A stretch of DNA of 64,000 bases from Octopus vulgaris (taxonomy: Eukaryota), in NCBI GenBank assembly GCA_951406725.2, contig OX597837.1:33976001-34040000 (forward strand), read 5' to 3'. The notes below the pieces were generated by a model, which had not been told where the DNA came from, did no database searches, and saw only the letters and a program-made list of their open reading frames with translations. This document shows, piece by piece, positions 1-64,000 of the stretch. The translations under genes were made by a program, and so were the position numbers. Each line of letters begins with the position of its first letter. The first letter of the stretch is position 1.

Positions 1-32
1 ATGTTTCAGGTTCTATATGAGACTATTTAATC

Positions 33-1148
33 ATGCCACGTACAAAAGAAGCATTGGAACTGTCCGAATTTCAAAGAGGCCGTATTGTGGGTCATTTTGA
101 AGGTGGACTTAGTCAATGTAATATCACAGAAGTCCTTGGGATCCTGCTTTATACAGTTAATAGAGTTATTGTGCAATTCACCAGAGAGGGGAAGGAGTTC
201 ATATTACCTCGCCTAGGTCGACCAGGGCCCTCTGACAGGGGCCTTGGCTTTGTTAAGAGAAGTGTGGAGGGTAATCCTCGAGGCAAGGCCTCTGAAATAG
301 CAGAACAAGTTGCTGTCAGTCCCAGAACAGCTGTCAGGTATCTCCACAAACTTGGCTACCTTAGCAGAGCAACCAGAAGGAAGCCACTTCTTCGGCTAGC
401 CAATATGAAGTGGAGAAAAGATTGGACCAGTGAGATGATGAGGAAGCTCATATACATATACATTTTGGGACAGTCCTATTCTCTGATGAGTCGAGTTTTG
501 CTGTATTTCCTGACAGTGGTCGAGTCAGGAGACTCTGTGATCTAGAATTTGGCGTGAAAAGATTACAGCCAATAATAAAACACGGCAGCTGTTTTGTGAT
601 GTTCTGGGGAGCAATTTGGAGCAATGGTTGATCAGAGCTGATGGGGGGTGAGGGAAACATAAAATCAGATAGACATGTGTCCATATTGTAGAAAGGACCC
701 CTTCCAATCTTCTCCAGTCGTGAAATGACTAAAGAAGACTATTTATGGAAGATGGGGTTCCTTGTCACACGACTAAAAAGACAAGATTGGTTGGAAGAGA
801 ATGGCATTAAAAAGCTTCCATGGCCAAGCCGATCACCAGGGATGAACCCTGTTGAACACCTCTGGGGCATAATGGGCAGGACACTTCATAAAAAGACCGA
901 AAAAGCATCCTCGAAACCAGGTGTTTTGAGATTACTGCGTGAAACCTGGCAAGAAATCCCTCAGCAGAATAGTCGTCATCTGATCATTAACATGCCTAAT
1001 AGGGTCTTTGTCTTGAAAAATGCAAAGGGTAAGTTTATAGAATATTAGATATTCACATTATGATAATTAATAAATAATTTGAATGTATAACTTCAGATTT
1101 AAATAAATGTTACCGATTATAAGGGTGTCTATTTACTTCTGCCATGTG
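33..1148 (+). mobile_element. Tc1-like (DD34E) DNA transposon, frameshifted transposase remnant with putative 3' TIR
   Basis: N-terminal [12 protein letters not shown]...GRP HTH and RRKPLL (33-545). SDES at ~481 and EDGVPCH...WPSRSPGMNPVEHLW give D-34-E spacing once a frameshift is repaired. Stop at 1048. Putative TIR gggtgtctatttacttctgccatgtg at ~1122-1148; the 5' end lies outside the window. Confidence 0.9.
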
Positions 1149-1224
<76 letters not shown>

Positions 1225-1329
1225 TGTGTGTGAGTGTATGTATATATATATATATATATATAATATGAGAGGTTTTGGTATCCAGAGGACCCAAAAGGCA
1301 GGTAAGGTTATGCAAGTGCTACAGAAGTA

Positions 1330-1405
1330 GAAGACACTGTGGGACTGAACCCGGAACCATGTGGTTGATAAGCAAGCCTCTTACCACACAGCCATTCCTG
1401 CTCCT
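1330..1405 (-). mobile_element. SINE family A head fragment
   Basis: gaagacac...gggactgaacccggaaccatgtggttg...ttaccacacagcca is the reverse complement of the family A tRNA-like head. Confidence 0.7.
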
Positions 1406-1554
1406 ATATATATAAATAAAATGAATTATAATTGAGGGTACACGAGGTGCCGGCATTGCTTTAAAAATTAGAGTCGAAAAATTTTCAAATAAACCCTTAA
1501 TTCACTGGAAATACAACAGACACAACAGAAATCGGGCAACGAACAAAGAAATTA

Positions 1555-1630
1555 CCGTATTTGATGGCCTATAAGACGCACCTTTTTCATTCAAAAATGG
1601 CTTAAAATATCCCCCTGCGTCCAATGCACT
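1555..1630 (+). mobile_element. Possible Tc2/pogo-like terminal fragment
   Basis: TA followed by CCGTATTTGATGGCCTATAAGACGCAC resembles Tc2/pogo-type termini; no partner end seen. Confidence 0.4.
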
Positions 1631-1857
1631 CTATGTATACTCAAAATTCGCATACGGTATGTATGTTTACAAAACGTGTGCTACCAGTCGAAAGCTCCGC
1701 ATACCGGAAGCCAGCAAATGTATGGGGGCCTAAGGAGACAATGCGCGCCGTTTCGGAGCCTACTTCGACGGCACCAATGCACACCGGGCCCCCTCACTGA
1801 TATGAGGTCCCGCTTGTTAGATCAACTGGTTATTAAATAAAGCTCAATATTAAAAAA

Positions 1858-2098
1858 AAGCTTCTATCCATCGCCCATCCTCTCTTTGTAACCAACTCCA
1901 GTCGCTAGCCTTTTCCATTGTAGTTTGGAAATAGGTCATGGTGGTATTTGCCTTACGATGAGTTAGGCCTAACGATAACAACAGTTGCCTCACACTGTGA
2001 CCAACAAATCCTCTACACCCGACTTCGTCTGGAAAATGCTCCGCTTTCCAACCTGCGTCTCCACATTCCTCGAGGAGGTTTACATAACGGTCAACCGT

Positions 2099-2100
<2 letters not shown>
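1858..2100 (-). mobile_element. HERO-like non-LTR retrotransposon, C-terminal (RLE region) fragment
   Basis: Manual minus-strand translation: RYVNLLEECGDAGWKAEHFPDEVGCRGFVGHSVRQLLSLGL...EKASDWSWLQRE. The GW...P.EVGCRGF and AS.W.W motifs are typical of the HERO clade. Confidence 0.75.
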
Positions 2101-2150
<50 letters not shown>

Positions 2151-2186
2151 TTATTTTTTTTTATTTAATTTGCTTTGCAGGAGCAA

Positions 2187-2266
2187 CTGTTTTATCGAAA
2201 GCGTATATTGTTGTTAAATGCTCGAAATACGAGACTAGAAAAAGCAACCAACAACTGATGAAGGGT
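2187..2266 (+). ncRNA. Non-circularly permuted hammerhead-like motif, copy 1
   Basis: Stem III cgtat(2202-6)/atacg(2227-31); H17=A2207; stem I ttgttg(2208-13)/caacaa(2249-54); GAA 2224-6; CTGATGA 2255-61 plus an extra A; stem II gctc/gggt. Confidence 0.65.
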
Positions 2267-2494
2267 CGTTCTTTGTGTTGTTTGTCTTGTTTTCCATTTG
2301 TGTCTTTCATTGTTCGAAAACTAGTTCATATTCCATGTAATCGTACTTCGTATTTTTTGTTGTACACGTTTCGTATACATATATATATATATATATAACG
2401 GGAAGGTTTACGAAAATAAACAAAAGACGAAGGCAGGTGGAGTACAAACAAACAAATGTATTAGTATGGCGCTGAGGAATAGAAATAGAACAAG

Positions 2495-2532
2495 TCTTTT
2501 ACGTTTCGAGCCTACGCTCTTCGACAGAAAGA
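2495..2532 (-). ncRNA. Minimal type-I hammerhead-like motif (A6U variant) in a short dispersed repeat
   Basis: Minus strand: tcttt-CTGTCGA-A-gagc-gtag-gctc-GAA-ACGT-A-aaaga. Stems I and II are perfect and stem III is palindromic. Confidence 0.55.
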
Positions 2533-2747
2533 TATACAGAAAAAAAAACGAGGAGAGAGAAAAATATATATATACTTATGTATACATATATATACGTGCA
2601 TTTGTATGTCCATGCGCGAATATTGTTGAATTTGTATACACACATAAACACTCACACACACACACACATGTATATATTTACATACATACATATATATATT
2701 ATATCGAAAACATAGGTGTGTGTGTTTATACATATGTGTGTATATTA

Positions 2748-2803
<56 letters not shown>

Positions 2804-2979
2804 AAAAAATAATTTTTTACATCTCTATCAACACAACGCTACAAAGTTTTTTCTTAACTCTTCCTTTTTTTCCCGCTTTTTCTCCGTGTGTATAACCTCC
2901 CGAATACCTACACCGCTCTTTGTAGTCATACATCTGTATGTGCGGGATTGATACAGGCATACATACATACATACATACA

Positions 2980-3011
<32 letters not shown>

Positions 3012-3191
3012 GAGAGACAGAGAAAGAGAGAGAGATACATACATACATCCGCACAAAAATATACATGCGTAAGTATATCTACAAATGTGTGTATATATAT
3101 ATTATATGAGTATGTATAAATATATATACATTTCCATACTTGTTTATAAATATGTATTATCTTATGTCTACCTTTCTTTCTCTTTCTTTTT

Positions 3192-3228
<37 letters not shown>

Positions 3229-3861
3229 TGTGTATGTGTGTATGTTTATACATATATATAAACACACATACGCACATACACATACACGCGCACACACATA
3301 CACGCGCGTTCACATACACATACACGCACGCACACAGACTGCGCGCTCACATACACACACTCGCGCACACACACACACACGCACACACACACACACACAC
3401 ACACACGCATACACACACACACAATTCTGACATTGTTATCGCCGTAACTTCCCATACTGTCGACCAATGATAACGCCGGCTTTACAATGACGTCATAGGT
3501 GAGTCACTCCGCACTTGAGAGACGCCCGTATACTTCAGTATTAGGCATATTGGACACCACACCCTGGATACTTTCCTCAAAAGACTCTTATTTACACTTC
3601 GTCGTCGTCTTTCTCTTCTTATTTTATTTGTTACACATTTTTTTTGTATATATTTTACTTTCTAATTCGTCTCAATTTCACAATTTTTTTTGTATTGCTC
3701 TTTTTCTTTAACAAGTGACAAAACTTTCAGCTAGAACGAAATGACGAAGTTTATAAACAACATTTTAGAAGACTCTAAGCAAAACACAAGGTACATTCCA
3801 GAAGTTTTCAGATTTTTTTCGGGAGAGACATTTATTAATTTCAAAGAAGTATAAAACTCTA

Positions 3862-4083
3862 TTGTGTCTGGGGAGAGTCATTTTCTTTTTGTACCTTATA
3901 ATGTAACACACTCACCGGTAAAATTTCCACTTGTTTCTTATTTTTATTGCGTCTTGCAACTGAAAAGGTTGCAAGACGCAACGAAAATTTTAGGAAAATA
4001 AAAATAAGGAATAAGTGGGAATTTTACCGGTGAGTGTGTTACATTATAAGGCACAAAAAGAAAATGTCTCTCCCCAGACACAA
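3862..4083. repeat. Fold-back (inverted repeat) element, probably PLE pLTR-derived
   Basis: ~85-bp arms ttgtgtctggggagag...cttatttttatt and aataaaaataagg...ctctccccagacacaa; perfect 14-bp inner hairpin 3947-3981; part of the right arm plus its flank recurs at ~42865-42970. Confidence 0.8.
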
Positions 4084-4361
4084 CAGAATATGCTTCAACA
4101 CACGAACTCATATAAAGAATCTTGCAAACCGAATCCAAAAACGAAATATAAAACTCTAATCTCCTTCGAAATAGAATTCTCTGAATTGTTGTGGAGCTCA
4201 CTTTGTGAGGGGTCCATGGAAGCCCTTTGCAGTGAAGGTGTTCAGGCCCCTTGTCACAGCCACTTTCATTGTCAAAATGACTGCACTTGAGGTTCTCCTT
4301 GAGTTTGGGGAGGTACCAAAAGTCACAGAAAGCAGGACGATGAGGGACAGTTTTGAGGCCC

Positions 4362-4489
4362 TAGGGAGGACACAATGTCAGAAGGGAATACAATTACAGG
4401 AGAAAAGAGCTTAGTGACATTATTTAGAAGGGTGCATTTCTTTTCTTGAGGGAAGAACGTGCCCCTCAGCCTCCCACTGGATCCGCCCC
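4362..4489 (-). mobile_element. 128-bp insertion in the mariner remnant, flanked by an 8-bp direct repeat
   Basis: TGAGGCCC at 4354-4361 and 4490-4497; removing the insert restores EMG-L-KTVPHRP; one end reads GGGGCGGATCCAG (MITE-like). Confidence 0.65.
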
Positions 4490-4574
4490 TGAGGCCCATC
4501 TCTGTCACGTAGTTGGTCACCAGGACGCTCATTGCTGAACACCCATGGAACAAACTTTGCGCAAATAAAGAATG

Positions 4575-4653
4575 ACCCTTCATCAGTTGTTGGCTGTTTT
4601 TCTAATCTCGTATTTCGAGTATTTAACAACAATATACGCTTTCGATAAAATAG
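4575..4653 (-). ncRNA. Non-circularly permuted hammerhead-like motif, copy 2
   Basis: Inverted copy of 2187-2266 with the same stem I and III pairs; stem II actc/gggt. Confidence 0.65.
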
Positions 4654-4681
4654 TTGCTCCTGCAAAGCAAATTGAATAAAA

Positions 4682-5084
4682 CTAGCAGTATCGCCCGGCG
4701 TTGCTCGGGTTTGTAAGGGAAATAACTATATAAGCATTTTTAGAGAGTTATAGCAAAAAATAGCAAAAACATGCATTAAAAATGGAAAAAAAATTAGCGT
4801 AAATTTTTTTTAAAATCGTTGACTCATCGTATACATTTTTAGAGAGTTACTTCCCTTATATAATAGCGAAAAAATGCATTAAATGGAAAAAAATGATGGT
4901 AAATTTTTTTTTAAATCGTAGACTCATCGTAGACGCGCGCTAATACCCAGAAGGGCTCGATATGAATCACGACTATAAGATACCCGGTTTTGGTTAAACT
5001 GCACCGCAAAATGTGGGAGTAGTTAGGAATCTAAATTGTAGGAGACAGACACTCACACAACTTCACTTTTATATATATAGAAGA
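4682..5084 (-). mobile_element. Non-autonomous Helitron-like element
   Basis: Minus strand starts TC(ttctatatatataaaag) and ends cccgagcaacgccgggcgatactg-CTAG with a subterminal hairpin; inserted between A and T. Confidence 0.75.
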
Positions 5085-5700
5085 TATATATATATGATTT
5101 TTGTGCATGTTCAGTTCCTCATGAATAACTTTGTGTACCATTTCCGCACCGACTCCAAACTGGATCTTTGTCTTCATAGACACAAAACGGTCTTCTTTCA
5201 GAAAATTGTAAATGTCCTCAACCAGCCCTGATTTTCTGACATCCTTCTCCCTCTCACACTTCTCATCGCCTCTTACCTCCTCTCAACCGTTCTTGAATCT
5301 CTTGTGCCACCGAAAATGTTAATCTATGACCAGGCTGGAGCATTTCATATAAGTTTCTCTGGCATTTTTGCCCTGTGAAACACAAGACTTCATTGCATAA
5401 CGAACTTCCAAATTCTCTTCGCGTTCCGATTGCATTCTGCGAACGAGTCAGCTGTGGCAAACAGTTTTTAGTAAGGTGTCTTCAAAGTGTTGTTACAGCT
5501 GTCTTCTTCGATCTGGAATAACAAAAGTTGGCAGTTCAGCTTATTAGACAATATACTAATGATATACGAAGATTACAATTATCTACCTTAAAACTTTTGG
5601 AACGAACCTCGGATACATGTGTGTGTGTGTGTTTGTGCATGTGTATCGCTAGCTACTACACATTCTTTATTTTCTCTCCTTATTTTTTCTTTCTGTGTTC

Positions 5701-5736
5701 CTTTCTGTGGAAGAGCGTAGGCTTGAAACGTTGAAG
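5701..5736 (+). ncRNA. Minimal type-I hammerhead-like motif (A6U variant), same family as 2495-2532
   Basis: cttt-CTGTGGA-A-gagc-gtag-gctt-GAA-ACGT-T-gaag; flanking repeat is homologous to 2395-2560. Confidence 0.5.
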
Positions 5737-6166
5737 ACTTTTTCACTTCCCGAGCGTTATACTAATACTAATGTCTTTTTTGTGAATTCTCCCCCAATAT
5801 ATATATATACACAAATACATCTGTTTATTGTCTACACCACCTGTCTTCGTTTTGGTTTTTTTTTGTGAATTCTCCCTATATATATATATGTGTGTGTGTG
5901 TGTATAATATTGTTATATATTTACTTACATATATAATAAATACGGATATATATGTATAGTGATTTACATGTGCGTATACCATAAAATGCACACACACACA
6001 TCTATATGAGATATATATATATATATATACATACACACACACGTGTGTGTGTGTGTGCACGTGTGTGTAATATGTACGTACACACACACACAGGCACATA
6101 CACACAGACACACACACACAGGCACAGACAAACACAAAGATACACACACACACACACAGACACACA

Positions 6167-6217
<51 letters not shown>

Positions 6218-6529
6218 GCATGCATTAATGTCAGGTCACTGTTCAAGTGTTACTGCAAACATGTCAGAACAACCTGTTGCCTGATCGGTTCGTCGGCGAC
6301 TAAACTGGCAAGCCTTTACCACACACAGCAAGCGGGCTTTGGTGAGCTGGAGGATTCTGGGATACACCTGCCGGATAAAACACAAAACAAAACAAAAAAA
6401 AAACAACAAGGCCCGTTAAAGATCGGATGAACTGATGAGAGTCGACAGACATCCAGTTGTGTGTCGTTCTGTTTCTTTCAAATCGCTGCTGACTTGTAAG
6501 GTACTCTTTGGTACAAAACGTTTCAAAGA

Positions 6530-7002
6530 GACGCAGGAGTTGCTGTGTGGTAAGTAGCTTGCTAACCAGCCACATGGTTCCGGGTTCAGTCCCACTGCGT
6601 GGCATCTTGGGCAAGTGTCTTCTGCTATAGCCCCGGGCCGACCAATGCTTTGTGGGTGGATTTGGTAGACGGAAACTGAAAGAAGCCCGTCGTATATATG
6701 TATATATATATATGTGTGTGTGTGTGTGTATGTAAGGTACATATATATATATATGTAAGGTACATATATATATATATATGTGTATGTGTGTGTGTTTGTA
6801 AGGTACTCTTTGGTACAAAACGTTTCAAAGAGGCGCAGGAGTTGCTGTGTGGTAAGTAGCTTGCTAACCAACCACATGGTTCCGGGTTCAGTCCCACTGC
6901 GTGGCATCTTGGGCAAGTGTCTTCTGCTATAGCCCCGAACCGACCAATGCTTTGTGGGTGGATTTGGCAGACGGAAACTGAAAGAAGCCCGTCGTATATA
7001 TG

Positions 7003-7033
<31 letters not shown>

Positions 7034-7250
7034 CTGTGTTTGTCCCCCTAGCATTGCTTGATAGCCGATGCTGGTGTGTTTACGTCCCCGTCACTTAGCG
7101 GTTCGGCAAAAGACACCGATAGAATAAGTACTGGGCTTACAAAGACTAAGTCCCGGGGTCGATTTGCTCGACTAAAGGCGGTGCTCCAGCATGGCCGCAG
7201 TCAGATGACTGAAACAAGTAAAAGAGTAAAAGAGAGTAAAAGAGTAAAGA
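6530..7250 (+). mobile_element. tRNA-derived SINE family A: duplicated head (6530-6795) plus full copy (6832-7250)
   Basis: Head GGCGCAGGAG-TGGCTGTGTGG (box A)...GGTTCAGTCCC (box B), CTTGGGCAAGTG core-like segment, internal (TA/TG)n and (AAGAGTA)n tail; more than 15 copies or fragments in the window. Confidence 0.9.
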
Positions 7251-7627
7251 GCACGGGCTGGAATGAGACCTGCAGTTGTCGTAGTTCAGTGGTTCTCAAC
7301 CGAAGTTCATACGGCCCCTGGAGGGTCCATATAAAATTCTGGGGGTGGGGGATGGGGTGGTTTTAGGTCCACGAAACGAAATGGTAAATTGTAGGATCTT
7401 TTTATTCTCTTAATTCTTTTACTTGTGTCATTCGTTTGACTGCGGCCATGTTGCAGCACCGCCTTAAAGGGTATTAATCGAACAAATCGACCCCCAGGAC
7501 TTATTCTTTGTAAGCCTAGTACTTATTCCGTCGCTCACTTTTGCCGAACTGCTAAGTTACGGGTACCTTAACACACCAAAATCAGTTGTCAAGCGATGGT
7601 TTGGTACAGACACAGATACAAACATAC

Positions 7628-7690
<63 letters not shown>

Positions 7691-7691
<1 letters not shown>

Positions 7692-7745
7692 AACAAAACT
7701 GTCCGACGAACGGGAACGTGAAACTCTGAGTAACAGCTTTTGTTA
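7691..7745 (+). ncRNA. Type-I hammerhead-like motif (U4C variant) with a 12-bp stem I
   Basis: taacaaaactgt-CCGACGA-acg-ggaa-cgt-GAA-actc-t-gagt-A-acag(c)ttttgtta; AATAAA ~20 nt downstream. Confidence 0.7.
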
Positions 7746-7934
7746 TATTTCTGCTGCTTTTAAATAAAGCATATTACTCTATCTCTGGTATTTCAGTACT
7801 CTTTTTTCCACCTTGTTTCACATTTCTGTGCTTACTCCGGTACATACATACATACATACATACATACATACATACATACATACATACATACATACATACA
7901 TACGTACGTACATACATACCTAATACATACATGC

Positions 7935-7980
<46 letters not shown>

Positions 7981-8219
7981 GACGGGCTTCTTTCATTTTC
8001 CGTCTACAAAATTAACTCTCAAGGCTTTTATCGGCCCGAGGCTATAATAAAAGACACTTGCCCAAGGTACCACGCAGTGGGACTGAACCCGGAACCATGT
8101 GGTTGGGAAGCAATCTTCTTACCCCACAGCCACGCTTGAGTACCCAAGACGACAAATACGTACATATATGTGGTGAGATTTATTTGTGCGTACACTATAA
8201 AATTCACACACACATCTAT

Positions 8220-8268
<49 letters not shown>

Positions 8269-8306
8269 GTGTGTGTGTGTAATATGTACATACACACGCA
8301 TACACA

Positions 8307-8342
<36 letters not shown>

Positions 8343-8701
8343 CTCTCTCTCACGCATTAACGTCAGGTCACTCTTCAAGTGTTACTGCAAACATTTCGTA
8401 ACAACGCCAAACACATAGAAAAAGCCAGCAACTAATGCCTCCTTAAAAAGCCTCAATTTTAGCGAGAAGATAACTACATCCATCCGAAGAACCATAAGAA
8501 AAGGGCAAGACGTACAACTAGCCCACTCCGGCTCCTCTCTGAGAAGACACCTCACAAAGAAACGAACAAGGGACAACAATCAATGCACACTAGCAAACTG
8601 CTCCATCCGTGACACAGATTTATGTCAACGGGTAAATGTCGTGTATAGAATACAATGTAACAAATGCAACAAGTTCTGTTCTATGTGGGTAGCACAACAA
8701 G

Positions 8702-9299
8702 GAACTGTCTGGAACAGGTTGGGTCTTTTGCACTGTTTGGGTGCAACACAATTTCCTTCTTTGTTTCCAAAAACTACCGGTGTCAGAAACAAGAAAGCAA
8801 CCTTAAAAAATATGACACTTTATTTCGAGACAATGGAATTTACTATGCTACGCCAGACTTTACAGTCCATCATAGCATTACGGAGGTCCTGTTGCTGGAT
8901 GCCTGTATCCCTGGAGATTACATCAGGGTAGGAGAGTTGGTAAATTGGTGACCACTTGGTGTAGGTACCGCAAGACTGAAGTTAAACACTTGTAAAGATA
9001 AACCTCACAAAAACTCCAGCAGCAACAGAGCCGGTCAAATCCCAAGCGTCTGGGACAGGAGAATAGGCTGATAACACGTTGAAACACGTCTTCTCTCTTC
9101 AACGAACGCCATAGAATTCTCGTTCCCAGTTTTTAGCGCATGGGCATTAGGGAACTTCCTTAGGCCTTTTCAGAAGGTTCCAGCCCCGCACAACGCACAC
9201 TGAAGAATGACGTCAGCTTTTAGCGCATGTGCATTAGGGAACTTCCTTAGGCCTTTTCAGAAGGTTCCAGCCCCGCACACGCACACTGAAGAATGACGT
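8702..9299 (+). mobile_element. ~600-bp insertion with 9-bp TSD inside the GIY-YIG domain; possible RLE non-LTR 3' fragment
   Basis: CACAACAAG at 8693-8701 and 9300-9308; internal peptide DNGIYYATPDFTV...LLLDACIPGD resembles a PD..D-type RLE motif; ends in an ~86-bp tandem duplication (~9130-9299). Confidence 0.6.
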
Positions 9300-9816
9300 C
9301 ACAACAAGACCGTTACACATTCGCATCAAAGAACATCTGAACACGTGAGCCCCCTCCTTCAGAAAACAACTAGACAGATGCTGGAACACTGACAAAAGCA
9401 TAACGGTCACAATTGAGGCCAATGAAAGAAATTTGGGTAATCTAAGAATTAAGGAAGCTATCCTCATAGACAGATTAGGGCCCCGAATTAACAACAGGCT
9501 TGAGGCTGGCGGTCAATATATTATTTAGCTACATCTGGATGCGTGTAGGTTCGTTTTTGAAAACATGCTCATGTATTATTTATAACAGAAAAAGAAAGAA
9601 GAAAAAAAATGAAACTGTACGTATAATACATAACTTAGAAGCAGCGCTACGGATGTGCCAGCACAGAAGAGATTCGGACATGGCCGCCCTCACGCACTTC
9701 TCATGGGGAATTCCGGAAGGAGCTTCGTGAGACCACTGCAGAGACGCTTCCGGAAAAAAAATAATTTAAAAAAAGTTGGAAAACCGATTATAGCAGTGAC
9801 TCGATCAATTCCTTGG

Positions 9817-9858
9817 GATATCCGAAGAAGGAATCTTTATATTCCGAAATATTATATC
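9817..9858 (+). ncRNA. Minimal type-I hammerhead-like motif (U4C variant) at a PLE 3' end
   Basis: gatat-CCGAAGA-A-ggaat-ctttat-attcc-GAA-ATAT-T-atatc; stems I and II are perfect. Confidence 0.7.
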
Positions 9859-9974
9859 AGAATATGGATGATTAAATTATATCACTTATATAGTCCGTTG
9901 TTGTTATTGTAGGGCATTGTTGTGCCATTCAAGACATTATATTTTATACATACATACATACATACATACATACA

Positions 9975-10006
<32 letters not shown>

Positions 10007-10015
10007 CATACATAC

Positions 10016-10062
<47 letters not shown>

Positions 10063-10227
10063 GGCGCAGGAGTGGCTGTGTGGTAAGTAGCTTGCTAACC
10101 AACCACATGGTTCCGGGTTCAGTCCCACTGCGTGGCATCTTGGGCAAGAGTCTTCTGCTATAGCCCCGGGCCGACCAATGCCTTGTGAGTGGATTTGGTA
10201 GACGGAAACTGAAAGAAGCCTGTCGTA

Positions 10228-10298
<71 letters not shown>

Positions 10299-10517
10299 TT
10301 GTGTGTCTGTGTTTGTTCCCCTAGCATTGCTTGACAACCGATGCTGGTGTGTTTACGTCCCCGTAACTTAGCGGTTCGGCAAAAAGAGACCGATAGAATA
10401 AGTACTGGATTTACAAAAGAATAAGTCCCGGGGTCGATTTGCTTGACTAAAGGCGGTGCTCCAGCATGGCCGCAGTCAAATGACTGAAACAAGTAAAAGA
10501 GTAAAAGAGTAAAGAGT
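10063..10517 (+). mobile_element. SINE family A, full length
   Basis: Complete head, body, internal (TA)n and tail. Confidence 0.9.
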
Positions 10518-10971
10518 ATATATATATATATATATATATACGACAGGCTTCTTTCAGTTACCCTCTACTAAATCCACTCACAAGGCTTTAGTCGGCCGGA
10601 GGCTATAGTGGAAGACACTAGCCCAAGGCGCCATGCAGTGGGACAGAACACGGAACCATGTGGTCGAGAAAGAAGATTCTTACCACAGAGCCACGCCTGT
10701 GCCTCTATAATAGTATTTTAAGGGGTCCCGAATAAAAATTTGCTTTAGATGTATGTATTGGTATGTATTGCAAAGAAACGGCTGGGTTTCTTTCTCTAAC
10801 ATTTTACGTAGTTCGACCTACATAAGTGAATGTGTGCAAAAACGAAATAAGAAATTTGAAAGAAGTGTCTATGGAACTAGTTTTTAAACACAATGGCTTT
10901 GGGAGTCCACCAAAATAAAATAGTAATCAAAGGGTTCAGAGAAAAATAAATAAATAAATGATTGAGAAACC

Positions 10972-11034
<63 letters not shown>

Positions 11035-11055
11035 CCTATCTATCTATCTATCTAC

Positions 11056-11087
<32 letters not shown>

Positions 11088-11123
11088 TTATCTACCTACC
11101 TACCTACCTACCTACCTACCTAC

Positions 11124-11174
<51 letters not shown>

Positions 11175-11175
11175 C

Positions 11176-11272
<97 letters not shown>
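10972..11272. repeat. (TATC)n microsatellite
   Basis: Direct inspection. Confidence 0.95.
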
Positions 11273-11274
<2 letters not shown>

Positions 11275-11514
11275 GCAATGTTACCGATGGTTAGAGAGTA
11301 GAGCACGTGTTGTACACGTGGTGTCACTTTAACCCAATGACTTACGGATATCCTGGTTCTATCTGGTTCATCTTGCCTCTCTGTTGAACTTTTTGTAGGA
11401 CTGGAAGAATGGCAACGAAGAATCATCTCAGAAGATACGATCGTAGTAAAGATTATAGCAACGATGAAGAGAGTGTTTGAGGAAGCTATCGTATGTCAAA
11501 ATGAAGCCATCATT

Positions 11515-11517
<3 letters not shown>

Positions 11518-11546
<29 letters not shown>

Positions 11547-11942
11547 TGTATGTATGTATGTATGTATGTATGCATGCATGCATGTATGTATGTATGTATG
11601 TATGTATGTATGTATGTATGCATGCATGCATGCATGCATGTATGTAAGCATGTATGTATGTATGCATGCATGTATGTAAGCATGTATGTATGTATGCATG
11701 TATGTATGTATGAACGTATGTATGTATGTATGAATGTATGTATGTATGTATGTATGTATGTATGTATGTACGTATGCATGCATGTATGCATGTATTCGTG
11801 TATGTATGTATGTATGTATGTATGTATGTATGTATGTATGTATGTATGTGTGAATGTATGTATGTATGTACGTATGTATGTATGTATGTGTATGTATGTG
11901 TGTATATGTGTGTGTATATGTGTGTGTATGCACGTATGTATG
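11518..11942. repeat. (TATG/CATG)n microsatellite
   Basis: Direct inspection. Confidence 0.95.
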
Positions 11943-12055
11943 TCACTATTCAGTTTTATTTCAAGATTTCTTGCCAATAGAGAAAGACCCGGTTTCTAAC
12001 CTAGATCCAAGGCTCCTTCATTGGAATTTAAACTGCGTAAACTGGGTATTTTTGC

Positions 12056-12088
<33 letters not shown>

Positions 12089-12167
12089 TGTATGTATGTA
12101 TGTATGTATGCATGCATGTATGTATGTATGCATGCATGTATGCATAAATATATGATGTATGTATTAT

Positions 12168-12201
<34 letters not shown>

Positions 12202-12260
12202 TACGGAGATGTACTTGCATAGCAAGTGACTTGATTTGAGATCGTGTGTTGAAACAAAAA

Positions 12261-12552
12261 CAATTGCAGTGTGGAAGGTGTTTATAAGCCATTTAAAACA
12301 CACACACACACACACGCAAAAACCCGTTAGATTCACTTCAACATTTAAATTTAATTTGTATCAAAATATATTCGTCGCTTTGAAGCCGTGACCTCTTCAC
12401 TGAGGTGCAGCACGAAATTTTGTCAGTGAACAGGTCGCGGTTTCAAAGCGGCGAAATATTTTGACACTAATTAAATTTAAATGTTGAAGTGAATCTAACG
12501 GTTTTTATGTAGTTTTTTAAATGGCTTATAAACACCTTCTACACTACAATTG
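12261..12552. repeat. Fold-back element with two divergent hammerhead-like motifs
   Basis: Arms ~12261-12403 and ~12423-12552 are inverted copies (e.g. ccgttagattcacttcaacatttaaatttaatt and aattaaatttaaatgttgaagtgaatctaacgg). Confidence 0.85.
12421..12466 (+). ncRNA. Type-I hammerhead-like motif with swapped G3-C8 core
   Basis: tgtca-GTGAACA-G-gtcgc-ggtttcaaa-gcggc-GAA-atatt-T-tgaca. Confidence 0.5.
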
Positions 12553-13013
12553 TAATCGAAACACGGAGTAGATGAAACAGGAACAACTGAAGAAGGGGAA
12601 TATTCCTTGTGTTGTATGTCCTGTTCCTCTGTTTTTTTTTTGTTGTTGTTTGAAAAAAGTTCGTTTCTATGTTTTCATTTCACATTGTGTTCAACGTTTT
12701 TTTTATGCCCTGTATCCATATATGCATGCGTATATGCATGACACAAACATATACACACACATACATCTATATATATATATAAATAATCCTTTCTACTATA
12801 GGTATATAAATATATATATATATATAAAAACATATATATAAAGCAGTGATAAGGGAAACTGCAACGTTATTATCTGTCCGAATATGTTTGGTGCACGTTC
12901 GAACTGGGGAAGAAGCTACTCACTACGGATGTATATATCTCGGTTGTTGACAAATGATGTGTATACATTTAGATCAGCTCGCGGCGCCATCTGTCTAGAC
13001 TGTGAGATGCTAG

Positions 13014-13449
<436 letters not shown>

Positions 13450-13570
13450 TAACACCGCATCCTCACCACATTAATTAATTGTAAGACTGCGTTGGGTGAA
13501 CATATCTAGTCTTTTCTGCAAGATGATGTGTCCCAAAACGGAAAGTAATGGAGGTTGTGGAAGTGTATAT

Positions 13571-14336
13571 GTGTGGGAACAGGTTCTGTTAATCAGGGAT
13601 TCTTCAAGCAAGTCAAATTTCCGTGTGAAGGCTTTGCCGGTAAAGAGAACGATACAAATGTTGGTTAAGCCGTGGCACGCCGTGGGGGCCTGTGCACAAC
13701 GGCCCAAAACAAAGAAGTCCGAACGCCAGAAGTTATTGAGGGCTTTCGCCAAAGGATTACTCCATCTTCAAAGATGTCAACAACATAAAATTGGCACAGC
13801 AGAAGGTCATGCTACCGGATGTTGTGTGGGAACGGGTTCTGTTAATCAGGGATTCTTCAAGTCAAATTTCCGTGTGAAGGCTTTGCCGGTAAAGAGAACG
13901 ATACAAATGTTGGTTAAGCCGTGGCACGCCGTGGGGGCCTGTGCACAACGGCCCAAAACAAAGAAGTCCGAACGCCAGAAGTTATTGAGGGCTTTCGCCA
14001 AAGGATTACTCCATCTTCAAAGATGTCAACAACATAAAATTGGCACAGCAGAAGGTCATGCTACCGGATGTTGTGTGGGAACGGGTTCTGTTAATCAGGG
14101 ATTCTTCAAGTCAAATTTCCGTGTGAAGGCTTTGCCGGTAAAGAGAACGATACAAATGTTGGTTAAGCCGTGGCACGCCGTGGGGGCCTGTGCACAACGG
14201 CCCAAAACAAAGAAGTCCGAACGCCAGAAGTTATTGAGGGCTTTCGCCAAAGGATTACTCCATCTTCAAAGATGTCAACAACATAAAATTGGCACAGCAG
14301 TCACGCATAAGCAGAAGGTCATGCCACCGGATGTTG
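13571..14336. repeat. Tandem repeat, 249-bp unit x ~3
   Basis: gtcaaatttccgtgtgaagg at 13612, 13861 and 14110 (period 249); units nearly identical. Confidence 0.95.
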
Positions 14337-14590
14337 AAAAGTCTAAAGTTGAAGCCATACCATTTCACATGTGCCATAGCAATTAAAAATAGATGAGAAG
14401 AGCGAACGAGTAAATTATTGCATACGGCTTCTGAAGAGCAGATGCAGCTGGTCGAAATAGCACAATGACACTTGTAAACAATAGGCTGGGTGCTTTGACC
14501 TTGTGATATGAATGTATGTATGCATGTATGTATGTATCTATGTATGTATGTATGTTTGTATGTATGTATGTATGTATGTATGTATGTATG

Positions 14591-14640
<50 letters not shown>

Positions 14641-14641
<1 letters not shown>

Positions 14642-15058
14642 TCTTTACTCTTTTACTCTTTTACTTGTTTCAGTCATTTGACTGTGGCCATGCTGGAGCA
14701 CCGCCTTTAGTCGAGCAAATCGACCCCGGGACTTATTCTTTGTAAGACCAGTACTTATTCTATCGGTCTCTTTTGCCGAACCGCTAAGTTACGGGGACGT
14801 AAACACACACCAGCATCGGTTGTCAAGCAATGCTAGGGGGACAAACACAGACACACAAACACACACATACATATATATATATATATACATATATACGACA
14901 GGCGTCTTTCAGTTTCCGTCTACCAAATCCACTCACAAGGCTTTGGTTGGCCCGAGGCTATAGCAGAAGACACTTGCCCAAGATGCCACGCAGTGGGACT
15001 GAACCCGGAACCATGTAGTTGATTAGCAAGCTACTTACCACGCAGCCACTCCTGCGCC
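14641..15058 (-). mobile_element. SINE family A, full length (followed by an older head fragment at 15075-15244)
   Basis: Reverse complement of family A. Confidence 0.9.
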
Positions 15059-15639
15059 TATATATATATACATATATATACTACGGGCTTCTTTCAATTT
15101 CCGTCTACCAAATCTACTCACAACGCTTTGGTCGGCCTGAGGCCATATTAGAAGTCACTTGCCCAAGGTGCCACGCTGTAGGACAGAACCCGGGACCATG
15201 TAGATGGGAAGCAAACATTTTACCACACAGTCACAACTGCACCTACTAATAAACATTCCCTTAGTCCGCAGACTGTACGTTCTCTCTTACCCTCGACGCC
15301 AACCGGAGTTATCAGCCTTTCCCTAGGAACTCTCCTGTTATCTAGATATAACCAAACACAGACTGTTCATAAATATTTTCTTTCTCTTTCGTGAATTGCT
15401 GACATCGCCAAACATACTTTACTATTTAGCTATTATTAATTATACTGGAGCTCGGAAATAACTAATTAGCGGAAGAGTATTTAAAACACTTAATGACTGT
15501 TTACACAAGTCAAAACGAGATTATATACATATGTGTGTGTGTTTATACACATATACATACACACGCATATATATATATATACATATATGTGTACGTACAT
15601 ACATACATACATACATACATACATACATACATACATACA

Positions 15640-15950
15640 TAGAGCGTTGAGCTTACGATCGTGAGGTTGTGAGCTCGAATCCCGGACCGGGCTGTGTGTT
15701 GTGTTCTTGAGCAAGACACTTTATTTCACGTTGCTCCAGTTCACTCAGCTGTAGAAATGAGTTGCGACGTCACGGGTGCCAAGCTGTATCGGCCCCTTTA
15801 CCTTTCCCTTGGATAACATCAGTGGCGTGGAGAGGGGAGACCGGTATGCATGGGTGACTGCTGGTCTTCCATAAAACAACCTTGCCCAGACTTGTGCCTC
15901 AGAGGGTAACTCTCTAGGTGCAAACCCATGGTCAGTGTCTGACCGAAGAG
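15640..15950 (+). mobile_element. tRNA-derived SINE family C, 5'-truncated
   Basis: Homologous to 38611-38916 (tgttcttgagcaag-cactttatttcacgttgctccagttcactcagctgtag). Confidence 0.8.
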
Positions 15951-16001
15951 GGTAGAAAAAAAAAATATATATGTATATGGAAGAGGGAAAATTGAAAGAG
16001 T

Positions 16002-16038
16002 CTTTGACGTTTCGAGCCTATGCTCCTCTGCAGAAAAG
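16002..16038 (-). ncRNA. Minimal type-I hammerhead-like motif (A6C variant)
   Basis: Minus strand: ctttt-CTGCAGA-G-gagc-atag-gctc-GAA-ACGT-C-aaag. Confidence 0.5.
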
Positions 16039-16249
16039 AGTGAGGAAAGAATACGTAGAGAAAAAACATGTCTGGATTAACGATTTCATTTGTTGATTTT
16101 ACCGGAGGAAAGTGGTTGGTTGGTTGGTTGGTTGGTTGGTGGAAAGGGAGACAACAATAACGTAGTTAAAGTGTGTTTGTGCATAAAGTATGTGTGACAC
16201 TGCTGTTATATTTGAGGATGGTCATTTTTATTTTATTTTATTTTTTTGC

Positions 16250-17397
16250 CAAATAAACACACGTACTATGTATTCACTCTTCACTCGTTTATTACTGTTC
16301 TCATTTCATCGTATGTTCATTGTCCGGAAATGTGTTGTCACACATCTGTGACCTCTTCAGCGGCCCTTTCCATCCACGTGTGTCCTCCTGCTCTGCTTAA
16401 TCCATTCTGTCTTTCTATGATGTATTTCCTTATTTGCGCATGCGGCTGCGTCTATAACTATGTGAGTGTGTGTGTGTGTGTGTGTACGTTTGCGTGTGTG
16501 TGTGTTTGTGCGTGCGTGTGTGTGCATATGAGTGTCGATGTGTTTCGCATGTGTCCTTGAGCCTTACTCTCAATCTTGTTCTTGTATCTCTCTGTGTCTG
16601 TGTGTTCGTTCCCGCCGCTGCCATTGTGGTTGTTGTTGCGCCTCTTGTTATTGGTTGTGATGTTGTTGCTGTTTGTATTGTTGTAGCGGCCGCTCGTGAA
16701 GTTACTGTATGTGTGTTTGTGTGTGTATATGGATTTGCTTGCTATGTTGTTTGTATCCGTGCCCTTTATATAGTTTTTTTGTTTGTTTGTCAATGTATCT
16801 CTTTTTCTTATATTCATCATAGGTATGTGGATGTTTGTTTGTTTTTTTGTGTGTGGATTACACAGTTCTCTCTTTAGTTGTCGTGTTGCATTGTCTGGTG
16901 GTGGGAGTGTTATTTTTCCATTTGTGTTCACTATTGTGGCTCGGCCTGCCTATTATTATGTGTGTAGCCTCTGTGATCGTGTCAATCCTATGCGTTGATA
17001 ATACCTTAACCTCTATATTATTAACTGAGCTTCTATGTTCTACTTGAATATATGGGTAGAGCACTGACGAGCTTTTCTTCCAATTGAGCTCACGTCAGTG
17101 ATCACCTATTCTTTCCCCTATACTGCGTGCCGTCTCCACATTTTAAGTCGTTGTCTTGTTTCTGCTCCTTCCTTCAGTACACCGTAAGCTATGGACTATG
17201 TTTCTAATCTTACAGTTAACCTGTGGGTTCATCCTACATGCTATACAATTGTTCTCCATACACGGGGACATATTGGAGGGATAGGCTTTACAGATCAGGG
17301 ATTTATGGGCGTCCCAGGTCTTTGTACTACTTTAATCCATATATTTACCTTATCGAATGCTTTTTTAAAAAGGTACGCTAGTTCGACACTAGGGGGG

Positions 17398-17398
<1 letters not shown>
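16250..17398 (-). mobile_element. Penelope-like retroelement 3' fragment (Neptune-like GIY-YIG, degenerate HHR)
   Basis: Manual translation: [16 protein letters not shown]...CIAC...NCKIRNIVHSLRC...ETARSIGERIGDH...TEATHI...NSEHKW (~17395-16910); degenerate ccg-CTGAAGA-g-gtcaca-gatg-tgtgac...cgg at 16363-16324. Confidence 0.7.
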
Positions 17399-17434
<36 letters not shown>

Positions 17435-17452
17435 TGTATGTATGTATGTATG

Positions 17453-17483
<31 letters not shown>

Positions 17484-17494
17484 GTATATATATA

Positions 17495-17571
<77 letters not shown>

Positions 17572-17639
17572 GGAGTTTAACGCAGGTATAATTCAAATAC
17601 TTTTACTTCCGACACATGTTCCGAAGATTTCACTGATCT

Positions 17640-18077
17640 ACTATAGCTTCGGGCCGACCAAAGCCTTGTGAGTGGATTTGGTAGACGGAAACTGAAAGAA
17701 GCCCGTCGTATATATGTATATTTATATATGTATGTGTATGTGTATATGTTTGTGTGTCTGTGTTTGTCACCCCCCAACATCGCTTGACAACCGATGCTGG
17801 TGTGCTTACGTCCCCGTAACTTTGGTAGACGGAAACTGAAAAGAAGCCCATCGTATATATGTATATATATGCGTGTGTGTGTTTGTCCCCCTAGCATTGC
17901 TTGACAACCGATGCTGGTGTGTTTATGTCCCCGTTACTTAGCGGTTCGGCAAAAGAGACCGATAGAATAAGTACAAGGCTTACAAAGGATAAGTCCTGGG
18001 GTTGATTTGCTCGACTAAAAGGTGGTGCTCCAGCATGGCCACAGTCAAATGACTGAAACAAGTAAAAGAGTAAAGAG
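17640..18077 (+). mobile_element. SINE family A, 5'-truncated with internal duplication
   Basis: The tttggtagacggaaactgaaa...tccccgt segment is present twice. Confidence 0.85.
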
Positions 18078-18348
18078 TATATATATCTTCTTCCTTGACT
18101 CTCTCGTTGCTCACGCGTGACCAACGGCCATCCATCTTTCTTTCTTCCACTTCCTTCTTAAAGACAAAATATGCTTTTTTCTGCCTCTTCTCAATGCTCG
18201 TTTTTCCAGCGTTCACCACTTCACATCGTCTTAACAGCCCTCACCATTTGTTTTTACTCTTTTGTTCTCACTGTCCTGTTTTTGTCACCACTTTTGTTAC
18301 CTCCGCAAAAAATCCCAAATTTTATTTAATTTGCTTCGCGGGAAGGAT

Positions 18349-18423
18349 TGTTTTAACGAAGTCGCGTCTTGTCCTTACCTTCGAAACGCAGAGTAGATAA
18401 AACAGGAGACAACTGATGAAGAG
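18349..18423 (+). ncRNA. Non-circularly permuted hammerhead-like motif, copy 3
   Basis: Stem III gcgt(18364-7)/acgc(18386-9); GUC site with H17=C18368; stem I ttgtc(18369-73)/gacaa(18408-12); CTGATGA 18413-9; extra helix tgttttaac/gataaaaca. Confidence 0.65.
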
Positions 18424-18644
18424 AATGTTTTTTATGTTGCATGTCTCGTTTATCTGTTTGTTTGTTTTTTTCGTTGCTTGAAAAAAGTTCGTTTTCTATG
18501 TTTTTATTTTGTATGTTCTCGTTTCTCCTTTTGTCTACGTTTTTTTTATGTCCTGTACACATGTATGCATGTGTATATACATATATATGTAGGTATGTGC
18601 ATATATGTATGTATATATTATTTATATTATATTATATCATATAT

Positions 18645-18697
<53 letters not shown>

Positions 18698-18792
18698 TAT
18701 TTGAAAGCAGCAGAAATATAACAAAAGCTTTATTTAAATACCTCTGGTATTTGAGTACTCTTTTTTCCCACATTGTTTCACATTTATGTGCT

Positions 18793-19240
<448 letters not shown>

Positions 19241-19354
19241 CTATCTATATATATTATATACTTTCCACCAAGGAGATCATGTTTTAAAGCCGAAAGAAAA
19301 AGACAAAAAAAAAATCTGCGGGCAGTTTCTTTAGCAGCAGTAAGAGTATAGGCG

Positions 19355-19372
19355 GTGGTGGTGATAGCAGCC

Positions 19373-19403
<31 letters not shown>

Positions 19404-19412
19404 TAGTAGTAC

Positions 19413-19455
<43 letters not shown>

Positions 19456-19800
19456 GGTGGTGGTGGTGGCGGTGATGGTAGTGGTGGTGGTGTTTGGTGG
19501 TGTGACAGGAGCCGATGGGGTATCTTATCTCCTCTCCCCCACTCTCGCCCCCGCCCCCCTACATTTCGTCACCCTAATCAGATGTTGCTACTACAAGGGA
19601 GTTCGTGGCAATTTAAAAGACAACACAACAAAACTTCGCCATATTTACTTTCACCGCCGCACCTTAATGCTTCCCCCGCCGCCGACACCAGTAACACCGC
19701 CGCCACCACCGCCACCACCACCACCACCGCCACCACCACCGCCGACATCACCACCACAGACATCACCACCACCGCCCACCACCACCACCACCACCACCTG
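19355..19800. repeat. (GTA/GGT)n and (CCA/CCG)n trinucleotide repeats
   Basis: Direct inspection. Confidence 0.85.
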
Positions 19801-20027
19801 CAAGTCTTTCCAGTGTCTTCTCTCCAAACAACACCAACCAACCAACCAACAAAAACCATAACAAAACAAAAAAAAAAGCAATACACACACACTCACACAC
19901 ACACACTCTCTCTCTCTCACACACACACGCTCTCTCTCTCTCACACACACACACACGCACACACACAAACGGAAAGAGGAGAAATATGTACATATGTATG
20001 TATGTATATGCTGCATGTTTGAATATG

Positions 20028-20061
<34 letters not shown>

Positions 20062-20067
20062 AGATAT

Positions 20068-20109
<42 letters not shown>

Positions 20110-20161
20110 TATATGTTATATATATATATATATATACTATATAGGTATATATATTATATAT

Positions 20162-20207
<46 letters not shown>

Positions 20208-20441
20208 TTATACACACATATGTGTATGTGTGTGTGTGTACGCAGAGTACATTATCTTTCTAGCTATGTTTCGCGCATACACACACACACACACACACAC
20301 AAACATACAATACATAAACACATACATATACGCATACATAAGGGTGTGTGAATGTAGTTACGTATACAAGAATGTGTATTATCTATACATGTCTATCTAT
20401 ATACATATACATGCTTACATATTCATATACGTATGTACACG

Positions 20442-20472
<31 letters not shown>

Positions 20473-21025
20473 GTATGCGTGAGTGTATTTGTGTGAGTGT
20501 GTGTATGTATATGTTTAAACAAGTACGTATATAAAATGTATTTATATATATGCTGTGCCATGTTTGTGTGAATTGAGTCGTAGCTCTTATCGTTTATTTA
20601 TATACATTGTCCTATAGCTGCAGAGTTTGTGTGTGTATATATAGCACGACAATACCACCAGTTGAGAAGAAATTTAGGCCACAAACCACGCCACCCCGCT
20701 CTCTTTCTCTCTCTCTCTCTCTCGCTCGGTGTATATATTGTAACTTATGTGGGTGATTCACGGCTAAACTATTTCGTAGATACACGGAAAATTGACTGGC
20801 TATGCGTGTGTGTGTGTGTGTGTGTACATAGATAGATAGATAGCGAAGTGAACAGCGACATGTATATTCGTAGACGTATGTATATATGTATGTGTGTAAC
20901 TGTGTGTTTTTGGTTGATATAACTATATGCCTGTGTTGAAGGTGCAGCGTAATAGCACTGACCCTCAAGAAATCTACTCAGCTACCCAGGCATGCCTCCA
21001 TCTATCTATCTGCACATCCGTTTTG

Positions 21026-21168
<143 letters not shown>

Positions 21169-21288
21169 TACTGTTTTTATCTTTATTTGTACTGTTTTTT
21201 TCTTTATTTGTATTGCTTTTACGTCCTGTTCTTGTCAACTTTTTTACCCCTCCGAAAAAAAATATTTAATTCGCTTTGCGGGAAGGAT

Positions 21289-21364
21289 TGTTTCCATATA
21301 GTCGTGTTCTGCCCTTACCTTCGAAACACGCAATGAGTCGAAACAGGGGCAGCTGAAGAAGGGG
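21289..21364 (+). ncRNA. Non-circularly permuted hammerhead-like motif, copy 4 (best paired)
   Basis: Stem III cgtgt(21303-7)/acacg(21326-30); H17=T21308; stem I ctgccct(21309-15)/ggggcag(21346-52); GAA 21323-5; CTGAAGA 21353-9 plus A; stem II cttc/gggg; extra helix tgtttc/gaaaca. Confidence 0.7.
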
Positions 21365-21589
21365 AATGTTCCTTGTGTTGTATGTCTTGTACTCCGTTTC
21401 CTTGTTTTGTTTTTATGTTTTCGTTTCTCGTTGTGGTCTACGTTTATTTGGGGTGTCCTGTACCCATATAAGCATGTATATATACATATAGATGTAGGTA
21501 TGTACATATATGTATGTATGTATGCATATGTTTTATTTATTAAATTGTTATCATATGATCGAACGCACGCGTCGTCTTCTACCAAGTAA

Positions 21590-21676
<87 letters not shown>

Positions 21677-21765
21677 CAACAATTGAGGGTAAAATTAATT
21701 AATTATTAATCAATTTCACCAAGTATTCAGTATGCAAAGGGACCATTTAAGGCGAATTCAAATTA

Positions 21766-21853
21766 TTACATTATATAAAAGGGCTTAGTAAAATAAATTA
21801 CTTTGCCACGTGGCAAAGTAATTTATTTTACTAAGCCCTTTTATATAATGTAA
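21766..21853. repeat. Perfect 88-bp palindrome, no spacer
   Basis: 44-bp arms are exact reverse complements, centred on ccac|gtgg. Confidence 0.95.
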
Positions 21854-21975
21854 AAATTATATATATATATATATATATAATTTTAATCCAAACGGGAAAA
21901 CAGAAAAAACAACAACACGTGGAACAATTACAGTATTATTATTAATAGGCGCTCAGGAAAGATGGAAGCAGGAAG

Positions 21976-22010
21976 GTATGACGTTTCGAGCGGAGCTCTT
22001 CGTCGGAAAC
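21976..22010 (-). ncRNA. Minimal type-I hammerhead-like motif (U4C variant)
   Basis: Minus strand: gttt-CCGACGA-A-gagc-tcc-gctc-GAA-ACGT-C-atac (one stem I mismatch). Confidence 0.5.
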
Positions 22011-22272
22011 ATAAAGATGGAAGAGAGAGGAAAGAAAGATCCCGAGGTGGGCAAACAGAGGGAGAAAAAAAAAGCGACTGGTGTTTACGAAGTACACATG
22101 GTGAAAGGCGGAAGTTTACGATAACAAGAGCAAAGTAGGTTTTTAAAGCCAAAAGAGTGGAGACAGGGTTGGTAACGCAACAGATGTGTGTGTATGTGTG
22201 AGTGTGTGCGTGTGCGTGTGTGTATGTGTGTGTGAGGCGAGATAAAAAAACAAAAAATATATGTATATGTTA

Positions 22273-22341
<69 letters not shown>

Positions 22342-22342
<1 letters not shown>

Positions 22343-22718
22343 CTGTATATATATAAGCCTGAAGTTGTCTGTGTATGGCAAGTTTGGTAGCCTTCAACTA
22401 ACACTATCCTCTCCGAGACCCTGCGGCGTAAGTTGACTAAAATTGAGAATATGATAGAATAAGACTTGCTCTTCCTTCCGTAGAAGAAAAAAATATCAAA
22501 TCGGACCATGTTAACACCAAAAATTATTTACATCAAGAAGGTGCTTTTTTTCTATGAAAATCCCTATTTTTTACGATTTTTTTACTGCTGTGTCGCCATA
22601 TTTCGGTGTATTTCAACCAGAAAAAATGTTCACTTAAAGAGAATAACAAGCTACATAATGCAAAATTTTTACTTTTCAAAAGTACTAATTCTAAAGCAAC
22701 GCCGGGCAATACTGCTAG
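22342..22718 (+). mobile_element. Non-autonomous Helitron-like element
   Basis: A|TCtgtatatatataag...gcaacgccgggcaatactg-CTAG|T; termini shared with 4682-5084. Confidence 0.7.
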
Positions 22719-22720
22719 TT

Positions 22721-22799
<79 letters not shown>

Positions 22800-22861
22800 T
22801 GTATGTATGTATGTATGTATGTATGTATGTATGTATGAATATATATATGTATGTATGTATG

Positions 22862-22912
<51 letters not shown>

Positions 22913-22974
22913 TTATATGTAATTATTTGTGTATTGTATGTATATATATAGAAACAGATAGATAGATGAATACA

Positions 22975-23025
<51 letters not shown>

Positions 23026-23042
23026 TGTGTGTGTTGGTGTGT

Positions 23043-23255
23043 GTGTCCGTGTCCTAAGTCCTTGACAGTAAGCAAAAACTTCGTGAGATGCAAGGGACAA
23101 TCCACTTGGAATGCCAGTAACAAGTTTCGTAACATCTAGCAGACAAGTACTTGAAATAGTTCAAGAGTCGACAAAGACCGTCCTTCTCGAAGCTGTGTCT
23201 GGAGAGCAGTCTTCTCTGCGGAGCTGAAACCGGGGGAATTGGAAGGAGGAGGCGG
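23043..23255 (+). repeat. Unclassified dispersed repeat (inverted copy at ~27525-27716)
   Basis: atgcaagggacaatcc...gctgtgtctg..gagcag..ttctctg..ga.ctgaaaccggg shared in opposite orientation. Confidence 0.7.
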
Positions 23256-23636
23256 ATGATGATGATGATGATGATGATGAAGAGGAGGAGCTACAAGACC
23301 ACCAGACATGGTGAGAAAGCAAGACCAAAGAAGACATTTCTGGACGTATTTTTCCCACGTTTGCCATTATTGCTTAATGCATGTTGGGCGTTGTGGTCAT
23401 TGCTGTTTGCGCTGAATCCCAGACCATATCAGATGTTGTAGTTTAGAGTGTTCCGCTCTCTGATAGAGGACGATGGCCAGCCACTTGACTAAAAATTCCT
23501 TTTGTTGACAGAAACACACACATACAAACATGGAATTGTGGATTTACCAAAATTAAAGGGCGGGGAGAGGTAGAAATTTCCGGAAAAGTATTGTGAAACG
23601 CACCACAGGTGCAACCACTTGAGAATATATATGTGC

Positions 23637-23670
<34 letters not shown>

Positions 23671-23691
23671 TTGTGTGTGTGTGTTTGTGTG

Positions 23692-23760
<69 letters not shown>

Positions 23761-23765
23761 GTGTG

Positions 23766-23800
<35 letters not shown>

Positions 23801-24111
23801 ATGTATGTATGCATGTATGTATGTATGTATGTATATATGTATTATGTATGTATGTATGTATGTATGTATGTATATATATATTATATATATGTGTGTGTTA
23901 GTGTTTGTGCGTATGTGTGTGTTTGTGTGTGTGTATGTATGTATGTATGTATGTATGTATGTATGTATGTATGCATGTATGTATGTATGTATGTATGTAT
24001 GCATGTATGTATGTATGTATGTATGTATGTATACATTGTATGTATGTATGTATGTATGCATGCATGTATGTATGTATGCATGCATGTATGTATGTATGTA
24101 TGTATATTTAT

Positions 24112-24327
24112 GAGTGTGCGTCTTTCTGTCTGTGTTTGTTTTCCCCATCAACACTTGACAACCGGTGTCTATGTGTTTGCATCCCCGTAACTTAGCGGTT
24201 CGGCAAAAGAGTCCGATAGAATATGTACGAGGCTTCAGAAATAAGTACTGAGTTGATTCGATTAAAAATTCAAGGCGATGCCCCAACATGGCCGCAGTCT
24301 AATAACTGAGACAAGTAAAAGATAAAA
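24112..24327 (+). mobile_element. SINE family A, 3' half (diverged)
   Basis: acttgacaaccggtg...taacttagcggttcggcaaaagag...acaagtaaaaga. Confidence 0.75.
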
Positions 24328-24377
24328 TATATAGAGATAGACAGACAGATAAATACATACATACATACATACATACA

Positions 24378-24770
24378 TTATTATTATGGCTGCCCCCTCG
24401 TTATCGAGTATGGCCATTGCACGAAGCTTAACTGTTACTGGTGCTGTGATCGAATGTGACTTTTTAGCCCAGCTAAAGATCTACAATGTCTTGTACAGAA
24501 TTGGCAACTAAAACCTTTACTGGTAATGGCCGGCTGTAGTTGTAACTGGGCTTCATGTACCTTTGCACGTCGTTTAAGTCCTCCTGCCGAATTACACTCT
24601 CTTCCACATGCCCGACAGATATGATTAGTATGGTGTGTTACACCACCACCAGTGGCGAGGTTGTCACTCATCTGTCTCGCCTTATGACTACGAAGATGAC
24701 TCATGAGTCCAGCTTTACTGAGGCAGGGTCTTGCACAGACATTGCATGTCAGAATCAAAGGAAGACCCTT
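24378..24770 (-). mobile_element. RTE-clade LINE 3' end with three C2H2-like zinc fingers and (TAA)n tail
   Basis: CNVC...AGLMSHLRSH, CRAC...GGLKRRAKVH and CQFC...AGLKSHIRSQH, then the ctcgataacgag stem-loop and taataataa tail typical of RTE ends. Confidence 0.75.
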
Positions 24771-24789
24771 CCTTCCATACATACATACA

Positions 24790-25103
24790 TACCTTATTTG
24801 GAACAATAGTTATACTTCCCTCAGGTTGTTCAGTTTGGATATCCTGCACGAGATCAATAGCAAATTTTTTACTACACTTTATGATAGAATGAAGCTTCTT
24901 TCGTCTCTCGTGATTTTCCACGAGCTTTAGCATCCAGTCATTCGTTATTTCAAGATATTTGGCCAGTCCAATTGTGGTTGTTTTGTAAGCTAGTTCAAAT
25001 TGGATCAGGCCTCGACCTCCTTGGGCTCTGGGGAGGTAAGGGCGATCTACGTCTGCCTTTGGGTGGTGCATCCTATTACAACTCAGCAGCTTGCGTAATT
25101 TCC
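24790..25103 (-). mobile_element. R4/Dong-clade non-LTR retrotransposon fragment (post-RT region)
   Basis: MHHPKADVDRPYLPRAQGGRGLIQFE motif; abuts (TAA)n. Confidence 0.8.
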
Positions 25104-25149
<46 letters not shown>

Positions 25150-25153
25150 ATTA

Positions 25154-25740
25154 AGGCGGCGAGCTGGCAGAACCGTTAGCACGCCGGGCGAAATGCTTAA
25201 CGGTATTTCGTCTGCCGTTACGTTCTGAGTTCAAATTCCGCCGAGGTCGACTTTGTCTTTCATCCTTTCGGGGTCGATTAAATAAGTACCAGTTACGCAC
25301 TGGGGTCGATATAATTGACTTAATTCGTGTGTCTGTCCTTGTTTGTCCCCTCTGTGTTTAGCCCCTTGTGGGTAGTAAAGAAATAGGTATTTCATCCGTC
25401 GCTACATTCTGAGTTCAAATTCCGCCGAGGTAGACTTTATCTTTCATCCTTTCGGGGTCGATTAAATAAGTACCAGTTACGCACTGGGGTCGATATAATT
25501 GACTTAATTCGCGTGTCTGTCCTTGTTTGTCCCCTCTGTGTTTAGCCCCTCGTGGGTAGTAAAGAAATAGGTATTTCATCCGTCGCTACGTTCTGAGTTC
25601 AAATTCCGCCGAGGTCGACTTTGTCTTTCAACCTTTCGGGGTCGATAAATTAAGTACCAGTTATATACTGGGGTTGATGGAATCAACTCATCACCTTCTC
25701 CAAAACTGCTGCCCTTGTGACAAAATTTGAAACCATTATT
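25154..25740 (+). mobile_element. SINE family B, trimeric (184-bp internal module)
   Basis: Head aggcggcgagctggcagaa; module ggtatttc...GAGTTCAAATTCC (box B)...ctttcatcctttcggggtcgat..aataagtaccag starts at 25202, 25386 and 25570. Confidence 0.85.
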
Positions 25741-25764
25741 ATTATCATTGTTGTTGTTGTTGTT

Positions 25765-26285
25765 TTCCTTCTTTCTTCAAATTTTCTTCCGTTTCTCGCC
25801 GGGTGTTTTCCGCACACTTGAGGCAGAGAAGGTCATTGTATGCATTCCCAGATTACACACGCAAATTCACAGGTAAAATATGTATTATAAAAATAAATTC
25901 ATGAATGGATGTTGTTTTCACAGCGATAATGCTCTTCTCAGTACTTGAGTCGTTCCAGTTAACACGATTATTTTTGCACTTCCTGTAGGTATGGTAAACC
26001 TGGTATCATTTTCAAATAGATTTCAGTACCTTTTCTTTATTATTCCCAGAGATCCTACAATTACTGGTACTGTAGTCACCTTGAGATTCCACATTTTTTC
26101 AATTTCTATTAGCAAGTCTTTATATTTACTGATCTTGTCAAATTCTTTCGCTGCTATATTGTGATCGCAAAGAATACTCATGTCAATTAATAAACACACC
26201 TTTTTTGTCTGATCTTTTATAATAATATCCGGGTTATTAGCTGTTATAGTTTTGTCGGTATGAACGGGGAAGTACAACAGAATCG
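25765..26285 (-). mobile_element. R4/Dong-clade element: RLE endonuclease C-terminus and 3' UTR
   Basis: HTDKTITANNPDIIIKD...LLIDMSI..D.NI..KE..KISKYKDL..EI.KMW...VPVIVGSLG, then LQEVQK..LTGTTQVLRRALS; flanked by (ATT)/(GTT) repeats. Confidence 0.85.
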
Positions 26286-26288
26286 ATA

Positions 26289-26343
<55 letters not shown>

Positions 26344-26389
26344 GTTATTGTTATTGTTGCTGTTGTTGTTGTTGTAAGTATTGTTGTTA

Positions 26390-26464
<75 letters not shown>

Positions 26465-26716
26465 TCATTATCACTAATATTATTATTATTTTTTTTATTA
26501 TATTATTATTATTGTTGTTGTTGTTGTTATTGTTATTATTTTATGTGAGTGTGTGCGTGTATGTGTGTGGGTTATGTATATTATGTGTGTGTGTGTTGTG
26601 TGTGTGTGTGTTGTGTGTTGTGTTGTGTGTGTGTGTTGTGTGTGTGTACACCTGCCAATAAAATTACTGTGGTTAAGTAGTCTTCATCTTCTACTAAGGA
26701 GTGGAAGACTCTAGAA

Positions 26717-27062
26717 CAGGCCTGGCCAACTCGAATTACGTTGATGGCCACTTTAATCACAGAAAATTTTTTGAGGGCCGCTTGTATACTTTATGCACTA
26801 ATAGTCAAATAATCAAATTACAGAATCAAGAATCTTTGATACTTTTCGTTCGTTTAAAATTATAAAATTGTAGGCTATTGCTTTATTGCCACTTATGAAT
26901 TTTGAACAACAGCAGACTTATGTTGACTAATGAATTTTGAACAACAGCAGCAGACATGTTGACTTATGAATTTTGAACAACGACAGCAGACTTATGATGA
27001 CTTATGAATTTTGAACAACGATAGTAGACTTATGTTGACTTATGAATTTTGAACAACAACAA
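26717..27062 (+). mobile_element. hAT-like terminus followed by a ~35-38-bp minisatellite (x~5)
   Basis: ctctagaa|CAGGCCTGGCCAAC start; (gacttatgaattttgaacaacagca...) repeats at 26891-27062. Confidence 0.55.
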
Positions 27063-27068
27063 TTTTTG

Positions 27069-27397
27069 TGGTACCAGTGCCGGTGGCACATAAGAAAACC
27101 ATCCGAACGTGGCCGTAGCCAGTACCGCATCGACTGGCCTCCGTGCTGTGGGCACGTAACAAACACCATCCGATCGTGGCCGTGCCAGCCTCGCCTGGCC
27201 TCCGTGTCGGTGGCACATAAAAAGCACCCACTACACTCACGGAGTGGTTGGCGTTAGGAAGGGCATCCAGCTATAGAAACACTGCCAGATCTGACTGGCC
27301 TGGTGCAGGCTTTGGGCTTCACAGACCCCAGTTGAACCGTCCAACCCATGCTAGCATAGAAAGCGGACGTTAAACGATGATGATGATGATGATGATG
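27069..27397 (+). mobile_element. SINE/LINE-tail family E with (GAT)n tail
   Basis: ggttggcgttaggaagggcatccagct.tagaaac...ccgtccaacccatgctagc...ggacgttaaacgatgatg; further copies at 57957-58107 (+) and 44540-44668 (-). Confidence 0.75.
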
Positions 27398-28024
27398 AAC
27401 AGCAGACATGGATAGAACGTGTCCATAAATCTCCCACTTTGGTCTTATGCTCATGCCGTGATGTGTGTTGAGCCCTGATGAGAAGCTTGATGTGTGTTTA
27501 TGCTATCGGGGCGGTCTTGGAGCCCCTTCTCTTCCTCCTTCCTGGTCCCGGTTTCAGTTCCTCAGAGAAGGCTGCTCGTCAGACACAGCCTCAAGAAAGA
27601 CGGCCTTGTTGACTTTGAAATATTTCAAATGTTTGTCTGCCAGATGATGTGAGGCTTGTGACTGGCACTCCAGGAGGATTGTCCCTTGCATATCGGGAAG
27701 TTTGGGACACGGACACACACACGGGCATTTACACACACACACACACACACAAAAATGTATATATAGTAATCCCTCGTTATATCTGTTTTACTCGAAAAGA
27801 ATACAAACTTAAGACCCATTCAAATGTACTCGAGAGAAAATTGAATCTGTGAAGCCTTTGCCCAACCTTTTTGTCGCTCAAGACAAAAATGGTGTTAAAG
27901 CACCAGAGTCAGAATAATATTTCTATGTCTTGCAGCTGTGGAAAGCCTTTACTGGTTCAAATATCTCTGAAACATATTGGACCAGATCTTAGGTATATTT
28001 TAATACGTAAAAAGTTTTTGAATC

Positions 28025-28115
28025 ACCTTGGGCAAGTGTCTTCTACTATAGCCTCGGGCCGACCAAAGCCTTGTGAGTGGTTTTGGTAGACGGAAACTGA
28101 AAGAAGCCCGTCGTA

Positions 28116-28179
<64 letters not shown>

Positions 28180-28401
28180 TGTGTGTGTTTGTGTGTCTGT
28201 GTTTGTCCCCCTAGCATTGCTTGACAACCGATGCTGGTGAGTTTATGTCCCCCGTTACTTAGTGGTTCGGCACAAGAGACCGATAGAATAAGTACTGGGC
28301 TTACAAAAGAATAAGACCCGGGGGTCGAGTTGCTCGATTAAAGGCGGTGCTCCAGCATGGCCGCAGTCAAATGACTGAAACAAGTAAAAGAGTAAAAGAG
28401 T
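28025..28401 (+). mobile_element. SINE family A, 5'-truncated
   Basis: Body and tail match family A. Confidence 0.85.
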
Positions 28402-28651
28402 ATATGAGTGTGTGTGTGTGGGGGTGCTTATAATATGACTTAGGATCGTTGTTTTCGCCCAGCTATCTTTCTCACATTTGTCTTCGCGCCTATTTTAAAT
28501 TTCAAACATACGATACTGTAATCGCTACAACTTTCTGTCCTCCATCACACCATCCCCACCTTCTTCAACATTATCTGCCTGTCTCTCTCTGTCTCACTTT
28601 TTCTCCCTCCTTTTGTCTGTTTGTCTGTCTGTCCTCCTCTCTCTCTCCCTT

Positions 28652-28741
<90 letters not shown>

Positions 28742-28742
28742 A

Positions 28743-28799
<57 letters not shown>

Positions 28800-29147
28800 C
28801 CTATCTAACTATATATCTATCTATCTATCTATCACAGTCATTTTCTCACTTTCTCTTTCATCAAATCTCTATTTCACACATTCGCTCCCGTGGACATTAA
28901 TCCCAAACAAATACACACGCACACACACACACATACGCGCGCGCGCGAACATACACACACTTAACATGCATCTTTGCACAGAGCAGACGACATCATGCTG
29001 TGACGTGTCCGAACAGACGAAGTGGAACTACGCCGAGTCGTGTCTGGAATAACGGAATGCATTGCCGAACGCGTCGCATAAACCGAACACGTTATCTCAG
29101 CAGTTCACCCGATCACAAAGCAAATGTGGAGGTTCTTATATGCATGG

Positions 29148-29167
29148 ACACACACACACACACGCAT

Positions 29168-29198
<31 letters not shown>

Positions 29199-29260
29199 CA
29201 CGCACACACAAACACACACACACATACAAACACACGCACGCACACACACAAACACGCACG

Positions 29261-29319
<59 letters not shown>

Positions 29320-29700
29320 ACACGCATGCACACACACACACACACAAACACGCACGTACGCACACAGACACACACACGCACACACACACATACACGCACA
29401 CACACACTCGCACACACGCACACACACAAACACACACTAACACACGCACGCACACACAAACACGCGCACGCACACACACACACACACGCAGACACACACG
29501 CAGACACACACGCACACACACACACACACGCAAACACACACACACACACAGACACACACACATACAAACACACGCATGCACGCACTTACACGCACACACA
29601 AACACGCGCATACACACACACAAACACACGCACGCAAACACACACACATACAAACACACGCACACACACACACACGCACGCATGCACACACACTACCACA
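29148..29700. repeat. Compound (CA)n microsatellite
   Basis: Direct inspection. Confidence 0.9.
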
Positions 29701-29982
29701 GACAAACATGCATGTATGCACATAGTCAAAAGCAACACATCTATACATGTTGACATACATACGTACGTACAGGCATACATACATACATACAAATATACGG
29801 ACGTACGTACACACATACCTTTATATACAGACGTACATATGCACACGGAGAAACAATTATGTACAGTTTATACGAGACGTGGTTATGCGTCCATACACAT
29901 TCGCTTACACCGATAAAAATGCACACACACATACGTCGCCATACATTAAAAATCTTAAACATACGCGCGCGCGCGTGTGCAT

Positions 29983-30017
<35 letters not shown>

Positions 30018-30097
30018 TGCCTGTGTGCGTATGAGTGAGCATGTGGGTCTTTACACTCATATATATACATGTATTTTACACATGCATATATATGCAC

Positions 30098-30182
<85 letters not shown>

Positions 30183-30397
30183 CGTGTGTGTGTATGGGTG
30201 TGTGTTTACTCACAAACTTTCATACATACACGATTACACGCGGGCACATAAATCTACACATTTACATATACGTAAATACATGCAGACGTATATATATATG
30301 TGTGTGTGTGTTTGCGTGTGTGTGTGTGTGTGGGGTTGTGTTTGTGTGTGTGCATGTATGTATATGTGTATATATGTATACATACACACATACGTAC

Positions 30398-30446
<49 letters not shown>

Positions 30447-30768
30447 TCTCAAACTTATACACATCGTTGCATATATAGATGCGTATACGCATGCATACAA
30501 ATATATATACACCCACAGGACGATTATCTTCGAAACGCTTGCAAAAACACGACCTAAGCTTGTTTATGGTGTTTAGTTCCGTCTACATGTTGGTTAAAAT
30601 ACACTCTAACATAATTACAAACGCACACACATACATGTATGTATGGCATCTTTCGAAAGCTAAAACAAGCGCATCGTGACAAGCGATGTATAACATTATC
30701 TAATAGTCCGATCGATAGCATGATACATACCCACGCACGCACGCACACACACACACACACACACACAC

Positions 30769-30803
<35 letters not shown>

Positions 30804-31296
30804 GACACATACACACACACACACGCTGGCACGTAGAGACACTTTCGAATTATGCATTAGGAGCAGCTGTAGATTGAAATCTTAATCCAAAAGACATACT
30901 TAACGTTTGTATATCAGTTAAAAGTCAGAAGTTATAGTGGTTGTCTCTAGAAAGATCCTTTTATAGTCGTATTGTGTTAAGAAGACATTATATTTCAAAG
31001 CTACTCGAAAGGAAATCGTCCCGATAGCGACTGCGAGAGTGATAGTTGCGCATTTCGCCGTAACTGCCGCCTGTCAGTGCCATGCATTCGAATTTTATGC
31101 AAACATACATGCATACATACATACAAGCATACATACATACATGGCATACATATCATAAATACATGCATGCATACATGTATACCATACATACAACATACAT
31201 ATCTACACACGCACGTACATATATATTTGAAACTCGGAATCTATCTCGTGACTCCTGTTTCACGCCACTGCATTCTTCAGCAGACACATACTTGGT

Positions 31297-31362
<66 letters not shown>

Positions 31363-32579
31363 TAAATGCATGAACTTTTTTCAAATTAGAACATTATCTC
31401 CAGCTTCTAGCGTCTATAGGATTGTATGTCTTTACAAATTCAACAAATAAGGTGTGTCATAAGCGTCATAATTTGACAGCTATGTAGTTATATTATGCAT
31501 ATAAATATGTAATATAATTGCATAAGAACTCTAAAGTATACGCTGTCAGTCTGAAAACAATTTGTAACCTGTAGTTAGAAAATATTATTGTCATTAGCAA
31601 ATCATGGGAGATAACTCGACACATGATTCGGACTTCATCGTACTCTTCTGTAGATGTGCAGCCATAACATTTTTTTGTAGAAATGTTTGCAATTCCACAA
31701 TATTTTGGGGCAAAATATTTCCTTCCTTTGGACTGATTCAAATTTTAATGAAATTTCACTGACAAAATCTGACGGAATTCGGTCCATTGGACTGTACCTG
31801 TTTTTGCGTGGCAGACCTTATCCGTCTACAAGTTTAGCGGTACCAAATTGTCATTCAGTGGCTTGAACGGAATCCACCATGTTGCAAGCTTAGAATAAGC
31901 TCTTAGATCGGAAAATAATTCTATACTCGAATGCGTTGGGCCTAAATGTGGTTTTTTTCACATCTCCGTGTCACAAATTTTCAAAAATTGGCAAAAGTTC
32001 TTGGATGCAGTTCGCCGTCCTCTGATTCATCTACAAGATCAACAGAAATCCACCAATAAGTGGGCAAAAAGAAGATCGTGAAAGTTCTTGGAGGAAGACA
32101 TAAATATGGCCGCCGGTCTGCTTTAATAGAACATTTTCCCGCCAAAATTTTAAAATATATTGGACACACATACACATGCACATAGGTTAACATATATATA
32201 TCAATTTACGTCAAAAGAACTGAATAAACTTTGAGGGAACGTAAAAGGATAATTTTTATTATGCGGGGTTAAAAAAACACCTTATCTGCTTCGAGCTTGG
32301 TCGCTCCAAAAAAAAAAAAAGAATACAACCCACTCAAAAAGAAAAACAAATATACATTGACATACACATACACTCATAAATATAAGTACATACTGACGAG
32401 CATGTAGACTAGCATATTCGCACACACACACATGTGTACGCGTACACACATTAACATTCTTTCTTACATAACAATTCATACATTTCTACACCTGTCACAA
32501 ACCATTTCACAATAACGCATAAACATACAGTATACGTATGTATACATATAATTATATATGTATACATCCTGTTTACGTG

Positions 32580-32634
<55 letters not shown>

Positions 32635-32697
32635 GTATGTGTGTATATATATATATATATGTGTATGAGTGTGTGTCTATCTATCTATCTCTGTAAG

Positions 32698-32892
32698 AGT
32701 GGCTGTGTGGTAAGTAGCTTGCTTACCAAACATATGGTTCCCGGGTTCAGTCCCATTGCGTGGCACCTTGAACAAGTATCTTCTTCTATAGCCTCGAGCC
32801 GACCAAAGCCTTGTGAGTGGATTTGGTAGACGGAAAATGAAAGAAGCCCGTCGTCGTATATATGTATATATATATATATGTATATATATATG

Positions 32893-32973
<81 letters not shown>

Positions 32974-33164
32974 GTGTGTTTGTCTCTCCAACATCGCTTC
33001 ACAACCGATGCTGATGTGTCTACGTCCCCGTAACCTGGCGGTTCGGCAAAAGAAATCGTAGAATAAGTACTAGGCTTACAAAGAATAAGTCATGGAGTCA
33101 ATTTACTCGACTAAAGGCGGTGCTGTAGCATGGCCGCAGTCAAATGACTGAAACAAGTAAAAGA
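32698..33164 (+). mobile_element. SINE family A, near full length
   Basis: Box A/B head, body and tail. Confidence 0.85.
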
Positions 33165-33281
33165 ATATATATATATATGTGTGTGTGTGTGTCTATTGAT
33201 ATATGTATACACACGAACACACACATACACACAAACGCGCACACACACACATATATATATATATACATACGCACACATATA

Positions 33282-33356
<75 letters not shown>

Positions 33357-33507
33357 TTACATACATGCTTACATAGTCTCAAACAGAGAGACACGTGTAT
33401 GCCTATCGCTTACTAGCCTATCCCTTGGGTTGAAACCCGGCGTCTCACCGTTCGATATAGGAGTGGAGTGTGGCACATACCGCCGAGGCCAATCTTTGGT
33501 TACAGCG

Positions 33508-33585
<78 letters not shown>

Positions 33586-33679
33586 TGTGTATGCACATAC
33601 ATGCCCTTAATCATGCAAACACAGAATCACCCACGCACAATCACACGGATACCCGCATATATGCTTTCATATTCACACA

Positions 33680-34133
33680 CACGTATACACACACGCACAC
33701 AAACACACACACACACACACACACACTCACACAGGCATACACTCGCTTACCTTCGCACTCTCACGCATGCACACACACACACACATGTACATCAGCTCAT
33801 ACATACACTCAAAATACATGAACACACACACACACACACTTTCACACACGCACTCGAACACACATACAGACACACACGCACACACACGCACACACACACA
33901 CACACACACGGACACGCAAACACACACGCACACACACACACGCACACACACGGACACGCAAACACACACATACACACACACAAACACACGCTCATACACA
34001 CACATACACACACACGCACACACACACACACAGACACACACACACGGTCACGCAAGCACACACACACACACACACACGCACACACACGGACACACAAACA
34101 CACACACGCATGCACACACACATACACACACGG

Positions 34134-34192
<59 letters not shown>
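33680..34192. repeat. Compound (CA)n microsatellite
   Basis: Direct inspection. Confidence 0.9.
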
Positions 34193-34195
<3 letters not shown>

Positions 34196-34543
34196 ATTTT
34201 TCGTATTCAAACACACGCAAGTCCTCCATGTTGATTTGTGTCAAACGTTAAGCTTTATTGTCCGTTCGCATCATCCTCCTCTGCTTCCAGGATCTCCAGC
34301 CGAGAAGAGCCACAGATGAGCCTCGGGTAAGATTTAAGGTGAGGGATAGTGGCAGGTAAGATTTTGAATAAAAGGGTCGATTTCTTTTCTCTTTCTCTCC
34401 TCTTATTTGCAACTGGTTTTTGCCGGCAGCGAAATGGTAAAAGATTGTTTCATTTGCTCGGAGCTGAAAAACGATTGGAAGGATTTCGGTTGGGAAGTGG
34501 GACTGTGAGGGGGGATCGAAGTGGTTATCTGCCTCCGCACTTT

Positions 34544-34597
34544 ATCATTACTATCATTATTATTATTATCATCATCATCATCATCATCATCATCGTC

Positions 34598-34629
<32 letters not shown>

Positions 34630-34834
34630 TATCATCATCATCATCATCATCGTCATCATCATCATCATCATCATCATCATCGTCATCATCATCATCATCA
34701 TCATCATCGTCATCATTATCATTATTATTATTATTATTATCATCATCATCATCATCATCATCATCGTCATCATCATCATCATCATCATCATCGTCATCAT
34801 TATCATTATTATTATCATCATCATCATCATCATT

Positions 34835-34873
<39 letters not shown>

Positions 34874-34956
34874 GTCATCATTATTATTATTATCATCATC
34901 ATCATCATCATCATCATAATCATCATCATCATTATCATCATCATTATTATTATTAA

Positions 34957-35013
<57 letters not shown>

Positions 35014-35022
35014 CATTATCAT
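34544..35022. repeat. (ATC/ATT)n microsatellite
   Basis: Direct inspection. Confidence 0.95.
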
Positions 35023-35140
35023 CTTTTTTTCATCTCTACCTTTTTTTGACTTAGTTTTCTTTTTATCATTTGGTGATGATGATGATCATGCGTGTGTGTG
35101 TGTGTGTGCGTCACTCACTTCACGCATACATATGTATGTA

Positions 35141-35172
<32 letters not shown>

Positions 35173-35309
35173 AACATACACACATACATATATATATACT
35201 TACATACACATACGTACATATATACATGCTTGCCTTTTTTCATTTTCATATCCTTTTTATTCAATATTAAATATTTCCATATATATATGCACCTCATTAT
35301 CACTTGTTA

Positions 35310-35408
<99 letters not shown>

Positions 35409-35459
35409 ATATATGTGTATATATATATGTGTATATATATATGTATATATATATAGCGC

Positions 35460-35503
<44 letters not shown>

Positions 35504-35509
35504 CGCGTA

Positions 35510-35540
<31 letters not shown>

Positions 35541-35569
35541 TTTCAGTGTCCTTGTTGCAACTATCGATC

Positions 35570-36010
35570 AGGCTGGAAAGGGTTAAGTGGTCTGCTCTAT
35601 CATCTTTATGGATTCATGTCGGACATGTTCGCCATCATCTCCCGTGGCAGACGTCTATCTCACAACTGACAGCAACACAGAAACACAGAACATTCCCAGT
35701 TGTGTTAACTGACGAGTGGTGATGCTGTTGATTAAGGACGACAACATGGACGATTTTCTGCCTATAAACTCTGCTGAGAGCAGAGTTAAAGATTTTAGTC
35801 AAGGCGTTTATGAAGGCGACAGCGTTTGTCGTTGGTAGTGTTGGCGGCCATGATGCAAAGTTGCACGATTGCTGGCAGAAATATCAGAGACGACCTTCAC
35901 CTCATGTGAAACGCTTGCAGAGAAGATGATTAATAACCCGGGCAGTCTGTGAGTCTCTGAACCATTTAGATCAATCCAAAGCCTTCGATGAGATCGATCT
36001 TCAGTGTTAG
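35570..36010 (+). mobile_element. L1/Tx1-clade LINE reverse transcriptase fragment, decayed
   Basis: Colinear motifs [10 protein letters not shown] (~PGLDGLPYEFY), DDFLPI-TLLRAELKILVK, GRNIRDDLHLM and LDQSKAFDEID. Confidence 0.75.
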
Positions 36011-36174
36011 GCGGTTGTGTTCGGTATATCTTATTTCGATCTCATTTTTGGATCTTGGGTCACTTCAAAGTCCTAAACATCTTTTTCCGTGGTCAAACTA
36101 AATGGCTACAGATGAGAACCGTTTCGAATGACGCACTCAGTCCGCAAAGAGTACCCTTTCTCATCGATCCTGTA

Positions 36175-36389
36175 TGTAGGGGTGCTGAAAAGATCCTGGC
36201 TTTGGGTAAAAGAAAATACAAGAGGATCAGTTAAACATGATTTTGCTCAACATATTTCCCTCTCAGATTCACACTTATTGCAGCAGTCCTTCAGCTTCCC
36301 GAAGCCTTTTAAAAGAACTCGGAAAGTTGGCCCTTCAGCTGGGCCTTTCGCGACACACGTAAAGCCAGGAACTTTTCAGCACTCCTTCG
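36175..36389. mobile_element. Mariner-type MITE with 29-bp TIRs and TA TSD
   Basis: TA|tgtaggggtgctgaaaagatcctggcttt ... aaagccaggaacttttcagcactccttcg|TA. Confidence 0.8.
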
Positions 36390-36620
36390 TATGTGTCACC
36401 TCTTGAGTCACTTCTGTTGCAGCTAAAGATGGCAAAAATCGACGACCTTCTCGAGGTGGCTCAAGACGTTGAGGATGACAAAAGCCCCAGAGAATGATAA
36501 AGTCGCCATACTCTGGGATATACCAATCCACAAAGACAGGGAGATGAAAGATCATTGACCTGATATTGTTCATGACTACGACGAAAAGAAATGCCTCACA
36601 ATTGAAGAATCATTCTAGAC

Positions 36621-36755
36621 CAGTAGTTCCAAAGTGGGGTCCATATAGGATTTTTGGGCTCCTCTCAACAAAACAGTAAATTGGGGATCTACAATAGTAT
36701 TTTAAGGGCCCCTAAAAAAATCTTGTTTTAGATGTATGTAATGGTATGTATTGCA
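36621..36755 (+). mobile_element. hAT-like MITE 5' part (same family as 7288 and 52116)
   Basis: ttctagac|CAGTAGTT... start; shared gtaaattg..gatctacaatagtattttaaggg. Confidence 0.55.
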
Positions 36756-37054
36756 AATAATAATAATAATAATAGGGAGCATCATAGCCATGTGTTGAGA
36801 GGAATTCTTTGGAATTTGAATAATTGGCCTCTGGAAACATGGGTGTTTCGTTCAACATCCTTAAACAACCCTTATTCAGGGACCTTTTGAGCAGGATGGG
36901 TGACTCGAGGTCATGTGCTGTCTATCTTGATATGAGATCATCATGTCGCGCACATATGGTTGTGATGCATGTGCCTGTTATACCCTTATCAGACGGGTAG
37001 TCATGATGGGTATACTGGGCTTCGTATATTTTACCCCCGTGTCACTTTGATGGC

Positions 37055-37056
<2 letters not shown>

Positions 37057-37085
<29 letters not shown>

Positions 37086-37154
37086 CTTCTTCTTCTTCTT
37101 CTTCTTCTCCTCCTCCTCCTCCTCCTCCTGCATCATCATCATCATCATCACCAC

Positions 37155-37191
<37 letters not shown>

Positions 37192-37936
37192 TTCTGCCTT
37201 TTCTTCTTCTTCTTCTTCTTCTTCTTCTTCTTCTTCTTCTTCTCCTCCTCCTCCTCCTCCTCATCATCATCATCATCTTCTGCCTTTTCTTCTTCTTCTT
37301 CTTCTTCTTCTTCTTCTTCTTCTTCTTCTTCACATCCAATCCCTCATCTCCTGAACCATCGACCATCTGCAATTCCTTCTCTCCATCTGCCTCTTTCATA
37401 GTCGTAGATTCCTAAGTAATCGAAACGGTTTCGATCTCACCAGTTTCGGAGGATCTTCCCTGGACGCCAGCGCCATTTCCTCTTCCCTGTGGACGTACCT
37501 AAGAAAGAATGTAAATATGAAATATAATAGGAAAGGAAAGAGCTGATGGTGTCGATGCTGACGATGATGATGGTAGCAGGTGAGGATAATGATGGTGGTA
37601 TTCGTGGTGGTGGTCGTGGGTGGTGTTAGTGATGATGATGATAATGGAGATGATGGTAATGATGATGGTGGTGGTGGTGGTGGTGGTGGTAGAGGTGGTG
37701 GTAGCAGCGATGATGATGATGATGTGGTGGTAGTGATGATGATGATGGTAGCAGGTGAGGATAATGATGGTGGTATTCGTGGTGGTGGTCGTGGGTGGTG
37801 TTAGTGATGATGATGGAGATGATGATGATGACGAGGAGATGGTGGTGGTGGTGGTGTTGATGATGATGATGATGATAATGGTGATGCGGGTTATAGCGAC
37901 GACGTTGATGCTAATGACGACGACGACGACGACGAC

Positions 37937-37972
<36 letters not shown>

Positions 37973-38020
37973 GAAGAAGAAGAAGAAGAAGAAGAAGAAG
38001 AAGAAGAAGAAGAAGAGAAA
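37057..38020. repeat. Trinucleotide repeat cluster (CTT/CCT/CAT, GAT/GGT/GAA) including a local tandem duplication
   Basis: Direct inspection; gcaggtgaggataatgatggtggtattcgtgg occurs at ~37576 and ~37751. Confidence 0.9.
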
Positions 38021-38090
38021 TAGAAGTAGAAGATAATAATATGGGAGGAGAAGAATGGAAGAGGCGTGTTCAAAAGCCGTGTCTGTGTGT

Positions 38091-38139
<49 letters not shown>

Positions 38140-38224
38140 TAAGCTTACACACCCACTTGAACTTTCAACTCCTAGACACCAGGTCATCAGTATGATGTAA
38201 TTACCAGCCACTTTAGCTTATTTC

Positions 38225-38280
<56 letters not shown>

Positions 38281-38610
38281 TGTTATTATTGTTGTTGTTG
38301 TTGTTGATGATGATGATGATGATGATGTTGTTGTTGTTGTTGATGATGATGATGTTGTTGTTGTTGTTATTGAACACGTGAAGAAGGGTGTACTTGATGG
38401 GAGCTCATAGAAATGAAGTGGTGGGCACACATACAGACATACAAGCACGAACATATATTTATATATATAGATACACATATATACATGCATAAACATACAT
38501 ATACATACACATGTACACACACGGATATGTAAGGCGAAGCTCCAGCATGACCTTCACCGTAATGACTCTAAAAATTAAATAACTCCAAGCACATATATAT
38601 TTACAGATCT

Positions 38611-38916
38611 GTGAAGGCGCATGGCTCAGTGGTTAGAGCGTCGAGCTTACGATCGTGATGTTGTGAGCTCGAATCCCAGACCGAGCTACGTGTTGTGTTC
38701 TTGAGCAAGGCACTTTATTTCACGTTGCTCCAGTTCACTCAGCTGTAGAAATGAGTTGCGACGTCACTGGTGCCAAGCTGTATCGGCCCCTTTGCCTTTC
38801 CCTTGGACAACATCGGTGACGTGGAGAGGGGAGGCCGGTATGCATGGGCGACTGCTGGTCTTCCATAAACAACCTCGCCCGGACTTGTGTCTAGGAGGGT
38901 AACTTTCTAGGTGCAA
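38611..38916 (+). mobile_element. tRNA-derived SINE family C with intact head
   Basis: gaaggcgcaTGGCTCAGTGGttagagcg...GAGCTCGAATCCC; body shared with 15640-15950; related head at ~43440-43624 (-). Confidence 0.85.
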
Positions 38917-39013
38917 TATATATATATATATAGGCACATATATAAGTATATTTATACAAATACACACACATAGTTATACAAACACATAGATACATAGATA
39001 TATATACCTGCAT

Positions 39014-39052
<39 letters not shown>

Positions 39053-39054
<2 letters not shown>

Positions 39055-39915
39055 AGGTGCGATGGGTAAATTGTCGTCTTTCTTGTATTTTTAATTTTGC
39101 GCATGCACGTTGTTTTTGATTTTGTCGACTACACAGTACAGTAGGATCAGTTGGGCACCGTCTGTAAGAAAAACGGCACCATGACGTAAAGCACTCTGCC
39201 AGAAATTTGGAAATGACATGCTGTACTGCTTGGCATTCGCGCCGGAAGCTCCATGTACGAATATTTCAGAGTGTTTGGGTATCAATCTGAGGACATGTAC
39301 CGAAAGTGAAAAAATTCAAACATTCAGTTAGCATCATGGTGTTTGGAGTGATCACTAGTAATGGCGACGTTATGCCTCCATTCACCTTACCAGGCGGCCT
39401 CACATTCAACACAGAGGCCTACATCAAGTGCTGGAGGAGGTAGTGCTGGCCTGGGTCAAGAAGGTGGCTACTGGAAGACCCTATGTCTGGCAACAGGACT
39501 CTGTACCATGCCACACAAGCAGGGGATCCAAGTCATGGTTGTCAGATAATTTCTACGACCACATCACCCCTAACATCTGGCCACCTAACTCCCCAGACTG
39601 TAACTCCCTATATTTATTATATGTGGGGCACAGTTGAGCGAGAGACCAACAAACTCCTTGTAACACCAAAGATAAACTGAAGGCAAGGATTATGGCAGCA
39701 TTCACCAACTTAAACAAGGAGATTGTCCAGAAGAATTGCAGGAGATTCTGAAGTCGTCTGGGGGTTGTGGTTGAAGCCAATAGCGATTTTATTGAATGAA
39801 TTTACTCTTTAGTATTTCAAGATATTTTTATGTAATTTTGGTAAATATATCTGTTAAAATGAGATGTCAGTATTATTTTCATTTTGTTTTGCGACAGTTT
39901 GTTCGCCGCACCTTA
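39053..39915 (+). mobile_element. DD37D (maT-like) Tc1/mariner element, internally deleted
   Basis: TIRs caaggtgcgatgggtaaattgtcg and cgacagtttgttcgccgcacctta; IMVFGVITSNGDVMPP; WQQDSVPCHTS...WPPNSPDCNSLY (37 aa spacing, last D mutated to Y); VVEANSDFIE*. Confidence 0.85.
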
Positions 39916-39939
39916 TATATATTCTTTAATTCTTTTAGT

Positions 39940-40253
39940 CTTTTATTTTGTTTCAGTCATCTGACTGCGGCTATGCAAATCGACCCCAGGACTTATTCTT
40001 TTTAAGCTTATAACTTATTAAATCGGTCTTTTTTTGCCGAACCGCAAAGTGATGGTGGGGGACAAACACAGACATACAAACATATACATAAACGACGGGC
40101 TTCTTTCAGTTTCCGTCTACCGAATCCACTCACAAGGCTTTGGTCGGTCCGAGACTGTGGCAGAAGACACTTGACCAAAGTGTCACACAGTGGAACTGAA
40201 CCTGGAACCATGTGGTTGCAAACCAAATTTCTTACCACGCAGCTACACCTGCC
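39940..40253 (-). mobile_element. SINE family A, diverged
   Basis: Reverse complement of the head and tail. Confidence 0.8.
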
Positions 40254-40423
40254 TATATATATAATGCAGTCAGACAGAGACAGAGAGGCACAATAACATA
40301 CATACATACATACATATATATATATATATCACAATCAAGGAACGGCCATAATAGGCCATTCACCCACTAGAAATAACAGCCAAAAGCTTTAACCGCAAAA
40401 TAACATTAATTCCGTAAACCCTG

Positions 40424-40474
<51 letters not shown>

Positions 40475-40719
40475 TTTGGTTTGAGAGTGCACCTCTCATT
40501 CTCATGTGCTCATATCCAGTGTTATGAAACTCTGAAGAAATAAAATGCTTGGGTGTTGCCGCTCCCTCTCTCACTAAGTGGTTTATAAAATACAAATATG
40601 AATAAGTAAATAAATAAATAAATAAATAAGAACTCACCAAACCGGAGCTTTACAGGGCTACGAGTGCAATTTTATACAAATGAGCTCAAAACAAGTATAT
40701 ATCCACACCCACACTCACT

Positions 40720-41323
40720 CTCACACACACCCAACACATGCACATATTCTCACGCACACACGCACACACACACACAAACACATATACATGCACTCACATA
40801 AACACATACACACATGCGTACACTCTCGTGCACACACACATGCAGGCACTCACAGACACACACACAAATGCTCCCCATACAAATGCAAACACACACGCAT
40901 ACACACATACTGTACATACACACACACACATACTCACACACAGACACGTAAACACAAACGCATACGCAGAGAAACGCAGAGGGAGTGAGAGGGAGAGAGA
41001 GAGAGAAACAGAAACACACACACACAAACAGAGAGAGAGAGAGTGAGAGCGAGAGAGAGAGAGAGACAAATACACACACACAAACACACGCACATACACA
41101 CACACACACACACATACACACACAGAAACACAAACACACAAACACAGAGAGAGAGAGAGAGAGAGCGAGAGACACACACACACACACAAGCACACACACA
41201 CACACAGAAACAAACACACACACACAAACACAGAGAGAGAGAGAGCGAGAGAGAGAGAGAGAGAGACAGACAGACACAAGCACACACAAACACACACACA
41301 CACACACACACAGAGAAACACAA

Positions 41324-41419
<96 letters not shown>

Positions 41420-41491
41420 CACACACAAGCACACACAAACACACACACAAACACAAACACACACAAACACAGAGAGAGAGAGAGAGAGAGC

Positions 41492-41525
<34 letters not shown>

Positions 41526-41537
41526 CACAAGCACACA

Positions 41538-41575
<38 letters not shown>
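40720..41575. repeat. Compound (CA)n/(GA)n microsatellite
   Basis: Direct inspection. Confidence 0.9.
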
Positions 41576-42190
41576 GTGACCTACTCACAACCCCTTCAAC
41601 TAGGTCACATCACATTACATCCTACTCTCTAAATTTTTCACAAACCTCTCCTTCGATAATTTCTTTCTGTTCTCGTTTATTTCAGTTCTAATTTTTCTGA
41701 AAGCGGAAGTTGAAGATTTTCATTATCACGTGACTAACACCCCCACCCCACCCACACACACACAAACACAAAAGCTCTTGCTGTCTAGTCAGACTACGAG
41801 GAACCTGCTAAATACAACAGCTAAATTTCTTCTTTTCAAGTCAAGCATTATCGTAATAGAGAAGTGAAGGTCACATTTGATAATGCAGTCATAGACTAAG
41901 GACTGTCTTACCAGCATTGTTATACCTCAGCCGTAAGCTAAGCCATGTACAGGAACCAATAGTATTTATTCATTGATAGCTTAGTGATGGCCATCAATAG
42001 GGGCAGACGTGGCTGTATGGTAAGAAATTTGCTCCTCAACGACAGGGTTCCGGCGCCAGTGTCACTGCGTGACACCCTGGGCAAGTGTCATCTGCCAAGG
42101 TCTCACCAAATTCTTCAAAAATCTATCCTTTTCTGATTTCTTTCTTTCCTCGGTTGTGAGAGGGTTTGATTGATAGAAACTGGTAAAAGC

Positions 42191-42290
42191 CTGACGAGGC
42201 TGTTTTGCACTCTGCGTTGCATCTGGAGTTATTACATCGCTCTTTGTCCACTAGGGAGCAGGGCAGAATGAAGCCGAAACGATTGTTGTG
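42191..42290 (+). ncRNA. Hammerhead-like motif with long stem II, degenerate stem I
   Basis: CTGACGA-ggct...(~70 nt, partly self-complementary)...agcc-GAA-acgattgt-T; AATAAA directly downstream. Confidence 0.4.
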
Positions 42291-42353
42291 CGAATAAATG
42301 CTTCTAGTTACACTCTGTCTTCCGTATTAATCTTTTAATATATACATCCAATG

Positions 42354-42749
42354 AGGCGGCGAGCTGGCAGAAACGATAGCACGCCGGGCGAAATGCTTAG
42401 CAGTATTTCGTCTGCCGCTACGTTCTGAGTTCAAATTCCGCCGAGGTCGACTTTGCCTTTCATCCTTTCAGGGTCGATTAAATGAGTACCAGTTACGTAC
42501 TGGGGCCGATATAATCGACTTAATCTGTTTGTCTGTCCTTGTTTGTCCCCTCTGTGTTTAGCCCCTTGTGGGTAGTAAAGAAATAGGTATTTCGTCTGTC
42601 TTTGCATTCTGAGTTCAAATTCCGCCGAGGTCGACTTTGCCTTTCACCCATTTGGGGTCGATAAAATAAGTCCTAGTTGCATACTGGAGTCGATCTAATC
42701 GACTAGTCTCCTCCCACCAAATTTCGGGCCTTGTGCCTAAAGTAGAAAA

Positions 42750-42752
<3 letters not shown>
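42354..42752 (+). mobile_element. SINE family B, dimeric
   Basis: Same head and same aaagaaata|ggtatttcg module junction as 25154-25740. Confidence 0.85.
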
Positions 42753-42803
<51 letters not shown>

Positions 42804-42811
42804 TTTTCTAC

Positions 42812-42864
<53 letters not shown>

Positions 42865-42997
42865 ATTACAAGGCACAAAAAGAAAATGACTCTCCCCAGA
42901 CACAACAGAATATGCTTCAACACACGAACTCATATAAAGAATCTTGCAAACCAAATCCCAAATCGAAATAGATATATATATATATATATGTACGTAA

Positions 42998-43208
42998 ATG
43001 GCTGGTTTATGGGGTTACCCAGGGTTTCATGTCGATAAAATGCTTAGCTTTACAGCGTCTCATCAGACCCTAATGGTCTTCAAAGTGGAAGAAGAAAAGA
43101 CCTCGTGGTTAATTGTTGAATACACGGAAAAAGGAGAAGGGCTAAGGGCAACGAAAAGCTAATAGCTTTATGGACGCGAAACCTTGGGTAACACTATGAA
43201 CCGGCCAT
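42998..43208. repeat. Fold-back element containing a canonical-core hammerhead motif
   Basis: ~53-bp imperfect inverted arms; minus strand 43070-43012 reads gggt-CTGATGA-...-GAA-accc-t-gggt-A-accc. Confidence 0.75.
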
Positions 43209-43284
43209 AACTATCTTTATCTAAATACTTTACTGATCTATAAATTACAATGTGCTCCTCTTTCGGATTTCTGATTTACTGACG

Positions 43285-43316
<32 letters not shown>

Positions 43317-43745
43317 CCGCGCGCACGTTTGTATCTTCCCCCACAGCCAGTGAGAAGACACAGACACCTCATGAGGCCGGAGAACCCGGTCTCCATGGCA
43401 TTTAAGCAATCGAGATGACAACACTCCACCTGAACAAAACGGTGGTCATTCACAGAGTTAACTCGCCAGCTACTGCCGGAACTCATTTGTCAGCTGAGCG
43501 GACTGGAGCAACGTGAAACGAAGTGTGTGGCGCAAGGAAACAACAAATCGTCCGTTCCAGTGAATCGAAACCACGATCTTACGACCGCGCGTGCAAACAC
43601 CCTAACCACTCGGCCAAGCGCCTTTTCAGGAGACAATGTCGTGTTTGTAGCTCTTCCTTACTCTGTGGAGTCGAGTTTCAGAGGCCTTGGAATTCTTCTT
43701 CCAGGCAGCTATTACTCTTTTTTTTTCCTCTCTTTTTTTAAATTT

Positions 43746-44102
43746 TTTTACTTGTTTCAGTCATTTGACTGCGGCCATGCTGGAGCACCGCCTTTAGTCG
43801 AGCAAATCGACCCCGGGACTTATTCTTTGTAAGCCCAGTACTTATTCTATCGGTCTCTTTTGCCGAACCGCTAAGTGACGGGGACGTAAACACACCACCA
43901 TTGTTGCCAAGCAAACACAGACACACACACTTATATATATATACATATATACGACAGGCTTCTTTCAGTTTCCGTCTACCAAATTCACTCACAAGGCATT
44001 GGTCGGCCCGGGGCTATAGCAGAAGACACTTGCCCAAGATGCCACGCAGTGGGACTGAACCCAGAACCATGTGGTTGGTTAGCAAGCTACTTACCACACA
44101 GC
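43746..44102 (-). mobile_element. SINE family A
   Basis: Reverse complement of family A. Confidence 0.9.
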
Positions 44103-44665
44103 CCGTGGTTTATTGATGGCATGTTTCTTAAAGCGAACAATTCCAGTCTTGTTCAGGCAAAAATATTCGGAGAGGATTATTAAGAAACGGTTAAATCTAT
44201 GCGAGTAGCTCAATATTCAATAACTCTGGTTCAATATATCGAATTCTAATCTGATACAAAACACCGATTGATTAGACGTATGTATATATAGTATACATTC
44301 ACGTGTATATCAATATATACACACCACATACATATATATGTCATGTGTTTGTGTGTATATCTATCTATATCTCTACATTAAAGTGAGGTAGTTTTGGTGA
44401 AACAATGTGGTATAAGAGTTTCGTAGTTTATTTTGTACCTTCTCGCATTGTACCGGCCTTACACAACAAATCTCTTTAAATACACACACATCTATCTATC
44501 TATCTATCTATCTATATATATATATATATATATATATATCATCATTTAACGTTCATTTTTCATGCTGGTATGGGCTGGACGGTTTGACAGCTGACCACCT
44601 GAGGGGTTGTTCAGGCTCCCTGTCTGTTTTGGTATGGTTTCTCCAGCCTGATGCCCTTCCTAACG

Positions 44666-44727
<62 letters not shown>

Positions 44728-44765
44728 CACATACACACATACCGTATTTGATAGCATACGGTATG

Positions 44766-44838
<73 letters not shown>

Positions 44839-45197
44839 GAGAATATACGGGTTTGACAATAAAAGGATAGTCACTTTGGCTTGTTTAAAACAGGTAAGGA
44901 CAACCATTCTCGACAAAGGCCCGCATGAGACGTGACAGGCAAGCAACACACCTAAAAACAATTCAAGAAGTTCTGCAGGCCGCAACTTGCCCACGTCTGG
45001 TTTAGAACCTTTCCATATAGGAGGAGAGTTCGTTAGTGTGATGACCGAGTCTCTCTGTTCTTATTATGTTAGTTGATTTCCAGAATAAATCATTCGTCGT
45101 TGTTTCTTTTATTTAACAAAATCTGCAGAATAAGAATGAATTATTAATAATATCAGAAGCCAGCAAGTGAATGTGTGTAAATATATACATATATACA

Positions 45198-46020
45198 GGC
45201 GCAGGAGTGGCTGTGTGGTAAGTAGCTTGCTAACCAACCACATGGTTCCGGGTTCAGTCCCACTGCGTGGCATCTTGGGCAAGTGTCTTCTGCTATAGCC
45301 CCGGGCCGACCAATGCCTTGTGAGTGGATTTGGTAGACGGAAACTGAAAGAAGCCTGTCGTATATATGTATATATATATATGTGCATGTGTGTGTATATG
45401 TTTGTGTGTCTGTGTTTGTCCCCCTAGCATTGCTTGACAACCGATGCTGGTGTGTTTACGTCCCCGTCACTTAGCGGTTCGGCAAAAGAGACCGATAGAA
45501 TAAGTACTGGGCTTACAAAGAATAAGTCCCGGGGTCGATTTGCTCGACTAAAGGCGGTGCTTCAGCATGGCCGCAGTCAAATGACTGAAACAAGTAAAAG
45601 AGTATATGAATTTATAAAGCGAGGTGGAACGAACAGGCTTTAATCACATCTCACAGCAATTGCTTCAGGCGCAGGAGTGGCTTGCTTATCAACCACATGG
45701 TTCTGGGTTCAATCCCACTGCGTGGCACCTTGGGCAAGTGTCTTCTATTATAGCTTCGGGCCGACCAATGCCCTGTGAGTGGATTTGGTAGGCGGAAACT
45801 GAAAGAAGCCCGTCGTATATATGCATGAATGTGTTTTTCCTCCCAACATCGCTTGACAACCGATGCTGGTGTGTTTACGTCTCGTCACTTAGCGGTTCAG
45901 CAAAAAGAGACCGATAGAATAAGTACTAGGCTTACAAAGAATAAGTCCTGGGGTCGATTTGCTCGACTAAAGGCGGTGCTCCAGCATGGCCGCAGTCAAA
46001 TGACTGAAACAAGTAAGAGT
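45198..46020 (+). mobile_element. Two adjacent SINE family A copies (45198-45603, 45668-46020)
   Basis: Both start GGCGCAGGAGTGGCT and end gactgaaacaagtaa. Confidence 0.9.
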
Positions 46021-48804
46021 ACATCGATAATAACTGTTAGCTACCATATATATATATATATATATATAGCTTTAAACCATCCTTTATATCTATTATACAC
46101 TGATGTAAGAATAGGCCGTTTATAAAGCTTGAAACACGTGTACCGCAACATCCTTTGTATTCTGTTTTTGATATATATATATAAATGGTATTTTTATATA
46201 AGCGTAAAGCTTATGGCGATCACTACTGAAATTATATATATATATATATATATATGTGTACACACACGCACACAAATATAGAGGTAGTATATGAATAAAT
46301 TATATGAGAAACAATCCAGTGTACATATTATAAACTATGCATCATATATATATAAACCAAGAAAAGAAAAAAACAAGAAAACAGATGAAAAATTAGCCAT
46401 CACCAGAATCCACTTTTTGTGAGTTCCTGGTCTTTTATTAGAAAAAATGTCAGGAATAATTAAAAAAAAATCAACTGAACAAAAAAATATATATATGTGG
46501 AAAACAAATACATCGTGAAATGCTTGGACTCTGAAAAAAAAAAATATCCCCACAGTTTGTGTAGGATTGCAGTTTATAGGTTATATGTCTTCGTGTGTTG
46601 GTGGATAACGCGCACTCATTAAAAAAAGGTAATGATACCCATATAATGATTGCTATAGAATGGGCGGTAAGCTTTCGGCGAATCTGGTTCTGTATCTACT
46701 TCACAACTTGCATTTCCAGAAAGCAAAAGACCAGCGTTGTCATAAGAGAGAGAGGCATCCATATTGATAAATGGCGCCTATTTATGTAATGTAAAATCAA
46801 GCAATCGGCTTACTGACAATTTTATCGTATTTATATGGGATAAATACATAGTTATCACCAGTTTTTGTGTGTATATATAAACATACATTCATGCACTTAA
46901 ATTTCTAATGTGTTTAATATCTAAATATAAATCAATTGCACTTTTTTTTTTATCACTCCAAAAATTATGAAGTTCGTTCTAGAATCGCCATTGCTTGATA
47001 TATAATGATTAATAAAAAACAGAAACCATCAACGACAAATGCTTTGAAAATATATCAGCAACGTTGGTTATGAAGCTCAGAACCGTTTGGAAATTGCTTC
47101 ACTTGTTGTTGAGAGTTTACAATAGACTTAAAAATCAATTTGTCCATGAAAAATATGCTTCTAACTACCTTTCCGTTATTCAGACATGTATTACTTTCGA
47201 CAATGCAGTCCTTCTCAGTCAAATATTTCTTTCATTGTCCGTTTGCTCATTATGAAAACGGAGATATTTTTTTGTCTCTTCTCTCTATCACACTCACATT
47301 TTTACCACTGCCCATTCAGACCATACAAAGATTTTTTCTTTAAAAATATATAAATGTATACGCTATATTTGTATTTATTTTTATCTCTTTATGAAAACAA
47401 GCAAACACACTCTCACATACATACGTTTATATCGTCTGCTTGTTATGAATATACGCAAGCAATATACATTCATAGAAATCCAAACACACATACACACAAA
47501 CTTCAACCAAATTCTATATTTACGCACATCGCAAACAATCATTATATACACAAACTTGCACTCAAAGCATATTTTAAAAAGTTGGCTAGTTTATGATCAA
47601 ATAAACACACACGCACACGATTCCACATCTACAAACACAATCACAAAGTCACGTACACGCATTACACGGTGGCGGAGTAATGGCTACGCCGTGTAAATAG
47701 CGTGTAAGTTCGTCATTAGTACAAGCCTAAAAAAAGTGTGAGTGTTAAGATTGTGTGTGTGTGTTGTGGGTTGGTGGGGAGGGGGGTTGTAACAAAAATA
47801 AAGTTAAAACAAATATATATTTAAAAAAAAAAAAAAAAGCAATATTTGCACGTACAAGTGATGCCATGCTGGCACTCGGCTTGCACGCGGTCGTTCGTGA
47901 CATCACACCAACTCCAATCCCGGCAGCGTTAGCATTTAAGTCACATGAATGCCTCTTCTTATTTGCTCGTGCTCTGTATTACCATTCTTTCTTCTCTTGT
48001 CTGTCTATTGTCTACGTGTATAAATGTGTGTATATCTGTCTTTCATTGTCTCTGTGAGTGAGTGATAGATAGATAGATAGACAGATAGATAGATAGATAG
48101 AGAGAGAGAGAGTGTGTGTGTGTGTGTAAATTGAGCTTGGGTTTTTTCTAGTTTTGGCAACAAAGCCAGCCGTTTTTTTGAGGGAAGGGAGGAAAATCGA
48201 TCACATCGAACCCGGATTGACGAAAGGCAAAGTCGACTCTGCTGGAATTTGAACTCAGAATGTGAAGACCCACACCAAAACGAATAGAGATGCTCTACCC
48301 ATTCTGACTATTCATTTTCCCTATATAATAATATAAAGTCAGTAAATTTGGGAAGCGGGGTCGTTAGCATTTGTATAACAAAAATGGCGAGGAGGAACAG
48401 TCCGTCTTGCACGGAATTTGTTTTTTGAGGGGAGAGGACACACAGTGACGGTACAGTCGGGTTTGGAGGCCTTGTGCATTTGTCAGATCAGTGCCCCCAC
48501 TCCATCTCCTTAAACCTAATATACTTGTCTACTACAGCAAACATGTGTACACAGGGTATCCCCTTCCGTGGGGATCTGAAAATACCGCCCGCCCCACGTT
48601 ACTCTACTGGGTATAGATAAAAAGAAGAAAGAAAAAAAAAACAACGACCCAGGTAATACAAACTCTAGCTACTGAGGCTGGGGTGGAGTAAAAGGATGGG
48701 TCGATCAAATCGCCCTCAGTATATAGCTGGTATTTTGTAAAGAACGTTATAGCTACATTTTTCGTTTCGTTAGAAACTTGTCAAGTTTTGCTATTATTAT
48801 TACC

Positions 48805-49225
48805 TATTTCTTTATTACCCACAAGGGGCTAAACGTAGAGGGGACAAACAAGGACAGACATAGGTATTAAGTCGATTACATCGACCCCAGTGCGTAACTG
48901 GTACTTAATTTATCGACCCCGAAAGGATGAAAGGTAAAGTCGACCTCGGCGGAATTTGAACTCAGAACGTAGCGGCAGACGAAATACCTATTTCTTTACT
49001 ACCCACAAGGGGCTAAACAGAGAGGACAAAGAAGGGCAGGCAAATGGATTAAGTCGATTACATCGACCCCAGTGCGTAACTGGTACTTAATTTATCGACC
49101 CCGAAAGGATGAAAGGTAAAGTCGACCTCGGCGGAATTTGAACTCAGAATGTAACGGCAGACGAAATACCGCTATATTATTACCTCCCGCCAAAATTTCA
49201 GGCCTTGTGCCTATAGTAGAAAGGA
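48805..49225 (-). mobile_element. SINE family B, multimeric
   Basis: Two reverse-complement 184-bp-type modules plus a tail fragment; older relatives at ~48200-48300 and ~51360-51880. Confidence 0.8.
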
Positions 49226-49539
49226 TTATTATTATTATTATTATTGGCATTCAATAAATAAATAAATAAATTGGAAAGGAAAAAAAGAAAGAAGGAGAAA
49301 AGGAAACCGACTTATCAAAAGTTCAAAAGATCTACGAGAGATTTAAGGTTTTTTTTAAAAAAAAAATACTTTTTATTTTTATTTTTCGAAGAAATCAATT
49401 ACGATGCCTTTCTTTCTTTCTGGTGCAAAGCTTAAAAGTTTATTGGGTGAAGAATTATTAATCAATCGTCTGGCTCGTTGGTCACCATTTCGCTTTGCCA
49501 CCCGATACACACACACACACATCGTTGACGTCATACGTA

Positions 49540-49980
49540 TATATATATATATACACATATATACACACATATAGATATATACATATATATATATATATAT
49601 ACATGCTTATATATGTATACATACATATACACATACATATACATACATACACATATATATAAATACATATATACATACATGCTTATATATGTATACATAC
49701 ATATACACATACATATACATACATACACATATATATAAATACATATATACATACATATATATATATATACATACATATATATATATACACATATATACAT
49801 ACATACATATACACATACATATACACATACATATATACACATATATATACACACATATATATACATACATATATACACATATATATACATACATATATAC
49901 ACATATATACATACATATATACACACACATATATATATATATATACATACACACATATATATACACATACACACATATAT
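49540..49980. repeat. Compound (TA/CA) microsatellite
   Basis: Direct inspection. Confidence 0.9.
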
Positions 49981-50429
49981 AATGTAAGTGCGTGATAGTA
50001 TTTGTTTGTGAGATGAAAAGTTTAAAAGGATGACTACTGTTAATGATCGCCTATATATACACCCACTCTCATATGTAAGCGTACGCGCGTGTGTGTGTGT
50101 GTGTAAGCATTGCGTGTTTATGTATAATGATATCGCTGTCAGATTACTTAGAAGTCGAAACGGACGGCGGGAAGAAGGTGGGGCGCGTTTAACGAATCAA
50201 CAGCAGAGAGAGAGGGGGAGAGAGACAGAAAGAGAAAATAGTTATGAAAGTGAAAGTAGAAAATCTGTCGCTCTTGAACAAATCTTTGAACCGAGTTATT
50301 ATTATAACCAAAACGGTGGCAGTCGAGTGTGTTAGCTAGATTTAAAAAAAATCTTATTTCTATAATGACAGGTTGTGTGTGTGAGAAGAGGGTTTTTTTT
50401 TTGCCTTTGAAAGGAAGTTCTATATTTTC

Positions 50430-50473
<44 letters not shown>

Positions 50474-50474
<1 letters not shown>

Positions 50475-50856
50475 TGGAAGCACTCCGTCGGTTACGACGA
50501 TGAGGGTTCCGGTTGATCCGAATCAACGGAACAGCCTGCTCGTGAAATTAACGTGTAAGTGGCTGAGCACTCCACAGACACGTGTACCCCTTAACATAGT
50601 TCTCGGGGATATTCAGCGTGACACAGAGAGTGACAAGGCCGGCCCCTTGAAATATAGGTACAACAGAAACAGAAAGTAAGAGTGAGAGAGAAAGTTGTGG
50701 TGAAAGAGTACAGCAGGGATCACCACCATCCCCTGCCGGAGCCTCGTGGAGCTTTTAGGTGTTTCCGCTCAATAAACACTCACAACGCCCTGAGAATCGA
50801 AACCGCGATCCTATGACCGCGAGTCCGATGTCCTAACCACTGGGCCATTGCGCCTC

Positions 50857-50860
<4 letters not shown>
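50474..50860 (-). mobile_element. tRNA-derived SINE family D
   Basis: Minus-strand head gtggaggcgcaaTGGCCCAGTGGttagg...GGTTTCGATTC; near-identical to 52597-52982. Confidence 0.85.
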
Positions 50861-50954
<94 letters not shown>

Positions 50955-52115
50955 GCGATGGAGCAAAAGAAGAGTTTGGTTCAGAAGGAATGAGAGAAAT
51001 GATGATGGGTTCGATGTGAGAGATAAGACAAACTTAGGGTAATATAGATTGAGTAAAAAAGAGGGAATTGAAGAAAAATAATTGTGATGAGAGAGAGGGG
51101 GAGAGGAGAGAGAGGGAGAAGAGAGACAGGTGGAGAAGAGGAACAGAAAGAAATATTGAAAAGACTGATTTCTTTCGATTAGGTGTATCGATTTTTTTAA
51201 AGAAGGTCTAATCGATAAAATCGACTGGTTATTATTTATTGATATTAATTTCATCCCCCCCACCTCGCACGACCAGCGAGATTTAAAACACGGATCGTAA
51301 TGAAACAGCGGGGTTAATAACCGGAATTTGAACTCGGCCCTCTCGATCACCACCATGCTACCAATGATTCTTTATACTATAGGCACAAGTTATGAAATTT
51401 TGGGGGAGGGGATTATATCGACCCCCAGTACACAACTGGTACTTATTTAATCGACTCCGAAAGGATGAAAGGCAAAATCGATATCCTACCAATCAATAAT
51501 GACGTTATCTAATTTAGAAGGAAGGGGAACAAATCGATACCATAGACTCCAGTACATGACTGGTACTTTATCTTATTGACCGCAGAGGAAGGAAAAACAA
51601 GGTTACAGTTCGGTTGGATTTAAAATTAGAACGTAAAGAGCTGGAACAAAGACCACAAAGCATTTTGTTCGGCGCACCAGTTCGCTGTCTTTATGGTTTC
51701 TGATTTAGACACAAGGCCAGCAAATTTGAGGGAAGGTATAAGTTGGTACCATTCACTCCCAAGAAGGATGAAAGGCAAAGCTGACATCTGGGTTTGAACT
51801 CGGAACGAATGAAAAACAAAAGACGGAACTAATACTACAAAAGCATTCTCTTTGACGTCGAAACGATTCTGCCAATAACCAATCAATCAATCAGCCATCG
51901 AGTAACCAACCCCTTAAATTAATAATAGAAGTCGACAAGCATTCCAGTGTATGTGACAAGGCCGTAACTTTTGAATTACGTGTACAATCTACTGACGGGC
52001 TTCTCTACAGTTTCTGTAACACACAATTTAGAGAAGTCGATTTGAGGCTGTATCAAAGAATATATTGCAGAAGGTTAAAATCTTTGGAAATGAATACGAA
52101 AACCTCGCTCTAGGT

Positions 52116-52329
52116 CAATGGTTTTCAACCGGGGTCCATACAAGATTTTGTTCAAACTTTTCTGCAATAAAACTGGTTATACTTCGACAAAATGTTTTAA
52201 CATTTTTAAAAATGCTGTTCCTAATGTTTAATTATAAAAATATAAATACTGAATAGCTATGAGGGTCCGCCTGAGTAAAAAAGGAGTCGGTGGGTGTCCA
52301 TAGGTAAAAAAAATGGGTGAGAACCATTG
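52116..52329. mobile_element. hAT-like MITE
   Basis: TIRs caatggttttcaacc and gggtgagaaccattg. Confidence 0.65.
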
Positions 52330-52592
52330 GTTGAGATAGTTCAATGCGAAAAACAGATCGTGATGGGTGAAAGGAATTTGAACAAACTCGTATCGCGCTG
52401 GAACTGTTCAAGCGTAACATTCCAAAAGGTCTTGGTTTGAATATTCCCGAGTATGTTGGCGTACAATCTAATTTAACTTGCAACGAGTGTGGGCATGTCT
52501 ACCTAGGTATGGCAGGCCTGAGAAGAAGTCAACATAGAATCCACACACACACACACAAAGACGTTGTCAACTATGCATTCTACGGCATCTCT

Positions 52593-52982
52593 TTTTTGGA
52601 AGCACTCCGTCGGTTCCGACGATGAGGGTTCCGGTTGATCCGAATCAACGGAACAGCCTGCTCGTGAAATTAACGTGTAAGTGGCTGAGCACTCCACAGA
52701 CACGTGTACCCTTAACGCAGTTCTCGGGGATATTCAGCGTGACACAGAGAGTGACAAGGCCGGCCCTTTGAAATACAGGTACAACAGAAACAGGAAGTAA
52801 GAGTGAGAGAAAGTTGTGGTGAAAGAGTACAGCAGGGATCACCACCATCCCCTGCCGGAGCCTCGTGGAACTTTTAGGTGTTTTCGCTCAATAAACACTC
52901 ACAACGCCCGGTCTGGGAATCGAAACCGCGATCCTATGACCGCGAGTCCGCTGCCCTAACCACTGGGCCATTGCGCCTCCAC
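52593..52982 (-). mobile_element. SINE family D with TSD, inserted in a C2H2-finger remnant
   Basis: (ac)ggcatctct at 52582-52592 and 52981-52991; flanks rejoin as CNECGHV...HRIH...GIS-TCRECGKVC (RTE-like zinc-finger tail). Confidence 0.85.
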
Positions 52983-53912
52983 GGCATCTCTACTTGCAGG
53001 GAGTGTGGAAAAGTATGTACTTAACAGAGGTGAACAGGTATGTCCGTACTGTTCAGGTTTACTAGAACCATTAAGCAACGGCATTACGCAAATTCGAGAC
53101 GTAGTCATTGCACGTACGTATGCATGTATATAATGTACGTACGCGTGTATGCATGTTCGTACAAGATAGTCAACGGGCTGAAAATGAGGACCTCGTGTTT
53201 GCCAAATGAACTTTTTAATTATTTGGCCACAACACGCCTACACTATTCAACAGTAATTATAAAACAACAGATACGATTGTTGTTTTTTAGCCCGAGGTCA
53301 ACCTTTGTCGAGCAGACACATACAATCACAGACATAGCAGCTACGATAACGCATATTTATACTATAGCGGTTTATTATGGAGTAGACTAACTCTACTCAA
53401 ACTATCCTAAGCTTCTGGTCTGTTGACCCATATTAAAACTGAAATCTACCACAAACAGGTAAACACCAACGACCATTTGTGCCTCACTGGGGTTCTTCTC
53501 TTCTAATTACTAATATAATTAATTAGCGGTATGCCTGAGTGTCTGTGCAATAGCTGCTAGAGTACTTTGTCACTGTCTGTATTTCGTGGAAACACCGACA
53601 GGTCGTTTAGTTGAATACCGAATAGAAATATCTAAATTATTGATGTTCCAAAACAGCTATATATATCGAAACGTAGAGTAGATGAAACCATGGCGACTGA
53701 AGAAGGGGTTTTTTCTTTGTGTTAATTGTCCTGTACTCTATTTTTGTTGTTGTTTAAAAAAATGTCCAGTTCCTTGGGTTTGTGTCTATGTTTTCGTTTC
53801 TCATTGTGTTCGACGTTTTTTTGGTGTCCTGTACTCATATATGCGTGTATATATATACATGTAGAGGTAGGTACGTACATATATGTTTATATATATGCAT
53901 ATGTTTTATTTA

Positions 53913-53947
<35 letters not shown>

Positions 53948-54520
53948 ACATTGTCAAATGCTAAAGAGGTCCATGTATGTATTTTTTGATTCACTTGAAC
54001 AGAGTCTTTGCCGCAGATAATTAACTTTGAAACTGAAGATATATTCACCACAAGGATTTTTCACGACTACTAACCGACCACTAAGTTACTGATGGCGGAT
54101 GATTGACATAATGTGTGTGGGGGGAGGTTGGGAGTCAGACGGGAACGAGACGCAGGAGAAACAAAGACACGGTTCTTCTTTTTGTTGTTGTAAACTTGTG
54201 CCGCACTCGAGAAATGTCACCGCTTTAATTGATTACTACCTCTCACTTCCTATAACGACGCCATACTTGTCACGTGTCTAAAACATATGTCTGTGTGCTT
54301 CTGTATGTATGTATGTATGTATGTATATATATATATATATATATAACACACACACACACACGTGGATATATATATATATACCCACAGACATATACGCATG
54401 TATATATAGAAACACATTATCAGACTGTGTAACACTTCTATCGAATGGGCTGTAGACTAAGAGCTCGTATGTCTGCATAACACATATTATATATACCCAG
54501 CTTCTTTGATAAAATAAATG

Positions 54521-54605
<85 letters not shown>

Positions 54606-54819
54606 TGTGTGTGTGTGTGATTTTTATCTCTGGAAACACAAACTAAAAATAAAAAGACCACAGTTCAGGACACAAATTTGCTTTTAAATCGCTGCTAGGA
54701 TTTTTTCGTCAAGGAAAGAAGGGAGGGGGAAAAAACAAACAAACAAAAAAAATCCAAAATGACAACAAACGAAAAAAAAAAAGAAACAAAAAACCCACAA
54801 ACAAATAGCCAGTCTATTT

Positions 54820-55105
54820 TACATTATATATATATACATATAGATACATATATACATACATATACATACATACATACATACATATACATACATATACATA
54901 CATATATACATACATATACATACATATATACATACATATATATATATATACATACATATATATATACATATATATATACACATACATATATATATACATA
55001 TATACATACATATATACATACATATATACATATATATACATATACACATATATACACATATATATACATACATATATATATATATTCATATATATACATA
55101 TACAT
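54820..55105. repeat. Compound (TA/TACA) microsatellite
   Basis: Direct inspection. Confidence 0.9.
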
Positions 55106-55134
55106 AATATAAACACACGCACACACTCCGATGA

Positions 55135-55168
<34 letters not shown>

Positions 55169-55188
55169 TCATCATCATCCACATGACT

Positions 55189-55222
<34 letters not shown>

Positions 55223-56488
55223 CTCATCATCATCCACATGACTTTATACAATTATTTCCCCTTTTTGCTTACTTTTGTGAAATTGAAAATACAAAAAAAA
55301 ACAACATAATAATAATAATAATAATGAAGGAACATCGATATTCCCTCGATGTAGTTCGAATCTGCCACAGTTCCTCCTCCTCCTTTTTCCTTCATTTTCT
55401 TGCTCTTTTTCTGCCTCCTCCTCCGCCTCTCCTCTCGTACAATATCGTTATGGTTCTCATTTTCTCTACTTTTCCTCTTCTTCCTATGTATATATCTCTC
55501 ACTTTAAAGTCTTTTTTTTTACTCTTCTTCCCCCCCTCCCCTCTAATGGTTTCAGTTTATTTTTTAACAAAAAAATAATAGCGGTCATATAGCAACAAAA
55601 AACCTGCTTTCCCGTTCGTCCTGTTCCTCCATTTCTTTTTGTCTCCCAGCTTTCAGAGTAAATTGTTCGACATTTTCACACAAAAATCATACGTAATTTT
55701 TGTGTTCGTACGTATATACAAGGGGAAACCGCTTATTGCAATTGCAGATAATATGAGCAGCCGGTTATTGTTATCTGAAAGCCCCCCACCCTCCAAAGTG
55801 ATTACAATATGTAGTTCACAAGGGCAACAGTCGAATCAGGCAGCACGACTGATTTTTGTGGTTTTCGTTGTCAGGTGACGGTCTTTCTCTAACACGAGAG
55901 GACAGCCATCTTATATATGTGTGTAAGTTTGCGTGCAATAATAGTTTGTAGAACAAATGTGTTTGGTAATCAATTGTGTATTGTGTAATAATAAGATTTA
56001 CAAGAAGGTTGTGGCTTCTGCGTATGTGTGTTGTCTGTTGGAGTTGAGGGCCAAATTGAATTTAAGTGAAGTTTTATGTACAACAATAGTCAGAAATGAA
56101 ATGTCACGCTTATGTCACCAAAAGTCACAGTGGGGGGGGGGATAAAGGGGAAGAAAGGGGGTGATGTGAGTGGTGGGGGGAGGGAGGGAGGGAAAGGAGC
56201 CTGTGGTTTATTTGTTATTAATGGAAAGACAATTATTGAAAAAAAAAAAAAATTAAAAAATTAATTAAAAATTTAAATCCCGAAAGATATCTCTTCTCCG
56301 AAAAAGGAAAAAAAAAAAAAACGAAAAAAACAAAAAATTAAAAAAAAACTTGAAATTTATTCTTTTTTTTTTAAAAGAAAAGGAAAGGGAAAAACTGAAG
56401 TTGAAGAGTCCCTGGGAAATAAGGTCTGTGATTTGTTTGGATGCGGACGAATGGGGGGGAGTTGTGTTTGTTGGTGGTTCGTCTATTG

Positions 56489-57646
56489 TTATAACACTGG
56501 GATAGTTCTGGTGGGAGAGGAGACGAGTACGGGGGAGGAGAGACCGTCCATGTTATTGTAACTGGTCAGCCCCACGGTCAATGGCATGTGTGGACCAGCA
56601 TAGCTAGGAAACTGGAAGGCGCTTGCGGAATTGTAGCGAGGGCTCAACGTCGTCAAGGGGCTCAGCGAGCTCCAGAAATGTAGGATGGGTGTCCGATGAC
56701 TAAGGAGGGGAGACGCCAGAAAGATGGGCGTGTGGATGTTGGAATAGGATGATGACACTTTGAGCGTGGGACTCGGGATCGGAAGTGACGTCCCCGGGGA
56801 CAGAGCAGAAGAGGACGGCGCGTCGACGTGCAGGTTGAGCGGGATGGGTTTGGGTCGTGCCGGGGTCAACACCGAGGACGAGGTCGACGGGCTGTGGCTC
56901 TGCTTGCGATGTGCCGCTTCACGCCGTTCCTCCGCCGCCGACAACGACGACGACAAAGATAACGACGTGGACAAAGAAGAAGGCGATGACGATGACATCG
57001 GCGAAGAAGACGACGACGACGGTGATGACAACGATGACGTAGGTGTCAGCAGGGGCGATGACGTCGACGACGTCGGCGACGATGAATATGACGAAAGTGA
57101 TGACGTTGATGATAACGACAATGGCGACGGAAAATCGACTTTCTTTTCTGAATACTGAGACTTGCCGGAATCCCTTTCGTGTGACTCTAGCTTTATCCCA
57201 GATCTGTGTTCGCTCCCCATCGAAGCAGCGGAATTAGAAGGATGATGCCAAACACTTGCAGCAGCTCTGTTCTCTAGATTGGTGGGTGCAACGAAATGCG
57301 GATAGACCCGTTGGCCATACTCCATGGCTAGGCTTTCCATTTTCACTTTGAACGGAATTTTACTTTCGATTTTTTCAATTTCGGGGAACGAAACGAATTT
57401 GTAGACAAATTTTTGGCCCATGACCTTTTTGATGATGTTCTTGTCGTAGTAATAGCGAAGGGCCCGGCTGAGCTTGTCATAGTTCATGTTGTTCTTGTTT
57501 TTGCGCAAGCCCCAGAGTTTGGCAACTTCCTCGGCATTCACCAGCTTGAATTCACCGTCGTTGTTGGTCCACTGGATAATGTTGCGATGCTGGTGGCTGA
57601 GGAGAAGTTCCAGAAGGAACTGCCAAAGTGTGATGTTGGATTCCAT
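56489..57646 (-). CDS. ELK3: ETS-domain transcription factor of the Elk/TCF subfamily (invertebrate co-ortholog of ELK1/ELK3/ELK4; N-terminus most ELK3-like), 385 aa
   Basis: N-terminal ETS domain [11 protein letters not shown]...[50 protein letters not shown]; MAPK D-site RPKPIPLNL; C-box [13 protein letters not shown]; DEF motif FQFP; C-terminal [12 protein letters not shown]; uninterrupted ORF. Confidence 0.96.
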
Positions 57647-57648
57647 AC

Positions 57649-57670
57649 CTGTAGGAAAAACAGGAAAACA
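57649..57670 (-). other. Splice acceptor 2 nt upstream of the Elk ATG
   Basis: Minus strand gttttcctgtttttcctaCAG|GT ATG GAA: polypyrimidine tract plus CAG; upstream exon not located. Confidence 0.75.
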
Positions 57671-57956
57671 GCAAATGAGTCAGGACAAAAATAAAAAAAA
57701 GTGAAACAACAAATACTAAAAAAAGACACAGAAAACGAATAAGAACGTCATCATCATCATCATTGTTCGACCGTGGTCGAGACTTTCATAGTTTTTTCAA
57801 ATGGCTAATAATGTGTGCGCGCGCCACTACTACACACATTGGAAAGCATTGTACAACCAAGCACTAAAGAAGATCTTTCCTCCTCCATGAAACAAAGCTG
57901 TTCCCGCTGGACGTCAACCCAGTATTTCTAAGCTACGGACCAAGTGATTTATTGTA

Positions 57957-58107
57957 AGGTTGGCGTTAGGAAGGGCATCCAGCTGTAGAAACACTGCCAG
58001 ATCAGACTGGAGCCTGGGGCAGCCCCTGGCTTCCCAGACCCCGGTCGAACCGTCCAACCCGTGCTAGCGCGGAAAACGGACGTAAAACGATGATGATGAT
58101 GATGATG
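57957..58107 (+). mobile_element. Family E retroposon tail with (GAT)n
   Basis: Homologous to ~27246-27397. Confidence 0.75.
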
Positions 58108-58172
58108 ATAGATTGCCTTCACTACGGCTAAGGAGCCCTTTCTACCCCAGAACGTAGCACACACACAATAAA

Positions 58173-58521
58173 TGAAAGGCTTCAATTTCCAAAACTCAGA
58201 GTTACACGTTTCCAGTCATCATCAGCTAAGCCGAGCCTGCTTCTCTTTTGAAATATGTATTGCTTGAAACATAAAACATCTTTTTGAAACTTGAAATATA
58301 AATTTCGAGAAAACGCTTATATCTTTATGCTATTTTGTTTAAAAAACCTTCGTGAACGACAAAGTAACATAAAAACGATAAGCGTTTTCTTTAAACTTAA
58401 GTTACATATTTCCAGAAATATTCAAACAGGGAATACTTTAAAAGAAAAAGCAGACTTACTCTATCAGCCGATGATCGGAAGTTAATAAATAACTCAGATT
58501 ACTAGAAATCGGAGCCTTTCA
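58173..58521. repeat. Old imperfect fold-back (MITE-like)
   Basis: tgaaaggct../..agcctttca ends; inner gaaaacgcttat/ataagcgttttc. Confidence 0.55.
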
Positions 58522-58975
58522 GTGATAATGTATTAAGGAACACTCTTACATCTGTATTGAGTCCTATAATTTATCGCTTCTGGCGTGTCAACAAATATAT
58601 ATATATATATATAGAATGCATATTCTGCATTAATTGCGAAATCACAGGTGATATGTAACTAAATTCTTTTTTTAAATGATTTGCTTTGAAGTTTTGCATT
58701 CGGTAAAATTTTGTTTATTTTAGTAGTTTTGACCGCATTGGTCCCTCTTTAGCGTGTGGTATCTACGAATAGTAGTACCCTCAATATAAATAAATATTTT
58801 CAAAGTGGAAAAATTTACGGATTTTTTCTCTTACGAGGTTTTTCACGCTAACTACTGATATTTTCTTTTAAAGATTTTATCCTCAATAGTTAATATATAT
58901 ATATACACAGCGTCAGTAGTTCATATATCCGGAAAAAAGCATACTCTAAAGAATTAGAGCAGTAATATATATTTT

Positions 58976-59151
58976 TAGGAAGTTAAAAGTTATCGCTGGT
59001 CATAGAGTGACCATTAGTTTCGCCCCTATAAAGTGCTAAGCTGTGTAGGCAACTCATCAGACGTCGACCATTTGAGTCTGACGAGTCACTATACTGCAAA
59101 GTGTGGAACCAATGGTCACTCTATGAATGGTCATAACCTTTAACTTCTTAA
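58976..59151. repeat. Fold-back element with two divergent hammerhead motifs
   Basis: Arms gaagttaaaagttat..catagagtgaccatt and aatggtcactctatg..ataacctttaacttc. Minus 59065-59005: CTGATGA-gttgccta...taggggc-GAA-acta-a-tggt-C-actc. Plus 59074-59121: gagt-CTGACGA...GGA-acca-a-tggt-C-actc. Confidence 0.75.
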
Positions 59152-59157
59152 TATGTA

Positions 59158-60365
59158 TTAGGTTGGCAAGAAAGTAATTTCGGTTTTTTAGTATGAAATA
59201 AAAGTCATTTTTTTTCCATACAAAGAATGAACTTTAATCAATTATATATTTTCCATTTTGTTCGGCGAGCTTTTGCCATCTTTCTGGCAACTTCCTGGTT
59301 CAGTGCTCGTAGAGCTTCTGGTCCTTATCAGCCAAAAACTGAAGGACGTTTAATTTCAGGTTTTCATCATTATTGAAAGTTTTACCATTCAAGGAATTTT
59401 GCAAACTTCGAAATAGATGGTAATCTGATGGTGCAAGGTAAGGGCTATATGGTGTACGTGACATCACTTCACAACAAAGCTCCAATAATTTTTCACAAGT
59501 TAGCAAAAACGTATGTGATCTAGCGTTGTCATGGTGGAACGCGATTCCTTTACGATTTGTCAATTCTGGTCGTTTTTCTTTGATTGCTTCCTCCAGTTTC
59601 ATTAGTTGTTGACAGTAAACATGTGAATTGATCGTTTGGTTCCTTGGAAGCAGCTCAAAATACACAACACCTTTGTAATCCCACCAAATTGACAGCATGA
59701 CCTTTTTTTTATGCAATTCAGCTTCGTTTTTGATTGATGTTATTGTAGACAATCCATTTTTCATCACCAGTGATGATTCGATAAAAAAAAAAAAGGGTCG
59801 ATTTCATTGCGTTTGAGATGCATATCGCAAATATTGATTCGTGGTGTAAAGTGAATCTCTTTCAATTGATGTGGAACCAAAATATAGAGCTTCTTTAAGA
59901 GTCCAAGATATTTTAAGTGATTTTCAATTGTTGTGTGTGATACATTTAACCTCTCTGCAATCTCTCGCAATCAGATTGAATTATAGTTGTAATTCGGTTA
60001 TCACCTTCGGTAGGTCGACCAGAACGTTGGTCATCTTTGAGTGAAAAATCCTCAGAACGGAATTTTTAAAGCCATTTCTGACATATGCGTTGTTAAGCAA
60101 TCAACACCATAGACTTCACATATCTCTTTGTGACCCCGGAAGTAAAAAAGCAAAATATGGCGAAAGTCGTCGTTTTTGTACTGCATGTTAAAATTGACAC
60201 TGAACTAACAGCTATTAACAAAATTATGCGCAATTTGCTTCTAAAGTAAGCTAAAAGTAACGGCTATCAAATGTCAAAAGGAAAAAAAAATCACAACATT
60301 GATAAAAGTCATTTAAAAAATCGTAATTATTTGCGAAAAACGAAATTATTTTCTTGCCAACCCAA
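59158..60365 (-). mobile_element. Mariner (DD34D) transposon with both TIRs, decayed transposase
   Basis: TIRs ttaggttggcaagaaagtaatttcg and cgaaattattttcttgccaacccaa; KKVMLSIWWDYKG, HHDNARSH...PYSPYLAPSDYHLF (D-34-D); frameshifts. Confidence 0.93.
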
Positions 60366-60366
60366 C

Positions 60367-60410
<44 letters not shown>

Positions 60411-60479
60411 CCACATATAAATAAAAACATGCACAGATTCATACACACACACATACGTGTGTGTGTGTATTGGTTCGTT

Positions 60480-62128
60480 TTATAATTCAACAAAGAGAAC
60501 ACTCCATCTGGCGAGAGTCAAATATTCCTGTTTTAGGACCACAATACATATTTTCGGGGCGTTACTAATAGTTTCACGTGTCTGGAAATCCAGACACGTT
60601 CTCCAGGCGCAGACCACTCTTCGTACTGAACTAAGAACTTTAAATATGGCATGGGACGTGAGAATACGCGAAAAACGTGAGAAAATGGTAGCGTATAGAA
60701 AATCCTAACTTCTAACCGGAAAACGAAACCAACAGACCTGATGTAAATGTAAATAATGTACGAAATTGAATGTAAATTGTGTAAGGAGAGTACAAATGTA
60801 TAAAATATGAAGTAGAAATGTAACGGTATAGATATAAGAAATGTCGGGAATGTAAAAATTTATAAAGTATAAAAAATAAACCTAAAGAAATACTAAAATA
60901 AAGGATGGGGGACGATAGTAGTGTGCGATCTAACATCCTTAGTCTTTTAAATAATAAGGTCGGGGCAATGTCAAATCAATCTGGGATGGATGGGATTGTC
61001 CAGTTCTTCAAAATATATTTTTGCATGTGTCCGCAACTACTGAAAATTTCAGATCTCGAGTTCAATACTAAGTTGGGGACTTTTGATCTGAACAGAATCT
61101 GGGTTCTTTCGGCCAAGCAAAGACTACATTTCTTTGGTCCATTCACATATGTGGGTTTTTCGATTATTTTCCATTTAATCGTACATGGCGTTTTATTCTT
61201 TTTCAAAGCCCTCACGCGGCTGGCTAACTTTGTGACCTTGCTCTTGTCCTTACGTAGTAACGAGGCTATGTGGTTGACATAGCGTTTTTTAAACTCCCCT
61301 TCACATAATCTAATATAGGTATTTTCCCCGGTGTATTATTATTACTATTATTATTATTTAGGGTTGTAGTGACTTTCGTCTCATATACAACTGCCTTGGT
61401 CATGCACTATTTCTCGAGTGGACAGGCTCCTGGATCGCAACAGTTGCATCTAGCTTCAGGCTCTTTATGTTGGCCACGTGTAATGAAACTATGGTGGGGC
61501 AGCAGCTATACGGCAATTTCCCTGATCGCCTGTTGAAAAATTTTCTATATTTGTGATTTACAGGAAAATGTTTGTCAAGGAGAGTCAAAAATATCCTACC
61601 AATGTTCGTTTTTACATTGAGTGAAAAGGGAAGGGCAAATCAAATTATTTTCCTTAGCCATATCTATCCTTAATATCATGATAAGTGTTAGAGGGATTAT
61701 ATGTTAACTCATCTTTAAACCCGCAATTGGCTAGGGCCTTATTATAGTAGCGGGCTGCCCTCTCGAAAATTTCTTTAGAAGAGAGGTAAGACACTCTTCT
61801 ACTAATGTTGGCTACTAGGTTTATGAATATGGCGGGAGGGTGACAAGACTGCCTGTTTACATATGTAAGCTTCTCGTTCTGTTTATAAAAAAGTTTATAT
61901 GAGGAAGTGTTTAGATCTAGGGACACGTCTAAATAGTCTACTGTAGAGAGGTTAGTAGCTACTGTGATTTTAAATTCTAATTGGTTAACGGTAGAGATAA
62001 GTTTTTTTCTAAATCTACATAGTGTGTGCCCATCATGCTCGTGGGAAATAATAAAACCATCGTCATGGTATAGGCCAATGTCATGTGTTGGGTTAATGTA
62101 TTTAGTATGAATAAGCCTGCAAGATGAC
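60480..62128 (-). mobile_element. Penelope-like retroelement (Naiad-like), 5'-truncated: RT C-terminus, GIY-YIG and HHR terminus
   Basis: GLYHDDG...VDYLDVSLDL...SCHPP; II*FALPFSLNVKTNIGRIFL; CNC..CPL..C..KAVVY...YIRL..FKKRY.NH; KCSLCLAE...LNSRSEIFSSCGH; stops and frameshifts. Confidence 0.9.
60559..60610 (-). ncRNA. Type-I hammerhead-like motif (A6G) at the Naiad-like PLE 3' end
   Basis: gcgc-CTGGAGA-acgtgtctgg-attt-ccagacacgt-GAA-acta-t-tagt-A-acgc; 10-bp perfect stem II. Confidence 0.65.
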
Positions 62129-62130
62129 AA

Positions 62131-62526
62131 GAGTGGCTGTGTGGTAAGTAGCTTGCTAACCAACCACATGGTTCCGGGTTCAGTCTCACTGCGTGGCATC
62201 TTGGGCAAGTGTCTTCTGCTATAGCCCCGGGCCGACCAATGCCTTGTGAGTGGATTTGGTAGACGGAAACTGAAAGAAGCCTGTCGTATATATGTATGTA
62301 TGTGTGTGTGTGTGTGTTTGTCCCCCTAGCATTGCTTGACAACCGATGCTGGCTGGTGTGTTTACGTCCCCGTCACTTAGCGGTTCGGCAAAAGAGAGAC
62401 CGATAGAATAAGTACTGGGCTTACAAAGAATAAGTCCCGGGGTCGATTTGCTCGGACTAAAGGCGGTGCTCCAGCATGGCCGCAGTCAAATGACTGAAAC
62501 AAGTAAAAGAGTAAAGAGTAAAGAGT
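62131..62526 (+). mobile_element. SINE family A
   Basis: Head (minus the first bases), body and tail. Confidence 0.9.
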
Positions 62527-62663
62527 ATATATATACAATAATAAATCTCTGGGCGCTTCTGGTGACGCCGATGTTCGCCTGGGGCTAAATGCATCAGTAA
62601 CACCCCCACCACCCCGCCCTGACCCTAGCCACATTCAGATGGCGGATCCCTCTTATGTTATAG

Positions 62664-62700
<37 letters not shown>

Positions 62701-63031
62701 GGGGAAGAGGGGGGTTTCTAATATAAATGGTGGCTTACCTTTGGATTTTGTGTGAGCTGCTTGTGTGCAAAGTCGCTTTGTGAGATGATACTCGGCACCC
62801 ATAATGTCTGAATATCGGCTGGAATCAGAGAGTGTGGGAGATGTAGGAGACTGAACCATTTCTAGAAAGAAAGAAAGAAAGAAAGAAAGAAAATTTAATT
62901 AATTTAGAAAACAAAAATGATGCAATAAAAATTACTCAAAGCGAAATAAAAAAACAAAACACAACAAACAAAAAAAATAAGAGAAAAATATAAACAAATA
63001 TGAAAACTGGAACAGTTTAGTTTTTCACCAA

Positions 63032-63032
63032 A

Positions 63033-63091
<59 letters not shown>

Positions 63092-63908
63092 GAGTGGAAG
63101 ACAGAGAGGAGAGTGAGAGGAGGAGGAACAAGATGGGAAAGAAATAGGGAGAGAGGAGAGAAAAGAGAGAGGAAGACAAGGAGGAGAGAGAAGAGGAGGA
63201 AGAGAGGAGAGTGAGAAAGATAGGAGAGGTAGTGAGAGAGGGCAAGAGAGAGAGGGAGAGTGGAAGAGAGAGAGAGAGAGAGTGGAAGACAGAGAGGAGA
63301 GTGAGAGGAGGAACAAGATGGGAAAGAAATAGGGAGAGAGGAGAGAAAAGAGAGAGGAAGACAAGGAGGGAGAGAGAAGAGGAGGAAGAGAGGAGAGTGA
63401 GAAGGATAGGAGAGGTAGTGAGAGAGGGCAAGAGAGAGATAGAGTGGAAGACAGAGAGGAGAGTGAGAGGAGGAACAAGATGGGAAAGAAATAGGGAGAG
63501 AGGAGAGAAAAGAGAGAGGAAGACAAGGAGGAGAGAGAAGAGGAGGAAGAGAGGAGAGTAAGAAAGATAGGAGAGGTAGTGAGAGAGGGCGAGAGAGAGA
63601 GAGTGGAAGACAGAGAGGAGAGTGAGAGGAGGAACAAGATGGAAAAGAAATAGGGAGAGAGGAGAGAAAAGAGAGAGGAAGACAAGGATGAGAGAGGAGA
63701 GTGAGGAAAGTGAGAAAGATAGGAGAGATAGTGAGAGATAGTGAGAGACAGAGAGGAAAGTGAGAGGAGGAGGAACAAGATGGGAAAGAAATAGGGAGAG
63801 AGGAGAGAAAAGAGAGAGGAAGACAATGAGGAGGGAGAGAGAAGAGGAGGAAGAGAGGAGAGTGAGAAAGATAGGAGAGATAGTGAGAGAGGGCAAGAGA
63901 GAGAGAAG
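63032..63908. repeat. (GA)n plus purine-rich minisatellite, 5 units of ~140-185 bp
   Basis: aacaagatgg(g/a)aaagaaataggg at 63127, 63312, 63474, 63633 and 63774. Confidence 0.9.
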
Positions 63909-64000
63909 AACGTGTGTGAAGGTGCTTGGTAGAGAAGGTTTTTTTTTCTCAGGAAAAGTAGATTGAATGGGGAACTCCCAGTATATTACTGGTATTTAAA

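What the first reader, a model, noticed from the sequence alone, without database searches (positions are those of the whole stretch)
21289..21364. Dispersed repeat encodes a non-circularly permuted (pseudoknotted) hammerhead ribozyme candidate
Established: HHR types I, II and III are circular permutations of three strands: A (stem III-NUH-stem I), B (stem I-CUGANGA-stem II) and C (stem II-GAAA-stem III). Seen: here the order is A-C-B, which is not a circular permutation. All core bases are canonical, plus an extra A after A9. Across four complete copies (2187, 4575 minus, 18349, 21289) pairing is kept by compensatory change: stem III cgtgt/acacg, gcgt/acgc, cgtat/atacg; stem I ctgcc/ggcag, ttgtc/gacaa, ttgtt/aacaa. 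A 3-6-nt linker joins the tips of stems I and II. Inference: those tips are adjacent in the active fold, so the crossover could replace the usual loop-loop contact. The carrier is a ~400-bp non-coding mobile repeat usually lying next to (TA)n tracts, probably a PLE-derived or retrozyme-like element; six copies in 64 kb suggest high genomic abundance. From memory, natural non-circular HHR permutations have been reported before, so novelty of this topology and host needs a literature check.
Basis: partly seen in the sequence, partly recalled or inferred. Interest (0 to 1): 0.9.

Follow-up and report, generated by a model that had tools for sequence, protein, structure and literature searches.

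The report
Four-way-junction hammerhead ribozyme of Naiad retroelements
A jumping repeat with over 12,000 copies in this octopus-like genome carries a likely self-cutting hammerhead RNA folded in an arrangement not found in the papers searched, and the same predicted fold sits in related retroelements of corals, jellyfish, a parasitic worm and a crustacean that were reported to lack canonical hammerheads.

Summary
Compensatory change across ten subfamilies shows that the strand before GAAA pairs with an upstream strand (21282-86). The 'extra A' starts a new helix. Two extra helices close the backbone break between A9 and G10.1 as a predicted perfect four-way junction (motif 21247-21364). This breaks the published assumption that CUGANGA and stem II are contiguous. 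The carrier is a 750-800 bp non-coding Penelope-like repeat with at least 12,600 copies. Read by eye, the same fold with different letters lies in 9 of 53 published Naiad 3' ends (four phyla), elements reported to lack canonical hammerheads; six nematode Naiads carry type CSG. It also lies behind Naiad RT remnants in this genome and in two metagenome contigs. The 5' ends of copies pile up just 3' of the predicted cut (about tenfold, p 2e-9; replicated), which suggests cleavage in vivo; reverse-transcriptase stalling is not excluded. Cleavage is untested and the mobilising partner is unknown. The scan had not noted this before.

The parts
21169..21594 (+). 5'-truncated copy of the non-coding Penelope-like repeat (subfamily A), between microsatellite tracts, ending in the ~40-nt tail before (TA)n
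21247..21364 (+). whole predicted ribozyme, six helices, core opened between A9 and G10.1
21247..21251 (+). helix X, 5' strand (pairs with 21360-21364)
   Evidence: 85.7% paired, 2 of 6 pairs change on both sides; 42 of 70 copies with 4 Watson-Crick pairs at this register, at most 4 when slid
21252..21281 (+). helix Y hairpin (21252-58 with 21275-81), ends directly before G10.1; one mismatch in this copy at 21255
   Evidence: 88.6% paired, 4 of 7 pairs change on both sides; recovered unprompted by RNAalifold
21282..21286 (+). stem II 5' strand (G10.1 = 21282), detached from A9; pairs with 21318-21322
21288..21294 (+). helix P 5' strand (stem I-stem II interaction helix); pairs with 21340-21346
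   Evidence: 4-9 bp in 10 of 10 subfamily majority lines; out of register in the MAFFT alignment
21303..21314 (+). block S: stem III 5' strand 21303-07, H17 21308 (predicted cut on its 3' side), stem I 5' strand 21309-14
   Evidence: 5'-end pile-up
21318..21330 (+). block G: stem II 3' strand 21318-22, G12-A15.1 21323-26, stem III 3' strand to 21330
18299..18423 (+). second full-length motif (subfamily C; U16.1 18367, C3 18413), helix X weakened in this copy
2160..2340 (+). subfamily B copy (U16.1 2206, C3 2255), cut off 5' inside helix Y
4567..4681 (-). subfamily B fragment (U16.1 4634, C3 4586), lacks the 5' arms of helices X and Y
12557..12730 (+). partial copy beginning two bases before G12, about 12 nt 3' of the predicted cut
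53667..53915 (+). partial copy beginning two bases before G12, about 12 nt 3' of the predicted cut

Best explanation
The stretch is part of a 750-800 bp non-coding Penelope-like repeat whose RNA is predicted to fold into a self-cleaving hammerhead with a scrambled strand order and a backbone break between A9 and G10.1, likely closed by a four-way junction. Strand order: X5', Y hairpin, II5', P5', III5'-UH-cut-I5', short linker, II3'-GAAA-III3', P3', I3'-CUGANGA, X3'. Shown: the order, the canonical core and covariation of I, II, III, X and Y. [quoted passage not shown] It is the SGC/CSG strand cycle opened at a new place, through helix X. Inferred role: it cuts read-through or head-to-tail transcripts 3' of 21308, releasing unit RNAs that a Penelope-like RT copies from a fixed 3' end into (TA)n sites. 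Copies made from cut RNA stop at or a few bases short of the cut; copies that span the ribozyme come from uncut or re-ligated (possibly circular) RNA. The ribozyme most likely descends from a Naiad element; the present mobiliser (Naiad or Neptune) is unknown.
For: Five helices on 35 copies: 91.5% of cells paired, 17 of 28 pairs with change on both sides, 41-46% when slid. Upstream stem II 5 of 5 Watson-Crick in 10 of 10 subfamilies, stacking energy -8.7 to -10.5 against -2.5 to -6.6 kcal/mol for the downstream alternative. Same fold, different letters: Naiad-type motif, 443 genome matches against 0 control, 1.36-1.49 kb behind Naiad RT remnants in 3 of 10 RT-motif loci, where the bases after A9 cannot pair with the strand before GAAA. 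By eye in 9 of 53 published Naiad 3' ends from Cnidaria, Acanthocephala, Crustacea and Cephalopoda. In 2 of 118 metagenome loci; the one long enough shows X 11 bp and Y 8 bp although the descriptor that found it did not ask for them. 5' ends: 22 in 624 nt at risk at -1..+8 against 6 in 1952 at -41..-2, p 2e-9; second sample 16/783 against 8/1794, p 3e-4. The sister orders SGC and CSG cleave in vitro. PLE hammerheads carry a conserved extra base between 9 and 10.1, so the backbone tolerates an excursion there.
Against: No cleavage assay. None of the papers seen describes a hammerhead with a helix junction between A9 and G10.1, so competence is extrapolated. Most 5' ends lie 5-20 nt 3' of the site rather than on it, and the best single change point is -7 (flat from -2 to -11). 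Naiad-type copies show no clear pile-up (2 of 15 between site and G12). Subfamilies are related, so changes on both sides count few events; pair-count measures do not beat the shuffles (82 of 500). The downstream strand keeps 3-4 possible pairs with the stem II 3' strand in all ten subfamilies. Helix P scores only 60.6% on the MAFFT alignment. Nested folding gives no unusual stability (z -1.2 to +1.0). Only 32 of 73 full copies pass the strict descriptor. Published Naiad ends were parsed by eye only.
Confidence: 0.75

Rival explanations
1. It is an ordinary type-SGC hammerhead with an extra A. The upstream stem II and helix X form an alternative, inactive state, a switch.
For: The bases after A9+1 can form 3-4 pairs with the strand before GAAA in all ten subfamilies, starting with G-C (first four pairs nearly all paired if G-U is allowed). 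An extra base at 9/10.1 is typical of PLE hammerheads.
Against: Those pairs are G-U-rich and weaker. The same bases pair Watson-Crick in helix X with change on both sides, which explains their conservation. In the Naiad-type motif of this genome, the metagenome loci and the published Naiads this pairing is impossible, yet the core is intact.
Confidence: 0.08
2. The six-helix fold is real and selected but does not cleave efficiently on its own. It needs a protein, or serves as a binding or packaging signal for the RT, and the 5'-end pile-up reflects the RT falling off at the pseudoknot.
For: Metazoan PLE hammerheads cleave poorly in vitro; 8 of 9 retrozyme dimers did not cleave in a recent test. 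Many 5' ends fall at +7 to +17, on stem II and III 3' strands. About half the copies span the site (49 of 101 extend beyond -11).
Against: Every catalytic base is kept across subfamilies and phyla while all stems change. 20 of 101 copies end at +1..+8, where the RT has already displaced every partner strand, and the rate falls about tenfold 5' of the site.
Confidence: 0.14
3. Chance arrangement or decayed remnant of ordinary PLE hammerhead halves, amplified passively with the repeat.
For: Copies are dead-on-arrival and many are mutated; amplification inflates counts.
Against: Covariation in five helices, 0 hits in 40 shuffles, and the same architecture with different letters in other elements, phyla and metagenome contigs.
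Confidence: 0.03

Closest known systems
Type-SGC and type-CSG non-circularly permuted hammerheads (Eckert et al. 2023, PMC10085705)
   Same: S-G-C block order; canonical core; short linker from stem I to stem II; a helix joining the other sides of stems I and II; same cyclic order of strands.
   Different: Stem II 5' strand is not contiguous with CUGANGA, which that paper assumed it must be; two extra helices form a predicted four-way junction; found in an animal genome in a retroelement in over 12,000 copies, whereas the paper's 583 SGC sequences came from metatranscriptomes, its 2 CSG from metagenomes, and none from genomes of known organisms.
Naiad Penelope-like elements (Craig et al. 2021, PMC8557442)
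   Same: (TA)n targets, 5' truncation, partial tandems, inverted partial copies, 30-40 bp tail; the published octopus Naiad 3' end has this fold and an identical stem I to subfamily A.
   Different: The paper says Naiads lack canonical hammerheads and labels these 'HHR_core/half_core'. The window repeat is non-coding, shows no alignable similarity to the Naiad 3' UTR outside microsatellite, and its copies are younger (92% against 82% pairwise).
Non-LTR retrozymes and minimal PLE hammerheads (Cervera and de la Pena 2014, PMC4209133; Li et al. 2026, 10.64898/2026.07.22.740005)
   Same: Non-autonomous, non-coding, PLE-derived units with one hammerhead per unit and head-to-tail copies.
   Different: Those carry type I hammerheads with a weak stem III that work as dimers; this one has a 5-bp stem III and a complete monomer fold, and is mostly dispersed and truncated.
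Pseudoknot (pistol-like) hammerhead (Zhan et al. 2024, PMC11300833)
   Same: Extra helix and pseudoknot around stem II, with the catalytic core unchanged.
   Different: There A9, G10.1 and the G10.1-C11.1 pair stay in the usual continuous stem, and its 'helix IV' is a different element.

Membership tests
Hammerhead ribozyme | Core C3 U4 G5 A6 N7 G8 A9, G12 A13 A14, A15.1-U16.1, H17 not G | tested here: met
   G12-A15.1 invariant or nearly so; C3-A9 fixed by the search pattern in most rows; U16.1-A15.1 in 42 of 44
Hammerhead ribozyme | Stems I, II, III with G10.1-C11.1, supported by covariation | tested here: met
   95.3% paired, 11 of 15 pairs change on both sides; G10.1-C11.1 in 39 of 44
Hammerhead ribozyme | Stem I-stem II peripheral contact | tested here: inconclusive
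   helix P present in 10 of 10 majority lines and in Naiads by eye; 60.6% on the misregistered alignment
Hammerhead ribozyme | Site-specific self-cleavage 3' of H17 | not testable with these tools
   only indirect: 5'-end pile-up
Type I/II/III hammerhead (Rfam) | Circular permutation of the C-G-S order | tested here: not met
   order is S-G-C; no hammerhead among the 150 of 326 window matches listed; 0 matches at gathering score in 4 loci
Type-SGC hammerhead | Block order S-G-C with a short stem I-stem II linker | tested here: met
   (linker about 3-6 nt)
Type-SGC hammerhead | Stem II 5' strand directly after CUGANGA (at most 1-2 inserted bases) | tested here: not met
   the partner is upstream; the downstream bases form helix X
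Non-autonomous Penelope-like element / non-LTR retrozyme | Fixed 3' end with optional tail, 5' truncation, partial tandems, inverted partial copies, microsatellite target, no ORF | tested here: met
Non-LTR retrozyme (strict) | Type I hammerhead in tandem units | tested here: not met
   different topology; only dimers or partial dimers seen
Non-LTR retrozyme (strict) | Circular RNA | not testable with these tools
   only contigs of guessed RNA runs available
Naiad-derived | Sequence continuity with a Naiad ORF or 3' UTR | tested here: inconclusive
   shared fold and stem I, but no alignable UTR and no PLE ORF after the unit start in 30 of 30 loci

The most novel reading that the evidence does not exclude
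A seventh natural hammerhead topology: the core is opened between A9 and G10.1 and closed by a four-way junction. It is active, widespread in Naiad retroelements across several animal phyla, and present in over 12,000 copies in one genome. Together with type CSG in nematode Naiads, it overturns the view that Naiads lack hammerheads and that non-circular RNA permutations are rare curiosities of environmental sequence.
Probability: 0.7. Interest if true: 0.92.

Novelty: new variant of a known kind. Interest (0 to 1): 0.87.

Why it matters
It would extend the six-permutation scheme of the best-studied ribozyme with a form that splits the 'indivisible' CUGANGA-stem II block, and place non-circular permutations in animal genomes in large numbers. 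It gives a testable answer to why Naiad elements seemed to lack hammerheads and to what PLE ribozymes do: thousands of dated insertions record where template RNAs ended. A four-way junction next to the active site is also a natural docking point for engineered sensor domains.

Tried and rejected
Rfam: nothing relevant. Nested folding of single copies: uninformative for a pseudoknot. One search had a one-column slip in stems I and III; one search is the corrected count. Helix P on the MAFFT alignment is out of register between subfamilies. A hairpin directly after A9 was considered first and dropped: weak (-0.7 to -3.9 kcal/mol) and superseded by helix X. Autonomous partner not found: no PLE ORF upstream in the fetched loci (both outputs partly cut) or after the unit start; 3 of 30 GIY-YIG loci hold the repeat in antisense, about the background rate; one inverted fusion to a Neptune fragment (L310) and one next to a Naiad fragment (L340) are single cases that chance at (TA)n sites could give; the wider chimera search was swamped by other repeats. 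Expression: no RNA holder listed; contigs of four guessed RNA runs carry pieces of the repeat, with a profile like that of the DNA contigs, so nothing follows. The context of the metagenome hits could not be read. Arthropod Naiads of spiders and ostracods have G and C blocks but no stem II that I could parse. Not held: Hammann 2012, Weinberg 2015, Lunse 2017. Earlier scan notes: nothing on this DNA or fold.

Full report
Observation. The sequence at 21289-21364 has every hammerhead core base, in the order cleavage-site block, GAAA block, CUGANGA block. Related copies lie at 2187, 4575(-) and 18349, and two partial copies at 12557 and 53667. The window lies in a 2.8-Gb genome, G000. A pattern for GAAA, 20-40 bases, CUGANGA-AGRG has 13,332 matches there against 684 for the reversed control, so at least about 12,600 copies keep the exact core. 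The genome holds a motif matching the published Octopus Naiad 3' end, which makes an octopus the likely host.

Known order. Eckert et al. 2023 (PMC10085705; parts 1-6 of 8 read; one supplement search showed only oligo rows; its supplementary alignments were not seen) name this order type SGC. They show cleavage, show that a fourth helix joining stems I and II is needed, report no examples in genomes of known organisms apart from one doubtful GCS case, and assume that CUGANGA is directly followed by stem II.

The fold differs from SGC. I gathered copies by three similarity searches and from the first 100 pattern matches (30 loci given plus 58 regions fetched; ten loci judged unrelated and one canonical type I motif were dropped, leaving 80 copies, 43 full). 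In 10 of 10 subfamily majority lines the five bases before GAAA pair 5 of 5 Watson-Crick with a strand 23-27 nt upstream of U16.1; the bases after A9 give at most two Watson-Crick pairs plus G-U. On 44 aligned copies the upstream helix is 96.4% paired with 3 of 5 pairs changed on both sides, the downstream one 76.8% with 1 of 5. Stems II(upstream), III and I together are 95.3% paired. Directly after the upstream strand comes a strand that pairs just 5' of the stem I 3' strand: helix P, the equivalent of Eckert's interaction helix. It is 4-9 bp in all ten majority lines but out of register in the MAFFT alignment (60.6%, 80.7% when slid by one).

Two more helices close the break. A hairpin (Y) ends on the base before G10.1, and the strand immediately 5' of its first arm pairs with the bases immediately after A9 (X). 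With the junction fixed by Y alone, X has four Watson-Crick pairs in 42 of 70 copies and in at most 4 when slid by up to six bases. On 35 copies the five helices X, Y, II, III, I are 91.5% paired, 17 of 28 pairs change on both sides, and slid controls give 41-46%. RNAalifold finds Y and stem I unprompted. The four strands C11.1-G12, A9-X, X-Y and Y-G10.1 then meet with no unpaired base: a perfect four-way junction in which the core can stay stacked on stem II while X stacks on Y (inference; the stacking of four-way junctions is recalled knowledge). The A9-G12 pair over G10.1-C11.1 is as described. Read as a cycle, the strand order equals that of SGC and CSG, opened at a new point. Because subfamilies are related, these changes count few independent events; the pair-count measures do not beat the shuffles.

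Independent instances. Craig et al. 2021 (PMC8557442; passages, section 6 and supplement) state that Naiads lack canonical hammerheads, target (TA)n, and mark some as 'HHR_core' or 'HHR_half_core'. I read by eye about the last 330 nt of 53 of 54 Naiad consensus sequences, with some further passages. Nine show stems I, II(upstream), III and P around an intact core: three Acropora, one Clytia, one Morbakka, Pomphorhynchus, Eulimnadia and two Octopus. Where enough upstream sequence was visible, X and Y are there too (Acropora 8 and 6 bp, Pomphorhynchus 5 and 8, Eulimnadia 5 and 8, Octopus 3 and 8 of 9). Two more (Beroe, Euprymna) are degenerate. Six nematode Naiads carry an intact type CSG. The rest show no such core in the part seen; nine is a lower bound. 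In G000 the Naiad-type motif has 443 matches against 0 and lies 1.36-1.49 kb downstream of Naiad RT remnants in 3 of the 10 loci found by an RT motif (weak RVT_1 matches below cut-off for two of them). Two of 118 metagenome loci fit the descriptor, and the longer one has X 11 bp, Y 8 bp and a 6-bp P.

Carrier. Copies share a fixed 3' end before (TA)n, some with a further ~40-nt tail, and vary at the 5' end; inverted partial copies and head-to-tail partial tandems of period 748-796 bp occur. These are the Penelope-like hallmarks listed. No PLE ORF follows the unit start in 30 of 30 loci. Subfamilies A and F are 92% alike pairwise, Naiad-type ends 82%, and the youngest Neptune family, which has intact 781-aa frames, 98%. 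So the ribozyme looks Naiad-like, but the mobiliser may be Neptune. It was not identified.

Footprint of cleavage. I took 101 copies chosen only by a pattern at CUGANGA (the first 30 loci and 20 further regions per subfamily; two listed matches already held as L003 and L009, both spanning the motif, were not included) and mapped their 5' junctions. 46 end 1-35 nt 3' of the predicted cut, 2 at it, 4 within 11 nt 5' of it and 2 in the next 30 nt. The rate is 22 per 624 nt at risk at -1..+8 against 6 per 1952 at -41..-2 (p 2e-9; similar without the 8 copies in two-copy loci). A second sample of 72 copies gives 16/783 against 8/1794 (p 3e-4). This fits templates that began at the cut. Against: most ends stop some bases short; the best single change point is -7, flat from -2 to -11; junctions are blurred by TA microhomology; Naiad-type copies show no clear pile-up (2 of 15); and RT drop-off at stems II and III could explain ends from +9 on, though not the 20 ends at +1..+8.

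Mechanism. Shown: order, core, covarying helices, repeat anatomy, end distribution. Inferred: the standard hammerhead chemistry in a monomeric fold, cutting transcripts into unit RNAs that a Penelope-like RT copies into (TA)n; uncut or re-ligated RNA gives the copies that span the site. Cervera and de la Pena 2014 (passages) proposed such a role for PLE hammerheads and noted their low activity in vitro; Li et al. 2026 (parts 1-3 of 5) tie retrozymes to PLEs using type I descriptors only.

Novelty. Searches for non-circular permutation, type-SGC, Naiad with ribozyme, permuted with Penelope, 'between A9', 'helix IV', four-way junction with retrotransposon, and cephalopod or Octopus with hammerhead found no description of this form or of Naiad ribozymes. 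The pseudoknot hammerhead (Zhan 2024, parts 1-2 of 6) and the core variants of Perreault 2011 (passages) keep A9 and stem II together. A 2026 paper (passages) mentions variants with additional helices, citing Weinberg 2015, which was not held; that paper, Lunse 2017, Hammann 2012 and subscription journals could hold a precedent. Verdict: a new topological variant of a known ribozyme, very likely a real fold (about 0.9), probably active (about 0.75), interest 0.87.

Noticed in passing
Supplementary File S5 of PMC8557442: Six nematode Naiad consensus 3' ends (Nbra-1, -2, -3, Hcon, Hpol, Asuum) read by eye as intact type-CSG hammerheads with the interaction helix; Eckert 2023 knew only two CSG sequences, from metagenomes.
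   Followed up: partly
Supplementary File S5 of PMC8557442: Oyster, ark clam, pearl oyster, hemichordate and two Clytia Naiads share another conserved, apparently covarying 3' UTR structure with no hammerhead core; a candidate for a different or unknown ribozyme. Clam, mussel, one cubozoan and one ctenophore Naiad have motifs that resemble twister ribozymes (resemblance recalled, not tested).
   Followed up: no
L310 (G000:C9:53351331-53354594) and L340 (G000:C18:21262500-21268000): Inverted copies of the repeat abut a 5'-truncated Neptune RT/EN fragment (no TA tract between) and a 5'-truncated Naiad RT fragment (9-nt TA-like spacer): possible shared integration events.
   Followed up: partly
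G000, e.g. L300, L305: Young Neptune-type PLE family with many intact 781-aa frames; its 3' end has a deviant minimal-hammerhead-like motif.
   Followed up: partly
window ~2490-2530, minus strand; L094/L102/L175: Other non-coding repeats with canonical or minimal type I PLE hammerhead motifs; the one next to copy 2187 shares its stem II letters with subfamilies B and D.
   Followed up: no
window 56491-57679, minus strand: 396-aa frame of an ETS-domain (Elk-like) transcription factor exon (identified by recalled motif).
   Followed up: no
window 60900-62325 minus; 8418-8928 plus; 20-542; 59302-59803 minus; 3850-4100: Penelope-type RT-EN remnant, GIY-YIG remnant, two Tc1/mariner-like remnants and a long inverted-repeat element (names from recalled motifs).
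   Followed up: no
unit boundary of the repeat, window 21582-21594: The tail ends in a 5' splice-site-like word followed, in head-to-tail copies, by a pyrimidine-rich stretch, as in the 5' UTR intron of Penelope elements.
   Followed up: no
window 13474-14383: 303-aa open frame made of an about 72-aa unit repeated roughly three times.
   Followed up: no
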